Of a DNA stretch of 64,000 nucleotides, positions 1 through 64,000 are shown one piece after another. A program made the position numbers and the translations under genes. Below the pieces are notes generated by a model. That model saw only the letters and a list, made by a program, of their open reading frames with translations, had not been told where the DNA came from and did no database searches. Position 1 is the first letter of the stretch. Each line of letters starts with the position of its first letter. This DNA comes from Octopus sinensis (lineage: Eukaryota), in assembly GCF_006345805.1 (NCBI RefSeq), contig NC_043009.1, positions 26,536,001 through 26,600,000 on the forward strand. The letters run 5' to 3'.

Positions 1-128
1 GAAACCATGCCAAATCAGACTAGAACCTGGTGCAGCTCTCCAGCTTACCAGTTCCTGTAAAACTGTCCAACCCATGCCAGCATGGAAAGCAGATGCTAAA
101 TGATGATGATGATGATGATGATGATGAT
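1..128 (+). mobile_element. 3' tail of RTE-type LINE/SINE ending in (GAT)n
   Basis: Similar to the reverse complement of the 3'UTR attached to the RTE RT at 1165-1420 (tccaacccatgcYagc...aaa.GATGATGAT). Confidence 0.75.
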
Positions 129-543
129 TACCCCTAGAGGGGTTCCCAAGTAAGTCACAAGACAAAGAAAAATCACTTCAGTTGTAAAACGGTGGATATT
201 CTTCAGATCCTAGAACAACAAAATGGTAAGTCATTCGGAAATGGTATGAAATCTTGGAGACTGCAATGTAAGAGAATAAAGGAAGAAATGCTTCTTACCA
301 ATGTCACTGTCTTTGGAAGCCATTCTAAAGGAAGACCCAGTTGTCTGGAGGAAGATGTGACTGAAACAAAAACCAACAGTAAGAAACAATAATTCTATAT
401 ATATATCATTTAACAGCCATCTTCCATGAATGCATGGGTAGGATGGTTCACAGGAGCTGGCCAGGTAGAAAAACTACCCTATGCTATTCATAAGTGTGTG
501 TATATAAGTATAGGTGCATACATATATATACAGAGAGAGATGT

Positions 544-603
<60 letters not shown>

Positions 604-635
604 TTACTTGGCAATGGATGCATGGCATTCAATCA

Positions 636-687
<52 letters not shown>

Positions 688-746
688 CATATTATTATTT
701 GATTGAATGCCACACATCCATTGCTAAGTAAGTTTATATATATATG

Positions 747-777
<31 letters not shown>

Positions 778-1130
778 ATCATCATCATCGTTTAACGTCC
801 GCATTCTATGCTAGCATGAGTTGGACGATTTTGACTGAGGGCTGGCGAACGAGATGGTTGCACCAGTCTCCAATCTTGATTTGGCAGAGTTTCTACAGCT
901 GGATGCCTTTCCTAACACCAACCACTCTGAGAGTGTAGTGGGTGCTTTTTACATGCCACCGGTACGGTGACCAGTCAGGCGGTACTGGCAACGACCTCGC
1001 TCAAATCCTTTTACACATGCCACCAGCACAGGTGCCAGTAAGGCGCCGTTGGTAATGATCACACTCGAATGGTGCCCTTTTACATGCCACTAGCACGGAA
1101 GCCAGTTGGCTGCTTTGGCAACGATCACGC
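778..1130 (-). mobile_element. RTE 3'UTR fragment with ~65-nt internal tandem units and (GAT)n tail
   Basis: Same sequence family as 1165-1420 (ggttggYgttaggaaRggcatccagc.gtagaaactctgcca); three internal units starting ttttac(ac)atgccac. Confidence 0.8.
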
Positions 1131-1164
1131 TATACATATATATATAAGTATATATAAAAGTATA

Positions 1165-2566
1165 TCATCATCATCATCATCATCGTTTAACGTCCGTTTT
1201 CCGCGCTAGCATGGGTTGGACGGTTCGACCGGGGTCTGGGAAGCCAGGGGCCGCTCCAGGCTCCAGTCTGATCTGGCAGAGTTTCTACGGCTGGATGCCC
1301 TTCCTAACGCCAACCACTCTGTGAGTGGAGTGGGTGCTTTTTACGTGCCACCTGCACAGGGGCCGGGGGGGCCAGTATCGGTCACGATCGGTTCGAGCTT
1401 TTAACGTGCCAGCGGCACGGGGGCAACGGGATCCGGGGTACTTTGAATGGGTAGGGGGTATGTGGAATTGCTGCAGAAAGCAGCCCGGGTCTTTGCAGTC
1501 ACAGTATATCTCCAGAGATCTCGGTCCTTCGCCATTGCCTCAGTGAGGCCCAATGCTCTGAGGTCATGCTTGACTACCTCATCCCATGTCTTCCTGGGTC
1601 TACCTCTCCCCCTGATACCTTCAACTGTTTGGGAGTGGCACTTCTTCACACATCTCTCTTCATCCATCCGCAGCACATGACCATACCATCGCAAGCGTCG
1701 CTCTTGCACACCACATCTGATGCTTCTTATATCCAGCATTTCTCTCAGGATGCTTACACTCTGTCTTGCATGCACACTGACACTACACATCCAGCGGATC
1801 ATGCTAGCTTCATTTCTTTCAAGTCTACGCATGTCCTCTGCAGTCACAGCCCATGTTTCATTACCGTGAAGCATGGCAGTTCGTACACATGCATCATACA
1901 ATCTACCTTTCGCTCTGAGGGAGAGACCTTTTGTTGCCAGTAGGGGTAGGAGCTTTCTGAACTTTGACCAGGCTATTTGTATTCTAGTGGTGATACTCTC
2001 TGTGCATCCACCTCCGCTACTAACTTGGACACCCAGGTAGCGGAAACTATCAACTACTTCTAGTTTCTCTCCCTGGAGTGTGATGGAATCTGTATTCTGA
2101 GTGTCTGTTGTGTCTATTGTCCCTGTGCATCTGCCGCACATGAAAGCTATCTTATCTGTTAATTTCCCTTTAATGTTGCTGCACCTCTTATGTGTCCATA
2201 GCTTACATTGGGTGCATCTTATGGAGTTTCTACCTGTACCTTTCCTACAGATTGAGCAGGGCCACCTACCCGAGGGGGTGTGTGCTGAGTACCTCTTGCT
2301 GCTTACTAATACTTTGGTCTTTGCTACATTTATTCTAAGGCCCTTTGATTCTAACCCTTGCTTCCACACCCAAAATTTCTTTTCTAGTTCCGGTAGTGAT
2401 TCTGCTATGAGAGCTAGGTCATCGGCATAGAGGAGCTCCCAGGGGCATCCCGTTTTGAATTCCTCTGTTATTGCCTGAAGGACTATGATGAATAAAAGGG
2501 GACTGAGGGCTGAGCCCTGGTGCACACCTACTTCTACCCGGAATTCTTCACTATATCCTAACCTTA
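1165..2566 (-). mobile_element. 5'-truncated RTE-clade non-LTR retrotransposon (C-terminal RT, 3'UTR, (GAT)n tail)
   Basis: ORF 1401-2603(-) contains GVHQGSALSPLLF, YADD (2418-2429), LEVVDSFRYLG and RRLRWYGHV..GRGRPRKTW, typical of RTE RT and C-terminus; tail at ~1165-1185. Confidence 0.93.
1401..2566 (-). pseudogene. RTE reverse transcriptase C-terminal half, open frame, with embedded PHD finger
   Basis: About 388 uninterrupted codons; the first ~12 aa of the listed ORF are microsatellite. C-x2-C-x10-C-x2-C-x4-H-x2-C-x14-C-x2-C at 2127-2258. Confidence 0.88.
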
Positions 2567-2934
2567 TGTATATGTGTGTGTGTATATATATATATACACA
2601 CATATCTGAGTGGTCTTGTTTATATTAGTTTTGTGTTTTGCATACATCATAACTATGTCTCCATATATGAAGAAGGAAAGGAATATTTTAAAAAGCATGC
2701 AAGGATATAATTGTATCATTTCGTTATTTGGAGAAGAAAATTTATGGAACAGAACAAAACTTGCAGAGATTACAGTAATTACAAAAGAGAGGAAACAAAT
2801 GAAACCATAAGAATTGAATTAGATTTTACACCACTTCATCACTGTTTCTCATCATCCATCTACTTTCTACGTCAACCATTCACACTTTCTGGAACTAACC
2901 CCTAAATGTCCCGTATCTCTTGCTCAAATGGTAA

Positions 2935-3820
2935 TAGGCCGACTTTTCCTTACATCTTTTCGAGGTCGATGCAATAAGTACCAGTTATGTACTGGGGTCG
3001 ATGTAATTCACTAGCCTCCTCTCCAAAAGTTTCAGGCTTTGTAGAAAGAATTATTATACTAAGAAATAAGACGGCGAGTTGGCAGAAGCGTTAGCACACC
3101 GGCAAAATGCTTATCGGTACTATGTCTGTCTTTACGTTCTGAGTTCAAATTCCGTTGATGTCGACTTTGCCTTTCATCCTTTCGGGGTCGATTAAATAAG
3201 TACCAGTTATGCACTGGTGTCGATATAATCGACTTAATCCGTTTATCAGTCCTTGTTTGTCCTCTCTGTGTTTAGCCCCTTGTGGGTAGTAAAGAAATAG
3301 AAATAGGTATTTCACCCATCACTAAGTTCTGAGTTCAAATTCCGTCGAGGTCGACTTTGCTTTTTATCCTTTCGGAATCGATAAATTAAATACCAGTTAA
3401 ACAGTTGACTCGATGTAATCGACTTGTCCCCGTTCTCCAAAATTCCAGGCCTTGCACCTTTAGTAGGAAAGATTATTTCGCCAGAAAATATTTACACCGT
3501 CCCCCAATGTTTGTCAACCCTAAATAGGTTCATAAAGAAAGCATTAGGCATTACGCCTTTCGGGGTCGATAAAATAAGTACCAGTTGAACACAAAGCTTG
3601 ATGAAATCGCTTTACCCCTTCCTCTAAAAGTGTTGGCCCTTTTGTGCCAAAATTTGAGACGATTATTATTTTTATTATCCTACCGAGGTTATTTTTATCA
3701 TCCTACTTTTCATCTCTCGATAAAATAAAGTCTAGTCAAGGACTGGAGGCATCGATAATCTCAACAAAACCCTTTCCCTCACAATTACTGGCCTTGTGCC
3801 TATATTACTAACAATCAATA
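2935..3820 (+). mobile_element. Cluster of SINE family B copies (full dimeric copy ~3070-3480 plus partial copies)
   Basis: Repeated ggcgagYtggcagaa..gttagcac.ccgg..gagttcaaattcc..gtcgactttgcctttcatcctttcggggtcgat..aagtaccag; A/B-box-like head; many copies in the window. Confidence 0.85.
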
Positions 3821-4233
3821 CAACTTTACGTAAAGTTTAAAAGTTAAATTAGACGAAACTCACTAACATCGTGTTAAATAGAACAAAGAATCCGGTGTAC
3901 TTACTTATCTGTGTTGTATCATTAAAATCAGACACGATAACGGACCCAAGAACTAAATAAATGTACAAAGACAATCTCGAAATTGGAACCAAAACTTCGG
4001 CCGTTGTCAGGGTTTGAATTTCCCTTAACAACAGTTAACTACAAAGCTAGTGTCCGTTTATAAACCGCAGCTGCGTATTACTAACAGGTGGCTGATAATC
4101 AGTAATTTAAGTTTTAATTATCAGAGCACTAATATAATATATTATATATATAAATAGATATATATGAAGCGATATCTATAAGCATTTACTCTCACTATCA
4201 AAGAAGGCTTCATGATGAACTTTTTAGTCCTCT

Positions 4234-4595
4234 AGGCAAGAATGGCTGAGTGGTTAAGCAGCTGGCTTTGCAACCGCGAGCTTTTAGGTTCAGTCCAACT
4301 ACGCAGCACTTTTGATTAGTGTTCTTTTATTGTATATTTCTGGGCTGACCGTTGCTTTGTGAGTGAATCTGGTGGTCGGAAACTATATGGAAGCTCGTCG
4401 TATATGTATGTGTGTGTGTGTGTGTGTGTGTACGTTTGCGTGAGTCCTACCTTACTGCTTGACAACCGGTACTGGTTTCTTTACGTCCCATAACTTAGTG
4501 GTTCGGTATAAAAGACATGAGTTGTTCGTTTAAATTGTTCAAGACGGTGCCCCAGTTTGGCCACAGTCCAATAACTAAAACAAATAAAAGATGAA
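4234..4595 (+). mobile_element. SINE family A (tRNA-like head, internal (TG)n), diverged
   Basis: tggctgagtggttaag..ggttcagtcc head; body and tail match the reverse complement of 5810-6327 and 54040-54975. Confidence 0.75.
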
Positions 4596-4771
4596 ATATG
4601 GAGAGAATGCCTTACGGTATTTTTAACAACGACCCTTTACGTTCTGTTTCCAATTCGGATGAAATCAATTTTGCTCGTCATCCTTCCAGGGGGCGGTAAA
4701 ATAAAGTTTCATCCAAAAACTAAGATTGATATATATATTCCTGAAATGTGTTGGAGATATAGATGGAATTA

Positions 4772-5701
4772 TTGGGACTTCCCGTAAATAACGCGGTTTT
4801 TTCAATTGTATGAACTAAAAGTCGGAGGGAGACGGGATAAACTACCTGCGTCAACTTGCTATAGAAGCAGGTAGTAATTTTATCTTGTATTTTTTCTTAG
4901 TGCAAGTTTTGAAGAGTGCAGTTCGATTTTAACAGTTATCTTTTCAAAGCTACAATGTAAGTGACAAAGGAGCATATTCAGTATATTTTGCTTTATGAGT
5001 TCAATAAAGGCAACAAAGCAATGGAAAATGCGAGGAATATTAATGCAATATATGGGGATTGGACAATAAGCATAAGCCAGTGTCAATGGTGGTTCCAGAA
5101 ATTCCGAGCCAGAAACTACAGCCTACAAGACGAGTTTCAACCTGGATGATCTGTAGAGCTCGACGAGGACGTCTAGAAAACCCTGGTGGAACAAAATCCC
5201 AACGTAACTGTTGAGTAACTAGCAGAGAATTTGGAAGTTGGTCATTCAACCAGTCATTCAAGTCAGCGCTAGAAGAAAAACGACCATCTTTGGTTTTTAA
5301 GACGAAAGGTGTTCTTCCATCAGGATAATGATCGGCCACATACAGCGAGGATGACATTCCAAAGGTTGGAGCAGCTTTGAATAGGAAACGATGTCCTACC
5401 CACCATATTCACCGGACTCTGCCCCTACCCGATTATCATTTATTCTGCAGTCTTAAAATCATTTGGATGGAAAAAGTATGCATTGTGTAGAGAGGTCAGA
5501 ACAGTACTGGAGGAGAATTCTTCGTCACGGACAAGTGAATTTTGGAATAGGGATTTTGCAAGTCCACCAGATAAATGGAATAGCATTGTAGAAGATGAAG
5601 GAGAATATATTTTAGATTTTAAAAAGAGCTTTGTTTAATCTTAATTTTGAAAAATAAAAGAAGTAAAAAAAAAAAACTGCATTATTTATGGGATGACCCA
5701 A
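4772..5701 (+). mobile_element. Internally deleted mariner (DD34D-type) transposon with both TIRs and TA TSD
   Basis: TA|TTGGGACTTCCCGTAAATAACGCGGTTTTT ... AAAAAACTGCATTATTTATGGGATGACCCAA|TA. Decayed transposase from 4955: HTH (KEHIQYILLYEFNKG..SQCQWWFQKFR), FHQDN, PPYSPD and C-terminal IVEDEGEYILD; central region missing. Confidence 0.93.
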
Positions 5702-5809
5702 TATAATAGAAGACAACGTAAGATAGAACCTGTTACTTTACAATTTCTCCCGGACCCCTTACGCTGTCTTCTTCTATTTTAATTTCATCGACATTTACGA
5801 CGATGAACT

Positions 5810-6327
5810 TATTTCAGTCATTAGACTGCGGCCATGCTGGAGCACAGCTATGCAGAATTTCTAGTCAAATGAATCAAGTCCAATTCTTATTTTGAAGTCT
5901 GGTACTTATTGTATCAGTCTCTTTAACCGAAACACTAAGTTAAGGGGACGTAAGCATACCAACACTGGTTGTCAAGTAGTGTTAGGGGACAAACACAGAC
6001 ACAAAGATACACACACACATACATATACACACACATACATACACACATACATACATACATACATACATACATACATACATCATACATATATACGTACGTA
6101 CATTTATACACAAATACATACACACATACATGCATACACACACACACACACACACACCACACACACAAACACACACAAACACACACACACAAACACACAC
6201 ACACACAAACACACACACACTACGGACTTCTTTCAGTTTCCGTCTACCAAATCCACTCGCAAGGCTTTGGTCGGCGCGTGGCTATGGTAGAAGACACTTG
6301 CCCAAGGTGCTATGCAGTGGCACTGAA
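5810..6327 (-). mobile_element. SINE family A, head cut off by hAT-like terminus
   Basis: On the minus strand: caccttgggcaagtgtcttctac..gtagacggaaactgaaagaag..tgctccagcatggccgcagtc; sequence stops abruptly at 6327. Confidence 0.85.
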
Positions 6328-6520
6328 CAGTGACGTAGCTAATAGGGAAGCAAGGGGAGCGAACGCTCTCCCTAAATTTAGTATCTGCCATATCGGCCTC
6401 AAGCATTTTACTATGGCTTCCCTCGGTACAAAGTCGATTTTTTTTATTTTTCACAAGATATGTTTTGTATATTACCGTCTTTCTCTACGTCGCGTAAATT
6501 AAATCACTGGGAGGGAGCAA
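6328..6520 (-). mobile_element. hAT-like DNA transposon terminus (partner end not found)
   Basis: CAGTGACGTAGCTA..GGG terminus resembling the TIR at 9469/9645 begins exactly where the SINE is truncated; the internal extent is uncertain. Confidence 0.5.
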
Positions 6521-7287
6521 CTTCACATTATCACCTTCTTTTTTTAGTAAACCTTGGTATTTCTTTAATTCTTCTTTGTTAATAACAATATTTTCTCAGG
6601 AGCGAGTTGCTGCACTCGCAAAATTTATTTTTGACTTTTCCTCTTGTTTAGTAACCTCGCTCGACATCTTGTCGTCTGCTTTTGTAACGCTCACGTGAGA
6701 CGCCTCTTTACTTTTACCTTCCTCCTCCCACATATTCGCCTTCATAAGTTTTCCTCGGACTCGGAAGAAATTGGTGGCAAATTCATGTTTTTTTCCCGCT
6801 TCCCCCTTGAAAGAAGGGGGAAAGTGGTAGTTTATCGGAATATCGTTTTTTGGTTCGTGTGTAGTTCGTGGAGAGTTTGTTGGAGTGTTACGTTGTTGTT
6901 ACCCTGCTTCGTTGTATATTTATTTTATTGTTACTACATGGTTATAGGGTAAACAAGCATCGTTATTAACTTTTTTTTTTAATAAAAAGAAAAAAGAGAA
7001 AAAAGAACAGCGGGCGTCGATTTGTTTCTCTCATTAATATCATTATTTCGTTTATCATTTCATCTCATTAATGTAATGTCCAGCCCGCAGCTACATCCGT
7101 TAATGCCCTTGTGGCAAATTCTATGAATAAAAGTATCGTCATAAATAGTGGCGATACTACAATTATTGACGACGTGTAACAATAAAAAGAGTGAACCACA
7201 TTCGAACTGAGTATTTTGGAAGTATTTATAGATTCACCAGAGTCAGCAACATAACAATTTACCATGAATACAGATGGAAATATTTCG

Positions 7288-7443
7288 GGTGATCCTTCGG
7301 AAGTGGCGTTGTTTACATTTCTGAAGATAACAGAAACCCTTTTCTCCCACCCCTAACCCTAACCCTAACCCCCATATATATAAAAAAAAAACACTTTCTT
7401 GAAATGTATCTGGTACTTCCGGTACGTATACCGAAGTTACGCC
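7288..7443. repeat. Small MITE-like element with internal (CCCTAA)3
   Basis: (CCCTAA)3 at 7351-7368; near-palindrome acttccggtacgtataccgaagt near the right end; weak terminal inverted similarity. Confidence 0.35.
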
Positions 7444-7646
7444 ATATTTCGTAAAACATAATACGAAGAGAAAGTGCGTTTATGAATCTATATTTCGTTT
7501 TAAATATTTCTTTCAGTTGTGTGTGTGTAAACTTTTATTTCCAATCTGTACGGAATGTAATGGAATAAGTGTAGAAGAGAAATAACTCTAAAATTATAAG
7601 CAAGAGCTACTTCCCTTGCATGCCTTCTCGTGCGCTGCATAGATTG

Positions 7647-8029
7647 TGGCATTCCGTCGGTTACGACGACGGGTGTTCCAGTTGATCCGATCAACAGAAC
7701 AGCCTGCTCGTGAAATTAACGTGCAAGTGGCTGAGCACTCCACAGACACGTCTACCCTTAATGTAGTTCTCGGAGAGATTCAGCGTGACAAAGAGCGTGA
7801 CAAGACTGGTCCCTTTGAATTACAGGTACAGCAGAAAAAGGAAGAAAGAGAGACAGAAAGTTGTGGTGATAGAGTACAGCAGGGTTCACCACCACCCTCT
7901 GCCGGAGCATCGTGAAGCTTTAGGTATTTTCTCTCAATAAACATTCTCAACGCCCGGACTAGGAATCGAAACCACGATCCTACGACCGCGAGTCTGCTGC
8001 CCTAATCACTGGGCCCATTGCGCCTCCAC
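7647..8029 (-). mobile_element. tRNA-derived SINE family C (3' module 1)
   Basis: Minus-strand head gtggaggcgcaatgggcccagtgattagggcagcagactcgcggtcgtaggatcgtggtttcgattcc with A and B boxes; same head at 31420 and 60437. Confidence 0.88.
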
Positions 8030-8471
8030 GCTGAATAGATAAATTGCATTCAAATGTAGATATAAATATGCACGCTACGCAGCCTACCAAACACTTACAC
8101 ACATGCACATACACACGTGATAAGACACCGACATGCAATCCATTCCAAACTATGAGTTTAGATTTGTACCAAGATTTCTACCAATAGTAATGAACGTATT
8201 TTGCTCAATGACAAATTACGTAAGTATTAATCTTAGGAAGCTGGGGTTCACAAAATCAGAAAGAAAATAGCTAATCAGAAAGATTACAACGACAAGCTTA
8301 TCCAAGGTTCTGTTGGATTATGTAAAATATTCAGGACGTCCAGCATGTCATAGAAGCCATGCAAGCGTGTAATCATGTGTACGTACACAAAGATATGTAT
8401 ATGCATGCGCACATGTACACACATACAGCTCTTATATGTACACACTCACATATGCACACACACACACACAT

Positions 8472-8510
<39 letters not shown>

Positions 8511-9468
8511 ACGTCTTTGCTGGGTGTCCGAACTCGTCGTCCACGACAACAACAAATTTCCAAAATAAGTTTGGAAAAATGTTGAAGTGTCAACTGAATG
8601 GACTTAAATAGGGATTACATGACCAGAAAGGATTAATACGGAAATAGGAAGCAATGACTTAAATAAATAAAGGGTCAGCGTCGACCTCTGTAACAGAAAC
8701 AAACACAAACGTACACAAACATGTTCCTCTGATATTTCTATTTATTAGACATCAATCTGTTAATGATTCACTCTTATGCTTCGTTAAGAAACGAAGCCGG
8801 AATATATTTTTCAAATCGCTGACTATGGCTCTGATTTGCTATTCATCTTTAGTCACCAAAAAAAAAGAAATCCATTCTTTTTGGAGAATCTCTGTAAACA
8901 TCAAATAGAAGGCAAAGCAAAAAAAAAAAAAAATGATGTTGAGTAATCTCCCTTGACTCTATCTTTTATATATAAATACGCGCACACACACGCACTTACA
9001 CACACGCATGTAAGATACGAGTTTTCTCCCCTGCATTACTATCTCCATTAACCTCCGTACGTAATTCCTTGAACGGCATCGACCGGTAAGTCAATGGCTT
9101 AATCCGTTGACTCCGTAATCGATATGACACGTTTTAACTCAGCTCTTTCGATGCCGCTTCTTTGGCGACGATAATTCGATGCTGATTTAATTGATACCAA
9201 ATGTTTTAGCGTTTCTCTCGTTCTCTCTCACCTCTTCTCCCCTGTCCCTCCGCCTCTCCCTTTTTCTCCTCCCCTTCTCTCCCTCTTCCTCCTCCTCTCT
9301 GCTTGTTACGTGTGTGAACATATTTCTTGTTGAGTGTTTGAGCAGAGAAGGAAAGTATTTATCTCTATGATATTCAATTAACAAATTATAATCCAGCTTT
9401 CTCCCCCCTCTCTCTGTCTCTCTCTCAATCTCTCCTTCCCCTCTCTCTTTCTCTCTCTCTCCCTCACT

Positions 9469-9645
9469 CGCTAACGTAGCTAGGGGGAGCGGTAGGGGCG
9501 GTTCGCTCCGGGTGACACTTTTAAAGGGGCTGCACTTTTGATCCTGTCGTAGGCTATTGCTGTAGGCAATATGTGTTTTTTGTGGGCTCCGGGGCGGCAT
9601 ACGGAAGGGCTGCCCCGGGTAAAACACTCTCTAGCTACGCTAGTG
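9469..9645. mobile_element. 177-bp hAT-like MITE with 5-bp TSD (TCACT)
   Basis: Left CGCTAACGTAGCTAG versus reverse complement of the right end CACTAGCGTAGCTAG (13/15); TCACT at 9464-9468 and 9646-9650. Confidence 0.7.
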
Positions 9646-9884
9646 TCACTCTCCCCGCCTCTCTCTCCCTCTCTCTCTCTCCTCTCTCTCTCTCCCCCTC
9701 TCTCTCTCTCTCCCTCTCTCTCTCTCCCTCTCTCTCTATTCGAGTCTCTGTGCGTATTTCTCTTAATGTCTATGGAGAGGGAATGTTAATATCAATGTCA
9801 AACGTGTTCAATTAACAAATTTTAATCTCTCCTTCTCCCTCCCTTTCTCTTTCTCTGAATGTGTATATTTCTACTCGGGCGAGC

Positions 9885-9930
<46 letters not shown>

Positions 9931-10397
9931 CGTGTGTTCGTGTATGTATGTATGTTCATGTGTAAGTTCGCGCGCGAGTATATATATGTGTGTGTGTCTG
10001 TGCGTACCTCTGTGTGTGTCTATGTGTGTCTGTGTGTGTCTCTGTGTGTGTATGTGTGTGCATGTGTTCGTGTGTGTGTGTGAGTTTGTGTGTGTATGCG
10101 TGTGTGTGTTTGTACGTGATGTATGTGTATGTGTGTCTGAGTGTGTATGTGTCTGTGCGCTCGTGCTTATGTGTGTGTCTGTGTTTGTCTCCAACGCCAA
10201 AGGTACTGTCCTTAACACAAGTTGAAAATCCAGTCAGCCGCGCCAAATTGTCGGCGCCCAAACAGCTGCGCCCAAACAGCGATGCCCAACCATTTCATTA
10301 CGCTTGGTAATACATCTTTCTTTCCAGCATCTTTCATATCATCTTTGCTTGTGACGCAAAACTCTGAGCAACAAAGGAGAAACCCTCAACTAAATAT

Positions 10398-10710
10398 GAG
10401 CATGGATGAATGATTTTAAGAACTTTGCTTCTTAACCATGCAGTCACTGGTTCGATCTCAATGGGTCCTTTTTATAGTCTCAGGTCCACTACAACCTTGG
10501 GCGTGAATCTAGATAGGTAGAAACTGCGTGTAAGCCTGTCGTCACATGGATTGTAGCTGTTATTTAAAAGATCCAGCATTATCACACCTCTACATGCTAG
10601 TTCTATCCGAGAATGATATTCCTATGTCTGTGGAATATTCGGCCACTTCACGCTCAAATTCTGTGAGTAGATGACACAGATGATCGATCGAACCACTTCA
10701 TGGAATGTCC
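10398..10710 (+). mobile_element. Old chimeric SINE (family A-like head, family C module-1-like tail)
   Basis: tRNA-like head with ggttcgatc and ggtagaaactgcgtgtaagcctgtcgt; tail tgtctgtggaatattcggccactt resembles the minus strand of 7720-7750. Confidence 0.5.
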
Positions 10711-10851
10711 ATCATGTACTCATGCATACACACACTCATACATACATACATACATACATACATACATACATACATACATACATACATACATACATACACA
10801 CATACATCTAAAGTGTAAGAGACATACAGGCAGATCGGCAGACAGACAGAC

Positions 10852-10937
<86 letters not shown>

Positions 10938-11893
10938 ACAGACAGACAGATACATACATACATACATACATGCACGCATACATGCATGCATACATACATA
11001 CATACATACATACATACATACATACATACATACATACATACATACATACATACATACACATATACATAAGCGCATGCATGCGCACCGTTCTGTATGTTGT
11101 CTTATAACAAGCTGAACTTTTTAAATACCTTTAATCGCTTGTCACTCTAATCTTCTGATTAGGTATGTTCCTTCTAGATTTGTGTATCCCAAATTCCCCA
11201 CCACCACCACCACCACCAGCACCACCATAACCGCCCACCGTTTCTCCTTTTTTCATGATTCCTTATAAAAGTAATTCTGGGTTTCGCTTCCTTTTTTTCT
11301 CGATAAATAAATTTTTTATAGTTCTTATAATTTACTTTTCATTCTTTTCTGAATTTGAAAATATGTTGCTAAATAAAAATACACGTTTGAAAGCGAAAAC
11401 TTTTCAAAATTGGTATTGAGCGATGGATTAGTTAAATCACAGAGCCAAGAACACCAATTAGGAATTAGAGAAATCGAAAGATTTTGACTAAATGAAATGT
11501 ATGTATGTATGTGTGTATGTATGTCATCATTCAGTTTTATTTCAAGATTTCTTGCCAATAGAGAAAGAGTCAGTTTCTAATCTAGATCCAAAGCTCCTTC
11601 ATTGGAATTTCAACATCAACAACAGGGTATTTTCTATGAATGCATGCATGCATGTATGTATGTATGTATGTATGTATGTATGTATGTATGTATGTATGTA
11701 TGTATGTATGTTGTATGTATGTGCGTGTGTGTATGCGTGTGTGTTTGTATGTATGTAAATATATATACGTGTGTGTGTGTATTATATGTATGTATGTATG
11801 TACGTATGTATGTATGCATGCATGCATGCATGTATGTATGTATGTATGTATGAGGTAGACGTCTTAGTTTGCCAAGTGAAGATATAAATATAA

Positions 11894-11958
<65 letters not shown>

Positions 11959-12038
11959 TAGATATAGATATATATATATACATATATACCTACATACATA
12001 TATATACACATACATACAAACATACATACATACATACA

Positions 12039-12161
<123 letters not shown>

Positions 12162-12714
12162 GCTCAAAGTCACGTTCCAATGTAAAAACACTTCGGGATT
12201 ATTAAGTGCCTGGCGCTTTGGGGATTCCATAGATCAGATATTCTTTTACAGCACCCTTCACCTCATTCTCACCATCATCATCGTAATCGCCAACATCATC
12301 ATGGTTAGCATCATCATCATGGTTATTATCATCATCACCATCACTACCACCACCACCAATTACTACAACAACAACAACAACAACAGACACAGGCGTTAAT
12401 CCTCGTCGATCACTCTTGAGAATTCTCATCAATCACACTCGAGTTATGTCGAGCAGCAGCAGCGGAACCCTACGTAAGAAACTGACTGATATATGTATGT
12501 GTGCATGTGTGTGTGTGTGTGTACGGGGAAAGGGCGCACGCGTGTGTATATATGTATATGTATATATATATACGTATGCATATGTCTGTGTATATATATA
12601 TACACACATACGTACATACATACATACACACATACATACATTCACATACATACATGCATACATACATACATTCACATACATACATATTTACATACACACA
12701 CACACATACATACA

Positions 12715-12748
<34 letters not shown>

Positions 12749-13389
12749 CATTGTTGACATTCCAACGGTGTTCAATGTCTCGTCCAATGACAACGATTTA
12801 ATCTTCAGAACGGGACACTGATTCGCGTGAAACCAGGATATATCCATACCCCAAGGGACCCGTGCGTCACTTGTGTGAGAGTCAGCATTTCTCTACGTCC
12901 AGTATGCCTTAGCCCAACACTATTTCTTGCAATCTGGCCCCTAGCCGGAACATTTGACATATACTACAACCCTGGGACCAGAGCGGACATAGGTGTAGGG
13001 GTAGCTAAGAAATAACAGTACTCTCTCCAAAACTTCTGAACTCCCGACCTGGAACTCACTACCTGTTGTATTTTAATGTCTTGGCCAGGACAAGCTAAGG
13101 TACCCGTTAGCCTTCGTTAAAGCATGTCTCTCGGAGAATGATAGCTTGATATGAGACCAGATGTACGGAAAATGGTCTTCGTCATTTGGTGATCTCCAGC
13201 TGGCACCGAAGATGACAATGTGTCAATTGACAGCAGATATGTTGTAACAATTAATTAGGCGCATCAAGACCTTTCGGAATATATCTTCTAGAAGAATAGC
13301 CAAGAACATAAAATTTGAGACTAGCAATTGGTTTCAAAATACCAGTTGTTTCTATTCTGATGCTTATCAGAACTGTCGTGTTTTGCATG

Positions 13390-13742
13390 GTGGGTTGGCA
13401 GAAATGTTAGCACGCCGGGCGAAATGCTTAGCGATATTTCGTTTGCCGTTACGTTCTAAGTTCAAATTCCGCCGAGGTCGACTTTGCCTTTCATCCTTTC
13501 GGGGCGATAAATTAAGTACCAGTTACGCACTGGGGTCGATGTAATCAACTTAATACCTTTGTCTGTCCCTGTTTGTCCCCTCTATGTTTAACCTCTTGTG
13601 GGTAATAAAGAAATAGGTATTTCGTCTGCTGTTACGTTCTGAGTTCAAATTCCTCCGAGGTCGACTTTGCCTTTCATCCTTTCGGGGCGATAAATTAAGT
13701 ACCAGTTACGCACTGGGGTCGATGTAATCGACTTAATCCGTT
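13390..13742 (+). mobile_element. SINE family B dimer, 3'-truncated at the Tx1 junction
   Basis: Two consecutive ttcgt.tgc.gttacgttct.agttcaaattcc.ccgaggtcgactttgcctttcatcc units. Confidence 0.88.
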
Positions 13743-16700
13743 TTGGATGTCGATGGCAGCAATGAGTGTGCTTTTCGACTGATAGCAGTTTATGCTCCGT
13801 CCTTAACAGGCCGACCAGATTTCTTTCGACGTCTAGAGTCTTTCATGGGAACGTCTCGTCCTTTACTTTTAGTGGGGGATTGGAATGCACCCTGGGACAC
13901 GCATCTAGACTACGTGGGCAGAGATAGCAATTAGAAGGGGATGCAAATGCCTCAAAGACCTGCTCAGACGTTTCCAAATGTCTGACAGGTACCGACTGGA
14001 CCACCCGAATGTGCCAATGTGGACATGGAGTAACCGCATCGGGTCGTCCAGATCATACTTAGACAGAGTATTCTGTAGGACAATAGATAAAAATAGTGTA
14101 GGTTGTCCAACAATTTCATATAGTCATTTACACAGATCACAAGTTTGTGACTTGTACACTTGACTTAGATAAGACACATAGGCAGGGTCCTGGTTACTGG
14201 AAACTGAACGCGTCTTTTACAGCACGACAGGTTACAGGACCGGATCAGCACATTAGTTAAGAGAGCTTTGACGGGTACCATCATCAACAACAGATGGTGG
14301 TATGCCCTAAAAAAAGCGATGATTAAAGCAGAATCAGTCAGATACAGTAGAGCCTTAGCATTAGACCGAAATAGAATAGAGGGAGAATTAGTTAAGGTTT
14401 TAGAAGAGGCACTTAGAACTGGCATCGCGTCCAACGTACTGGCGGCGAGATTGGCCCTCGACCAACACCTCAACGCCAAACACGAGGGATGCGTTGTCAG
14501 AGCTAGGATGCGTGCTCTGAGGAACGAAGGAGTTGGAGCCGCCCAAGAGGCCCGAGTGGTGGAGACGCAACGAGGCAACAGAGCCACCATCAAGTCTCTT
14601 ATAGATGAACAGGGGCGCGAATTGCTCGAGCCTAAAAGGATGTGTGGGGTTTTCAACAAACACTTCACCCAACTGTTTGGGACAAGTGGTGAGTCAGAAA
14701 GCAGAGTGGACTTTAGTGCCTACCTGCATGCCTTGCCACGACTCTCAGCAAGGGGTGAAGTCTTGTGAAAGCCTATCACAGCTGCGGATGTACAGGATGC
14801 GATGGTAGGCTGCGCGAGAGACAAGTCACCAGGCTTGGATGGTCTGCCTACGAATTTTTATTTCATATGCCAGACTTGTTTGGAGGCGTCTTGGCAGCTG
14901 TCTACTGCAACTGGCAGCAGCAGAACGGGAGTATTCCTGCTTTTGTAAAGCGAGGAGCAGTGGCACTGATCAAGAAAGACCCAAACAAGGGGGGACGTCA
15001 TAGATAATTTCAGGCCCATCACTCTGCTCAACGCAGATTTGAAAATTTTGGCCAAGGTGTTAGCCGAGAGGTTGGCGCTTGTCATCAAGAAACTAATCGA
15101 CAAGGCGCAAACATGCGCCGTGCCGGGTAGAAGTATTCATGACAACCTCCATCTGATGCGCTACATCTAGACAGGGTAGTTAGTTAGACGAGGCGGGGAT
15201 GCGGGAGGAGCGTGTCTGCATACGCGGATGACGTCACCGTCATAGTGTCGAGCTACGAGCACATCGAGTGGTCGGCGAGACACTGAAAGAATACGAAGCG
15301 GTAACGGGAGCAAAAATTAACCGGGGGAAAAGTCAGTGGGCTTGCGGCTCGGCACCTGGGAAGAAGCAAGCCCATGCCGTCCAACAGCGTTCCATCGTGG
15401 GACGCTGGACGGACGGACCGGTTAAATTGCTCGGGGTCTGGTTCGGTCCGGACTCCAAATGGAGAAGAAATGGGGCGAGATAACGACTAGGGTGGCTACT
15501 CTCACCCAGAAATGGAGAGAGAGAAAAGCTATCCCTAAAAGGTCGGGCGGAGGGGGCCGAACGCGTACATCGCACCGTCATCGAGTATCGTCTGACCGTC
15601 GGCTTGTCCCGACCCTACCATCACCAAACTGGAACGCATTACTCTTCCGCTTCTGTGGAAGGGAAACGTTCCGATGGTTAGGCGATCCATTGCTGCCAAC
15701 ACCCGCTAAATGGAGGGCTGGGCATGCCGTGGTGGGTTGATGATGCGCAGACATTTGAGTTGAGACTGCGACATCTCCGGCGCTTCATAGACAACGGTGA
15801 ACAGGGGTGGTCGCCTTTGTGCGGCGCGCTTTCCCGCAGCTCGTTTCCTTGGACGAACTACAGTCGGATCAAGCAGAGGACCGAGGCTAGGCGAATGGCA
15901 CCGCGAGTGTCGCGTTGCTCTCAAGCAAACTCTGCCGTCCGGGATCGAACTTGTGCGACTCCATCACAACAAAGGCATTCTATAGAGGATTAGTGGAGGG
16001 GAGGTGCGACGACGAACTCGGGCAGAGTCTGGGCGTCGACGAGGAACACCTGACCCGCCTGTTCAGGACAACTTTCGGGCCGCGGGACCTATGAACAATC
16101 ACCAAAGATCCCTGGCCTGGCAGTAGTGCTATCGAGAAGCATTACCTGTTCGGGATAAGCTCTACAGACACGGTTCCAGACACACTGGACCGACTTGCCC
16201 GAGATGCGGTCAGAGCGACGAAACCGTTCTGCAGCAACGTGCGTGCAATGTCCAACCATTTCCGGACCTGTGGGCTTATGCCGAACGGCTGCTGCTGTCA
16301 CGTGTGGGACGAATCCGGCCTATCGGCCGAGTCTATCGTGAGAATTGCTCCGCCCCCTTCCCTCAACCGGGAAGGCAAGGCAGTTTTCATCGTACTGGTG
16401 GCCATGGTGAAAGAATGTGTGTGGTGGACTCGAGCGAAAGGATTAGAGACAAACACTTACCTCTCTGGCCAATCGCTCATCAACTTTTTCAAGTACCACT
16501 TGAAAAGGAAGGTGAGAATGGAGAGGGAAGTTTTGTCTCGCGAAAGATTCAAAAAAAGATGGGTGAATGTTGCAAAGATGGTGCGTGCTAGTAACGAAAC
16601 CATTTTGAGCATGATCCTGTAGATCGTAACAAAGGAAAGAAAGAGAGCATTTTTGACCTCATGTGTTTATTTCCTCCCGACTGGGGTTCCCGTGGTCTTT

Positions 16701-16802
16701 TCTGTAGGCTTTTCTTCCCACGGATGAAACCCAATTTGTTATATCAATGTTTACACCATTATTTCTGTGATACACGATTTTCCTTTTTTCCTTTTTTTTC
16801 CT
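13740..16802 (+). mobile_element. Tx1/L1-clade LINE, 3' segment (endonuclease C-terminus, RT, zinc finger, partial 3'UTR), frameshifted
   Basis: FRLIAVYAP, LVGDWN, SYLDR, WKLN, KSPGLDGL, NFRPITLLNADLKILAKVLAERL, AYADD (~15219-15233), CPRCGQSDETV; stop at ~16622. RT domains 3-4 appear deleted near 15180. Confidence 0.92.
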
Positions 16803-19462
16803 CCTACCCTCCGGGTCTAGGAAATTTGCTCTTACTTTGAGATCCAGACTCTTCCGGATAAGCACCGCGGTGCCACCTCCGCCCATTCTCGGTAGACACG
16901 GAGAAAAATAAATGTTGAAATGTGTACCGAAAATGTGCTGGAGTGCCGCAAGCTGTGGAGTTGGTCTCACTGATGGCTATGATATTCAGATTTAGTGACT
17001 TGATGTCGTTAACAGGTAGCCTTGTTTCCAAGGCGACCCAAAGCCACGTAAATTTATACTACCTATTCTGAGCATGTCCGATAAAAGTGCAAAAAAGGAA
17101 AGAAGGGAGAGAAAAGGTTACTTGTTTTTCGAAAGTTCTTGTCTTTCACCTCACGGTCTTCTTCTATGAGGCTTATACAGTTTTTTCGATGAGTACTTTT
17201 GAAATCTCCCTACGCATCAGGGTAAAGAGATTTCAGGGTGCTGTATGTGTTCTGTGTCACGTGTATTATTTTAATGTGTTGTGGTGGTGTTGTAGTGTGG
17301 GGGTGGTTACTTGTTTTTATGTCGTTTTCAGTAATGTTAGTGTTTGACCTAATGTGTTCCATTAGGTCGTGGTTGTTTGTGTTTATGGCTGTCAACATTT
17401 TTGGGGGGTTTGATGATGGTGTGTTTGTGTTGATGTGTGTGTTTCTGTGGATGTTTTTGTTTCGGGAGTGGTGTATCTTCCCGCTTTGTTTGTTATTTTT
17501 TCTTTTCTTTTTTTTCCCCTTTTTCTTCTCCCCCTGTGGCTAGTTGCCAATCTTCCGTGTCTTCTTCGTCTAATGACAGATCAGACGAATCGGAGTCTGG
17601 AAGAGGGAAAGAATTGGGGTCTATTGTCGACTGTGTTGGTTTTGTTGTTGGTGTTGGTTGGTGAGCGTTTGGTTGTGGTGTATGCGGTTTTGGATGTGGG
17701 GTTTGGGTATTTGTGTTTGAGTGATTGTGGGTATTGTTGTGTTGTTTAGGGTCTCAATTTTGTGGGGATTTGGAGTTGTAATTGTTTCTTTATTTGGTGG
17801 GTGTCTTTTTGGCAGATGTCCTTGGTTTGGGAGTTGGTATATTCTTGGTGTTGTTGTTGGTGATGCTGCTTCTGTCTTGGTGCTTTTGCTGCAGTTGGTT
17901 GTGTTTGTTTGGTGAGGTTTGTTCCTGCAAAAAGTGGTGTGGGTAGTAAACCTTGTTATTTGTTTGTTTCCGGCTGCTGTTGTGTTGCTGTTGTTTTCTG
18001 CGGCAGATTTGCAGTCTTTTTGAGGTGTTGCTCACTGCCGCATATGTAGCAACGTGGTCTTCTGCCATCGACGACCACATATAACTTGTGGTCGTCTGAT
18101 ACACATATCTGGGTGGGTATTTTTTTTATATCCTCATGATGTATATGTAGAAGAAATTCTATTTTGTCCCACCCAGTTTTTATGCTCTGTGACTGTGGTT
18201 TCCCAAAATAGTATAATTCGCCATTTTTACGCATAGGCCTTACAAGCCATAGACTATTGGCTATTTTGGGGACATTGTTTAGAGTGATCTTAGTCACTTT
18301 CTGTCCCCGATAGCTTGGTGTAAGTTGGAGTTCATCTGAGTGAAGAGTTAGCGTTGAGAAATGTCTAGCTAACTCTTCGGTGTAGAAAACAACTTGTATG
18401 TGGGCAAATTTGTTCCACCAGGTTACATATTCTTTGTGATCCCAGATGGGTTCAAGCACTTCTCTATTTTGCTGTGTTGGCCTTCTCTGGGATTTTGTTT
18501 TTTTGTTAACTATTTTATAAATGATTGTTCGTCTTTTTCATTTTCCAAAATATCTTCTGGTATGTTTATTTTACTATACCTTTGATTCTGTTATTTTGAT
18601 GTTCGTGTCCTGTATTTGTTGAGTCGTAAGTAGCCGTAAAGTATATTGTTGTTTTTTTTTCTTTAATCGCCTCAGCGAAATTTGTTGTTTTGTTATTGTT
18701 GTTGCTTGTGGTGATGTTGTTGTTGGCTGCAGTTTGTAAAATTGGTGTGTTTGGTTCGATCGTGCTAGTAGGAAGGGGTGGAAAATGCCTGCGTACTTTA
18801 GTCCTGCACTAGGGCAAAATTCGACATTTCGTTTTTGTCGTCGTTATTTTTTCACTTGTTGGTGATGGAGTGAGCAGTGGTTGAAGGGAATTGTTGTTGT
18901 CGTCGTTGTTGTTGTTGTTATTGTAGTCTTGGTGACGGCGGTGGTGTTGGTAGTATTAGTAGCATTGACGGCACGGTCTTTGGTGGCGGTGATGGTGATG
19001 TTTTATTGGTGGCGATATCTTTAGTAGGGATAGCAGTTTAGTAGCAGATTCTGCCATGGTGTTGTTGGTGGTGGTGGTGGACTCACTGATGGTGTTGACG
19101 GTGCTTGGCCTTGCGACCTTTGTTTGTATTGTTGCTGTTGGTGGTGGTGGAGTTGTCAGGTTCGGCGTATGCTAACAGAGCATCCTGTTTTTCGTTTCTG
19201 CGTCACGCTTCACTTGCAACTCAGCCTCGTGGTGGCCAGTGGCCATTTTGGAAATAAAATGGCTAAATGAAACCACGAAGGCTATGAGAATTTTTCTTTA
19301 AATTTTGCCCACAAGGGGCAAAATTTTGTGTCGATATTTATCAAAGGTTACAGTGGATGTTGTTGCACAACTTTTAAGCACAAAATGTTTGTCAATATAC
19401 ACTTTTAAATGGTCAAAATAAATGATTACCTTCGGAGCTGAAACGACATCACATCCGTCAGA
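16803..19462 (-). mobile_element. Tx1/L1-clade LINE, 5' segment (5'UTR, ORF1, start of ORF2 endonuclease)
   Basis: ORF2 ATG at 17075 leads (with frameshifts) to LNIIAISET and GGGGTAVLIRKSL..FLDPEGR; ORF1 upstream; the 5' end abuts (TATC)n at 19463. Confidence 0.88.
17080..19246 (-). pseudogene. Tx1 ORF1 (gag-like, zinc knuckle), frameshifted
   Basis: Putative ATG at 19246; T/P/N/Q low-complexity arms; RPRCYICGSEQHLKK becomes a complete CX2CX4HX4C if one A is restored in the homopolymer at ~18017-18021. ORF end approximate. Confidence 0.72.
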
Positions 19463-19473
19463 GATAGATAGAC

Positions 19474-19532
<59 letters not shown>

Positions 19533-19537
19533 CAGAC

Positions 19538-19582
<45 letters not shown>
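19463..19582. repeat. (GATA)n microsatellite between two Tx1 copies
   Basis: Seen directly. Confidence 0.97.
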
Positions 19583-20712
19583 TGTTTCTTTATTAGCCAC
19601 ACAGGGCTGCACACAGATAGAACAAATTACAAGGTAGAGCTTTTCTTTTGAAGGTTTTTAAAATAAAAAAAAATAAAAAATAAAAAATAAATAAAAAATA
19701 AAAAAAAATTTAAAAGAAAGGGGGGGGAGTCGATCAAATCGGATAGCGAAAAGAGAGAGAAAGAGGACAAAAAAAGGGGGGGGTTAAAAAAAAAGGGGGA
19801 GAGGAAAAAAAATTGATCAATAGGGATCGTTATCACAGAAATGTCAATATGAAGTGTAAAGGGGAGGACAGGTGAGGTTTAACCGTGGAAGAAAAGCCTA
19901 CGGAAAAGACCACGGTAACCTCGGTCAATGAAGTCACATGTTATATTCTTTTTTTTTTTTTTTTTTTGCAAATAAGCAACTCTCTGTATTAATTTTTACG
20001 GTCATAGAATCATAGTCAAGGTGACTTCGTCATTCATACGTGCCATCCTTGCTACATTCACCCATTCTTTTTTAAAACATTCACTAGACAAAACTTGCCT
20101 CTCTACTCTCACTTTCCTTTTCAAGTGATACTTGAAGAAGTGATGAGAGATTGACCAGAGAGGAAAGTGTTTGTCTCTAATCCTTTCAGACGCGTCCACC
20201 AGATACATTCTCTTCGCCATAGCCACAAGTATGATAAAAATAGCTCTTCCTTCCCGTTTGAAGGAAGGAGGCGTGACGATATTAACGATAGACTCGGCTG
20301 ATAAACCGACACGTCCCACACGTGACAGCAGTCGTTCGACATAAGCCCACAGGTGGGAAATTGCTGGACACTGCACGATTGCGTGCAGAACGGTTTCGTC
20401 GCTCTGCCCGCATCTCGGGCAGGTCGGCCGTGTTTCTCGAGCCATGCCTATAGAGCTTATCCCGAACGGGTAGCGCTTCTCGGTAGCACCGCCAGGCCAG
20501 GGATCTCTGGAAGTTGTCCATAGGTCCCGGGCCGAAAGTCGTTTGAAAACAGGCGGGTCAGGTATTCCTCGTCGACGCCCAGGTTTGCCCCGAGCTCGTC
20601 GTCGTACCTCCCCTCCACTATCCCCTATAGAATGCTTTGGTTGTGTTGAAGTCACTCAAGGTCGACCCGGGACGGCAGAGTTGCTTGAGAGCAACGCGAC
20701 ACTCGCGGTGCC
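19583..20712 (-). mobile_element. 5'-truncated Tx1 LINE (second subfamily) with complete 3'UTR and AATAAA
   Basis: CPRCGQSDETVLHAIVQC..FKYHLKRKVRVER..MIL* is homologous to 15896-16622; AATAAA at 19589-19594; (TATC)n on both sides. Confidence 0.92.
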
Positions 20713-20797
<85 letters not shown>

Positions 20798-20810
20798 CAG
20801 ATAGATAGAC

Positions 20811-20857
<47 letters not shown>

Positions 20858-20862
20858 CAGAC

Positions 20863-20939
<77 letters not shown>
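20713..20939. repeat. (GATA)n microsatellite
   Basis: Seen directly. Confidence 0.97.
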
Positions 20940-21122
20940 CAGACGAGTATGCTTGTGTATATGCATGTGTGCATTTATGATTCATTGATACGTACTTAGT
21001 GTGTGCGCGCGCGCGAAACGGAGAGCGTATGTGTATGTATGTATTTATGTATACAAGTGTCTCCAATATTCGTAATAAAAATCACAGCTTATTAATTGCA
21101 TATGCATGCACAAGAGTTTGTT

Positions 21123-21175
<53 letters not shown>

Positions 21176-21313
21176 ACGCATTATATATACAAATGTATAC
21201 AAATGAGATATATATCTGTATAAATTAAATTAGAGATAAAACCACTAATAGGCAAATCAAACAGTGAAAAACCAAAAACAAAAACATAAAGAAAATATAA
21301 CATAGAAAATATA

Positions 21314-22327
21314 TCTATATATATAAAACTGTAGTTGTGTGAGTGTCTGTCCCCTTCGATTTAGATTCCTAACTACTCCCAAATTTTGCGGTGCAGTTTA
21401 ACCAAATTCGGGTATCTTATAGTCGTGATTCATATCGAGCCCGTCTGGGTATTAGCGCGCGTCTACGATGAGTGTACGATTTTAAAAATAATTTAACATC
21501 ATTTTTTATTCCATTTTAATGCATATTTTTCGTGTGTCGATGGCGGCGGAGTTGGCGTCCACGCTCACGCCTGCACCTGTGTTGCTTCTCCCCCTTCTTC
21601 CCTCCCTCGTGAAGCTGTGGGGGGGAAGGGAGTGTAAGGAAATCAACGTCGTAATGCGTTGTGAAGGAGACCAGCGTTCTTTTAGAACAACGACTTCATG
21701 GCTTGAAGTCGCCAAAACAGAAATCGCTAAAAAAGCTGAAACAGATCCACAAAAACGGCAAAAACCGCCACACGGGGCAGGTTTCCTGTGCAAACAATTT
21801 GCACAACCGAATGTTTTAGTTGTTGCACAAATCTTTATATATAAAAGTAAGGTTGTGTGTCTGTCTCCTACGATTTAGATTCCTAACTACTCCCACATTT
21901 TGCGGTGCAGTGTAACCAAAACCGGGTATCTTATAGTCGTGATTCATATCGAGCCCTTCTGGGTATTAGCGCGCGTCTACGATGAGTCTACGATTTAAAA
22001 AAAAATTTACCATAATTTTTTATTCCATTTTAATGCATTTTTCGCTATTATATAAGGGAAGTAACTCTCTAAAAATGTCTACGATGAGTCAACGATTAAA
22101 AAAAAAATTACCATCATTTTTTATTCCATTTTATGCATTTTTCGCTATTATATAGGGAAGTAACTCTGTAAAAATGTCTACGATGAGTCAACGATCTAAA
22201 AAAGAAATTACTATCATTTTTTATTCCATCTTTAATGCATTTTTGCTATCTTTTTGCTATAACTCACTAAAAATGCTTATATAGTTATTTCCTTACAAAC
22301 CCGAGCAACGCCGGGCGATACTGCTAG
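21314..22327 (+). mobile_element. Composite non-autonomous Helitron
   Basis: 5' TCTATATATATAAAA; 3' hairpin CCCG-agcaacgc-CGGG followed by CTAG; inserted between A and T with no TSD; second 5' end at 21832; ~105-bp internal tandem repeats at ~21975-22260. Confidence 0.88.
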
Positions 22328-22479
22328 TAAAATATAAAAATTGAAAACTTAAATTATTTAAATTGAAAATAAAAATTATGAAATTATATTTATATTTGTT
22401 TTTGTTTAAAAATATATATAAACTATGAAAAAGTATGAAAAAGTTTAATATACATAAATACAGATATATACACTTTGTA

Positions 22480-22692
22480 TATAACATTATATATACATAT
22501 TTATATATAGAACACACACACACACATACATTATATATACATATTTATATATAGAACACACACACACACACACACATACATTATATATACATATTTATAT
22601 ATAAAAACACACACAAACACATACATTATATATACATATTTATATATAGAACACACACACACATACATTATATATACATATATATATATAGA

Positions 22693-22722
<30 letters not shown>
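22480..22722. repeat. Compound minisatellite, ~5 units of about 45-55 bp (tatatagaa(ca)n tacattatatatacatatt)
   Basis: Seen directly. Confidence 0.8.
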
Positions 22723-22725
<3 letters not shown>

Positions 22726-22989
22726 AATGAACGCAAAGAATATCTGATTCATAATATTTGTCTCATGCTCGTGTGTGTTGATTGTTGGTGACAGACATAT
22801 ACTTCAAAGAACGCCGCCGAAGTGATAGGAAGGTAGGAAACAGAGTCAGTGAAAAAGAAAGGAAATAGCGATAGTGACAGATACTTTAAATAACCGTAGT
22901 GGCATTCTGAAAGTTATAAATGAAGAGGAGTGGCAGAGTACTGGAGGAAATAGGGTGAGGTAGGAAGATGGCCCCTAGAACCACAGCTT

Positions 22990-23120
22990 TTAAGATAGGG
23001 ATTTTCTAAGGTAGCCACGCGCATCGTCACCTCATTCTACATGTCCGTGTAAATTTGGATCGATCGGACGGGATGTAGTGGCATTGAAAGCGAACCAAGC
23101 GGTAAAACGCATTTCAGTTT

Positions 23121-23130
<10 letters not shown>
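22990..23130 (-). mobile_element. Probable Helitron-like 5' fragment
   Basis: Minus strand reads TATATATAAAACTG..ccgatcgatccaaattt, similar in style to the Helitron 5' end at 21314. Confidence 0.4.
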
Positions 23131-23152
<22 letters not shown>

Positions 23153-24395
23153 AATATATATATATATATGTAGATAGATAGATAGTTAAACAGATAGACA
23201 GACGGACGATATATATACACATATACACATGGTTGGAGGGAGGGAAAGTAAAAGAAAGTGGGTGGGTGGGTGGGGAATAGAGAGCTGGAGGAAGAAGAAA
23301 GAGAGAGTGGGAGGTCATCAACACACACACATACACACACGTGTACATATACATTAAGAACAAACTTACTTAGAAATGGATGCGTGCGTTCTGTCGCGTA
23401 ATAACAAATTAATAAATAAAACATATGCATATATACATACATATATGTATGTACCTACATCTACATGTATATATACATGCACATATATATATATATATAT
23501 ATAAAGAAGGAAGGTACGAGAGCCAAAACTAGACTCCCTCACACACTTACACACATACACTGACGCACCCGCACAACCCACACACACAACTCCCCGCCAC
23601 GCCCCCACATACACACATAGACACATACACACACATTTAATACGGAGCTCATTTCCCTCTTTTTCTGTGGACCTGTGTGTACATCTCTCCTTCTCTCTTC
23701 CTATCACCCCTTCTGTCACTCTCTCCCCCTCTCTCTCAATCGCTCTTCCCCACCATTACAGACACAGATACACACACAACAAAACACACCACACACACGC
23801 ACACACACACGTACACACACACACACACAATTACACACACGCCCTCTCAGCCACTTCCAACGGCGAGCACGGTGGATTTTTATGTGTTTATCGTGACGCT
23901 GAACAAGCTGAGAGATCGAAGTCGGGGAGAGCGATGGGGGGGGGGGTTATATTGCTATCGATCAGTAAATCTATCTGGAAAAGGATGGAGGCGGAGGCGG
24001 GATGGGAGGGAGGCATCGTGTGAACCTTTGACCTGTCTTGTCATCAAGCTGTTTAAATGAGGATTATCTCACTGACCGTATTGATTACGGTGACCTGCAA
24101 CAGCAGATTATACAGATGTGTGGTGTGTGTGTGGTGACTGTGCTTAGGAATGAGCTGTGTGTTGGTCGTGTCTGCGGCTATTTGTGCGGGTGTGGAACGA
24201 CTTTTACACCCAATCATTTGTCTCCGTTATACGCAGAAGTGTATGTATGTATGTATGTATGTATGTACGTATGTATGCATGTATGTATGAATTTATATAT
24301 ACACAAATAGATAGATACATATATACATGTATTATAATATATATATATATATATATATACATGTATATATACGTATATATGTATATATATATATA

Positions 24396-24436
<41 letters not shown>

Positions 24437-24477
24437 TGTATATATATACACATGTATATATTTATAAATACATGTTG

Positions 24478-24516
<39 letters not shown>

Positions 24517-25014
24517 GCATATATGCATACACACATATGTGCGTATTTATATATATATATATATGTATGCATGTCTATGTGCGTGTGCGTGTGTATGTGT
24601 GTAATAAAACGATGTTTCTTGTTGAACCCCATAAACTTGGTGATTAGAGATAAATTTTTTCTACATTTTCTGCCAAATCACCATTTCAGATGGTTTGAAT
24701 AACAGGGATTTATGGCATACAGACACGGTGGAGGCGGCGGGGGTGGAGGCGTGGGAGTGGAGGCGGCGGCAGACAATGCGGTGGTGGTGGAGATTGCAGC
24801 GGTGATGCTAGTGGTTGTGGTGCAGGTGGTTGCTGTAGCGGTTTTAGTGCTGTTACAGGAGTTGGTGGAGCCGGTGCTAGAGATGGCGGTGGTAGTAGTG
24901 ATGCTGGATCAATAATATTTCCAAGCGTGACCAACCCATTTCTAAAATACAGGGTATCTAGGAGTTACATTCCCTAACGAATAATATGTGAATTGAGGGA
25001 AAACTAAAATATTC

Positions 25015-25586
25015 TTTTCTACTCTAGGCACAAAGCCCGAAATTTTTGGGGAGGGGGCCAGTCGATTAGATCGATCCTAGTACGCAACTGGTACTTAATT
25101 TATCGACCCCGAAAGGATGAAAGGCAAAGTCGACCTCGGCGGAATTTGAACTCAGAACTTAACGGCAGACGAAATACCTATTTCTTTACTACCCCCAAGA
25201 AGCTAAACACAGAGAGGACAAACAAGGACAGATAAACGGATTAAGTCGATTATATCGACCCCAGTGCATAAGTGGTACTTATTTAATCGACCTCGAAAGG
25301 ATGAAAGGCAAAGTCGACCACGGCGGAATTTGAACTCAGATCGTAGCGGCAGACGAAATACCTATTTCTTTACTACCCACAAGGGGCTGAACACAGAGAG
25401 GACAAACAAACGGATTAAGTCGATTATATCGACTCCACTGCGTAACTGGTACTTATTTAATCGACCCCGAAAGGATGAAAGGCAAAGTCGACCTCGGTGG
25501 AATTTGAACTCAGAACGTAGTGGCAGACGAAATACCGCTAAGCATTTCGCCCAGCGTACTTACGTACGTTTCTGCCAGCTCGCCGC
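25015..25586 (-). mobile_element. SINE family B trimer
   Basis: Three cgaaaggatgaaaggcaaagtcgacc units, with the head (gccagctcgcc) at ~25575-25585. Confidence 0.88.
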
Positions 25587-25680
25587 TTATTGAACTAAAA
25601 TATTACAAAAGTACATGCCGGTCGCCCTCTATAAAATATATAGTGAAAATTATGACCTTAGAGATTTACACGTGGGTATA

Positions 25681-25918
25681 CAGTATAAATACCTCGACTA
25701 TCGCGAGTGTTACGTTCTGAAACGCCGCGCAATAGGTGAAAATTCGCGAAGTAGAAGCAGTGCTGTACAGTATATTAAAAAATTTTATTTTATAACTTGT
25801 ATATATTTATCTCTTATGATAGTTTTATTATAAATGCAAAACAACACCACGGAGGAATCGACGTAAGCTTAAATAATGAACCGCGATAAGTGAACCGTGA
25901 TATGGGGAGGGATGACTG
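25681..25918. mobile_element. Tigger/pogo-type MITE with TA TSD
   Basis: TA|CAGTATAAATACCTCGACTATCGCG ... GAGGGATGACTG|TA; reverse-complement homologue at 33587-34054. Confidence 0.8.
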
Positions 25919-26314
25919 TATATATATCTATATATATATATATATATATAATTGTTTTGTTCCGATGACTTATCGTTACTAAGAAGTAAACGTAGGATAT
26001 AGTATGAACTTGTAAAGTAAGCATTGAAGTGTCGTTACTCTCTGCATTTCATAGCGAATTTTCGGTCTTGCAAAATCGTCTTGCCGTATAAGTCGACCAT
26101 TTCTTTTTTCTTTTTACCTTTTTCTGTAAATTTTGGCTTGAAAAATTCAATGAAGTTGAACTATAAACAGAATTTTAGTTCGTGCTTGGTTGTAACTCTC
26201 TGGTTTCAATGACTGCCTGAAATACTTTGTGACGTTGACATAGAGAAAACCCAATTGACATCACAGTTCTATATTTAAGAAATTATGTACATTATTTACA
26301 TTTGCCGGATTTTT

Positions 26315-26360
26315 AACACAACGTTTCGGCTGATATACCCTCCAGCCTTCATCAGGTGTC
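26315..26360 (-). ncRNA. Minimal type I hammerhead ribozyme motif (Penelope-type)
   Basis: gacac CUGAUGA a ggcug[gaggguauau]cagcc GAA ACGU U guguu: complete core, stems I and II pair, palindromic AACGUU stem III. Confidence 0.8.
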
Positions 26361-26432
26361 TTGGGGAAATTTCGATAAGGTATTTTTTAAGTTGTTGTTG
26401 TTATTGTTGCTATTATTATTATTATTATTATT

Positions 26433-27255
26433 CTATGTTTGACTTTTGCTTTATATGTGTACAAGTTGGCTCCAAGTCTCACCCAGAGACCTCAAGAGAC
26501 AAACAGGGTTGGAAGAGGTTCATGTTGTGTTTATGCCTAGTGTGCCATGATATTTGGGGGGTGGGGATGGTGTACTAATGAATGTCAAAAAAAAAAAAAG
26601 TTTTTTTTTTTTTTTTTTTTTAAACCGAAAATTATGTTTGTTTTAAAACCTTGAGGTTACATAGAGAGTATTTTGCGTAGGATATGAGCAGGCAGTTTCC
26701 ATGAGCACTATCTTTTGAACTTCTGCCATTTTTGGGTTTCCTGGTATCTGAGTTAGGTAGCTATCAAGCCCTTTTGCTATCATTCCCAGGGCACCTATGA
26801 CAACAGGTATTGTTTTAGTCTTCAGCTTCCACATTTTGCTGATTTCTATTTCAAGATCTTTATATTTGCTCAGTTGTTGGTAGTCCTGACAGATACGTTT
26901 ATATCGATTGGGACAGTCATATCAATGAGGAGGCATGTTCTTTGTTTGAATTGTCTTTCAATATGATTTGTCTGGCCTATTTGCATCTATTTCTTGTCAG
27001 TTTGAATGTTGTTGAAGTTCCAGAGTGGAGTGAGATGTGGTCATTTTCAAGCAATGGGGGTGGTTTGTGTTCCCACCAGTTTTTTTCATGGGGCAAATCC
27101 AGGTTTTTACCAGATTACCCAGTGAATATATTGTGCAGCTCTATCGTGCCTGTTGAGATACTCTGTAGGCGCTAGAAGACTGCACTTGGAGACCACATGG
27201 TCAATGGTTTCATTTTGTTGCTTGCATACACGACACGTTGGACTGCTTCTGATCT
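26433..27255 (-). mobile_element. R4/Dong-like RLE non-LTR retrotransposon 3' fragment in (TAA)n
   Basis: CRVCKQQNETIDHVVSKC zinc motif, RHD, RPD, LLIDMTVP, KYKDLEIEISKMWKLKTKTIPVVIGALG (with frameshifts); (TTA)n on both flanks. Confidence 0.88.
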
Positions 27256-27271
27256 TTATTATTATTATTAT

Positions 27272-27333
<62 letters not shown>

Positions 27334-27685
27334 TCGTTCTTACTTCAAATTTTCTTCCGTTTTTCGCCGGGTGATTTCTGTACACCTAGGGCAGAACAGC
27401 ACATTGCATGCATTCCCAGATTACACACGCAAATTCACAGGTAAATATGTATTTAAAAAAAATTAATAAATAAATAAATTCATGAATGGATGTTGTTTTC
27501 ACAGCGATAATGCTCTTCTCAGTACATGAGTCGTTCCAGTTAACACAATTTTTTGCACTTCCTGTAGGGATGGTAAGCCTGGTATCATTTTCAAATAGGT
27601 TTCAGTACTTTTTTTTATCATTCCTAGAGATCCTACAATCACTGGTACTGTAGTCGCCTTGAGATACCACATTTTTCAATTTCTA
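27334..27685 (-). mobile_element. Second, divergent R4/Dong-like 3' fragment in (TAA)n
   Basis: MWYLKATTVPVIVGSLGMIKKSTETYLKMIPGLPSLQEVQKIVLTGTTHVLRRALSL*; flanked by (TTA)n. Confidence 0.85.
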
Positions 27686-27703
27686 TTATTATTATTCCTA
27701 TTA

Positions 27704-27757
<54 letters not shown>

Positions 27758-28130
27758 TATTATTGTTGTTGTTATTATCAATATCTCCGTCAAATGTATA
27801 TCATGTAAATAATGCAAATTGACATTGTTTAGAAAAATCATCAATGTATCGTATTTAATCCATACACTTTGTAGACAGAACAATTATTGCAATATTTGTC
27901 CTGAAATTACATCTCTTACGGATTTGCTATGCTAAAAACGCAAAAATATCAAAGAGAGTGAACGACGAAAATTCCCAGCATCGAGCAATTAGAGCGCCAA
28001 ATGTATTGCGGTTATTTGCGATCTTTTCAATGATGCATATTCGCAGCTAGTCATATGCTCGGGCGGGAATTCATCGTCTCTGATACAAGGAAAATGTAAT
28101 GTAGCGAATTGCCACCTGACTGAATAAAAT

Positions 28131-28532
28131 CCGGTATACACAGTTAAAGCAGTTTTTAATTAAAATAACCATTTATTTATCATACTCAATCTATATACAC
28201 TGTTGATAGGCCAGTTACTGCAGTATTTGTCATGAGTTAACATTTCTTATGAATGTGCTGTGTTAAAAACATAATAAATATCAAAGGGAGGCGAAAGTTG
28301 ATTCCACTGAGAACGCTAAATGCATTTCCGCTTTGCCAGAGAAACTGAATAAAACATTAACTGATGCTGCGTATAGCCGCATAACTGAATAAAATTCGTG
28401 CAGTACGTCCATATAAGAAATGTTATCTCAGGACAAATACAGCAGTAACTGGCCTATCGACAGTGTATATACATTGAGTACGATACACCAAAAGCTATTT
28501 TAATTTAATATTGCCACAATTGCGTATACCGG
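28131..28532. mobile_element. Foldback/MITE with ~130-bp terminal inverted repeats
   Basis: tactcaatctatatacactgttgataggccagttactgcagtatttgtcatgagttaacatttcttat is inverted at ~28413-28480; ends ccggtatac / gtataccgg. Confidence 0.78.
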
Positions 28533-28771
28533 GTGACATTCCTTGATTATGATGGAAACCCAAACGGTCTTTCTAGCAGCCTCCAGCTTAACCTGATTAC
28601 GAGAGGCATGCAGGTTATCATCTTTTTAACGATGTACCGTAGATTCATTGTGGGATTGAAACGACTTAAGACACACGTGTGGTAATTAACAAACCAAGTC
28701 GTGATTGTTTTGGTACTGTGTGAGGATTTCAATCCTTGTTAGTTCCATACTACCAAACAGTCGGTTTGTTT

Positions 28772-28900
28772 GGCTAATGGAAAGACAGAGCGTTCAGTCA
28801 ACATTTTAGTAGGTCACTAAATTTGACCGTGATCCTGAGCAAACTGGGTGGCCCCAACACTTGCATATAACATCACATCCCAAACCATCATTGGCTTCGG
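28772..28900 (+). pseudogene. Possible highly decayed LTR-retrotransposon integrase fragment
   Basis: ANGKTERSVNIL..LAYNITSQTIIGF resembles the integrase motifs SNGxxER and AYNxTxHxxTGF; contains stops. Confidence 0.3.
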
Positions 28901-29475
28901 GAACTTGAGGTTTCATACCTTTCCGGCTTTCCTCCAAATTCTACAACCCAAGCTGCTTGTAATAGAAACCAAATCACACCAACCTTGGAACAAAATAAAA
29001 AACAAACAAAAAAAAACAAAAAAAGACACGATACATAATATTGACCTGGATATATAAAACGATTGGATGACCACGACTGGAACGTCTTTTACTGCTCGAA
29101 AGACTTGGAACTAAACAATTAAATCATCATCATCACTATTATCATCGTCACCATCATAAACTTTTCTCCTCCTCCCCTTCCTGTACTTTATCCCCCCCCT
29201 CGGATATTTTTCTTCTGTTTTATCGACTAAACCTTTCCTTACTCACTCCTCCTATAATTTCCCCCCATTCACCTCCACACACAACCCTCCTTTCCCTTCT
29301 ACTCCCACTCCACACTCTCCCTCACTACTGCGTCTCTCCTCTTCCCTATACACCTTAGCAACTGAGGCGTGTTTTTATACCTTTCTTCATTCTTTCTCAG
29401 TATTCCTCTCACAGACTTTACCTATCAATCTATCTATCTATCTATCTATCCTATATATCTATCTATCCATATCCA

Positions 29476-29571
<96 letters not shown>

Positions 29572-29871
29572 CCTCTGTCTCTGTCTCTTCTTCTTTGGCC
29601 TTCTACCAAGTTAGCTTGGAATGAGGCGAGTCGTCATTTCTAGAAAACTTTTCCGCTGCCGCTTTCGTCGCAACCGCCATTGTCGATCCGCTTTCTTCCT
29701 TTTTATGGCCACCATGTGTGAAATTATTCTCAGACAATTATTCCGAGGTAAATGTTGTGGATTAATTCACACGAATTAGTGGCCACTGGTCAATTTCCAC
29801 GACTTCAATCAATTCTTTGTTTGGCATCCAGCCCGTTTTTAGCAATATTACATACATACATACATACATAT

Positions 29872-29929
<58 letters not shown>

Positions 29930-30729
29930 TATATATATATATATCCAGCCCGTTTTTAGTGATATGATTACATACAAACACACACACCACACATACATAT
30001 ATATATGTATGTATGTATGTACGTGTATATATATTATATATATATATATATATATACTATAACACACACACAGAGAAAGAGAGAGAGAGATGTTGTGTGC
30101 ATATGTATGAATATAAATATATGTTTTATGATGAATGAATGTGCATATATTAAATATATGTTGTATATACATATATATTATATATATATATATATATAGA
30201 TATAATAATAATATTAGGGAATAAAATCCAAACTTACAGGGAAAAATTATATTTATGGTTAAATCCAATTTTATAGTATATATATTATTATATTATATTA
30301 TATTAAATAAGAGATAAAACCACTATTAGGCAAATCAAACAGTGAAAAACATAAACCAATACATAAAATTAATTTAAAAATATAAAGTTAAAAATTAAAA
30401 AGTATTTAAATAATTTAAACTTATAGATTTTAAATATTATATATACAAATATATATATATATATAATATATATATTATATATATATATCTATATTATATA
30501 ATATATATATATATATATATATGTAAAGTATATTTTATATTATATATATTTTATTTATTAATTTATTTATGTATTAATTTTTTTTATATATAAATATCAA
30601 AAGTATTATAAGTTTGATAAACTTTTAATACTTTTGATATTTATATATAAAAAATACATAATAAATTAAACAAATTAATAAATAATACATAAATAAATTA
30701 ATAAACAAAATAATATATAAATATAAAAA

Positions 30730-30797
<68 letters not shown>

Positions 30798-31350
30798 TGT
30801 GTGTGTGTTGTGTATGTATGTACATACATGCATATATGTGTACATACATATACACATACATACATAATACATACATACATACATACACACACACATACAT
30901 ACATGTATGTGTGTGTGTGTGTGTGTGCAATAGATATATGCGTAAATCTAAAGAACTTAAAAATAAATTTAAATATTACAAAGTCTTGCCGTGAATGAAC
31001 TAAGCATATATATGATATAATCCGTTAATACCAATACATTTCATACCCTACAAATTGTTTCAATCCCAAAGCTCGTCATATAAACAATTAGTTCATTGAA
31101 ACGTCCGTGTTGTTAGTTTGATGAGTTTATGGTGAAGGCCTCTGAGTTAAAAGTTGTAAGGGGTACAATGTATTATAAATGTTTATTGCTGTGGAGGTTA
31201 GAAAGACTTCAAATATTTTAATTTGTTTCCTCTCTCCCCCTTTCTCGCCCTCTCTTTTTTTTGTCTATCTCTCTTCTTTTGTAAATAATGTTTTCCAGAA
31301 CTCAACAGAATACATGCCAATATCTCTCCACCTCACTGAAAGTGCTTAAC

Positions 31351-31386
<36 letters not shown>

Positions 31387-31419
31387 GTAGTAGTAGCAGT
31401 AGCTGCAGCAGCAGCAGCA

Positions 31420-31795
31420 GTGGAGGCGCAATGGCCCAGTGGTTAGGGCAGCTGACTCGCGATCGTAGGATCGCAGTTTCGATTCCCAGACCGAGCCTTG
31501 TGTGTGTTTATTGAGCGAAAACACCTAAAGCTCCACGAGACTCCGGCAGGGGGTGGTGGCGATCCCTGTTGTACTCTTTCATTCCAACTTTCTCTCACTC
31601 TTTTTCCTGTTTCTTGTCCCCGACTTTCTACGCAACCGCTGAGCCTGGATGCGCATTCATCCATCCGTCGATGTTCTCGGTGTCGGGGGTTTCTCTTTCT
31701 GCTTTCTCTTCTGCGGGTCTTACGAGTAGCAAAGGACTACGTTTCGGACTTCTCCCACTACAGGACGAAGACCGCTTCGCTCAACGAACAAACAA
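31420..31795 (+). mobile_element. tRNA-derived SINE family C (3' module 2)
   Basis: Head gtggaggcgcaatggcccagtggttagggcagctgactcgcgatcgtaggatcgcagtttcgattcc; 3' part unrelated to the other two copies. Confidence 0.85.
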
Positions 31796-32279
31796 AGCAG
31801 CAGCAGCATAGGGACAGGTGCTTCAACATCTCCCATTTTGGGGTGATTCTCAACTACTGGCGGATGACACTATTGCACCACTCAGGTAGCAACCCTCCAG
31901 GAGCCCATGGGTCTGCTTGAGTAATCATTGCTAGTGAGAATTTTACGAGGTCAGAGGGCGAATCCTACACCGATATCTTTTAGTCGCCTTTTACAACACA
32001 TAGAGAGGAAATGTTGAGACTTTTCTTTGGCATGCTTGTCTTCACACAGCACGAGAACAACCGAAAATGAAGTGTTGTGCTCAAGAACACAATACACAGC
32101 CCGCTATGGAAATCGAACCGACTCTCACTACAAGGCCACGCGCCTTCACATATGCGTATGTAGAGGTCCAACTAACAGTAATAAACATTTAAAAATCATT
32201 TGTTTCTACGTGTTTAAAGGAAACAACATGGACAGAACAAACATCTTATACACCATATAAAGATTATACTGTTTTACCC

Positions 32280-32480
32280 TTTTACTTGTTTCAGTCATTT
32301 GACTGCGGCTATGCTGGAGCACCACCTTTACTCCAATAAATCGACCCCATGACTTATTCTTTGTAAGCCTATTGCCTATTTTATCGGTCTCTTTTGGCCG
32401 AACCGCTAGGTTACGGAGACGTAAACACATCAACATCGGTTGTCAAGCGATGGTGGGAGGACGAACGCAGACACAAACAA
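32280..32480 (-). mobile_element. SINE family A 3' half
   Basis: ttttacttgtttcagtcatttgactgcggctatgctggagcacc..ttgtcaagcgatgg. Confidence 0.8.
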
Positions 32481-32512
32481 CAAACATATGCATACATAAA
32501 TGTATATTAATT

Positions 32513-33219
32513 GGAGCGTAACTCATTAGACGCACATGCTTCTAGTGAGTTAGGATCCCAAAGAAAAACAGGGTCTCACTGAAGAATTCTCCCTGGGCAA
32601 ATAAATATCTTGTTTGCTGAATAGAAAGAAAAAGAAACTGCAGTCTGAGAATTTTCCGGTTTAGTAAATGTTTTTATCTTCATTTCACTTAATTTATCAA
32701 AGCTTTTGTATTCATAGCACATATTTCGCCTTAATGTACTGATATATGAAAAACTATATGGTTTGTGTTAGTAATACCAGCGATTATAATTATTTTTATT
32801 TTATCGCAATTTGATTTGTTTACATATTTCTCGATAAATTATGAGCGCCAGGCGATATACCAGAATCCCTAGTGTTGTCGGGAACGTTCGGAGTCCTTGC
32901 GCAGTGATATGATTAGTTAGGAGAGTAACATTAGACGCACATGCTTCTAGTGAGTTAGGATCCCAGAAAAACAGGGTCTCACTGAAGAATTCTCCCGGCA
33001 AATTAAATTATCTTGTTGCTGAATAGAAAGAAACTGCAGTCTGAGAATTTTCCGGTTTTTTAGTAAATGTTTTTATCTTCATTTCACTTAATTTATCAAG
33101 CTTTTGTATTCCTAGCACATATTTCGCCTTAATGTACTGATATATGAAAAAATATATGGCTTGTGTTAGTAATACCAGCGATTATAATTATTTTTATTTT
33201 ATCGCAATTTGATTTGTTT
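32513..33219. repeat. Near-identical ~300-bp direct duplication (period ~405 bp)
   Basis: 32513-32822 versus 32920-33219; differences are mostly small indels. Confidence 0.9.
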
Positions 33220-33271
33220 ATATATAGATATATATATATATATATATACTATATATATATTATAATATACA

Positions 33272-33326
<55 letters not shown>

Positions 33327-33403
33327 CAATAAGAAATGGAGGGGATCATATCCCTGGTTGGATTCAAACCTCTAACTTTCTGGAATATATATATATATAT
33401 ATA

Positions 33404-33560
33404 CACGACGGGCTTCTTTCGATTTCCGTCTACCAAATCCGCATACAATGCTTTGGTCGGCCCGAGGCTATAGTAGAAGATACTTGCCCAAGGCGGGACT
33501 GAACCCGGAAACATGTGGTTGGGAAGCAAGCTTTTTACCACACAGCCACTCCTGCACCTA
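33404..33560 (-). mobile_element. SINE family A 5' half
   Basis: acgacgggcttctttc..cttgcccaagg..accacacagccactcctgc. Confidence 0.8.
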
Positions 33561-33586
33561 TATGTGTACAAATATTTCTAGATATA

Positions 33587-34054
33587 CAGTAATCCCTCGC
33601 CATATCGCAGTTCACCTATCGCGGTTTATCATTTAATATTACGTCGATTCCTCTGTGAAGTTGTTTTGCATTTATAATAAAATAAAATATATACAAATTA
33701 TAAAAATGATAAAAACAAAATATACAGCACTATTTCTTCTTCGCGGATTTTTATCTGTTCCTTATTACCCTCAAGGGGCTAAACATAGAGAGGATGAACA
33801 AGGACAGACCAAGGGATTAAGTCGATTACATCGACCCTAATGCGTAACTGGTACTTAATTTATCGACCCCGAAAGGATGAAAGGCAAAGTCGACCTCGGC
33901 GGAATTTGAACTCAGAACGTAACGGCAAACGAAATACGGCTACGCATTTCGCCCGGCGTGCTAACGGTTCTGCCAGCTCGCCACCTATTCCCGGATTTTT
34001 ATCTTTCCCGGGGTATTTTTGAACTTAACACTCGCAATAGTCGAGGGATTACCG
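33587..34054. mobile_element. Tigger/pogo-type MITE interrupted by a family B SINE
   Basis: TA|CAGTAATCCCTCG ... CGAGGGATTACCG|TA; SINE at 33757-33987(-) flanked by a 17-bp TSD. Confidence 0.85.
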
Positions 34055-34450
34055 TATTCGCGTTTTCCATCTTTGAATGGATGAAAAACACCTGTGACCT
34101 AGGTGAGACTTGAATTCATAAATTAATTAAACGAGGTAACGAAATGCACTGCCGTACATTAGGGCAAGCACTCTACCGCTTCGGCTATATATATAGGGTA
34201 TTTGAAGTATGTTTGTCTAGTCATGCTTCATGGACGTAATCTAAGGGTAAATGTAGGTATGCGTGTATGCTGCATGGGTGGCATGTGTCTGTGTGTGAGT
34301 ACGTATGCGCTTGCGTATGTAAATATATGCATGTGTATTGCTTGTATACGTGCACGTGTTAAAAGGTATGTGTGTGTGTGAATGTGTGCATGAATGCTCA
34401 GATCCTGATGTGTATGGCTATGTATATGCGTGTGTGTTGCATTTGCTGTA

Positions 34451-34481
<31 letters not shown>

Positions 34482-35865
34482 ACATGCGTTGGGGCTTTTG
34501 AGCATCTCTCTGTGTGTGTATGTGTGTGTATACGCATGTGCTGCATGAATATATATGTCTGCATGAGTCGGGGTTTATGTATGTATGTATGTGCATATGT
34601 GCATATATGTACACATGTTGGAATGTATGTGTCAACATGTGTGCACAATCACGTTCATTGCATGCGTGTGGATATACGCAATAAAAGTACATGTTTATAT
34701 ATGTATGTTAATATAGACATTGCATTAAGTATGTGTGTTTGAGCGCGCAGGTGTTTGAGTATATATGTATATAATTGTGCATGTATGCATGTGTGTGTGA
34801 ATGTGTAAAAGTTTAACTGTGTAGACGTGAGTGTGTGTGTGCGTGTGTATTGTATGTGTCTGCATGTTAATGCGTATTACACTATGAACACACCTGTGCT
34901 TGTGTATCTGAGTGCGTGTACGCATGGATCTGACTGAGCGTATATGCGAATGCGTGCGTGTTTGTGTGTGTGTGTGTGTGCGTGTGTGTGCGTATGTGTG
35001 CGTATGTGTGTGTGTGCGCATATGTTATTACTTGTGTGAATGTGGTTGCATGCATCTACTTTAATGTATATGTATATATGTGACCGCGTGTGCGATACTG
35101 TATGGAGGGGGGATGGGTGGGTAAGAGTAAGAGGTAGCGGATAGATGGAGGGAGAGGAGGAGGAGGTAGCTGGGAAGGAGGGGCAGCAGGGGGGAATGAG
35201 GTCTAGGGATAGGAGGGGGTGTTGTAACGAGTCATCACTTCAAGTTTCCGATCGGTTAAGCGTGAATGGATGGAATGGTGGCGGTGGTGGCGAGAGTGGG
35301 GGAGGGAGGAGGAGAGGACGATGGGAAATTTTGGTTTGAGCAGAGGGGGGGGGGGGGTGTTCAGAGCAATAATAACATAGGAAAGGAGAGGGGAGTCGTC
35401 GTTGGTTTTGTTTTAATTTTTCTTTACTTTTGTTTCGTTTATTTGTTTTTTTTTAGGGATTCAGGAAGGGATCGGTTTGGAGATTGATTGAATAAGGGTG
35501 GGAGGAGTGGAATAAGGGAAAAGGGAAGCGAGGGGTAAAGTAGAGAAAGGAAGAAGGAAAAAAGTTACTAAAAGAGAAAGAGAGAGAGAGAGAGGAGAAA
35601 AGGTGAAGATGGAAAAGAGTGAGAATCTGTGATTAGGGGAGATTACAGAGAGTAAAAGGAGAGAAGGAAGAGAAAGAGAGAGAGAAAGAGAGAGAGGGAA
35701 AGGGAGAAACTAAGAGAGCGGAAAGCAAACAAATTAAAGGACAGATAGACGGTCTAAATAGATATAGATAGAAAGAGAGAGAGAGAGAGGTAAATAGATA
35801 GACAGACAGAGACAGAGAAACAGGTTGCTAGATAGATAGATGAATATAAGAAATATGTAAATAGT

Positions 35866-35986
<121 letters not shown>

Positions 35987-35989
35987 TGA

Positions 35990-36262
35990 TGAAATACAAA
36001 AAGGGACAAGAACGCAAAACATCCGGACAACTAGGTGATACAAAAAGGGACAACAAAACATCTAGATCGACGATACAAGAAAACAAGGACGGGTCATTCG
36101 AAGCTTCCTATCCTCAGTCAAGAACCGGATTATCCTCGCAATTTCGGCTGATTAATCTCGAGACTGCTCCAATCTGGCCAGCTCCAAGGAAAAACTAAGC
36201 TAAAAACATTAGATTCCTTGGAAGAAAGCACTGAATGTATACGAAAACAAGGACGGAAAAAT
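35990..36262. repeat. Interspersed repeat, probable non-autonomous Penelope-like family
   Basis: Homologous to 43160-43360 and 43850-43965 (gggacaagaacgcaaaacatcc..; gattccttggaagaaagca). The Penelope assignment is inference. Confidence 0.55.
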
Positions 36263-36274
36263 ACACACACACCC

Positions 36275-36310
<36 letters not shown>

Positions 36311-36318
36311 ATTAATAT

Positions 36319-36460
36319 TTATCGTCAAGCTAACATGGCAGTCCAGGAAAATAGGACGAATGCTACCGTTGATTAGTTCCAAGAGGCGATGGCTCCTTGG
36401 AGCTAATCAACGGTAGCATTCGTCCTACTTTCTTGGACTGCTATGTTAGCTTGGCGATAA
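36319..36460. repeat. 65-bp inverted repeat with 12-nt loop
   Basis: 36319-36383 versus 36396-36460, 60/65 Watson-Crick complementary with no gaps. Confidence 0.95.
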
Positions 36461-36511
36461 CTATAAATATCAGTACCGCTGCCGTAACTCCTTTAGAGAG
36501 ATTTAGAAATA

Positions 36512-36567
<56 letters not shown>

Positions 36568-36842
36568 AATTATATATATATATATATATATAATATATAT
36601 ATATATATCTAGTATACAAGATAAGAAATGGAGAAATACATCTAAATCAAATATCAATTACCAGATAATACTCAATCACACTTTATTAAACCACCACATA
36701 AGAGACTGTAGGGTTAAACATAAAAAAGCAGAACAAATCAGTGTACATAAAGGAATGTACATAAAAAAGTGTACATAAAAGAGTAATGTTGTATAATAAG
36801 TAGAATATATATAAAAAAGAGAATATAAATATAAGTATAGAT

Positions 36843-36975
36843 TACATCTTACAGCTGTTTCGGCCATGTAGATAAGTATGTCTCATTTTACTAATATTAG
36901 CCTTTTATGATAGGTCAATATATAGGTATAAATGAGACATTTACAAAAATATCATAAGGCCTCTTCGGAGATATA
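36843..36975 (-). ncRNA. Type I hammerhead-like motif with ~100-nt stem II insertion and U4C core variant
   Basis: uauaucu CCGAAGA ggcc[~95 nt]ggcc GAAA cagcug UA agaugua; 7-bp stem I. Confidence 0.62.
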
Positions 36976-37139
36976 CATATACATATGAGTGCATATACTC
37001 ACACTCCTATACATATAAAAATATACATATACATAATAATGTAAATAAATAATATAAATTAGTAAACATATATATGTTCCATATTCAATGTTTCAGTTTT
37101 TCAACTTAATATTGTGGTAATAAACATACACATATTAGT

Positions 37140-37338
37140 ACCTAGATGCTGGCTTTGTGTAAAATACAGGAGTATCTGTTAATAATGGGTTTATTCAACA
37201 CATTCCCCTCTCAGATTGACACACATTGCAGCGGTCCTTCAGTTTTTCTAAGCCCTCTAAAAGAACTCGGAAGGTTGGGCCTCCAACCAGGCCTCTCGCA
37301 ATAACCTTAAAGCTAGAAAATGTTCAACATCCTCTCGT
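37140..37338 (-). mobile_element. Mariner-derived MITE
   Basis: TACGAGAGGATGTTGAA terminus followed directly by a transposase C-terminus (LEGLEKLKDRCN..NLRGECVE*). Confidence 0.65.
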
Positions 37339-38069
37339 ATATGTATATGTGTGTGTTGCTTGTGTGTGTGTGTTGTGTCTGTCTGTGTGTGTGTGTGTTT
37401 GTGTGTGCGTGCGTGTGTGTGTGTATAAAATACAAGTTAAAAGGTAAATCAAACACTCTGGTCAGATCTTTATAGACGGAATGTTGTTTGTTATTTAATA
37501 TATTACTTACGGAGTCGCAGCATATTAATCATCACACACACACACACACACGCGCGCGCATAAATATATATATATGTGGTGGAGGGGTTGTATATATGTA
37601 TGTATATATGAATGTATCACTATGCATGTATGTGTATATGTGTATGTGTATGTACGTATGTATATATGTATGCATGCATGTATGTATGTATGTATGTATG
37701 TGTGTGTATGTATGTGTGTGCGTATGTATGTATGTATTATGTATGTATGTATGTATATACGTATGTATGCGCATATGTGAGTGTAAAGCATGAGCAATTT
37801 TACAGAAAGTAAACAAGTACAACAAGTACAACAGAGCAACAAAATGATAAAATGATGGGAATAAACACAAATGTTGTATCCGACGTTTATAAACTAACAG
37901 TAAAAACAACAACGTTAATGATAAACTATAGATTTACGAAGCATACGATCTAACGATAGGAATCGTTTAGAAAAAACATTTAAATACGTAAAGCAAAGCC
38001 CCGATACTTGCTTGCAAATATGCAGAAAACATTATTATGGATTGCATATGCACGTGCATACATATTAAT

Positions 38070-38496
38070 CTTTTCTACTCTAGGTAGAAGGCCTGAAATT
38101 TCGGGTGAGCGGGGGCAGTCGATTAGATCGACCCCAGTACGCAGCTTATCGACCCCGAAAGGATGAAAGGCAAAGCCGATCTCGACGGAATTTCAACTCA
38201 GAACGTAAAGACAGACGAAATACCGCTTAGCATTTCGCCCGGCGTGCTAACGTTTCTGCCAGCTCACCGCCTTTAAATATTAATAATGGTTTTAAATTAA
38301 TTTTGGCACAAGAAGTTTCAGGGGTGGAGTAAGTCGCTTACATCGACCCCAGTACTCAACTGGTACTTGTTTTATCGATCACGAAAAGATGAAAGGTAAA
38401 GTCGACCCAGGTGGAATTTGAACTCAGAACGTAAAGACAGACGAAATACCGCTAAGCATTTCGCCCGGCGTGCTAACGTTTCTGCCAGCTCGCCGC
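38070..38496 (-). mobile_element. Two tandem family B SINEs
   Basis: Two heads ending ttctgccagctc.cc at ~38270 and ~38495. Confidence 0.88.
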
Positions 38497-38543
38497 ATTT
38501 AGGTATTAATAATGGTTTTAAATTATCATCATCATCATCATCA

Positions 38544-38608
<65 letters not shown>

Positions 38609-38618
38609 GTTATTATTA

Positions 38619-38661
<43 letters not shown>

Positions 38662-38714
38662 CATTATTATTATTATCATTATTAGTATTATTGTTGTTGT
38701 TGTCATTGTTGTTG

Positions 38715-38778
<64 letters not shown>

Positions 38779-39321
38779 CGAGTGAGAGAGCAGGGCATAC
38801 CATCAGTAAAATATAAAGTCCAGTATACCCATCATGACTACCTGTCTGATAAGGTTACACTAGGTGCATGCATCTCAACCATGTGTGTGCGACTTGGTGG
38901 TCTCATATCAAAATATACAGTACATGACCTTGCAGGTGGGGTCAATTAGAATTTTCTTCGTGTTGAGTAGCCTATCCCACTCAAAAGGTCTCTGAATAAG
39001 GATTGTCTAAGGATGATGAGCTAAACACCCATGTTTCCAAAGTTGAATTTTTCAAACCCCAAAGAATTTTTCTCAACACATGGCTATAATGATCCCCCAC
39101 TTCTTCTGCTCGTGATCAGAGATGCACATATCGTCAGCAGCTAAGGAACATACTCAAGTGGTTATGGTCAAACAACTGACAAGAAAATCTGTGGTATTGA
39201 GCAGAATATTTGTTGTAGCCCATCTTTTGTACCAAGACAAAACATTGTCCATGATAAGACTTTCAAATCAGTTAACATTAGAAACCATGAGAGGCAGTGC
39301 TTAGTAGCGCATCAGAGCATT
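38779..39321. mobile_element. ~540-bp non-coding insert embedded in (TTA)n; possible non-autonomous partner of the Dong-like LINE
   Basis: Complex sequence with sharp boundaries and (TTA)n on both sides; no ORF recognised. Confidence 0.4.
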
Positions 39322-39502
39322 TATTATTATTATAATTATTATTAATGTTGTTGTTGTTGTTGCTGCTGCTGCTGTTGCTGCTGTTGTTGTTGTTGTTTTT
39401 TCTTCTTCTTCTTCTTCTTCTTCTCTCTCTTCTTCTTCTTTTCTTCTTCTTCTCTTCTTCTTCTTCTTCGTCTCTTCTTCTCTCTGTCTTCTTTTATTAT
39501 TA

Positions 39503-39534
<32 letters not shown>

Positions 39535-39561
39535 TTATTATTATTACTATCATTATTATTA

Positions 39562-39780
39562 AGGCGGCGAGCTGGCAGAAGTGTTAGAACGCCGGGCGAA
39601 ATGCTTAGCGGTATTTCGTCTGTCTTTACGTTCTGAGTTCAAATTTCACCGAGGTCGACTTTACCTTTCGTCTTTTTGGGATCGATAAATTAAATACCAG
39701 TGAAATACCAGTTGATGTAATCGACTACTCCCCTCCCCCAAAATTTCAGGCCTTGTGCCTATAGTAGGAAAGATTATTAA
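39562..39780 (+). mobile_element. SINE family B
   Basis: ggcggcgagctggcagaagtgttag..gaggtcgactttacctttc..aaaatttcaggccttgtgcc. Confidence 0.88.
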
Positions 39781-40442
39781 ATTTTAGTAGGAGTAGTAGT
39801 ACCACCACCACCACCACCACTTCGTATTTTATCGTATATTTTATTTTGTTATTATTAGTATTTTCTTGTTTTTGGCTGATTGTTTTATTTTGTTTCTTTT
39901 TCTATGAGTTTTCTTTTTGATTTGTTTTTATTTTCCCAGGGATTTCCAATATTTTTCTTTGATTCTATGGGTTTAGTTAGAAATAGAAAGCCTGAAGCAA
40001 TGGCACCAAGGAACGTCTTTTACCAAACGGAAGTCGAGGAGCAGGTTGTGCACTTTTCATAGCATCTGCAGTTCCTGGCATTGCAGCAGCTGCACATCTA
40101 AGGAAACCGAAATGTGCATCACTGCCCCTGTTAGCCTATTTTCCCCCATAAAGGGCTCCTTAAGTATTGCTGTCTAGATTTCTATGCAAATGTGTATGTG
40201 TTTGTATGTGTACTTGTGTGTGTATGTGTACTTGTGTATATATATATATATATACATGTGTGTGTGTGTGTGTGTGTATGCTTGCATATATAGCTAAAAG
40301 TATATTGGTATTTACGCTCTGTGTGTGCTCGTGTGTTTATGTATGCACGTATGTATGTATGTATGTATGTATGTATATATGTATTGTATGCATGTATGTA
40401 CATATACATATATGTATAAACGTATAGGTGTGTATATACTTA

Positions 40443-40491
<49 letters not shown>

Positions 40492-42207
40492 TTATACTTT
40501 ATATATGTTATAGATATATAACACACACATAATCCATGCATATATGCATACATACATACATTCATACATGCATACATACATACATACATGCATGCATACA
40601 TGCATACACGCATGCATCTAAATGACATCGAAAAAGAAGAGATACACGTAAACTGTTTGAAGAATAACAGACATTTTTACATATTGCTTTTTCAAAACAT
40701 GAAGGAAAAAAATGTATAGAAAGAGATAGAAATATAAGAAGACAAATATAAAAGAATAAAAAAAACACGAGAATTGCTGGAGGAAAAAGAGAAAGAAATA
40801 AAATTTAAAACAAAAATTAGGAATGAAAAATAAAATTTAAAAAATTAGAGTGTCATACGATATTTGTTTTTATTTATTTCTCATCTTTTTAATTCCATGT
40901 TTCATTCTTACAGTTTTTTTTGTTTTTGTTTTCTTTTTTTTCTTTTTTTTCTTTTTTTGTTTTATGTTTCTTTCTCTTTTTCCTTAAGCAATTTTCCTTC
41001 TTATCTTCTTCATATGTCTTCTAATGTTTCGTTTCTCTCTTCTATCCGCCATTTTTTCTTCATTTATTCATAAACAAATTTCTGTCATTTTTCTAACAGT
41101 TTTTCTCCATGTTTTTCTCTTTTCTTTTTCGATCTTTTCAAAAATTTCCCCTACGTTCATTTTCTTTCTCTTCTAAAACAAACCACCTTTCATTCTTTCC
41201 AAAATTCTTTCAGTCTTTCATTTTATCCCTTTCAACTACTTCTTAATTCTTAATTTCCAATTTATTTTCATTCTTTCATTCCTTTCTTTCACCTGCTTAT
41301 CTTCTTTGTTGATTTATTTCATTACTCCATTGTCTTAATCAACCTTTCCAATCGTTTTATTTTTTCTTTCATTTCATTCCTTTCGTTTTATTTTTTCGTT
41401 CATTTCGTTCTGTTCAGGTTTTGTTATTTTCTGTTTTTACTTAATAAATTCCATTTTCTTTCTGTATTTCATTCTGAATTTCTTTCTTGATTTATTATTT
41501 CTTATATTTCGTTCACCCTGACATCCGTACAGCTTTCATTCATTTATTGAATATAATTATACTATATATTTTCATTATTCTTTAATATTTTCCTCTCAAT
41601 ATTTCCTCTATATTACCTTGGGTACTACTTCTTATTTTTCTTTTATTTAATATACTTTTACAAATATTTTATCCGCCTATCATTCCACATTTTAACTAGC
41701 TATCATTCTACCATTTATTTTCCTATCATTCCATATTTTATCTTGCCATTACTCCGTCGTTTATCTTTCTATCATACTATAGTAAGATTGACGGTGTATT
41801 TTACTGTCATTCCATCTTTCATCTTCGTTCATTTCGTAATTTATTGAACATTCATTCCATATACTTTGCTATCATTTTATATTTTATCCTGTTATCCTTC
41901 AATCGTCTATTATGCTATATTTATCGTTTCGCTATCATTCCCACTTCAGTTCCATTCATGTTATCTTTCTCGTGTTACAATCAATCATTCCATATTTATC
42001 TTTCTTTTTATGCTATCATTCCATCTCATCTTTTATCCAGTTATTATCAATTCATCTATATTTTTTATTTAGTTATTCATTCCATATTTTTACTTTTTAT
42101 CATTCTATATTTTTCCTGTTATTGAGCCCCCGTTTATCATTCATTTTTTTTAAATCAAAAACCAAATTCTTGTTGAATATTTATGATTATTTTCCTTCTA
42201 TTTTATA

Positions 42208-42778
42208 CAGTAATACCTAATTTTACAAGGACCTGTTTTACGACACCCCGGGTTAACGAGAATTATTTTTGAAGATCAAGATCCAAATTTTTTGAACAAA
42301 ATGCAAAAGTTTCTACCATAACAAATGCTTCTGTGTTACCGAGAAATCTATAGAGAACGAAAGAAAGCTTCTTCTAACCAAACAACTCTAGACTTGCTTT
42401 TTTAAAAAGAAATCTACAAGTCCGTCTACGAGTGCTTGTGAATCGGCAATCGCGTCTACAAGTGATGTGTGCGAGTTTAATGCGAATAAAAGTGATCCAG
42501 AAAGCGATTATAATAATAGTATTTTTTCTTATAAATGATCTTGACATTCTTTTTATTTTGAATGAAATACCCTTTACATTTTACTGTTGTTTCATCGCAA
42601 TTTATTTACAAGTATTAAAAATTTTATAGGTAAAATATTTTTCTGGAAACGAATTACGAATGTATAACATTGCTACTATGGGAAGTTATTGTTCTGCTTT
42701 ACGAGTTTTAACTTTGCGAGTTTTCGTTTGACGCGCTGCCTCCGTGTACAAATGAATTGGTATATCGTGGTATTATTG
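42208..42778 (+). mobile_element. Tigger/pogo deletion derivative retaining the transposase C-terminus
   Basis: TA|CAGTAATACC ... GGTATTATTG|TA; FEDQDPNF..CYREIYRERKKASSNQTTLDL resembles the Tigger C-terminal PIP-box-like motif. Confidence 0.78.
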
Positions 42779-43159
42779 TATTTCATTTTAGCATCTTTTT
42801 CTACGCCATTCCACCATTAAAAAAAATTATTTAATACATTATTACTTTCAATATTTTTAAAAATCTTTTCTTCTGCGTTGTATTTGCTCCAGTAACTTTA
42901 TTGGACTCTTTTGTTTTTTGTTTTGTCGGAAACAAAATGACACCAGTTCTCAAGTGGTTGTCACAAAGATACACAAACACGCATGTACACATACACACGC
43001 ACATACACACACACACGCGTACACATGCTTACATACATACGCACTTACATGCATACATGCATACATATACATACACACACATATATATATATATACATAC
43101 ATATACATACACACACACACAAACACACACACACACACACACACATATATGTATATATA

Positions 43160-44059
43160 TAATACAAAACTGGGGCAACAACACATCCAGACAGACGACA
43201 CAAAGAAAACAGTCGAGTTCCAGATTATCTTTGCAATTTCGGCTGGTTATACTTGAGATTGCTCCAATCTGACCAGCCCCAAGGAAAATCTAAGCTAAGA
43301 GCGTTAGATTCCTTGGAAGAAAGCAGCGAAAGTATACGAAAACAAGGACGGAAAAAAACGGAGAAATGTTACACAAATACAAAGAACAGGACATAACAAC
43401 AGGTGTATTTCGACTAAGGACGAATTAAATTAAGCTGACATGTGTGGAAGTAAAGCCTTACGGCAGGGACATAACATTTGATAGGTACAGGGAGGAATAT
43501 AGATGTTGCATGGATGGTAGTCAAACCAAGACGAACACCGGCCACGTGGAGAGAGAAGAGAGAGCGGTAGAGACAGAGGGATAGACGAATTAAGGAGGGG
43601 CGAGAAAAAATGAAAGGGACACAGTGAAGTGAAAGAGGAGGGAAAGTGAGCACGAAGAGAAGGCCAGGAAATATGAGAGAGGGGGAACGAAAGAACGAAG
43701 AGTGGAATCAACGAAGTAAGTGTGAAGGGGCTGATAGAAAGAAGGAAAGAATGAAAGAATAGAAAGAATAATAGAGTCGTACAAAATTTAGATATATTTA
43801 TATATAAGAGACCAAAGTGTACGTACACCGCTATATTTTATATATATAAAAAATACAAAAATGGGACAAGAACGCAAAACATCCAGACAGCTAGATGATA
43901 CAAAAAAAGGGACAGCAAAACATCCAGACAGACGATGCGAAGAAAACAATGATGGGTCATTCGGAGTTTATCAGCCCTTTCACGTTTACTTCGTTCATTC
44001 CACTCTTCGTTCTTTCGCTCTCCTTCTCTCAAATTTCCTGGCCTTCTCTTCATTCACTT
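43160..44059. mobile_element. Penelope-like non-autonomous element with partial tandem and inverted copies
   Basis: Family shared with 35990-36262; the start is repeated at ~43850; 43644-43736 is inverted at 43969-44059. Confidence 0.55.
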
Positions 44060-44812
44060 GGAATGGATAACCCAACATTTGTAAGTGGGGTGCCAGGATA
44101 GTTGAAATCAGCTTGCCTCGAACGTCTAATATTCCCATTAAGCTGTGCAAACAGAGGCATTTGGGACAATGTACAGGCGTTTAATTTCTGAACTTCACGA
44201 GCGATAATTGAACGAGGAGCATCACGAGATGAAATAGACTTTACTTTAATATTTAAAACTATTATCTTTGCATTTACCTCAACAGCAGTTGAAGTGTGAT
44301 TATGGATCCCAATCTTCTTAAGCTCTTTATAATTTTCATCTGCATGAAGTCTCGCCTTCCACAAACGATTTTCGCACCTCCAGTATATCTTCAATCCATC
44401 TGCATACTGCTTTTTTTTTTTGTGTATATATAATTTCCTTGATCGATCACTTTTATTTTTCCTTTCTCTGAAGTTATGATTTTGCAGGTAGTCATGTTGA
44501 TGGATTGGCGTATTGAATAAATTTAATTCGATTTGCTTGAAAGTCGTTGTTCGTAAACTCTTCGGGGCAGATACTTAAGAGAGAGATAGAGAGAGAGGTG
44601 GAGAGGGAGGTTTAAAAAATGAGAAAAAATATAACGGCGATTTTAATTATTAAGTGATTGTTCTAAGCTTTCCCACAAAAATTACATTTAAGAGTATTTT
44701 GGGACGAATTGGCCAGCGACGAATTGACCTGGGGATGAATTGGTCAACGAAGAATTGACCGGGGACAAATTAACTGACGACGAATTAGGTGGGGACGAAT
44801 TGTCCTAGCACC
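44060..44812 (-). mobile_element. Mutator-like (MULE) transposon 5' end with FLYWCH transposase N-terminus
   Basis: ATG at 44495: MTTCKIITSEKGKIKVIDQGNYIY (frameshift in A-run) ..KIYWRCENRLWKARLH..HNH; terminal array of ~15-bp GACGAATTG units at 44701-44812. Confidence 0.82.
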
Positions 44813-44961
44813 GTTTGAGTTTACCAGCAAGTGGTTAAAGGATTCAATACTGATTACGCAAACATGAATGTAACACATAGACATGCACACATGTCCGCTT
44901 ATTTATGCATATATATGTGTGTGTATATGTGTGTGTGTATATCTGTATGTATGTATGTATG

Positions 44962-45024
<63 letters not shown>

Positions 45025-45031
45025 CATATAT

Positions 45032-45183
45032 ACGACGGGCTTCTTTCAGTTTCCGTCTACCAAATCCACTCACAAGGTTTTGGTCGGCCCGATGCTATAG
45101 TAGAAGACACTTGCAAGGTGCCACGCAGTGGGACTGAACCCAGAACCATGTGGTTGGTAAGCAAGCTATTACACACAGCCACT
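45032..45183 (-). mobile_element. SINE family A 5' half
   Basis: acgacgggcttctttcagtttccgtctaccaaatccactcacaagg..acacagcc. Confidence 0.85.
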
Positions 45184-45244
45184 ATATTTGTCTGCGCGCA
45201 TATATGTTCATACATACATATATAATATAATATATATGTATATA

Positions 45245-45275
<31 letters not shown>

Positions 45276-45281
45276 ATTATA

Positions 45282-45313
<32 letters not shown>

Positions 45314-45356
45314 GTATATATATATATATATATAATATATATAATATATATATATA

Positions 45357-45411
<55 letters not shown>

Positions 45412-45444
45412 TATATACATACATATGTAGCTACGTATATAATC

Positions 45445-45635
45445 CTTTATACAATAGGCATAAGGCCTGAAATCTTGAGGGATGAGGCCAGTCGATTACA
45501 TGACCCCAGTGCGCAACTGGTTCTTAATTTATCGACCTCGAAAGGATGAAAGGCAAAGTCGACCCCGCCGGAATTTGAACTCAGAGCGTAGCGACGGGCG
45601 AAATACCGCTAAGCATCTCGTCCAGCGCACCGCCT
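45445..45635 (-). mobile_element. SINE family B
   Basis: gaaaggatgaaaggcaaagtcgacc..gaaataccgctaagcat. Confidence 0.85.
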
Positions 45636-45649
45636 TCTAGTTTCATACA

Positions 45650-45749
45650 NNNNNNNNNNNNNNNNNNNNNNNNNNNNNNNNNNNNNNNNNNNNNNNNNNN
45701 NNNNNNNNNNNNNNNNNNNNNNNNNNNNNNNNNNNNNNNNNNNNNNNNN
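45650..45749. other. Assembly gap (100 N)
   Basis: Run of n. Confidence 1.
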
Positions 45750-46379
45750 CAGGTATGTATGTATGTCTATTCTCAAGATACAAAACATATCGCGTTTGTA
45801 CCGTAGTGGATGTACACCATCCGAAGCGTTGCTATAGAAACGACATGAAAATGTTTCATATATGTAAAAAATAAAAGGATGATTAAGAACCGAATATTTA
45901 AATTTATACAAAGGTATCATGCCACGAATCCGATACACTGTATTCGACACAAAGCAAATAACAGCTTTGTCGATGTCCCTTCTTCAGCGAGTTTGAGAGA
46001 AATACGGTAAATGTTTCTCACCTTTCCTGTATCAGAACTCTAATGCACAAATAAGATGGAGGTGTTATTTTCGTTGATTACAAAATTTCAAAGCAATATT
46101 AGATATTAAACTCAACAGATTTCTTTTCTGATACAAAACCCAGCCAATAGTGAACATTGTACAGAAGCTCACAAAAGAAAATTCATAAACAAAACCAAAA
46201 CAAAACAAACAATTGAGTATTCGAACTGAAGTGTGCGTAAACATATGTCTGGTGTTTGTAGTATACTGTGTATGCGTGTGTGCCTCTCTGTGTATATATA
46301 TATATACATGAAGGTGTGGGTGTGTGCTGTAGTTATAGATGGGTAGGGAGGAACATGGCGGTTCATTTTGTGTGTATTT

Positions 46380-46440
<61 letters not shown>

Positions 46441-46572
46441 TTATATTCTTTCAAATATAATTTTCTTTAATTTGGTGCCTTTTTTTTCTCAAGAACAACA
46501 GTATGGCAGCATGTTTGATGTTTTAGACATCAAAAGTGTCACAGAAACAATTTATTTATTGATTTATTTAAG

Positions 46573-46616
<44 letters not shown>

Positions 46617-47283
46617 GTTGTTATTATTATTATTGTAGTTCTTGTTATTATTTTTATTATTTTATTCTTGTTTTCTTCTCGTCTTTACATAATCATGTTT
46701 CGGAATAGCTATTAACGAATCAAAATATCTTAGAATAACGGAATTGCTGAATCTTAGAATTATAGAATTGGTTATCGCATTCTGATAATAAGAGTCTTTG
46801 ACTATTGAAAACATCAGCAACAACAACAAAAGCATAATGACAAAAGTGAAATGAAATCAGATCAAAGAACGAGACAAACAAAAGGTAAATCCAGTCATCA
46901 TTGGACACCCACTCCCCACCCCGCTGCGACTTGTTCCCCCTCCCCTTCTGATTTCATTCCTTTCAACTTTTATTTTTGTGTTTTTTTTTTCGTGAATGCA
47001 AACATCGGCAATTTTGACAGGACATGAAAACAAGAATGCACCACCACCACCACACCACCACCGCCACCGCCACCACCACCACCGCCACCACCGCCACCGC
47101 CGCCATCATCATCAACATCGCCTCCCTAATATCTGCATGAAACCATCACCATCACATTAAAATTAGTTTAACTACCAACATCCATACCCTCCACCATTGG
47201 CATCACCATCTAAAACGCCATCATCGCGCATGATCTATCTATCTATGATTTTTTATACCCACACGCATATATATATATATATT

Positions 47284-47315
<32 letters not shown>

Positions 47316-47545
47316 ATATATATATATGCACGTATATCTCTCTATCTCTCTATCTGTCTATAACGCAAATCTTTCAGGTGCAGCCGATATACGAAGTTCT
47401 AAGTCTTATCGTCAAAAGCACGAAAAAGAGTATTAGCATTTTCGGTCGATAACTGATGAAGAATTAGGGTTCTTCTGTGCCTGTCCTACGTGTACGTTTT
47501 GTAGTATTTAATGCATTTTCATATATATATATATATGTATGTATA

Positions 47546-48250
47546 CAGGGTGCGATGAATAAACTGTGTTCTAAATTACGCAAAAATCAAAAAATAACAT
47601 TGACATCTCATTGAAACAGATATATTTACCAAAATTACAGAAAAATATCTTGAAATACTAAAGAGTAAATTTATTCAATAAAATCGCCATTTGCTTCAAC
47701 TACGGCCTCCAGACGACTTCTCAATCTTCTGCAACTCTCCTGTACGGTCTCCTTATTTAAGTTGGTGAATGCTGCTATAATCCTTGCTTTCAGTTCATAT
47801 TTGCAGTTATAAAGAGTTTTGTTGGTCTCTCACTGAATGCACCTCACACATCAAGGGGTTTGCAGTGTTAGGTGGCCAGATGTTGGGGCTGATGTGATCG
47901 CAAAGATTTTCTGACAGCCATTACTGTGTCTTCCTGCTTGCGTGGCATGGTGCAGAGTCCTGTTGCCAGACAGGGGAGCATCCAGCAGCCATCCTCTTCA
48001 CCCAGGATAGCACTACCTCCTCCAGGCACTTGATGTAGGGCTCCGTGTTGAGTTTGAGGTCGTGTGTAAAGATGAACGTCACCACCACTAGTGATCACTC
48101 CAAACACCATGATGTTGACTGGATGTTTGATTTTTATCACTCTCGGTACATGTCCTTAGATTACACTGTACTGAGATTGATACGCAAACACTCTGAAATG
48201 TTCGTACTGGAGCTTCCGGCGTGAATGCCAAGCAGTGCAGAGTTTCCTGG
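47546..48250 (-). mobile_element. Tc1/mariner-superfamily (maT/DD37D-like) transposon remnant
   Basis: TA|CAGGGTG terminus; KHPVNIMVFGVITS, WQQDSAPCHASRKTQ, IWPPN..NPL, RSRLEAVVEANGDFIE* with stops and frameshifts; internal deletion near 48155. Confidence 0.85.
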
Positions 48251-48329
48251 TCTCTTGACATTGAACTGAAGGCTCACTAAATACATTTTAGTACAGTACA
48301 TATTCATTAATTTCTACAAGATAAAGACG

Positions 48330-48376
48330 GACCGTGACTGCGTAGTTTCGGTTTATCAACCGTCATCAGACTGATC
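48330..48376 (-). ncRNA. Minimal type I hammerhead ribozyme motif
   Basis: gauc-a-gu CUGAUGA c gguu[gaua]aacc GAAA cu[acgc]ag UC ac-gguc; GUC cleavage triplet; all three stems can pair. Confidence 0.72.
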
Positions 48377-48789
48377 TTAGTTGATCATGGAGTGTAAGTG
48401 TAAACTTTGACGTCACTGTCAATGTGTTCCATGTAAAAATTAGTAGCGTAGTATAGTGACTATACTACACCCTTCCCTTATTTAAGATGTTAGATATCAT
48501 CAGGTTGATATCTCTAGCAGAGCATGCAAACGCATCGGGTTGTAATCGTTATTATTTTTTTCTTTCGGATGTGTTTTTCCTCTTTACTGTTGGTGTTGTT
48601 GTTAAAGTTGCTGTTGATATTTCTGTTGCTGCTACGGCTACAGTATTAGTATTAGTAGTAGTAGTAGTAGTAGTCGTAGTAGTAGTAGTAGCAGCAGCAG
48701 TAATAGTAGTAGTAGTAGTAGTAGTAGTGTAGTAGCAACAACAACAGCAGCAGTTGTGGTAGTAGTAGTAGTAGCAGAAACAGCAGTAA

Positions 48790-48822
<33 letters not shown>

Positions 48823-48842
48823 CAACAACAACAGCAGCAGTT

Positions 48843-48876
<34 letters not shown>

Positions 48877-49944
48877 CAGCAGCAGCAGCAGTCATTGTTG
48901 TTGTTATTGTTTACTGCTGTTGCGCCGCTTCCGCTTTCCAGGTTAGTTTACTTGCTATGTTGTTATTGTTGCTGTTCTTGTTCTTGTTGTTATTACTGTT
49001 GCTGCTGCTGTTGTTGTTACAGTTTATGTTGCCGATGTTATTGCCGGCGTGGCTGTTGTTGTTGTTGTAGTTATATCAATATTTTTTCCTTCTCCTTCAC
49101 CTTTTAAACCGTAAAAGCTTTGTTATGCTCTGTTTAAAGTAACCTCGACAATAACAGTAAACGCTAATGTCACGTGGTCGTGCCAGAGTATTTTCCGGAC
49201 TTCATTTACACAAGATTTCTTTATGAAGTCGTTAAAATTGCAATCACATCAGTGATTATTTGACCAAAAGACAAAAGGTAGAGACCAGCCACAAACCGCT
49301 TTACAATATAACCTCACAAATAACCAACGGATGAACAATCGACCGAGGAAACCGGCAATAACAGACATGTCTTTTATATTTTTCACCTCAACCACTGCCG
49401 CCATCTTTTTGTCCTATTTCTCTTTCTCTCCTTCCTCTTTCATTTTGGTAATGCTGTTGTTCTTGTTCTTCCTTTTCGTCTTTGCCTTTATATTATTATT
49501 TCATCAATATTCTGAGCCCCCACCTCCTACCACCACCGCAACTCAAAATCCCCGCTGACACCACCACCACCACCACCACCACCACCACCGCAACTCAAAT
49601 CACCGCTGCCACCACCACCACAGCCGTCGACACCACTGCGGTCGCCGCGCCAGCGCAGTTGTCACCACCACCACCACCACCCATGCTGAACACACTTTCT
49701 TACACTTCCGTCTTTTCCACCTCGTCCTACACCTTTCCTTTCAGTCCCTCCATCAGTATCATTTCTCCCTCTCTGTAATAAATACGCATACGTTAAGCTA
49801 ATGCATACATACATAAAACTATGTGAGTGTATGTGTGTGTGTTTGTATGCATATGCGTTATATTTCTATTCACGTGTATATCTTTTATTTATAAAATGTT
49901 TCATTTGTCAACATAAGGGGCAAATAGTTTCTTTCCATATATAA

Positions 49945-50525
49945 AAATTGGAAAACAAGAGAAGTAATATAAAGAATACAAAGAACGACCCTTCATCAGT
50001 TGTTGGCTGTCTATCTACCCCCCCCATTTCGATCAATCAACGACAATATGAGTCTTCGAAAACAGTTGCTCCCATAAATACCAAAATACAATTTTGGATT
50101 TGTGGAGGCTCAAAGTTAGGAACAAAAACAGGACAGTGTAGACGTACAGAGAAAACGAACGAAAACAAACATGGAGCGTCGTTAGACACGAATGAGGGGA
50201 AAATAGTAAACGCTGAGAGAAATATTTTCTTTGAAAAGGGAAAGGATAGAAGAGAGAGATAGGAGACGTCCAGTCTTTAGAACGTCCGCGCAGGAAAGGT
50301 GGTCACGTGAAGAAAAGAAAGATGGACAATGGTCACGTGTGAACAACGAGAGAGAGAGAGGAGAAAACAAAAGGGAAAGAGAGACAGACAGATAGAAAAC
50401 GGTGAAAGAGAGAAAAAGGGAATTAGAGAGAGTGGGGAGAAAACAGTATAGAGTAGAGTCGCATCAAAAAGGTGAAGATAAATTTACTTGGAAATGGATG
50501 CGCGGCGTTCAATTGAATAATAATA

Positions 50526-50615
<90 letters not shown>

Positions 50616-50998
50616 ATTTACAAAACGAAGACGGGTTGTGTAAACAACAAACATATGTATAGTTTATATATATATATATGCGTATATGGGTACAGGACGT
50701 TACCGACAGTAAACAACATGAAATGCAAAAACAAATGATTTAAATACGCAAATAATGAGACAAAAATGGAAAACAAGAGAAATAATATAAAGAATGCAAA
50801 GAATGACCCTTCATCAGTTGTCGGCTGTCTATCTACTCCCTATATCGAGCATGTACACAACTGACAACTGATGAAGGGTCATTCTTTGTATCTTTGCATT
50901 ACGTATCTTCTTTTCATTTTTTTCTCCCGCTACTTGCGTATTTAACTCATTTGTTTTTGTATTTCATGTTGTTTACTGTTGCTGACGTCCTGTACCCA
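49945..50998. mobile_element. Second Penelope-like repeat family with tandem and tail-to-tail inverted copies
   Basis: 49945-50030 recurs at ~50765-50850; 50687-50822 is inverted at 50863-50998; 50481-50520 matches 601-640 and partly ~23362-23390. Confidence 0.55.
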
Positions 50999-51901
50999 GC
51001 TATGTATATTTCTATAAACTATATATATATATATGAGAAGAGATATTAAGAGAGAATATGTAAAGAACAAGTCAATTTATGTGTGTGTGAAAGAGTGAGG
51101 AAGAGTGAGAGAGAAAGAGAAAGGGAGAAAGAAAGACAGAGGAGTGTGAGAAAGAGGGAAGGAAAGACGGGAACGCGAGAGAGGGAGGAAAGAATGGCTG
51201 AGAGTGGGGTAGCGGAAGAAATTTGCGACTGTTAAAATGGTGGAAAGTAAAACATTCAGTGAAAATCTGTAAGATACTTTGCGCGTGTGTGTGAGAGAGT
51301 GTGTGTGCGTGTGAATGCACGTATCTGTATATTTGCATCTGCACGTGTGTGTTTATATGTGTACATTTTTGAATGCCTCTGTACAAGTCTGTGTGGATGT
51401 ACATGTAAAGGTGTGTTTGCATGCTAGCATGTAAGTTTGTTTCGTGTATGTGAGTATCCATGTTTGTAGATATGTATGTAAATATGAATGTGTGTCTATA
51501 CAGTATATGTATTTATATATGAATAAGGAGAAAAGAGAGAGAAAGAGAGAGAGAGAGAGGGGGGAGAGGGGAGAGAGAGGGGGAGAGGAGGGGAGAGAGA
51601 GAGGCTTATACTGTGACACAGAAAAACAGAGACAGATAGGAATAAAGAGAGACAGAGTAAAATGGAGGAAGAGAAATAGTGCTGGTGAAAGCGTAATTTA
51701 AGTGAAACACAGCCATATTGGAGCGTGAGGTGACTGGAGACCAAAGTGATAGGAGGCATAGTAAGAGGATGGAAATCAATGGGAGATAACTCGATAGAGA
51801 GATAAATAGAGAAGGAGAGAATGACAGGGGAGGAAAAAGAGATATAGAGAGATGGAGTGACAAAAAGAGAGACAGAGAGAGAGAGAAAGAGAGAGAAAGA
51901 C

Positions 51902-51958
<57 letters not shown>

Positions 51959-52395
51959 AAGAGAGAGAAAGACAGAGAGAGAGGAGAGAAAGAGAGAGGG
52001 TGAGATGTTATTTGTTAGTCTATCTCTAATTTTTATTCTTTATTGTTTATATTTCTTCCACAATCAGAAAAATGGCAGCGAATAATTTTTTATTCCATTT
52101 ACTTCTATTAGTGCAGACGTACTAAACTCTCTTCGTATGGATAGTACATGCATACATTCATAGACATATGCATGCATATCTATATCTATATCTATATCTA
52201 CATATATATATATATATATATGCACACACACAGACACATATACATAATTACAACCTATATATACACATATACATCGAAAGCTTAAATACATAAAAATAAA
52301 ATACAAATGTACATGTTACATACAAGCAAAGCACGACGTTCATTTCATTTAGAATCAAGCTATTAAAGAAGATACACATATTCGTAAAAGACACA

Positions 52396-52435
<40 letters not shown>

Positions 52436-52770
52436 CACCACACATACCTATATATATAAGTACATTCAAACACACAAGCATGCATACAGATATGCATACA
52501 TCCATACATCATCCATATATATATATATATATACGCAAAATCCGCATACATACTCCACAGTCACCCGAACCACCGCCATATTTGCACTGCCTGAATACTC
52601 GTCACCGTCATGACACCACCACCACCACCACTACCGCCGCTACCGACACCGCTACATTAAGAATACACAAAGTCTAATTACGGTAGCGTATTCCCAACAC
52701 TAATTTCAAAGTAATTCCATTAAGCGACAGAACGAGATTGTTTTCTCGCTTTGACTTTATGCATACGCAC

Positions 52771-52808
<38 letters not shown>

Positions 52809-53000
52809 CACACAAACACACACATAGTTGAGTATATAATCTATTTATATATACAAACGTATACGTGTGTATGTGTATACTTATGTATGTATATATATAT
52901 ATGTGTGTGGGTGTATAATATATATACTACACACATATAATATATACGTACATATATATATATATACATATATATATATACATACATACTCATACAAATG

Positions 53001-53056
<56 letters not shown>

Positions 53057-53518
53057 CATGCGTTGTTCCGTTTCCCACGTTGTTCCGCTTGCTTTATATC
53101 GAGGTACGGTGACCTTGTATACTGTACTAAAATTGTATACTAAAATTCATTTTTATCTTCTTTCCGGCTTATGTGATGCATCTGCAAACACTGAATCAAA
53201 CTTATGTCCCGGAGAGCGGTAATGTATAGACATATTTGCTTTGTATGATTTATTCGTGATTTTACATTTGTATGGGCATTATACTGAATTCCAAATTATG
53301 TATTGAACTCTTCGAGAGAAAAAATATTTCGATCTACGATGATATATCAATCTATCTAAATGCGCATGTGTATCTAGTACATATCCAACCACCCACCCTC
53401 TATCCATCTATCCGTACGTAATTCTGTCTGTTTATCTGTCAGTTTGCCTCTCTTTTTGTCTGTCTTTCTGTCTGTCTGCCTGTCCATTCAACCGTCCGTC
53501 CTTCCATCTATTTGTATG

Positions 53519-53575
<57 letters not shown>

Positions 53576-53746
53576 TATCTATCACTCTATCTATCACTCT
53601 CTCTATCTTTCTCCCTCTCCCTCTTTCTTCCCCTCTCTCTCCCCCTTTCTCTCTCTCTCTCTCTCTATCTCGCTCTAACGCCAACGCTTCAGGATTTCCT
53701 GGAACGACTTAATTAATCCTAATGAGCAAAGTATTTAATATATTAC

Positions 53747-53985
53747 GGGCGGCGAGCTGGCAGAATCGCTAGCACACCGGGCGAAATGCTTAGCGGTATT
53801 TCGTCTGTCTTTACGTTCTGAGTTCAAATTCTGCCGAGGTCGACATTGCCTTTCATCCTTTCGAGGTCGATTAAATAAGTACCAGTTACTTATTACTGGG
53901 GTTGAAGTAATCGACTTAATCCCTTTGTCTGTCCTTATATGTTTCCTCTATGTTTAGCCCCCCTGTGGGCAATAACGAAATCAAT
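53747..53985 (+). mobile_element. SINE family B
   Basis: ggcggcgagctggcagaatcgctagcacaccgggcgaaatgcttagcgg.. full unit. Confidence 0.9.
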
Positions 53986-54039
53986 ATATTAAGTATTTAA
54001 TATATTAATAGTGTTGATATCTTTTTAAAATCTTTTATC

Positions 54040-54975
54040 TTTTACTTGTTTCAGTCATTAGATTGCGGCCATCCTGGAACACGGGTTTAGTCGAAAACCA
54101 GTACTTATTTTAAAGTCTGTTAATTATTCTATTAGTCTTTTCGCCGAATCACTAAGTAAAGAACCACTAAGTAAAGAAACAAACATCGATTGACAAAATG
54201 TGGCGGGAGCAACACAGACAAACAGACAGATAGACAGACAGATAGACAGACAGACAGACAGATAGATAGATAGATAAATAGATAGATAAGTAGATATATG
54301 ATAGATAGATAGATAGACAGACGGACAGACAGATCGACACACACACACACATATCTTTTACTCTTTTCCGTGTTTCAATCATTTGATAGCGACCACGCTG
54401 GACTTTTAGTCGAGAAAATCGATCCCAGGATTTATTCTTTGTAAGCCTAGTACTTATTGTATCGGTTTCTTATACCGAACCACTATATAATGGGACGTAA
54501 ACACACCAAAATCGGTTGTCAAACGATGATTGGGAACAAACACAGACACAAAGACACACATAAATACAGACACATATACACATACAAAGATACACACACA
54601 CACACACACACACACACGACGGGCTTCTTTCAGTTTCCGTCTAACGAATCCATTCACAAGGCTTGGTCAGACCGAGGCTATATTAGAAGACATTTGCTCA
54701 AGGTGTCACGCATAGGGCCTGAACCCGGAACCATATGGTTGGAAAGCAAGCTTCTTACCACACAAACACGCATACATTATATACGCACGCACATACATAC
54801 AGATACACATATGTATATACAGGTATACGGGCGTTTTTCAATTTCTGTCTATGAAATCCACCCACATGGCCTGGGGCTATAATGAAAGACAATAGCTCTG
54901 AGGAGCCACGCAGCAGGACTGAACCAAAGATCACATGGTTTGGAAGCTATCTTCTTACCACGCAGCCACGCATGT
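54040..54975 (-). mobile_element. Cluster of SINE family A copies
   Basis: Tails at ~54040 and ~54355; heads at ~54760 and ~54970. Confidence 0.8.
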
Positions 54976-54997
54976 ACCTGTGTAAAAGGCTTGTATT

Positions 54998-55185
54998 TGG
55001 CGGCGAGCTGGCAGACTCGACGTCTTCTGGCTCTTTACGTTTTAAGTTCAAATCCCGCCGTTGTCATCTTTATATCTTTCATCTTTTTGGGCTCGTTAAA
55101 ATAGCAACAGTCAAGTACTGTGGTCGATGTAACCGACCTGCCCCTTCTCTTCAAAATTGCAGGCCACGTGCCAAAATTTAGAAAG
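54998..55185 (+). mobile_element. Diverged SINE family B
   Basis: ggcggcgagctggcaga..ctttacgttttaagttcaaatcccgccg. Confidence 0.7.
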
Positions 55186-55867
55186 TATACTGAATATATT
55201 TATGACACAAACCACCACCACCACCACCACCACCACCACCATCAGCAGCAGCAGCAGCAACAGGAACAACAACAGCAGCAGCAATCTGATCGTTTGAAAC
55301 TAATGTAGTACATAAGGCAATCCAACTGAGTGGTGGTCACTTGCTCTATTAGTAGTCTCTTTAATTTCACGTCCCAACGCCTTTTAAACATAAAAGACAA
55401 TTACGAGTGTTTCTAGATAGACTATGCTATGCTTGGAAATAAATTTTTAAAATCTTGATGGTCACGACAGGAGCGCTTTTGATAATAGTTCTGGTCAACA
55501 GTGTTTTGACCGAGAGCAAAACATTAGAATATTACATACTACAATATACTACGGCCTGTACATTCGATATTAAAAACAACATAGCGACACAACACACCGC
55601 GTCACAGAGCGAAACAAGACACTACACCACCACTCTGAGTGTGGGGGAGGGGACTCAAAGTGGTTGCTAGACTTGCAAAATTTAACAGCTAAACTGTCCT
55701 CAAATTACTCTGTACAGTCTTAAAAGGACGCACGCATTTGGTAAACATGTGGTCCTGAAATTCCAGCAGATGGGGAATCAATAGGACGGCCACGATTGGA
55801 AAACAATACCTTTTTTGCCATGAGTCGGTTGTGAGGGTCGATCTGAGGCTAAACCAGAACACCAATA

Positions 55868-55907
<40 letters not shown>

Positions 55908-56108
55908 ACTACTACTGCTGCTATAAAATATATCAGTGCAGTGTCACTATCACAGGAGGTGGGGTTAGTTTGAAATATGTTGTGGAACAAAGATGGAAGC
56001 CCAAAGGAAAATGCCAAATGAACCTAACAACAATAATAACAGCAACAAAAACAACAACACAAACAAATCAAATACCACCACCACCACCACCACTACCACT
56101 TCCACTAT

Positions 56109-56153
<45 letters not shown>

Positions 56154-56787
56154 CAAGAGTAACAGCAACAACAACAACAGCAATCACGAAATAATTTGTC
56201 TTCCATCTTCCATAATTCTATGAGTAATAAATAATTTGTTGCAAAGGCACAAGATTTCTTTTTGAAAAAGAAGCTATTAAACTTCTTCCTTTCTTTCACT
56301 TTACCCCTTCCTTTCTTTTTTCCTACTCATTCTTCTCTCGTGCTATCTTACAATCACCTTTCCCCTCCCCTTCTCCCTTATTCTCTCCTCTTTCTTTTTT
56401 CTCTTTTACGTTCTTCCTCTTCTTTTACACGTTCATTCTTCTTTTACTCGTTCTTCCTTCATTTCATTCCTTCCCTGTTTCCTTATTCTTCCAATTAATT
56501 ATTCCTTCGCTTTAGCTTTTACCTTTGAAATTTGCAATTTCTTCTTGTTTCAAGCTTTTCTCCTTCATTCATTTTTATTCCCTGACTTTCCTGTCTCTCT
56601 GTTTCCCAGTGAGTCTCTGCGCGTGCGTGTGTGTCTTCCTGTCTGTCTGTATGTCTTCCTGTCCGCCTCTCCATCTCTGTGCGTGTGTATTTTCCTGTCT
56701 GTCTGTGTATCTTCCTGTCTTTCTATCTCTTTCCTCTTTCCTTCCAAGCATCCCCTCTCACTCTTCCTTTACCCTTTACTTTTTTAT

Positions 56788-57005
56788 TTGCTTCAGTTAT
56801 TGGATTGCGGCAATGCTGGAGCACCAGCTTGAAGGATTCAATCGACCAAATCTACACGGTTTCTGTCTACCAAATCCGCTTAAAAGGCGGTGATCAATCT
56901 GAGCTTATTGTAGAAGACACTTGCTCAAGGTGCCTCGTAGTGGGTTTGAACCCGAAATCACATAGTTGCAAAGTAATCTTCTTAACAACAGAGCCATGGC
57001 TGTGT
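56788..57005 (-). mobile_element. Internally deleted SINE family A
   Basis: atgctggagcacc..ttctgtctaccaaatcc..gtagaagacacttgctcaaggtgcc. Confidence 0.75.
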
Positions 57006-57288
57006 TGTGACCATGCCTGTAGCTTTCTTTTTTTACTTTTAACCGCTCTTTCATCTATTTTTCTTTGTCATTCTTTCATTTTTATCTTCCTATATGTGTA
57101 TGGCCGCGCGTGCGTAAGGTGTGTGTGTGTTGTGGGTCTGTCTGTTTGTCTCTTCCTGTTTGTCCATCTCTTTCCTCCTTTCTTGTATTGTTTCTGTTTT
57201 TTTTTCAACTTTTCTTACGCTCGTTTCTTTTCGGCATTTATTCGTTCCCACACTCTATCAAATTTCTTTCTTTTCCTCATCAGTATAT

Positions 57289-57322
<34 letters not shown>

Positions 57323-57388
57323 ATTACATCCATAGTATATATATGTATATGCGCGCGCGCGCGCGCGCGTGTGTGTGTGTGTATGTAT

Positions 57389-57436
57389 GTCTCTGATGAA
57401 GGGATATCCGTAATATCCCAGAAACAGCTGTAAGAC
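57389..57436 (+). ncRNA. Minimal type I hammerhead ribozyme motif
   Basis: gucu CUGAUGA a gggauau[ccgua]auauccc a GAAA cagcug UA agac; predicted cleavage after 57432. Confidence 0.82.
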
Positions 57437-57499
57437 TATTTCATTATAAATGTCATGAAAACTCCTCACAGCCTTGGATTTATTATCTCATTCTGTCTA

Positions 57500-57543
<44 letters not shown>

Positions 57544-58757
57544 CTTTATGTATGTATTTTATATCTGAGGAAGGAACTGGTTTCTAACAAAGAAATAAAA
57601 TTCCATCGTTGGAATGCTGATAACAAATGCAAATACTTAAAATTTAAGAAATCCCTTGCATACATTTACTGTTCCCCTTACAGGTTGTATTTGTAATGTA
57701 CGCGTTGACTGGTTGAATTCTTTTACTAACTGTCCTCGTTTATCCAGATTGTCACTCAAGCGTTTACTCACAAAGCCAAGTGTACCAGATATTATTGGTA
57801 TAAATGTGAATCTATAATCTGGGGATAGAAGCTAGAGGTTTCGAAGCAGTTGCACGTAGTTATCTTTTTTTTCTTTGATTTTCATTCTTTTATTCTTTTA
57901 TTTTCATTCTTTCATTCGCTCCATTCTCTCGTTCCCACTGTCCCTTATTTTGCTTCATTCTCTCATACTCTCTCTTCGTTTATTCCCTCGTTCCATCCAC
58001 TCTTTCATTTACTCCAGTCTTTTAGTCGCTCCGTTCTTTCATTCTTGTTATTATCTCATTCTCTCTATTCCTTAACTTCCTTCATTCTCTCATTCTCACC
58101 ATTCTTCTTTCATTTCTTCCATTTTTCCTTACCCTCTATTCTCTCATCCCTTCATTCCTTCATTCTCCCATTCTCTCATTTCCTCCATTTCTTCATTCCT
58201 CATTCCATACAATTTCTCTCAGTCTTTTTTTTTTTTACTGTCCCCATTATCATATTTTTCCGTTCTGCAGTATATTTTAATATTTTCTTTTATATTTGTT
58301 TCAGTTTGCTTTCTTTTTTTAGTTTTTATTTCAATCAACTTATTTATTTATTTATCCATTTTTTCTGTGGAAATTCTTGATAATTTATTTCCGTCGTCTG
58401 CCAAAGATATTCAATAACAGTGACACGTATTCAGGTAACCCAGTTTATCTACGTCAATCTCAATTCGAAACTACGTTCTCAACGACTGCAGCTTGTACCA
58501 ACGGAATATTAATGCTAAAGAAATGCAAAGTACAAACACCCCACCACGCATACATACAAACACATACATACACACATGCATACATTCTATACACCGACAT
58601 ATTCCATCGTATGTGCACATACATATGTATTCATTTATATACACAATCATAGACACACAGTCACTCATACAAACAATTGCATTCTCGCATTCATGCAAAC
58701 TTTCATTTATTGATACATAATTACAAAATACAGTGATGCATATATACATATACATAG

Positions 58758-58794
<37 letters not shown>

Positions 58795-58811
58795 ATACAT
58801 ATATATAATAC

Positions 58812-58858
<47 letters not shown>

Positions 58859-59007
58859 CATATATATATACATATATATATATATACATATATCTATATA
58901 CTATATATATATATATACATATATATATACATATATATAGGTATATCCATATATATATACATATATATCATATATATACCTATATATATACATATATATA
59001 TATATAT

Positions 59008-59038
<31 letters not shown>

Positions 59039-59241
59039 TATCTATATAATATATATATACATATTAATACATATTATATCATATATAATATATATATATA
59101 TATATATTATAATCTATATATATATATATAATATTCGTAAACATATATACACATACATACATACATACTACATACATAGATTGTGGTGCGTATACGTATG
59201 ACTCCTGTTCACTTTTTCATTCATTGAAATATTTATTGAAT

Positions 59242-59273
<32 letters not shown>

Positions 59274-59958
59274 ACATATATATATAGTACATATATATAT
59301 ATGTATGTATAAATATAGTATATATATGTATATATGATGTATATATATATGTACATATATATGTGTATGTATTTATATATATTTGTATATATATATACAT
59401 ACATATATATGCATCTATATATATAAGTGTATATATATATATACATATATATGCATGTATATATATATATATTATATATATATATATAAAAAAGATCAAA
59501 ATATACATACATACATTCATACTCACATACGTCGACAGATATAATGAATATATACATTTCCATAAGATATTGATGCATACAAAGAAATACATATTCACAC
59601 ATGTACAAATGCATGCAGTATGCGCATATACACATTCATGTACATATAAATATGCATATTATGCATACATGCACATATATGCATTATGATTCTATTATGG
59701 ATCTCATTACGTATGCATTATGTATAGATATGTATTCAAACATTTGATTATATCGTAATATATTGGCAATTTCGCTATCTTTCTCACTGCCCAAGTATGT
59801 TACGCACACACACACACACATTAACAAACATACATACAAACACGTATACACACGCATAGATAACCAGACACGCGCATACACAGGTACTCTGTCATATACA
59901 TACGTACACACACTCTCACGTCTATGTATGCATGCATGTATATATCTATACCTATACC

Positions 59959-59998
<40 letters not shown>

Positions 59999-60011
59999 TA
60001 TAGTATATATA

Positions 60012-60057
<46 letters not shown>

Positions 60058-60436
60058 TCGCGTGTTCAAGAATAACTCGCGCTCTACAAATGTATAAAGA
60101 ACCCATCAGGTTAATGTAAAATTATCATCATAATAGAAAGCACAAAGTTTATATTATATATATATATATATATATATCTATATATATATATATATATATA
60201 TATGTGTATATATATATATAATGCACTATACATCATGCACAGTTAGTTATATATACTGTAAAAGCCAATTAGATTGCATGCTATCTGTATAATGCATCAA
60301 AGTTTTAATATACATTGTCATTTAGGATATATATGTATGCATATATATATTTATATATATGTGTATGTGTGTGTATATATATATGTATATATGTATATAT
60401 ATAAATAAATATATATAAGTGTATATACAAATAAGA

Positions 60437-60736
60437 GGAGGCGCAATGGCCCAGTGGTTAGGGCAGCGGACTGGCAGTCGTAGGATCGCGGTTTCAATTC
60501 CGAGACCGGGCATTGTGTGTGTTTATTGAGCGAAAACACCTAAAAGCTCCACGAAGCTCCGGCAGCGGGTGGTGATCCCCGCTGTACTCTTTCATCACTC
60601 TATCTCATCACTCTGTTGGCCTGCTCGCTTAGCCAGCGGGGTGGCGTCGTTCGAAAGCTAAAACAATGCGAACGCATTGTGACCAGCGATGTGTAGCAAT
60701 ATCTGATGGTCTGGTCGGGTACGTGATCACGTGATA
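60437..60736 (+). mobile_element. tRNA-derived SINE family C (3' module 3)
   Basis: ggaggcgcaatggcccagtggttagggcagcggactggcagtcgtaggatcgcggtttcaattcc head; third distinct tail. Confidence 0.85.
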
Positions 60737-62005
60737 TACAAATAAACATATATATATATAAATGTATATATAAATAAACATATATATATAAATGTATACA
60801 TATATATAGATGTATATATATATATATGGATATATATATATATATATATGTATATATATGGACATATATATAAATATACATATAGTGTGTGTATGTATAT
60901 ATATAGTTTGTGTGTGTATGTTTGTATATATATATATACACATATATACAGTGTGTGTGTATGTATGTTATGCACACAAAATTTTGTACATTTGGTAAAG
61001 GTTTGAGAAATATTCGCAAAATATGTGATCCATCTTTAGAGCTAATATTTAAACTAAATTATATTTTATAATTCTATATTTCTACATTTCTGCATTATAT
61101 GTATTTATTGTACTTTATTGAATAGGGCTCTTAGTAAGAGCTTTGTCTCTCTGTCTTTACCCTCCCATGTGAGCTAGTGAGTGTGTGTGTGTGTGTGTGT
61201 GTGGTAGTGTGTGTGTGTGTGTGTTTGTGTGGATGCATTGTGCCTGTATCTGCTATGGATCTACTATGATTGTACGTTAGTGTCCGTCATGTTAGCTCTC
61301 TAATCGTCACCAGATCCCTGCTTATTATTTAAAGCAAAAGACAAGGTTATAACGTATAGCTTTATGCGTGATGTAACTGCTGTTTCTTCTATTTCTTCGA
61401 AAACACATAAAAGAAATTTATTACTGAGTCTAAACTATTTGTGATAATATATTTCTCAGTGAAACACAATACGCATTGTTTGGAACCATTACTCAAATAT
61501 AAAAGGCAATGCACAATACAATATTTAAAAAAAAATGGTGCATAATATGATTACATATTGGTAATATAAGGCCCATGAATTAGAGTTGTTTCGGTGAATC
61601 CAAATGTCTTATCTTTGGTCCTATTATTTTGAAAAGTCTGTGCTTACACAACAAAATGATTTTCCTCTTCCAGAAGAGGTTACACATTCATTACCTCTTA
61701 TATTGCCTATTAGTCTTTTATATTGTCTATTAGAACATGTTAGATTAACTACCTTCTATATTTCCATTTAGTTTTTTTATTGTCTACTTGTCTATTAGTT
61801 ACAGATTAACTACCGTTTTTATCGTCTATTAGTGGAAGTACTTCTTGAACGGACGGTAATTGTTTCGTCACATTATAATTTTGTTGTTGCACATTGGATT
61901 GAACACTCCATAGTTCTCTTTCACTCTCTCTGTCTCTGTCTCGTGTATTTATGTTGTTGCTTGTGATGGGTGAGTTGTTTGCAATAGTGTTGCAATAGTG
62001 TTTAA

Positions 62006-62078
<73 letters not shown>

Positions 62079-62177
62079 GTATGTGTGTGTATGTACTTAT
62101 ATGAATATATGTGTACGTATAATATATACATATATACATTTATGTCTGTATGTGTGTCTATCTGTCCATCTGTTAGC

Positions 62178-62276
<99 letters not shown>

Positions 62277-62321
62277 CCAAGCTAGCTAGCTAGCTTGCAA
62301 TGTGCGCATGTCTCTGTAAAA

Positions 62322-64000
62322 AAAATTAGTAAACTATCAAAGACTATCAGGCAAAAATTCTGGGTCATCAATTAGAATTAAAGGGGGATCAGCTAAGAAG
62401 CGTTTAGAAAATTGGTCAACCCATTTAAAAAACCTCCTTGGGAAGAATGCCAAAATCCCTGATAACCCCACTCTTCCAAGTGTGCCTATATCAGACATGC
62501 TGGACATCAACACCTCCCCTTTTACCATATTTGAACTAACAGCAGCCACCAAGCAACTAAAAGCCTCGAAAGCATTTGGTCCCGACAACATCCCAGCTGT
62601 AATTTGGAAGGATGATAGATTTCACACACTTTTGCTCAACCTCTGCAACCACACACTTTCCACCTTTGTCGCTCCAAAGATTTGGCACCAATCTCAAATT
62701 CCAGTACCCAAAAAAGGCGATTTATCCCTCGTCACCAACTACAGGGGCATATCTCTAATGTCAATTGCTGCAAAACTGTACAACAAACTGATCTTAAATC
62801 GTCTTGTCATTTTTGTTGAACCTTTGCTCCGAAAGAACCAAAATGGATTCAGACATGGGCGCTCAACGCTGAGCCAGATACTATGCCTACGCAGACTTAT
62901 TGAAGAATCAAAAGCATTTAATCGCGATCTTGCAATGGTATTTGTAGACTTTTCTAAAGCGTTCGATTCTGTAGATAGGTACAAGATGTTTGAAATCCTT
63001 AAGCTCTATTGGATACCCAACAAATCATTTCTGCCATCAAGGTCCTCTACACAGATACGTCTTCAACCATCTTAACCCCTGACGGAGAAACATCATCTTT
63101 CTCAATCAAAGCCGGAATACTGCAGGGAGACACACTCGCCCCATTTCTTTTCATCATTGTTGTTGATTATGTGCTACGTATGTCATTTGATACCATCTCT
63201 GCAAGGGCTTTGAAATAAAAACCAGAAGTTCCAGACACCCAGCTGAATACTTGACAGACACTGACTTTGCTGACGACATCGCTCTTATCAGTGATTCCTC
63301 TCCAATGCCCAGTCTCTTTTACAATCTCTTGAACAAGCCTCAATTGTGTAGGTCTTTACCTCAATGAGGCCAAAACTGAATACATAAACAAGTGCCTGTC
63401 CAACAGTGATTGCATCATCCATACTCTCAACAATGCGCCCTTAAATATGGTTTCTGATTATAAATCTTGGGTCATACATATCATCATCTGGAAAAGACTT
63501 TCTAACTAGAAAGGGTATGGCCTGGTCAGCCTGTAATGACATGCATAAGATCTGGTTATCAAATCTAAGTAGAGACTTCAAACTTGAAATCTTCAAAGCC
63601 ACAATCGAACCAATTCTACTATATGGCTCAGAAACCTGGACGTTATCAAAGAAGCTTGAGAGGCGGTTGGATGGAACCTACACTCGCCTCCTTATGAGAG
63701 CTCAAAATCTCTCGTGGAAGCGCCATCCAACCAAAATGCAAATATATGGGAAACTACCACATGTGTCATCTCTTGTGAAAGGTAGGAGAGTCCAGTTTGC
63801 TGGACATTGTTGTAGAGCTGAAAAAGAAGTAATTTCTACTCTTCTCCACTGGAAGCCATCTACTCGCAATACCAGAAGGCGCACACTCTCCTACCCTGAT
63901 GTAATCTCTAGGGATACAGGCATCCAGCAACAGGACCTCCGTAATGCCATGATGGACCGTGAAGTCTGGCGTAGCATGGTAAATTCCATTGTCTCGACCA
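62322..64000 (+). mobile_element. 5'-truncated RTE-clade LINE, frameshifted RT
   Basis: KAFGPDNI, PKKGDLSLVTNYRGISL, QNGFRHGRST, FVDFSKAFDSV, GILQGDTLAPFLF, FADD (~63266-63277), LLYGSETWT, QFAGHC, MMDREVWR; runs to the window end; no PHD insert. Confidence 0.93.

Follow-up and report, generated by a model that had tools for sequence, protein, structure and literature searches.

A hammerhead motif between microsatellites of Octopus sinensis is probably the truncated 3' end of a Penelope-like retrotransposon

A hammerhead ribozyme motif lodged between dinucleotide repeats raises the question of whether the short unit that carries it is a mobile element in its own right or the leftover of a larger one. 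Such a motif lies at 57389-57436 of the 64,000-nucleotide stretch of Octopus sinensis DNA analysed here (the window). Comparison of its genomic copies leads us to conclude, with a probability of about 0.9, that what remains at 57389-57500 is the 3' end of a truncated Penelope-like retrotransposon, probably of the Hydra clade, likely left there by halted reverse transcription. The motif is thus real and its origin ordinary, one more octopus family in a known class. The locus is made up of the following parts.

57284..57388, no strand assigned: 5' flank of the form (TA)n-(CG)n-(TG)7-(TATG)n, non-family sequence (copy comparison)
57389..57436, plus strand: type I minimal hammerhead motif (sequence reading and strict descriptor)
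57437..57500, plus strand: rest of the element 3' end, up to the common terminus of the family (..CTGTCTAA) (copy comparison)
57501..57542, plus strand: TA(CA)20 tract (copy comparison)

The motif contains the CUGANGA, GAAA and UH core together with helices I and II. Stem I pairs GUCU (57389-57392) with AGAC (57433-57436) over 4 bp, the CUGAUGA box occupies 57393-57399, and stem II pairs GGGAUAU (57401-57407) with AUAUCCC (57413-57419) over 7 bp. The GAAA box follows at 57421-57424, the palindromic stem III ACAGCUGU spans 57424-57431, and the UA at 57431-57432 places the predicted cut site at 57432/57433. The stem lengths and the palindrome had been correctly described in an earlier note on this DNA, whereas the 'perfect core' of that note needs qualification: CUGAUGA, GAAA and UA are all in place, but A57400 and A57420 are left unpaired, one on each side of stem II. 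Consequently, the G10.1-C11.1 pair does not adjoin G12, and a pair directly beside G12 is absent from the whole family as represented by 226 pattern matches. The long helix II, the short helix I, the unpaired base between positions 9 and 10.1 and the palindromic helix III nevertheless agree with the minimal hammerheads of Penelope-like elements, which are type I with a helix II of 7-8 bp, a helix I of 4-5 bp, an unpaired base 5' of helix II and a palindromic helix III in the available text of Cervera and De la Pena (2014, PMC4209133). The attribution to the minimal hammerheads of the Penelope type, with a palindrome that lets dimers form, therefore stands. According to the same text, such hammerheads mostly occur as single copies, which it attributes to truncated elements, pairs on opposite strands are separated by 100-700 bp, and one genome may hold several unrelated families, all of which is likewise seen here.

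The copies themselves reveal what the unit is. In the microsatellite-rich, 2.72-Gb genome searched, a 115-base query of the unit gave 2,557 candidates. Scores were computed for 40 of them, whose 39 non-self matches are 93-96% identical, and 30 loci were fetched. Exact matches to a 34-letter pattern number 226 genome-wide (114 + 112), against 0 for the control. All 29 non-self fetched loci have a common 3' end and scattered 5' ends, and all of them continue upstream past the position of 57389 for at least 21 nt, several for 600 to more than 870 nt (one extension value, 1,496, is inflated by a microsatellite). Among the first 30 pattern matches in genome order, 28 run at least 11 nt upstream, one begins at the motif edge (L197) and one is an inversion junction inside the motif. 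Similarly, a downstream 30-mer has 25 copies, all examined, and their 5' ends fall anywhere between the cut site and points more than 800 nt upstream of it. Of these copies, 14 end no more than 75 nt from the cut site and a single one (L222) exactly at it, and cleavage-defined 5' ends were accordingly rejected as a rule (1/25 copies). Stubs that start at or beside the motif edge were observed three times, namely in the window copy, L197 and a second copy in L004. The window copy, the only member of its family in the window, has its 5' truncation junction at 57388/57389, and this start, 44 nt upstream of the cut site, means that it is not a cleavage product. Short stubs are common, yet they do not define a small unit of constant extent. 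The copies suggest that the stem II hairpin stops or switches reverse transcription, in which case short stubs would be expected to be frequent. In four of the 25 copies (L206, L210, L216 and L223), the 5' base of stem II is the point of termination or fold-back.

The flanks of the window copy are equally particular to it. The ~110-bp unit had been described as lying between complementary tracts, and (TG)7 upstream and (CA)20 downstream are indeed there, but what they enclose is a truncation stub rather than a unit. Out of 60 copies sampled (two samples with 2 loci in common), the window's own is the single one that has flanks with TG upstream plus CA downstream, and pairing of the (TG)n and (CA)n flanks as a designed feature was rejected on this count. 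Since copies bearing a tail contain a TA/CA-rich tract between terminus and tail, 57501..57542 may be either target or element-derived. In addition, TGTATGTAT at 57380-57388 recurs at 57549-57557, a low-complexity match and a weak candidate for a target duplication.

Walking upstream from the hammerhead leads through ~1.3 kb of microsatellite- and pyrimidine-rich UTR into a GIY-YIG coding region. Conversely, in 30 loci chosen on GIY-YIG coding DNA alone (one being the query), a same-strand hammerhead lies 1.5-1.8 kb downstream of the GIY-YIG segment in 10, in loci that span only ~2 kb. The locus L098 contains, in order, an inverted hammerhead with UTR, a reverse transcriptase (RT; GGFYRDD), GIY-YIG, UTR and a hammerhead 88% identical to the window copy. 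The RT fragment matches a 720-aa RT/endonuclease protein (35% identity, E 9e-26); in the Atlas, neighbours of that protein bear HTH_animal, RVT_1 and GIY-YIG. The best protein match of the fragment is an Octopus bimaculoides protein (75%). Pfam returned nothing above its cut-off for the degenerate ORF pieces and 16 homologues, with a sub-threshold RVT_1 match (E 0.023) and no GIY-YIG match, and a PDB search gave one weak match to a retron RT (E 0.005). All ORFs of the family that were seen are broken, the fetched loci include no intact full-length copy between two direct terminal repeats, and no N-terminus with the RWK and DKT motifs was recovered from this genome; among 16 long homologues, DKT is present in all and RWK or RWR in 13. 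The window itself gave no tblastn match to 40 homologous proteins, which agrees with the earlier observation that it holds no Penelope ORF. The same note had taken 57389 for a tiny independent non-autonomous retroelement and had named, as the outcome that would speak against this, that the motifs be terminal fragments of Penelope elements. The linked ORF and the scattered 5' ends identify 57389 as exactly such a 3'-terminal Penelope-like fragment, and 36843 looks alike. Two features of the parent element may be added: at L061:6100-7300 most of the RT has been deleted internally while GIY-YIG, UTR and hammerhead are kept, and many copies have an Asn/Thr-rich insert before the CxCX5C linker.

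Within the Penelope-like elements, the parent probably belongs to the Hydra clade, a call based on motifs. Across the 30 loci, CxCX5C is found in 13 (four first matches in microsatellite frames were dropped), CxxC in 19 and CxH in 21 (2 doubtful), the latter two flanking the late E and N, and between the GIY- and YIG-like boxes there is only one Cys, hence no inner CCHH. A C-terminal GIY-YIG without inner CCHH, a CxCX5C linker, CxxC and CxH near the end and a hammerhead near the 3' end are likewise features of the Hydra clade in the sections of Craig et al. (2021, PMC8557442) drawn on here, which also give a (TA)n neighbourhood for the clade. In the 57389 family, (TA)4 lies just downstream in 21/30 and 13/30 copies, but a short TA run belongs to tail-bearing copies themselves. 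The optional tail is 120-140 bp long and occurs in sense orientation in 5/30 loci, and inverted 5' partial copies are found in L003, L021, L098 and L099; the inverted partial copies and the optional tail are further Penelope traits. One octopus member of the clade, Hydra-1_Obim of O. bimaculoides, is listed in those sections with a length of 2,507 bp and a (TA)n preference. Its hammerhead sequence differs from that of the 57389 family, which, unlike Hydra-1_Obim, has a 1.3-kb microsatellite-rich 3' UTR and an RT that is homologous but distinct by eye; ORF and UTR together exceed the '<3 kb' usual for Hydra elements. Judged by these sequences, the two families are separate.

A distinguishing mark of the 57389 family is the extra A between helix II and GAAA, which is rare among the hammerheads of PMC4209133, where AGAAA appears in 1 of the 56 rows of the Fig. 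S3 text. A base precedes GAAA in all 226 pattern matches, being A in 96 of the 100 listed, and the pattern version lacking this base has 0 matches. A also occupies the position in 60/63 aligned copies. The extra A beside GAAA, and with it the unpaired A on both sides of helix II, is a fixed trait of the family. A literature search outside the subscription journals found nothing on the extra base as such; in two Hydra hammerheads listed in PMC8557442 (aJap and cRog), helix II is likewise flanked by an unpaired base at either side, and by this precedent the two-sided arrangement is a known variant. Core and palindrome are intact in 36 of the 63 copies. No compensatory base changes occur in stem II among them, and the structure is therefore derived from the match to a known motif and not from covariation.

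By prediction, the lone 57389 copy would cleave RNA weakly or not at all. As a monomer, the motif adopts the hammerhead fold with a probability of 0.0015, and within its own flanks the window copy reaches 0.0 for stem I and 0.35 for stem II, whereas the homodimer adopts the double hammerhead as its minimum-energy structure (-30.7 kcal/mol). The ACAGCUGU duplex has a predicted energy of -11.1 kcal/mol. Published minimal hammerheads, in the excerpts available, show no cleavage as monomers and only weak cleavage as dimers, even linked ones. As a separate observation, family sequence downstream of the motif (57470-57495) is predicted to pair with core and stem II (57395-57420) in competition with the hammerhead.

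RNA sequencing runs matching the window stretch itself are not listed. In a related species, reads over a 57389-family copy are thin (190-280 per 12-13 million records), run equally in both orientations, are not locus-specific and form no piles of read ends or circle joints. This is a weak test, as reads of another species from fragmented libraries do not show absence of cleavage.

Published elements provide a framework for how the stub could have arisen. According to the available part of PMC11167929, Penelope proteins introduce nicks into AT-rich DNA and initiate reverse transcription from two internal positions, yielding an optional tail, and the anole hammerhead needed the element protein for cleavage, was dispensable for insertion in vitro and had no RNA-seq ends at its cut site. 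By analogy, the parent protein would nick AT-rich or (TA)n DNA, element RNA would be copied from its 3' end, mostly incompletely, and a reverse transcription halted just past the ribozyme would have left the 57389 stub. In tandem transcripts of the parent, two hammerheads would pair through the palindrome and cleave slowly, possibly with the assistance of the element protein, and it is this tandem transcript that the ribozyme may have served. Lacking a promoter region as well as a partner in cis, the solitary 57389 copy is likely an inert passenger.

Three more hammerhead motifs had been reported from the window, all on the minus strand, opposite to 57389.

36843..36975, minus strand: hammerhead variant of a second family, ~36610-37230 (sequence and copy comparison)
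26316..26360, minus strand: minimal hammerhead of a third family, in a headless SINE-like copy at ~26265-26433 (sequence and copy comparison)
48330..48373, minus strand: old, decayed hammerhead of a fourth family (sequence and copy comparison)

The presence of several hammerhead-bearing repeat families beside microsatellites is confirmed by these loci. That they are four unrelated hammerheads is correct in so far as several different families are present, but 36843 shares the 15 bases GAAACAGCTGTAAGA with 57421-57435, hence the four are not all unrelated, and 36843 and 48330 both fail the strict descriptor.

In the second family, CCGAAGA replaces CUGANGA, a 4-bp GGCC base of stem II encloses a hairpin of 92 nt, stem I has 7 bp, and the palindrome is again ACAGCUGU. 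A CCGA core can be active, as is known from viroid work. The search gave 2,255 candidates, the best 39 non-self copies being 92-98% alike, and CCGA is found in 18 of 20 fetched loci that were chosen by likeness to the query, the other two being otherwise changed and none having CUGA. The family has a common upstream sequence over 1.2 kb, and in 8 long loci no ORF was found directly upstream. It is a young repeat and likely also a Penelope-like 3' end, a link for which the evidence is one inverted piece in L168 that joins the UTR of the 36843 family to a GIY-YIG end.

The third family is a SINE-like element of ~330 bp, composed of a tRNA-like head, (AAT)n, a minimal hammerhead and a fixed 3' end; a 34-mer of the family recurs exactly at least 1,459 times. 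The head is taken to be tRNA-like on account of its A- and B-box motifs, to which this label is owed, as Rfam gave no tRNA match for it and ARAGORN made weak calls only, none at normal thresholds. Among the first 25 copies, 10 have the head in sense orientation and 9 have it inverted (13 have any), inverted heads being a Penelope-like trait. The hammerhead region is abundant in RNA-seq of another species, on both strands equally, and no sites with many read ends were seen on a family copy there; the gap in head reads coincides with a skipped repeat, and these data, being from another species, do not show absence of cleavage. Among the four, 26315 alone fits the description of a non-autonomous ribozyme retroelement. 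Hammerheads are also known from the SINE-like elements of schistosomes, which are of the Sm-alpha type. Their order of a promoter-like head followed by a hammerhead, as given in the accessible part of PMC6765202, fits the 26315 family and not 57389; the octopus family differs from them in its minimal Penelope-type hammerhead and its frequent inverted 5' head copies. A tentative and rather unlikely proposal is that 26315 is a tRNA-headed SINE mobilised by Penelope-type enzymes and not by LINEs, as its Penelope-type ribozyme and inverted 5' heads would indicate, and that in 36843 the CCGA core and the 92-nt insertion are fixed while the palindrome allows cross-family cleavage with 57389. The 3' end of a LINE ORF, presumably of the restriction-like endonuclease type, lies just upstream of the 26315 element at 26640-26800 on the minus strand.

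In the fourth family, the window copy has a mismatch in stem I and a broken palindrome. It has 25 candidates, and its relatives are 68-91% alike, some with intact stem I and palindrome.

It could be argued that 57389 is a Penelope remnant still active in trans, with read-through transcripts, including those of the 36843 family, cutting each other or host RNAs. The duplex is identical in both families, each has thousands of candidate copies, core and palindrome survive in many 57389 copies, and family RNA occurs on both strands in a related species. Nonetheless, this is highly improbable: the predicted 57389/36843 heterodimer forms an 8-bp duplex and neither stem I, whereas both homodimers, that of 36843 included, fold as full double hammerheads, stem I does not form in the flanks of the window copy, expression in the related species is low, and published minimal hammerheads are weak or, in one case, need the element protein. 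Trans-dimer cleavage between 36843 and 57389, as proposed earlier, is thus permitted by the shared palindrome but not favoured by a heterodimer without stems I or by loci on opposite strands, and the proposal that intronic copies cut host pre-mRNA finds no support in a window where no host exon was recognised.

A further reading holds that the 110-bp unit is a mobile non-autonomous retrozyme, which its hammerhead would cut out and which would then form a circle and insert anew into microsatellites. Non-LTR retrozymes do have type I hammerheads in short non-coding repeats and have been proposed to derive from Penelope terminal repeats, according to the available parts of PMC7229834 and Li et al. 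(bioRxiv 10.64898/2026.07.22.740005), and the frequent short stubs, the one copy that starts at the cut site and a few same-strand pairs 295-1,383 bp apart among 100 listed matches could be read in the same way. However, retrozymes in those sources are tandem, defined monomers that give circular RNA, whereas 57389 is a solitary stub from a family with variable 5' ends; in place of tandem 150-450 bp monomers the window has one copy, same-strand pairs elsewhere are rare, and an end set by cleavage would fit 1 of 25 copies. The scattered 5' ends, the start of the window copy upstream of the cut site and the reads of relatives, which cross the site both ways without end piles or circle joints (weak evidence, given species and libraries), also speak against it, and the linkage to an ORF largely refutes it, leaving it barely credible. 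A chance match in a low-complexity genome, for which CTGANGA alone at chance level (23 in the window against 23.9 expected) and the lack of a hammerhead match in Rfam (none for 57384-57500 at E<=10, none among 150 listed of 232 matches in the whole window, these being microsatellite look-alikes) could be cited, is refuted by the full descriptor, which matches the window twice (57393 plus, 26355 minus), whereas 200 Markov simulations averaged 0.01 matches and never gave 2, and by the location of the motif in a terminal repeat of an RT/GIY-YIG element, the published place for motifs of this kind.

With 57389 read as a Penelope-like 3' stub, several hammerheads per 30 kb are to be expected in a genome rich in such elements. 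In the closely related literature, 30 recently active Penelope families have been annotated in Octopus vulgaris, with ribozymes unmentioned in the available text of PMC13282606, and the listed rows of Cervera and De la Pena (2014, PMC4209133) include no cephalopod. Outside the subscription journals, Craig et al. (2021) was the only work found on cephalopod hammerheads, and no published description of the 57389 family was found; with Repbase likewise outside the search, the family may be catalogued already. The A·A junction at the helix II base, the CCGA long-helix variant and the SINE-like family provide natural substrates for Penelope hammerhead function, which are useful because the published ones show weak cleavage and insertion in vitro proceeded without them. 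If the 26315 family is truly a SINE driven by Penelope enzymes, it would be of interest to transposon specialists.

As for the rest of the window, its ORFs of at least 110 aa are, by eye, transposon pieces or microsatellite frames, and no host exon was recognised among them, while small exons are possible. Pieces of RTE-like and Tx1/L1-like LINEs and of a Mutator-like transposase were noted by eye at 1401-2624 (minus strand), 14208-14768 and 16095-16622, and further pieces of the same set at 20002-20655 (minus), 44050-44574 (minus) and 62320-63075. An assembly gap of 100 N lies at ~45650-45750, and the sequence at 56780-56900, ~500 bp upstream of the 57389 motif, resembles a cephalopod SINE.
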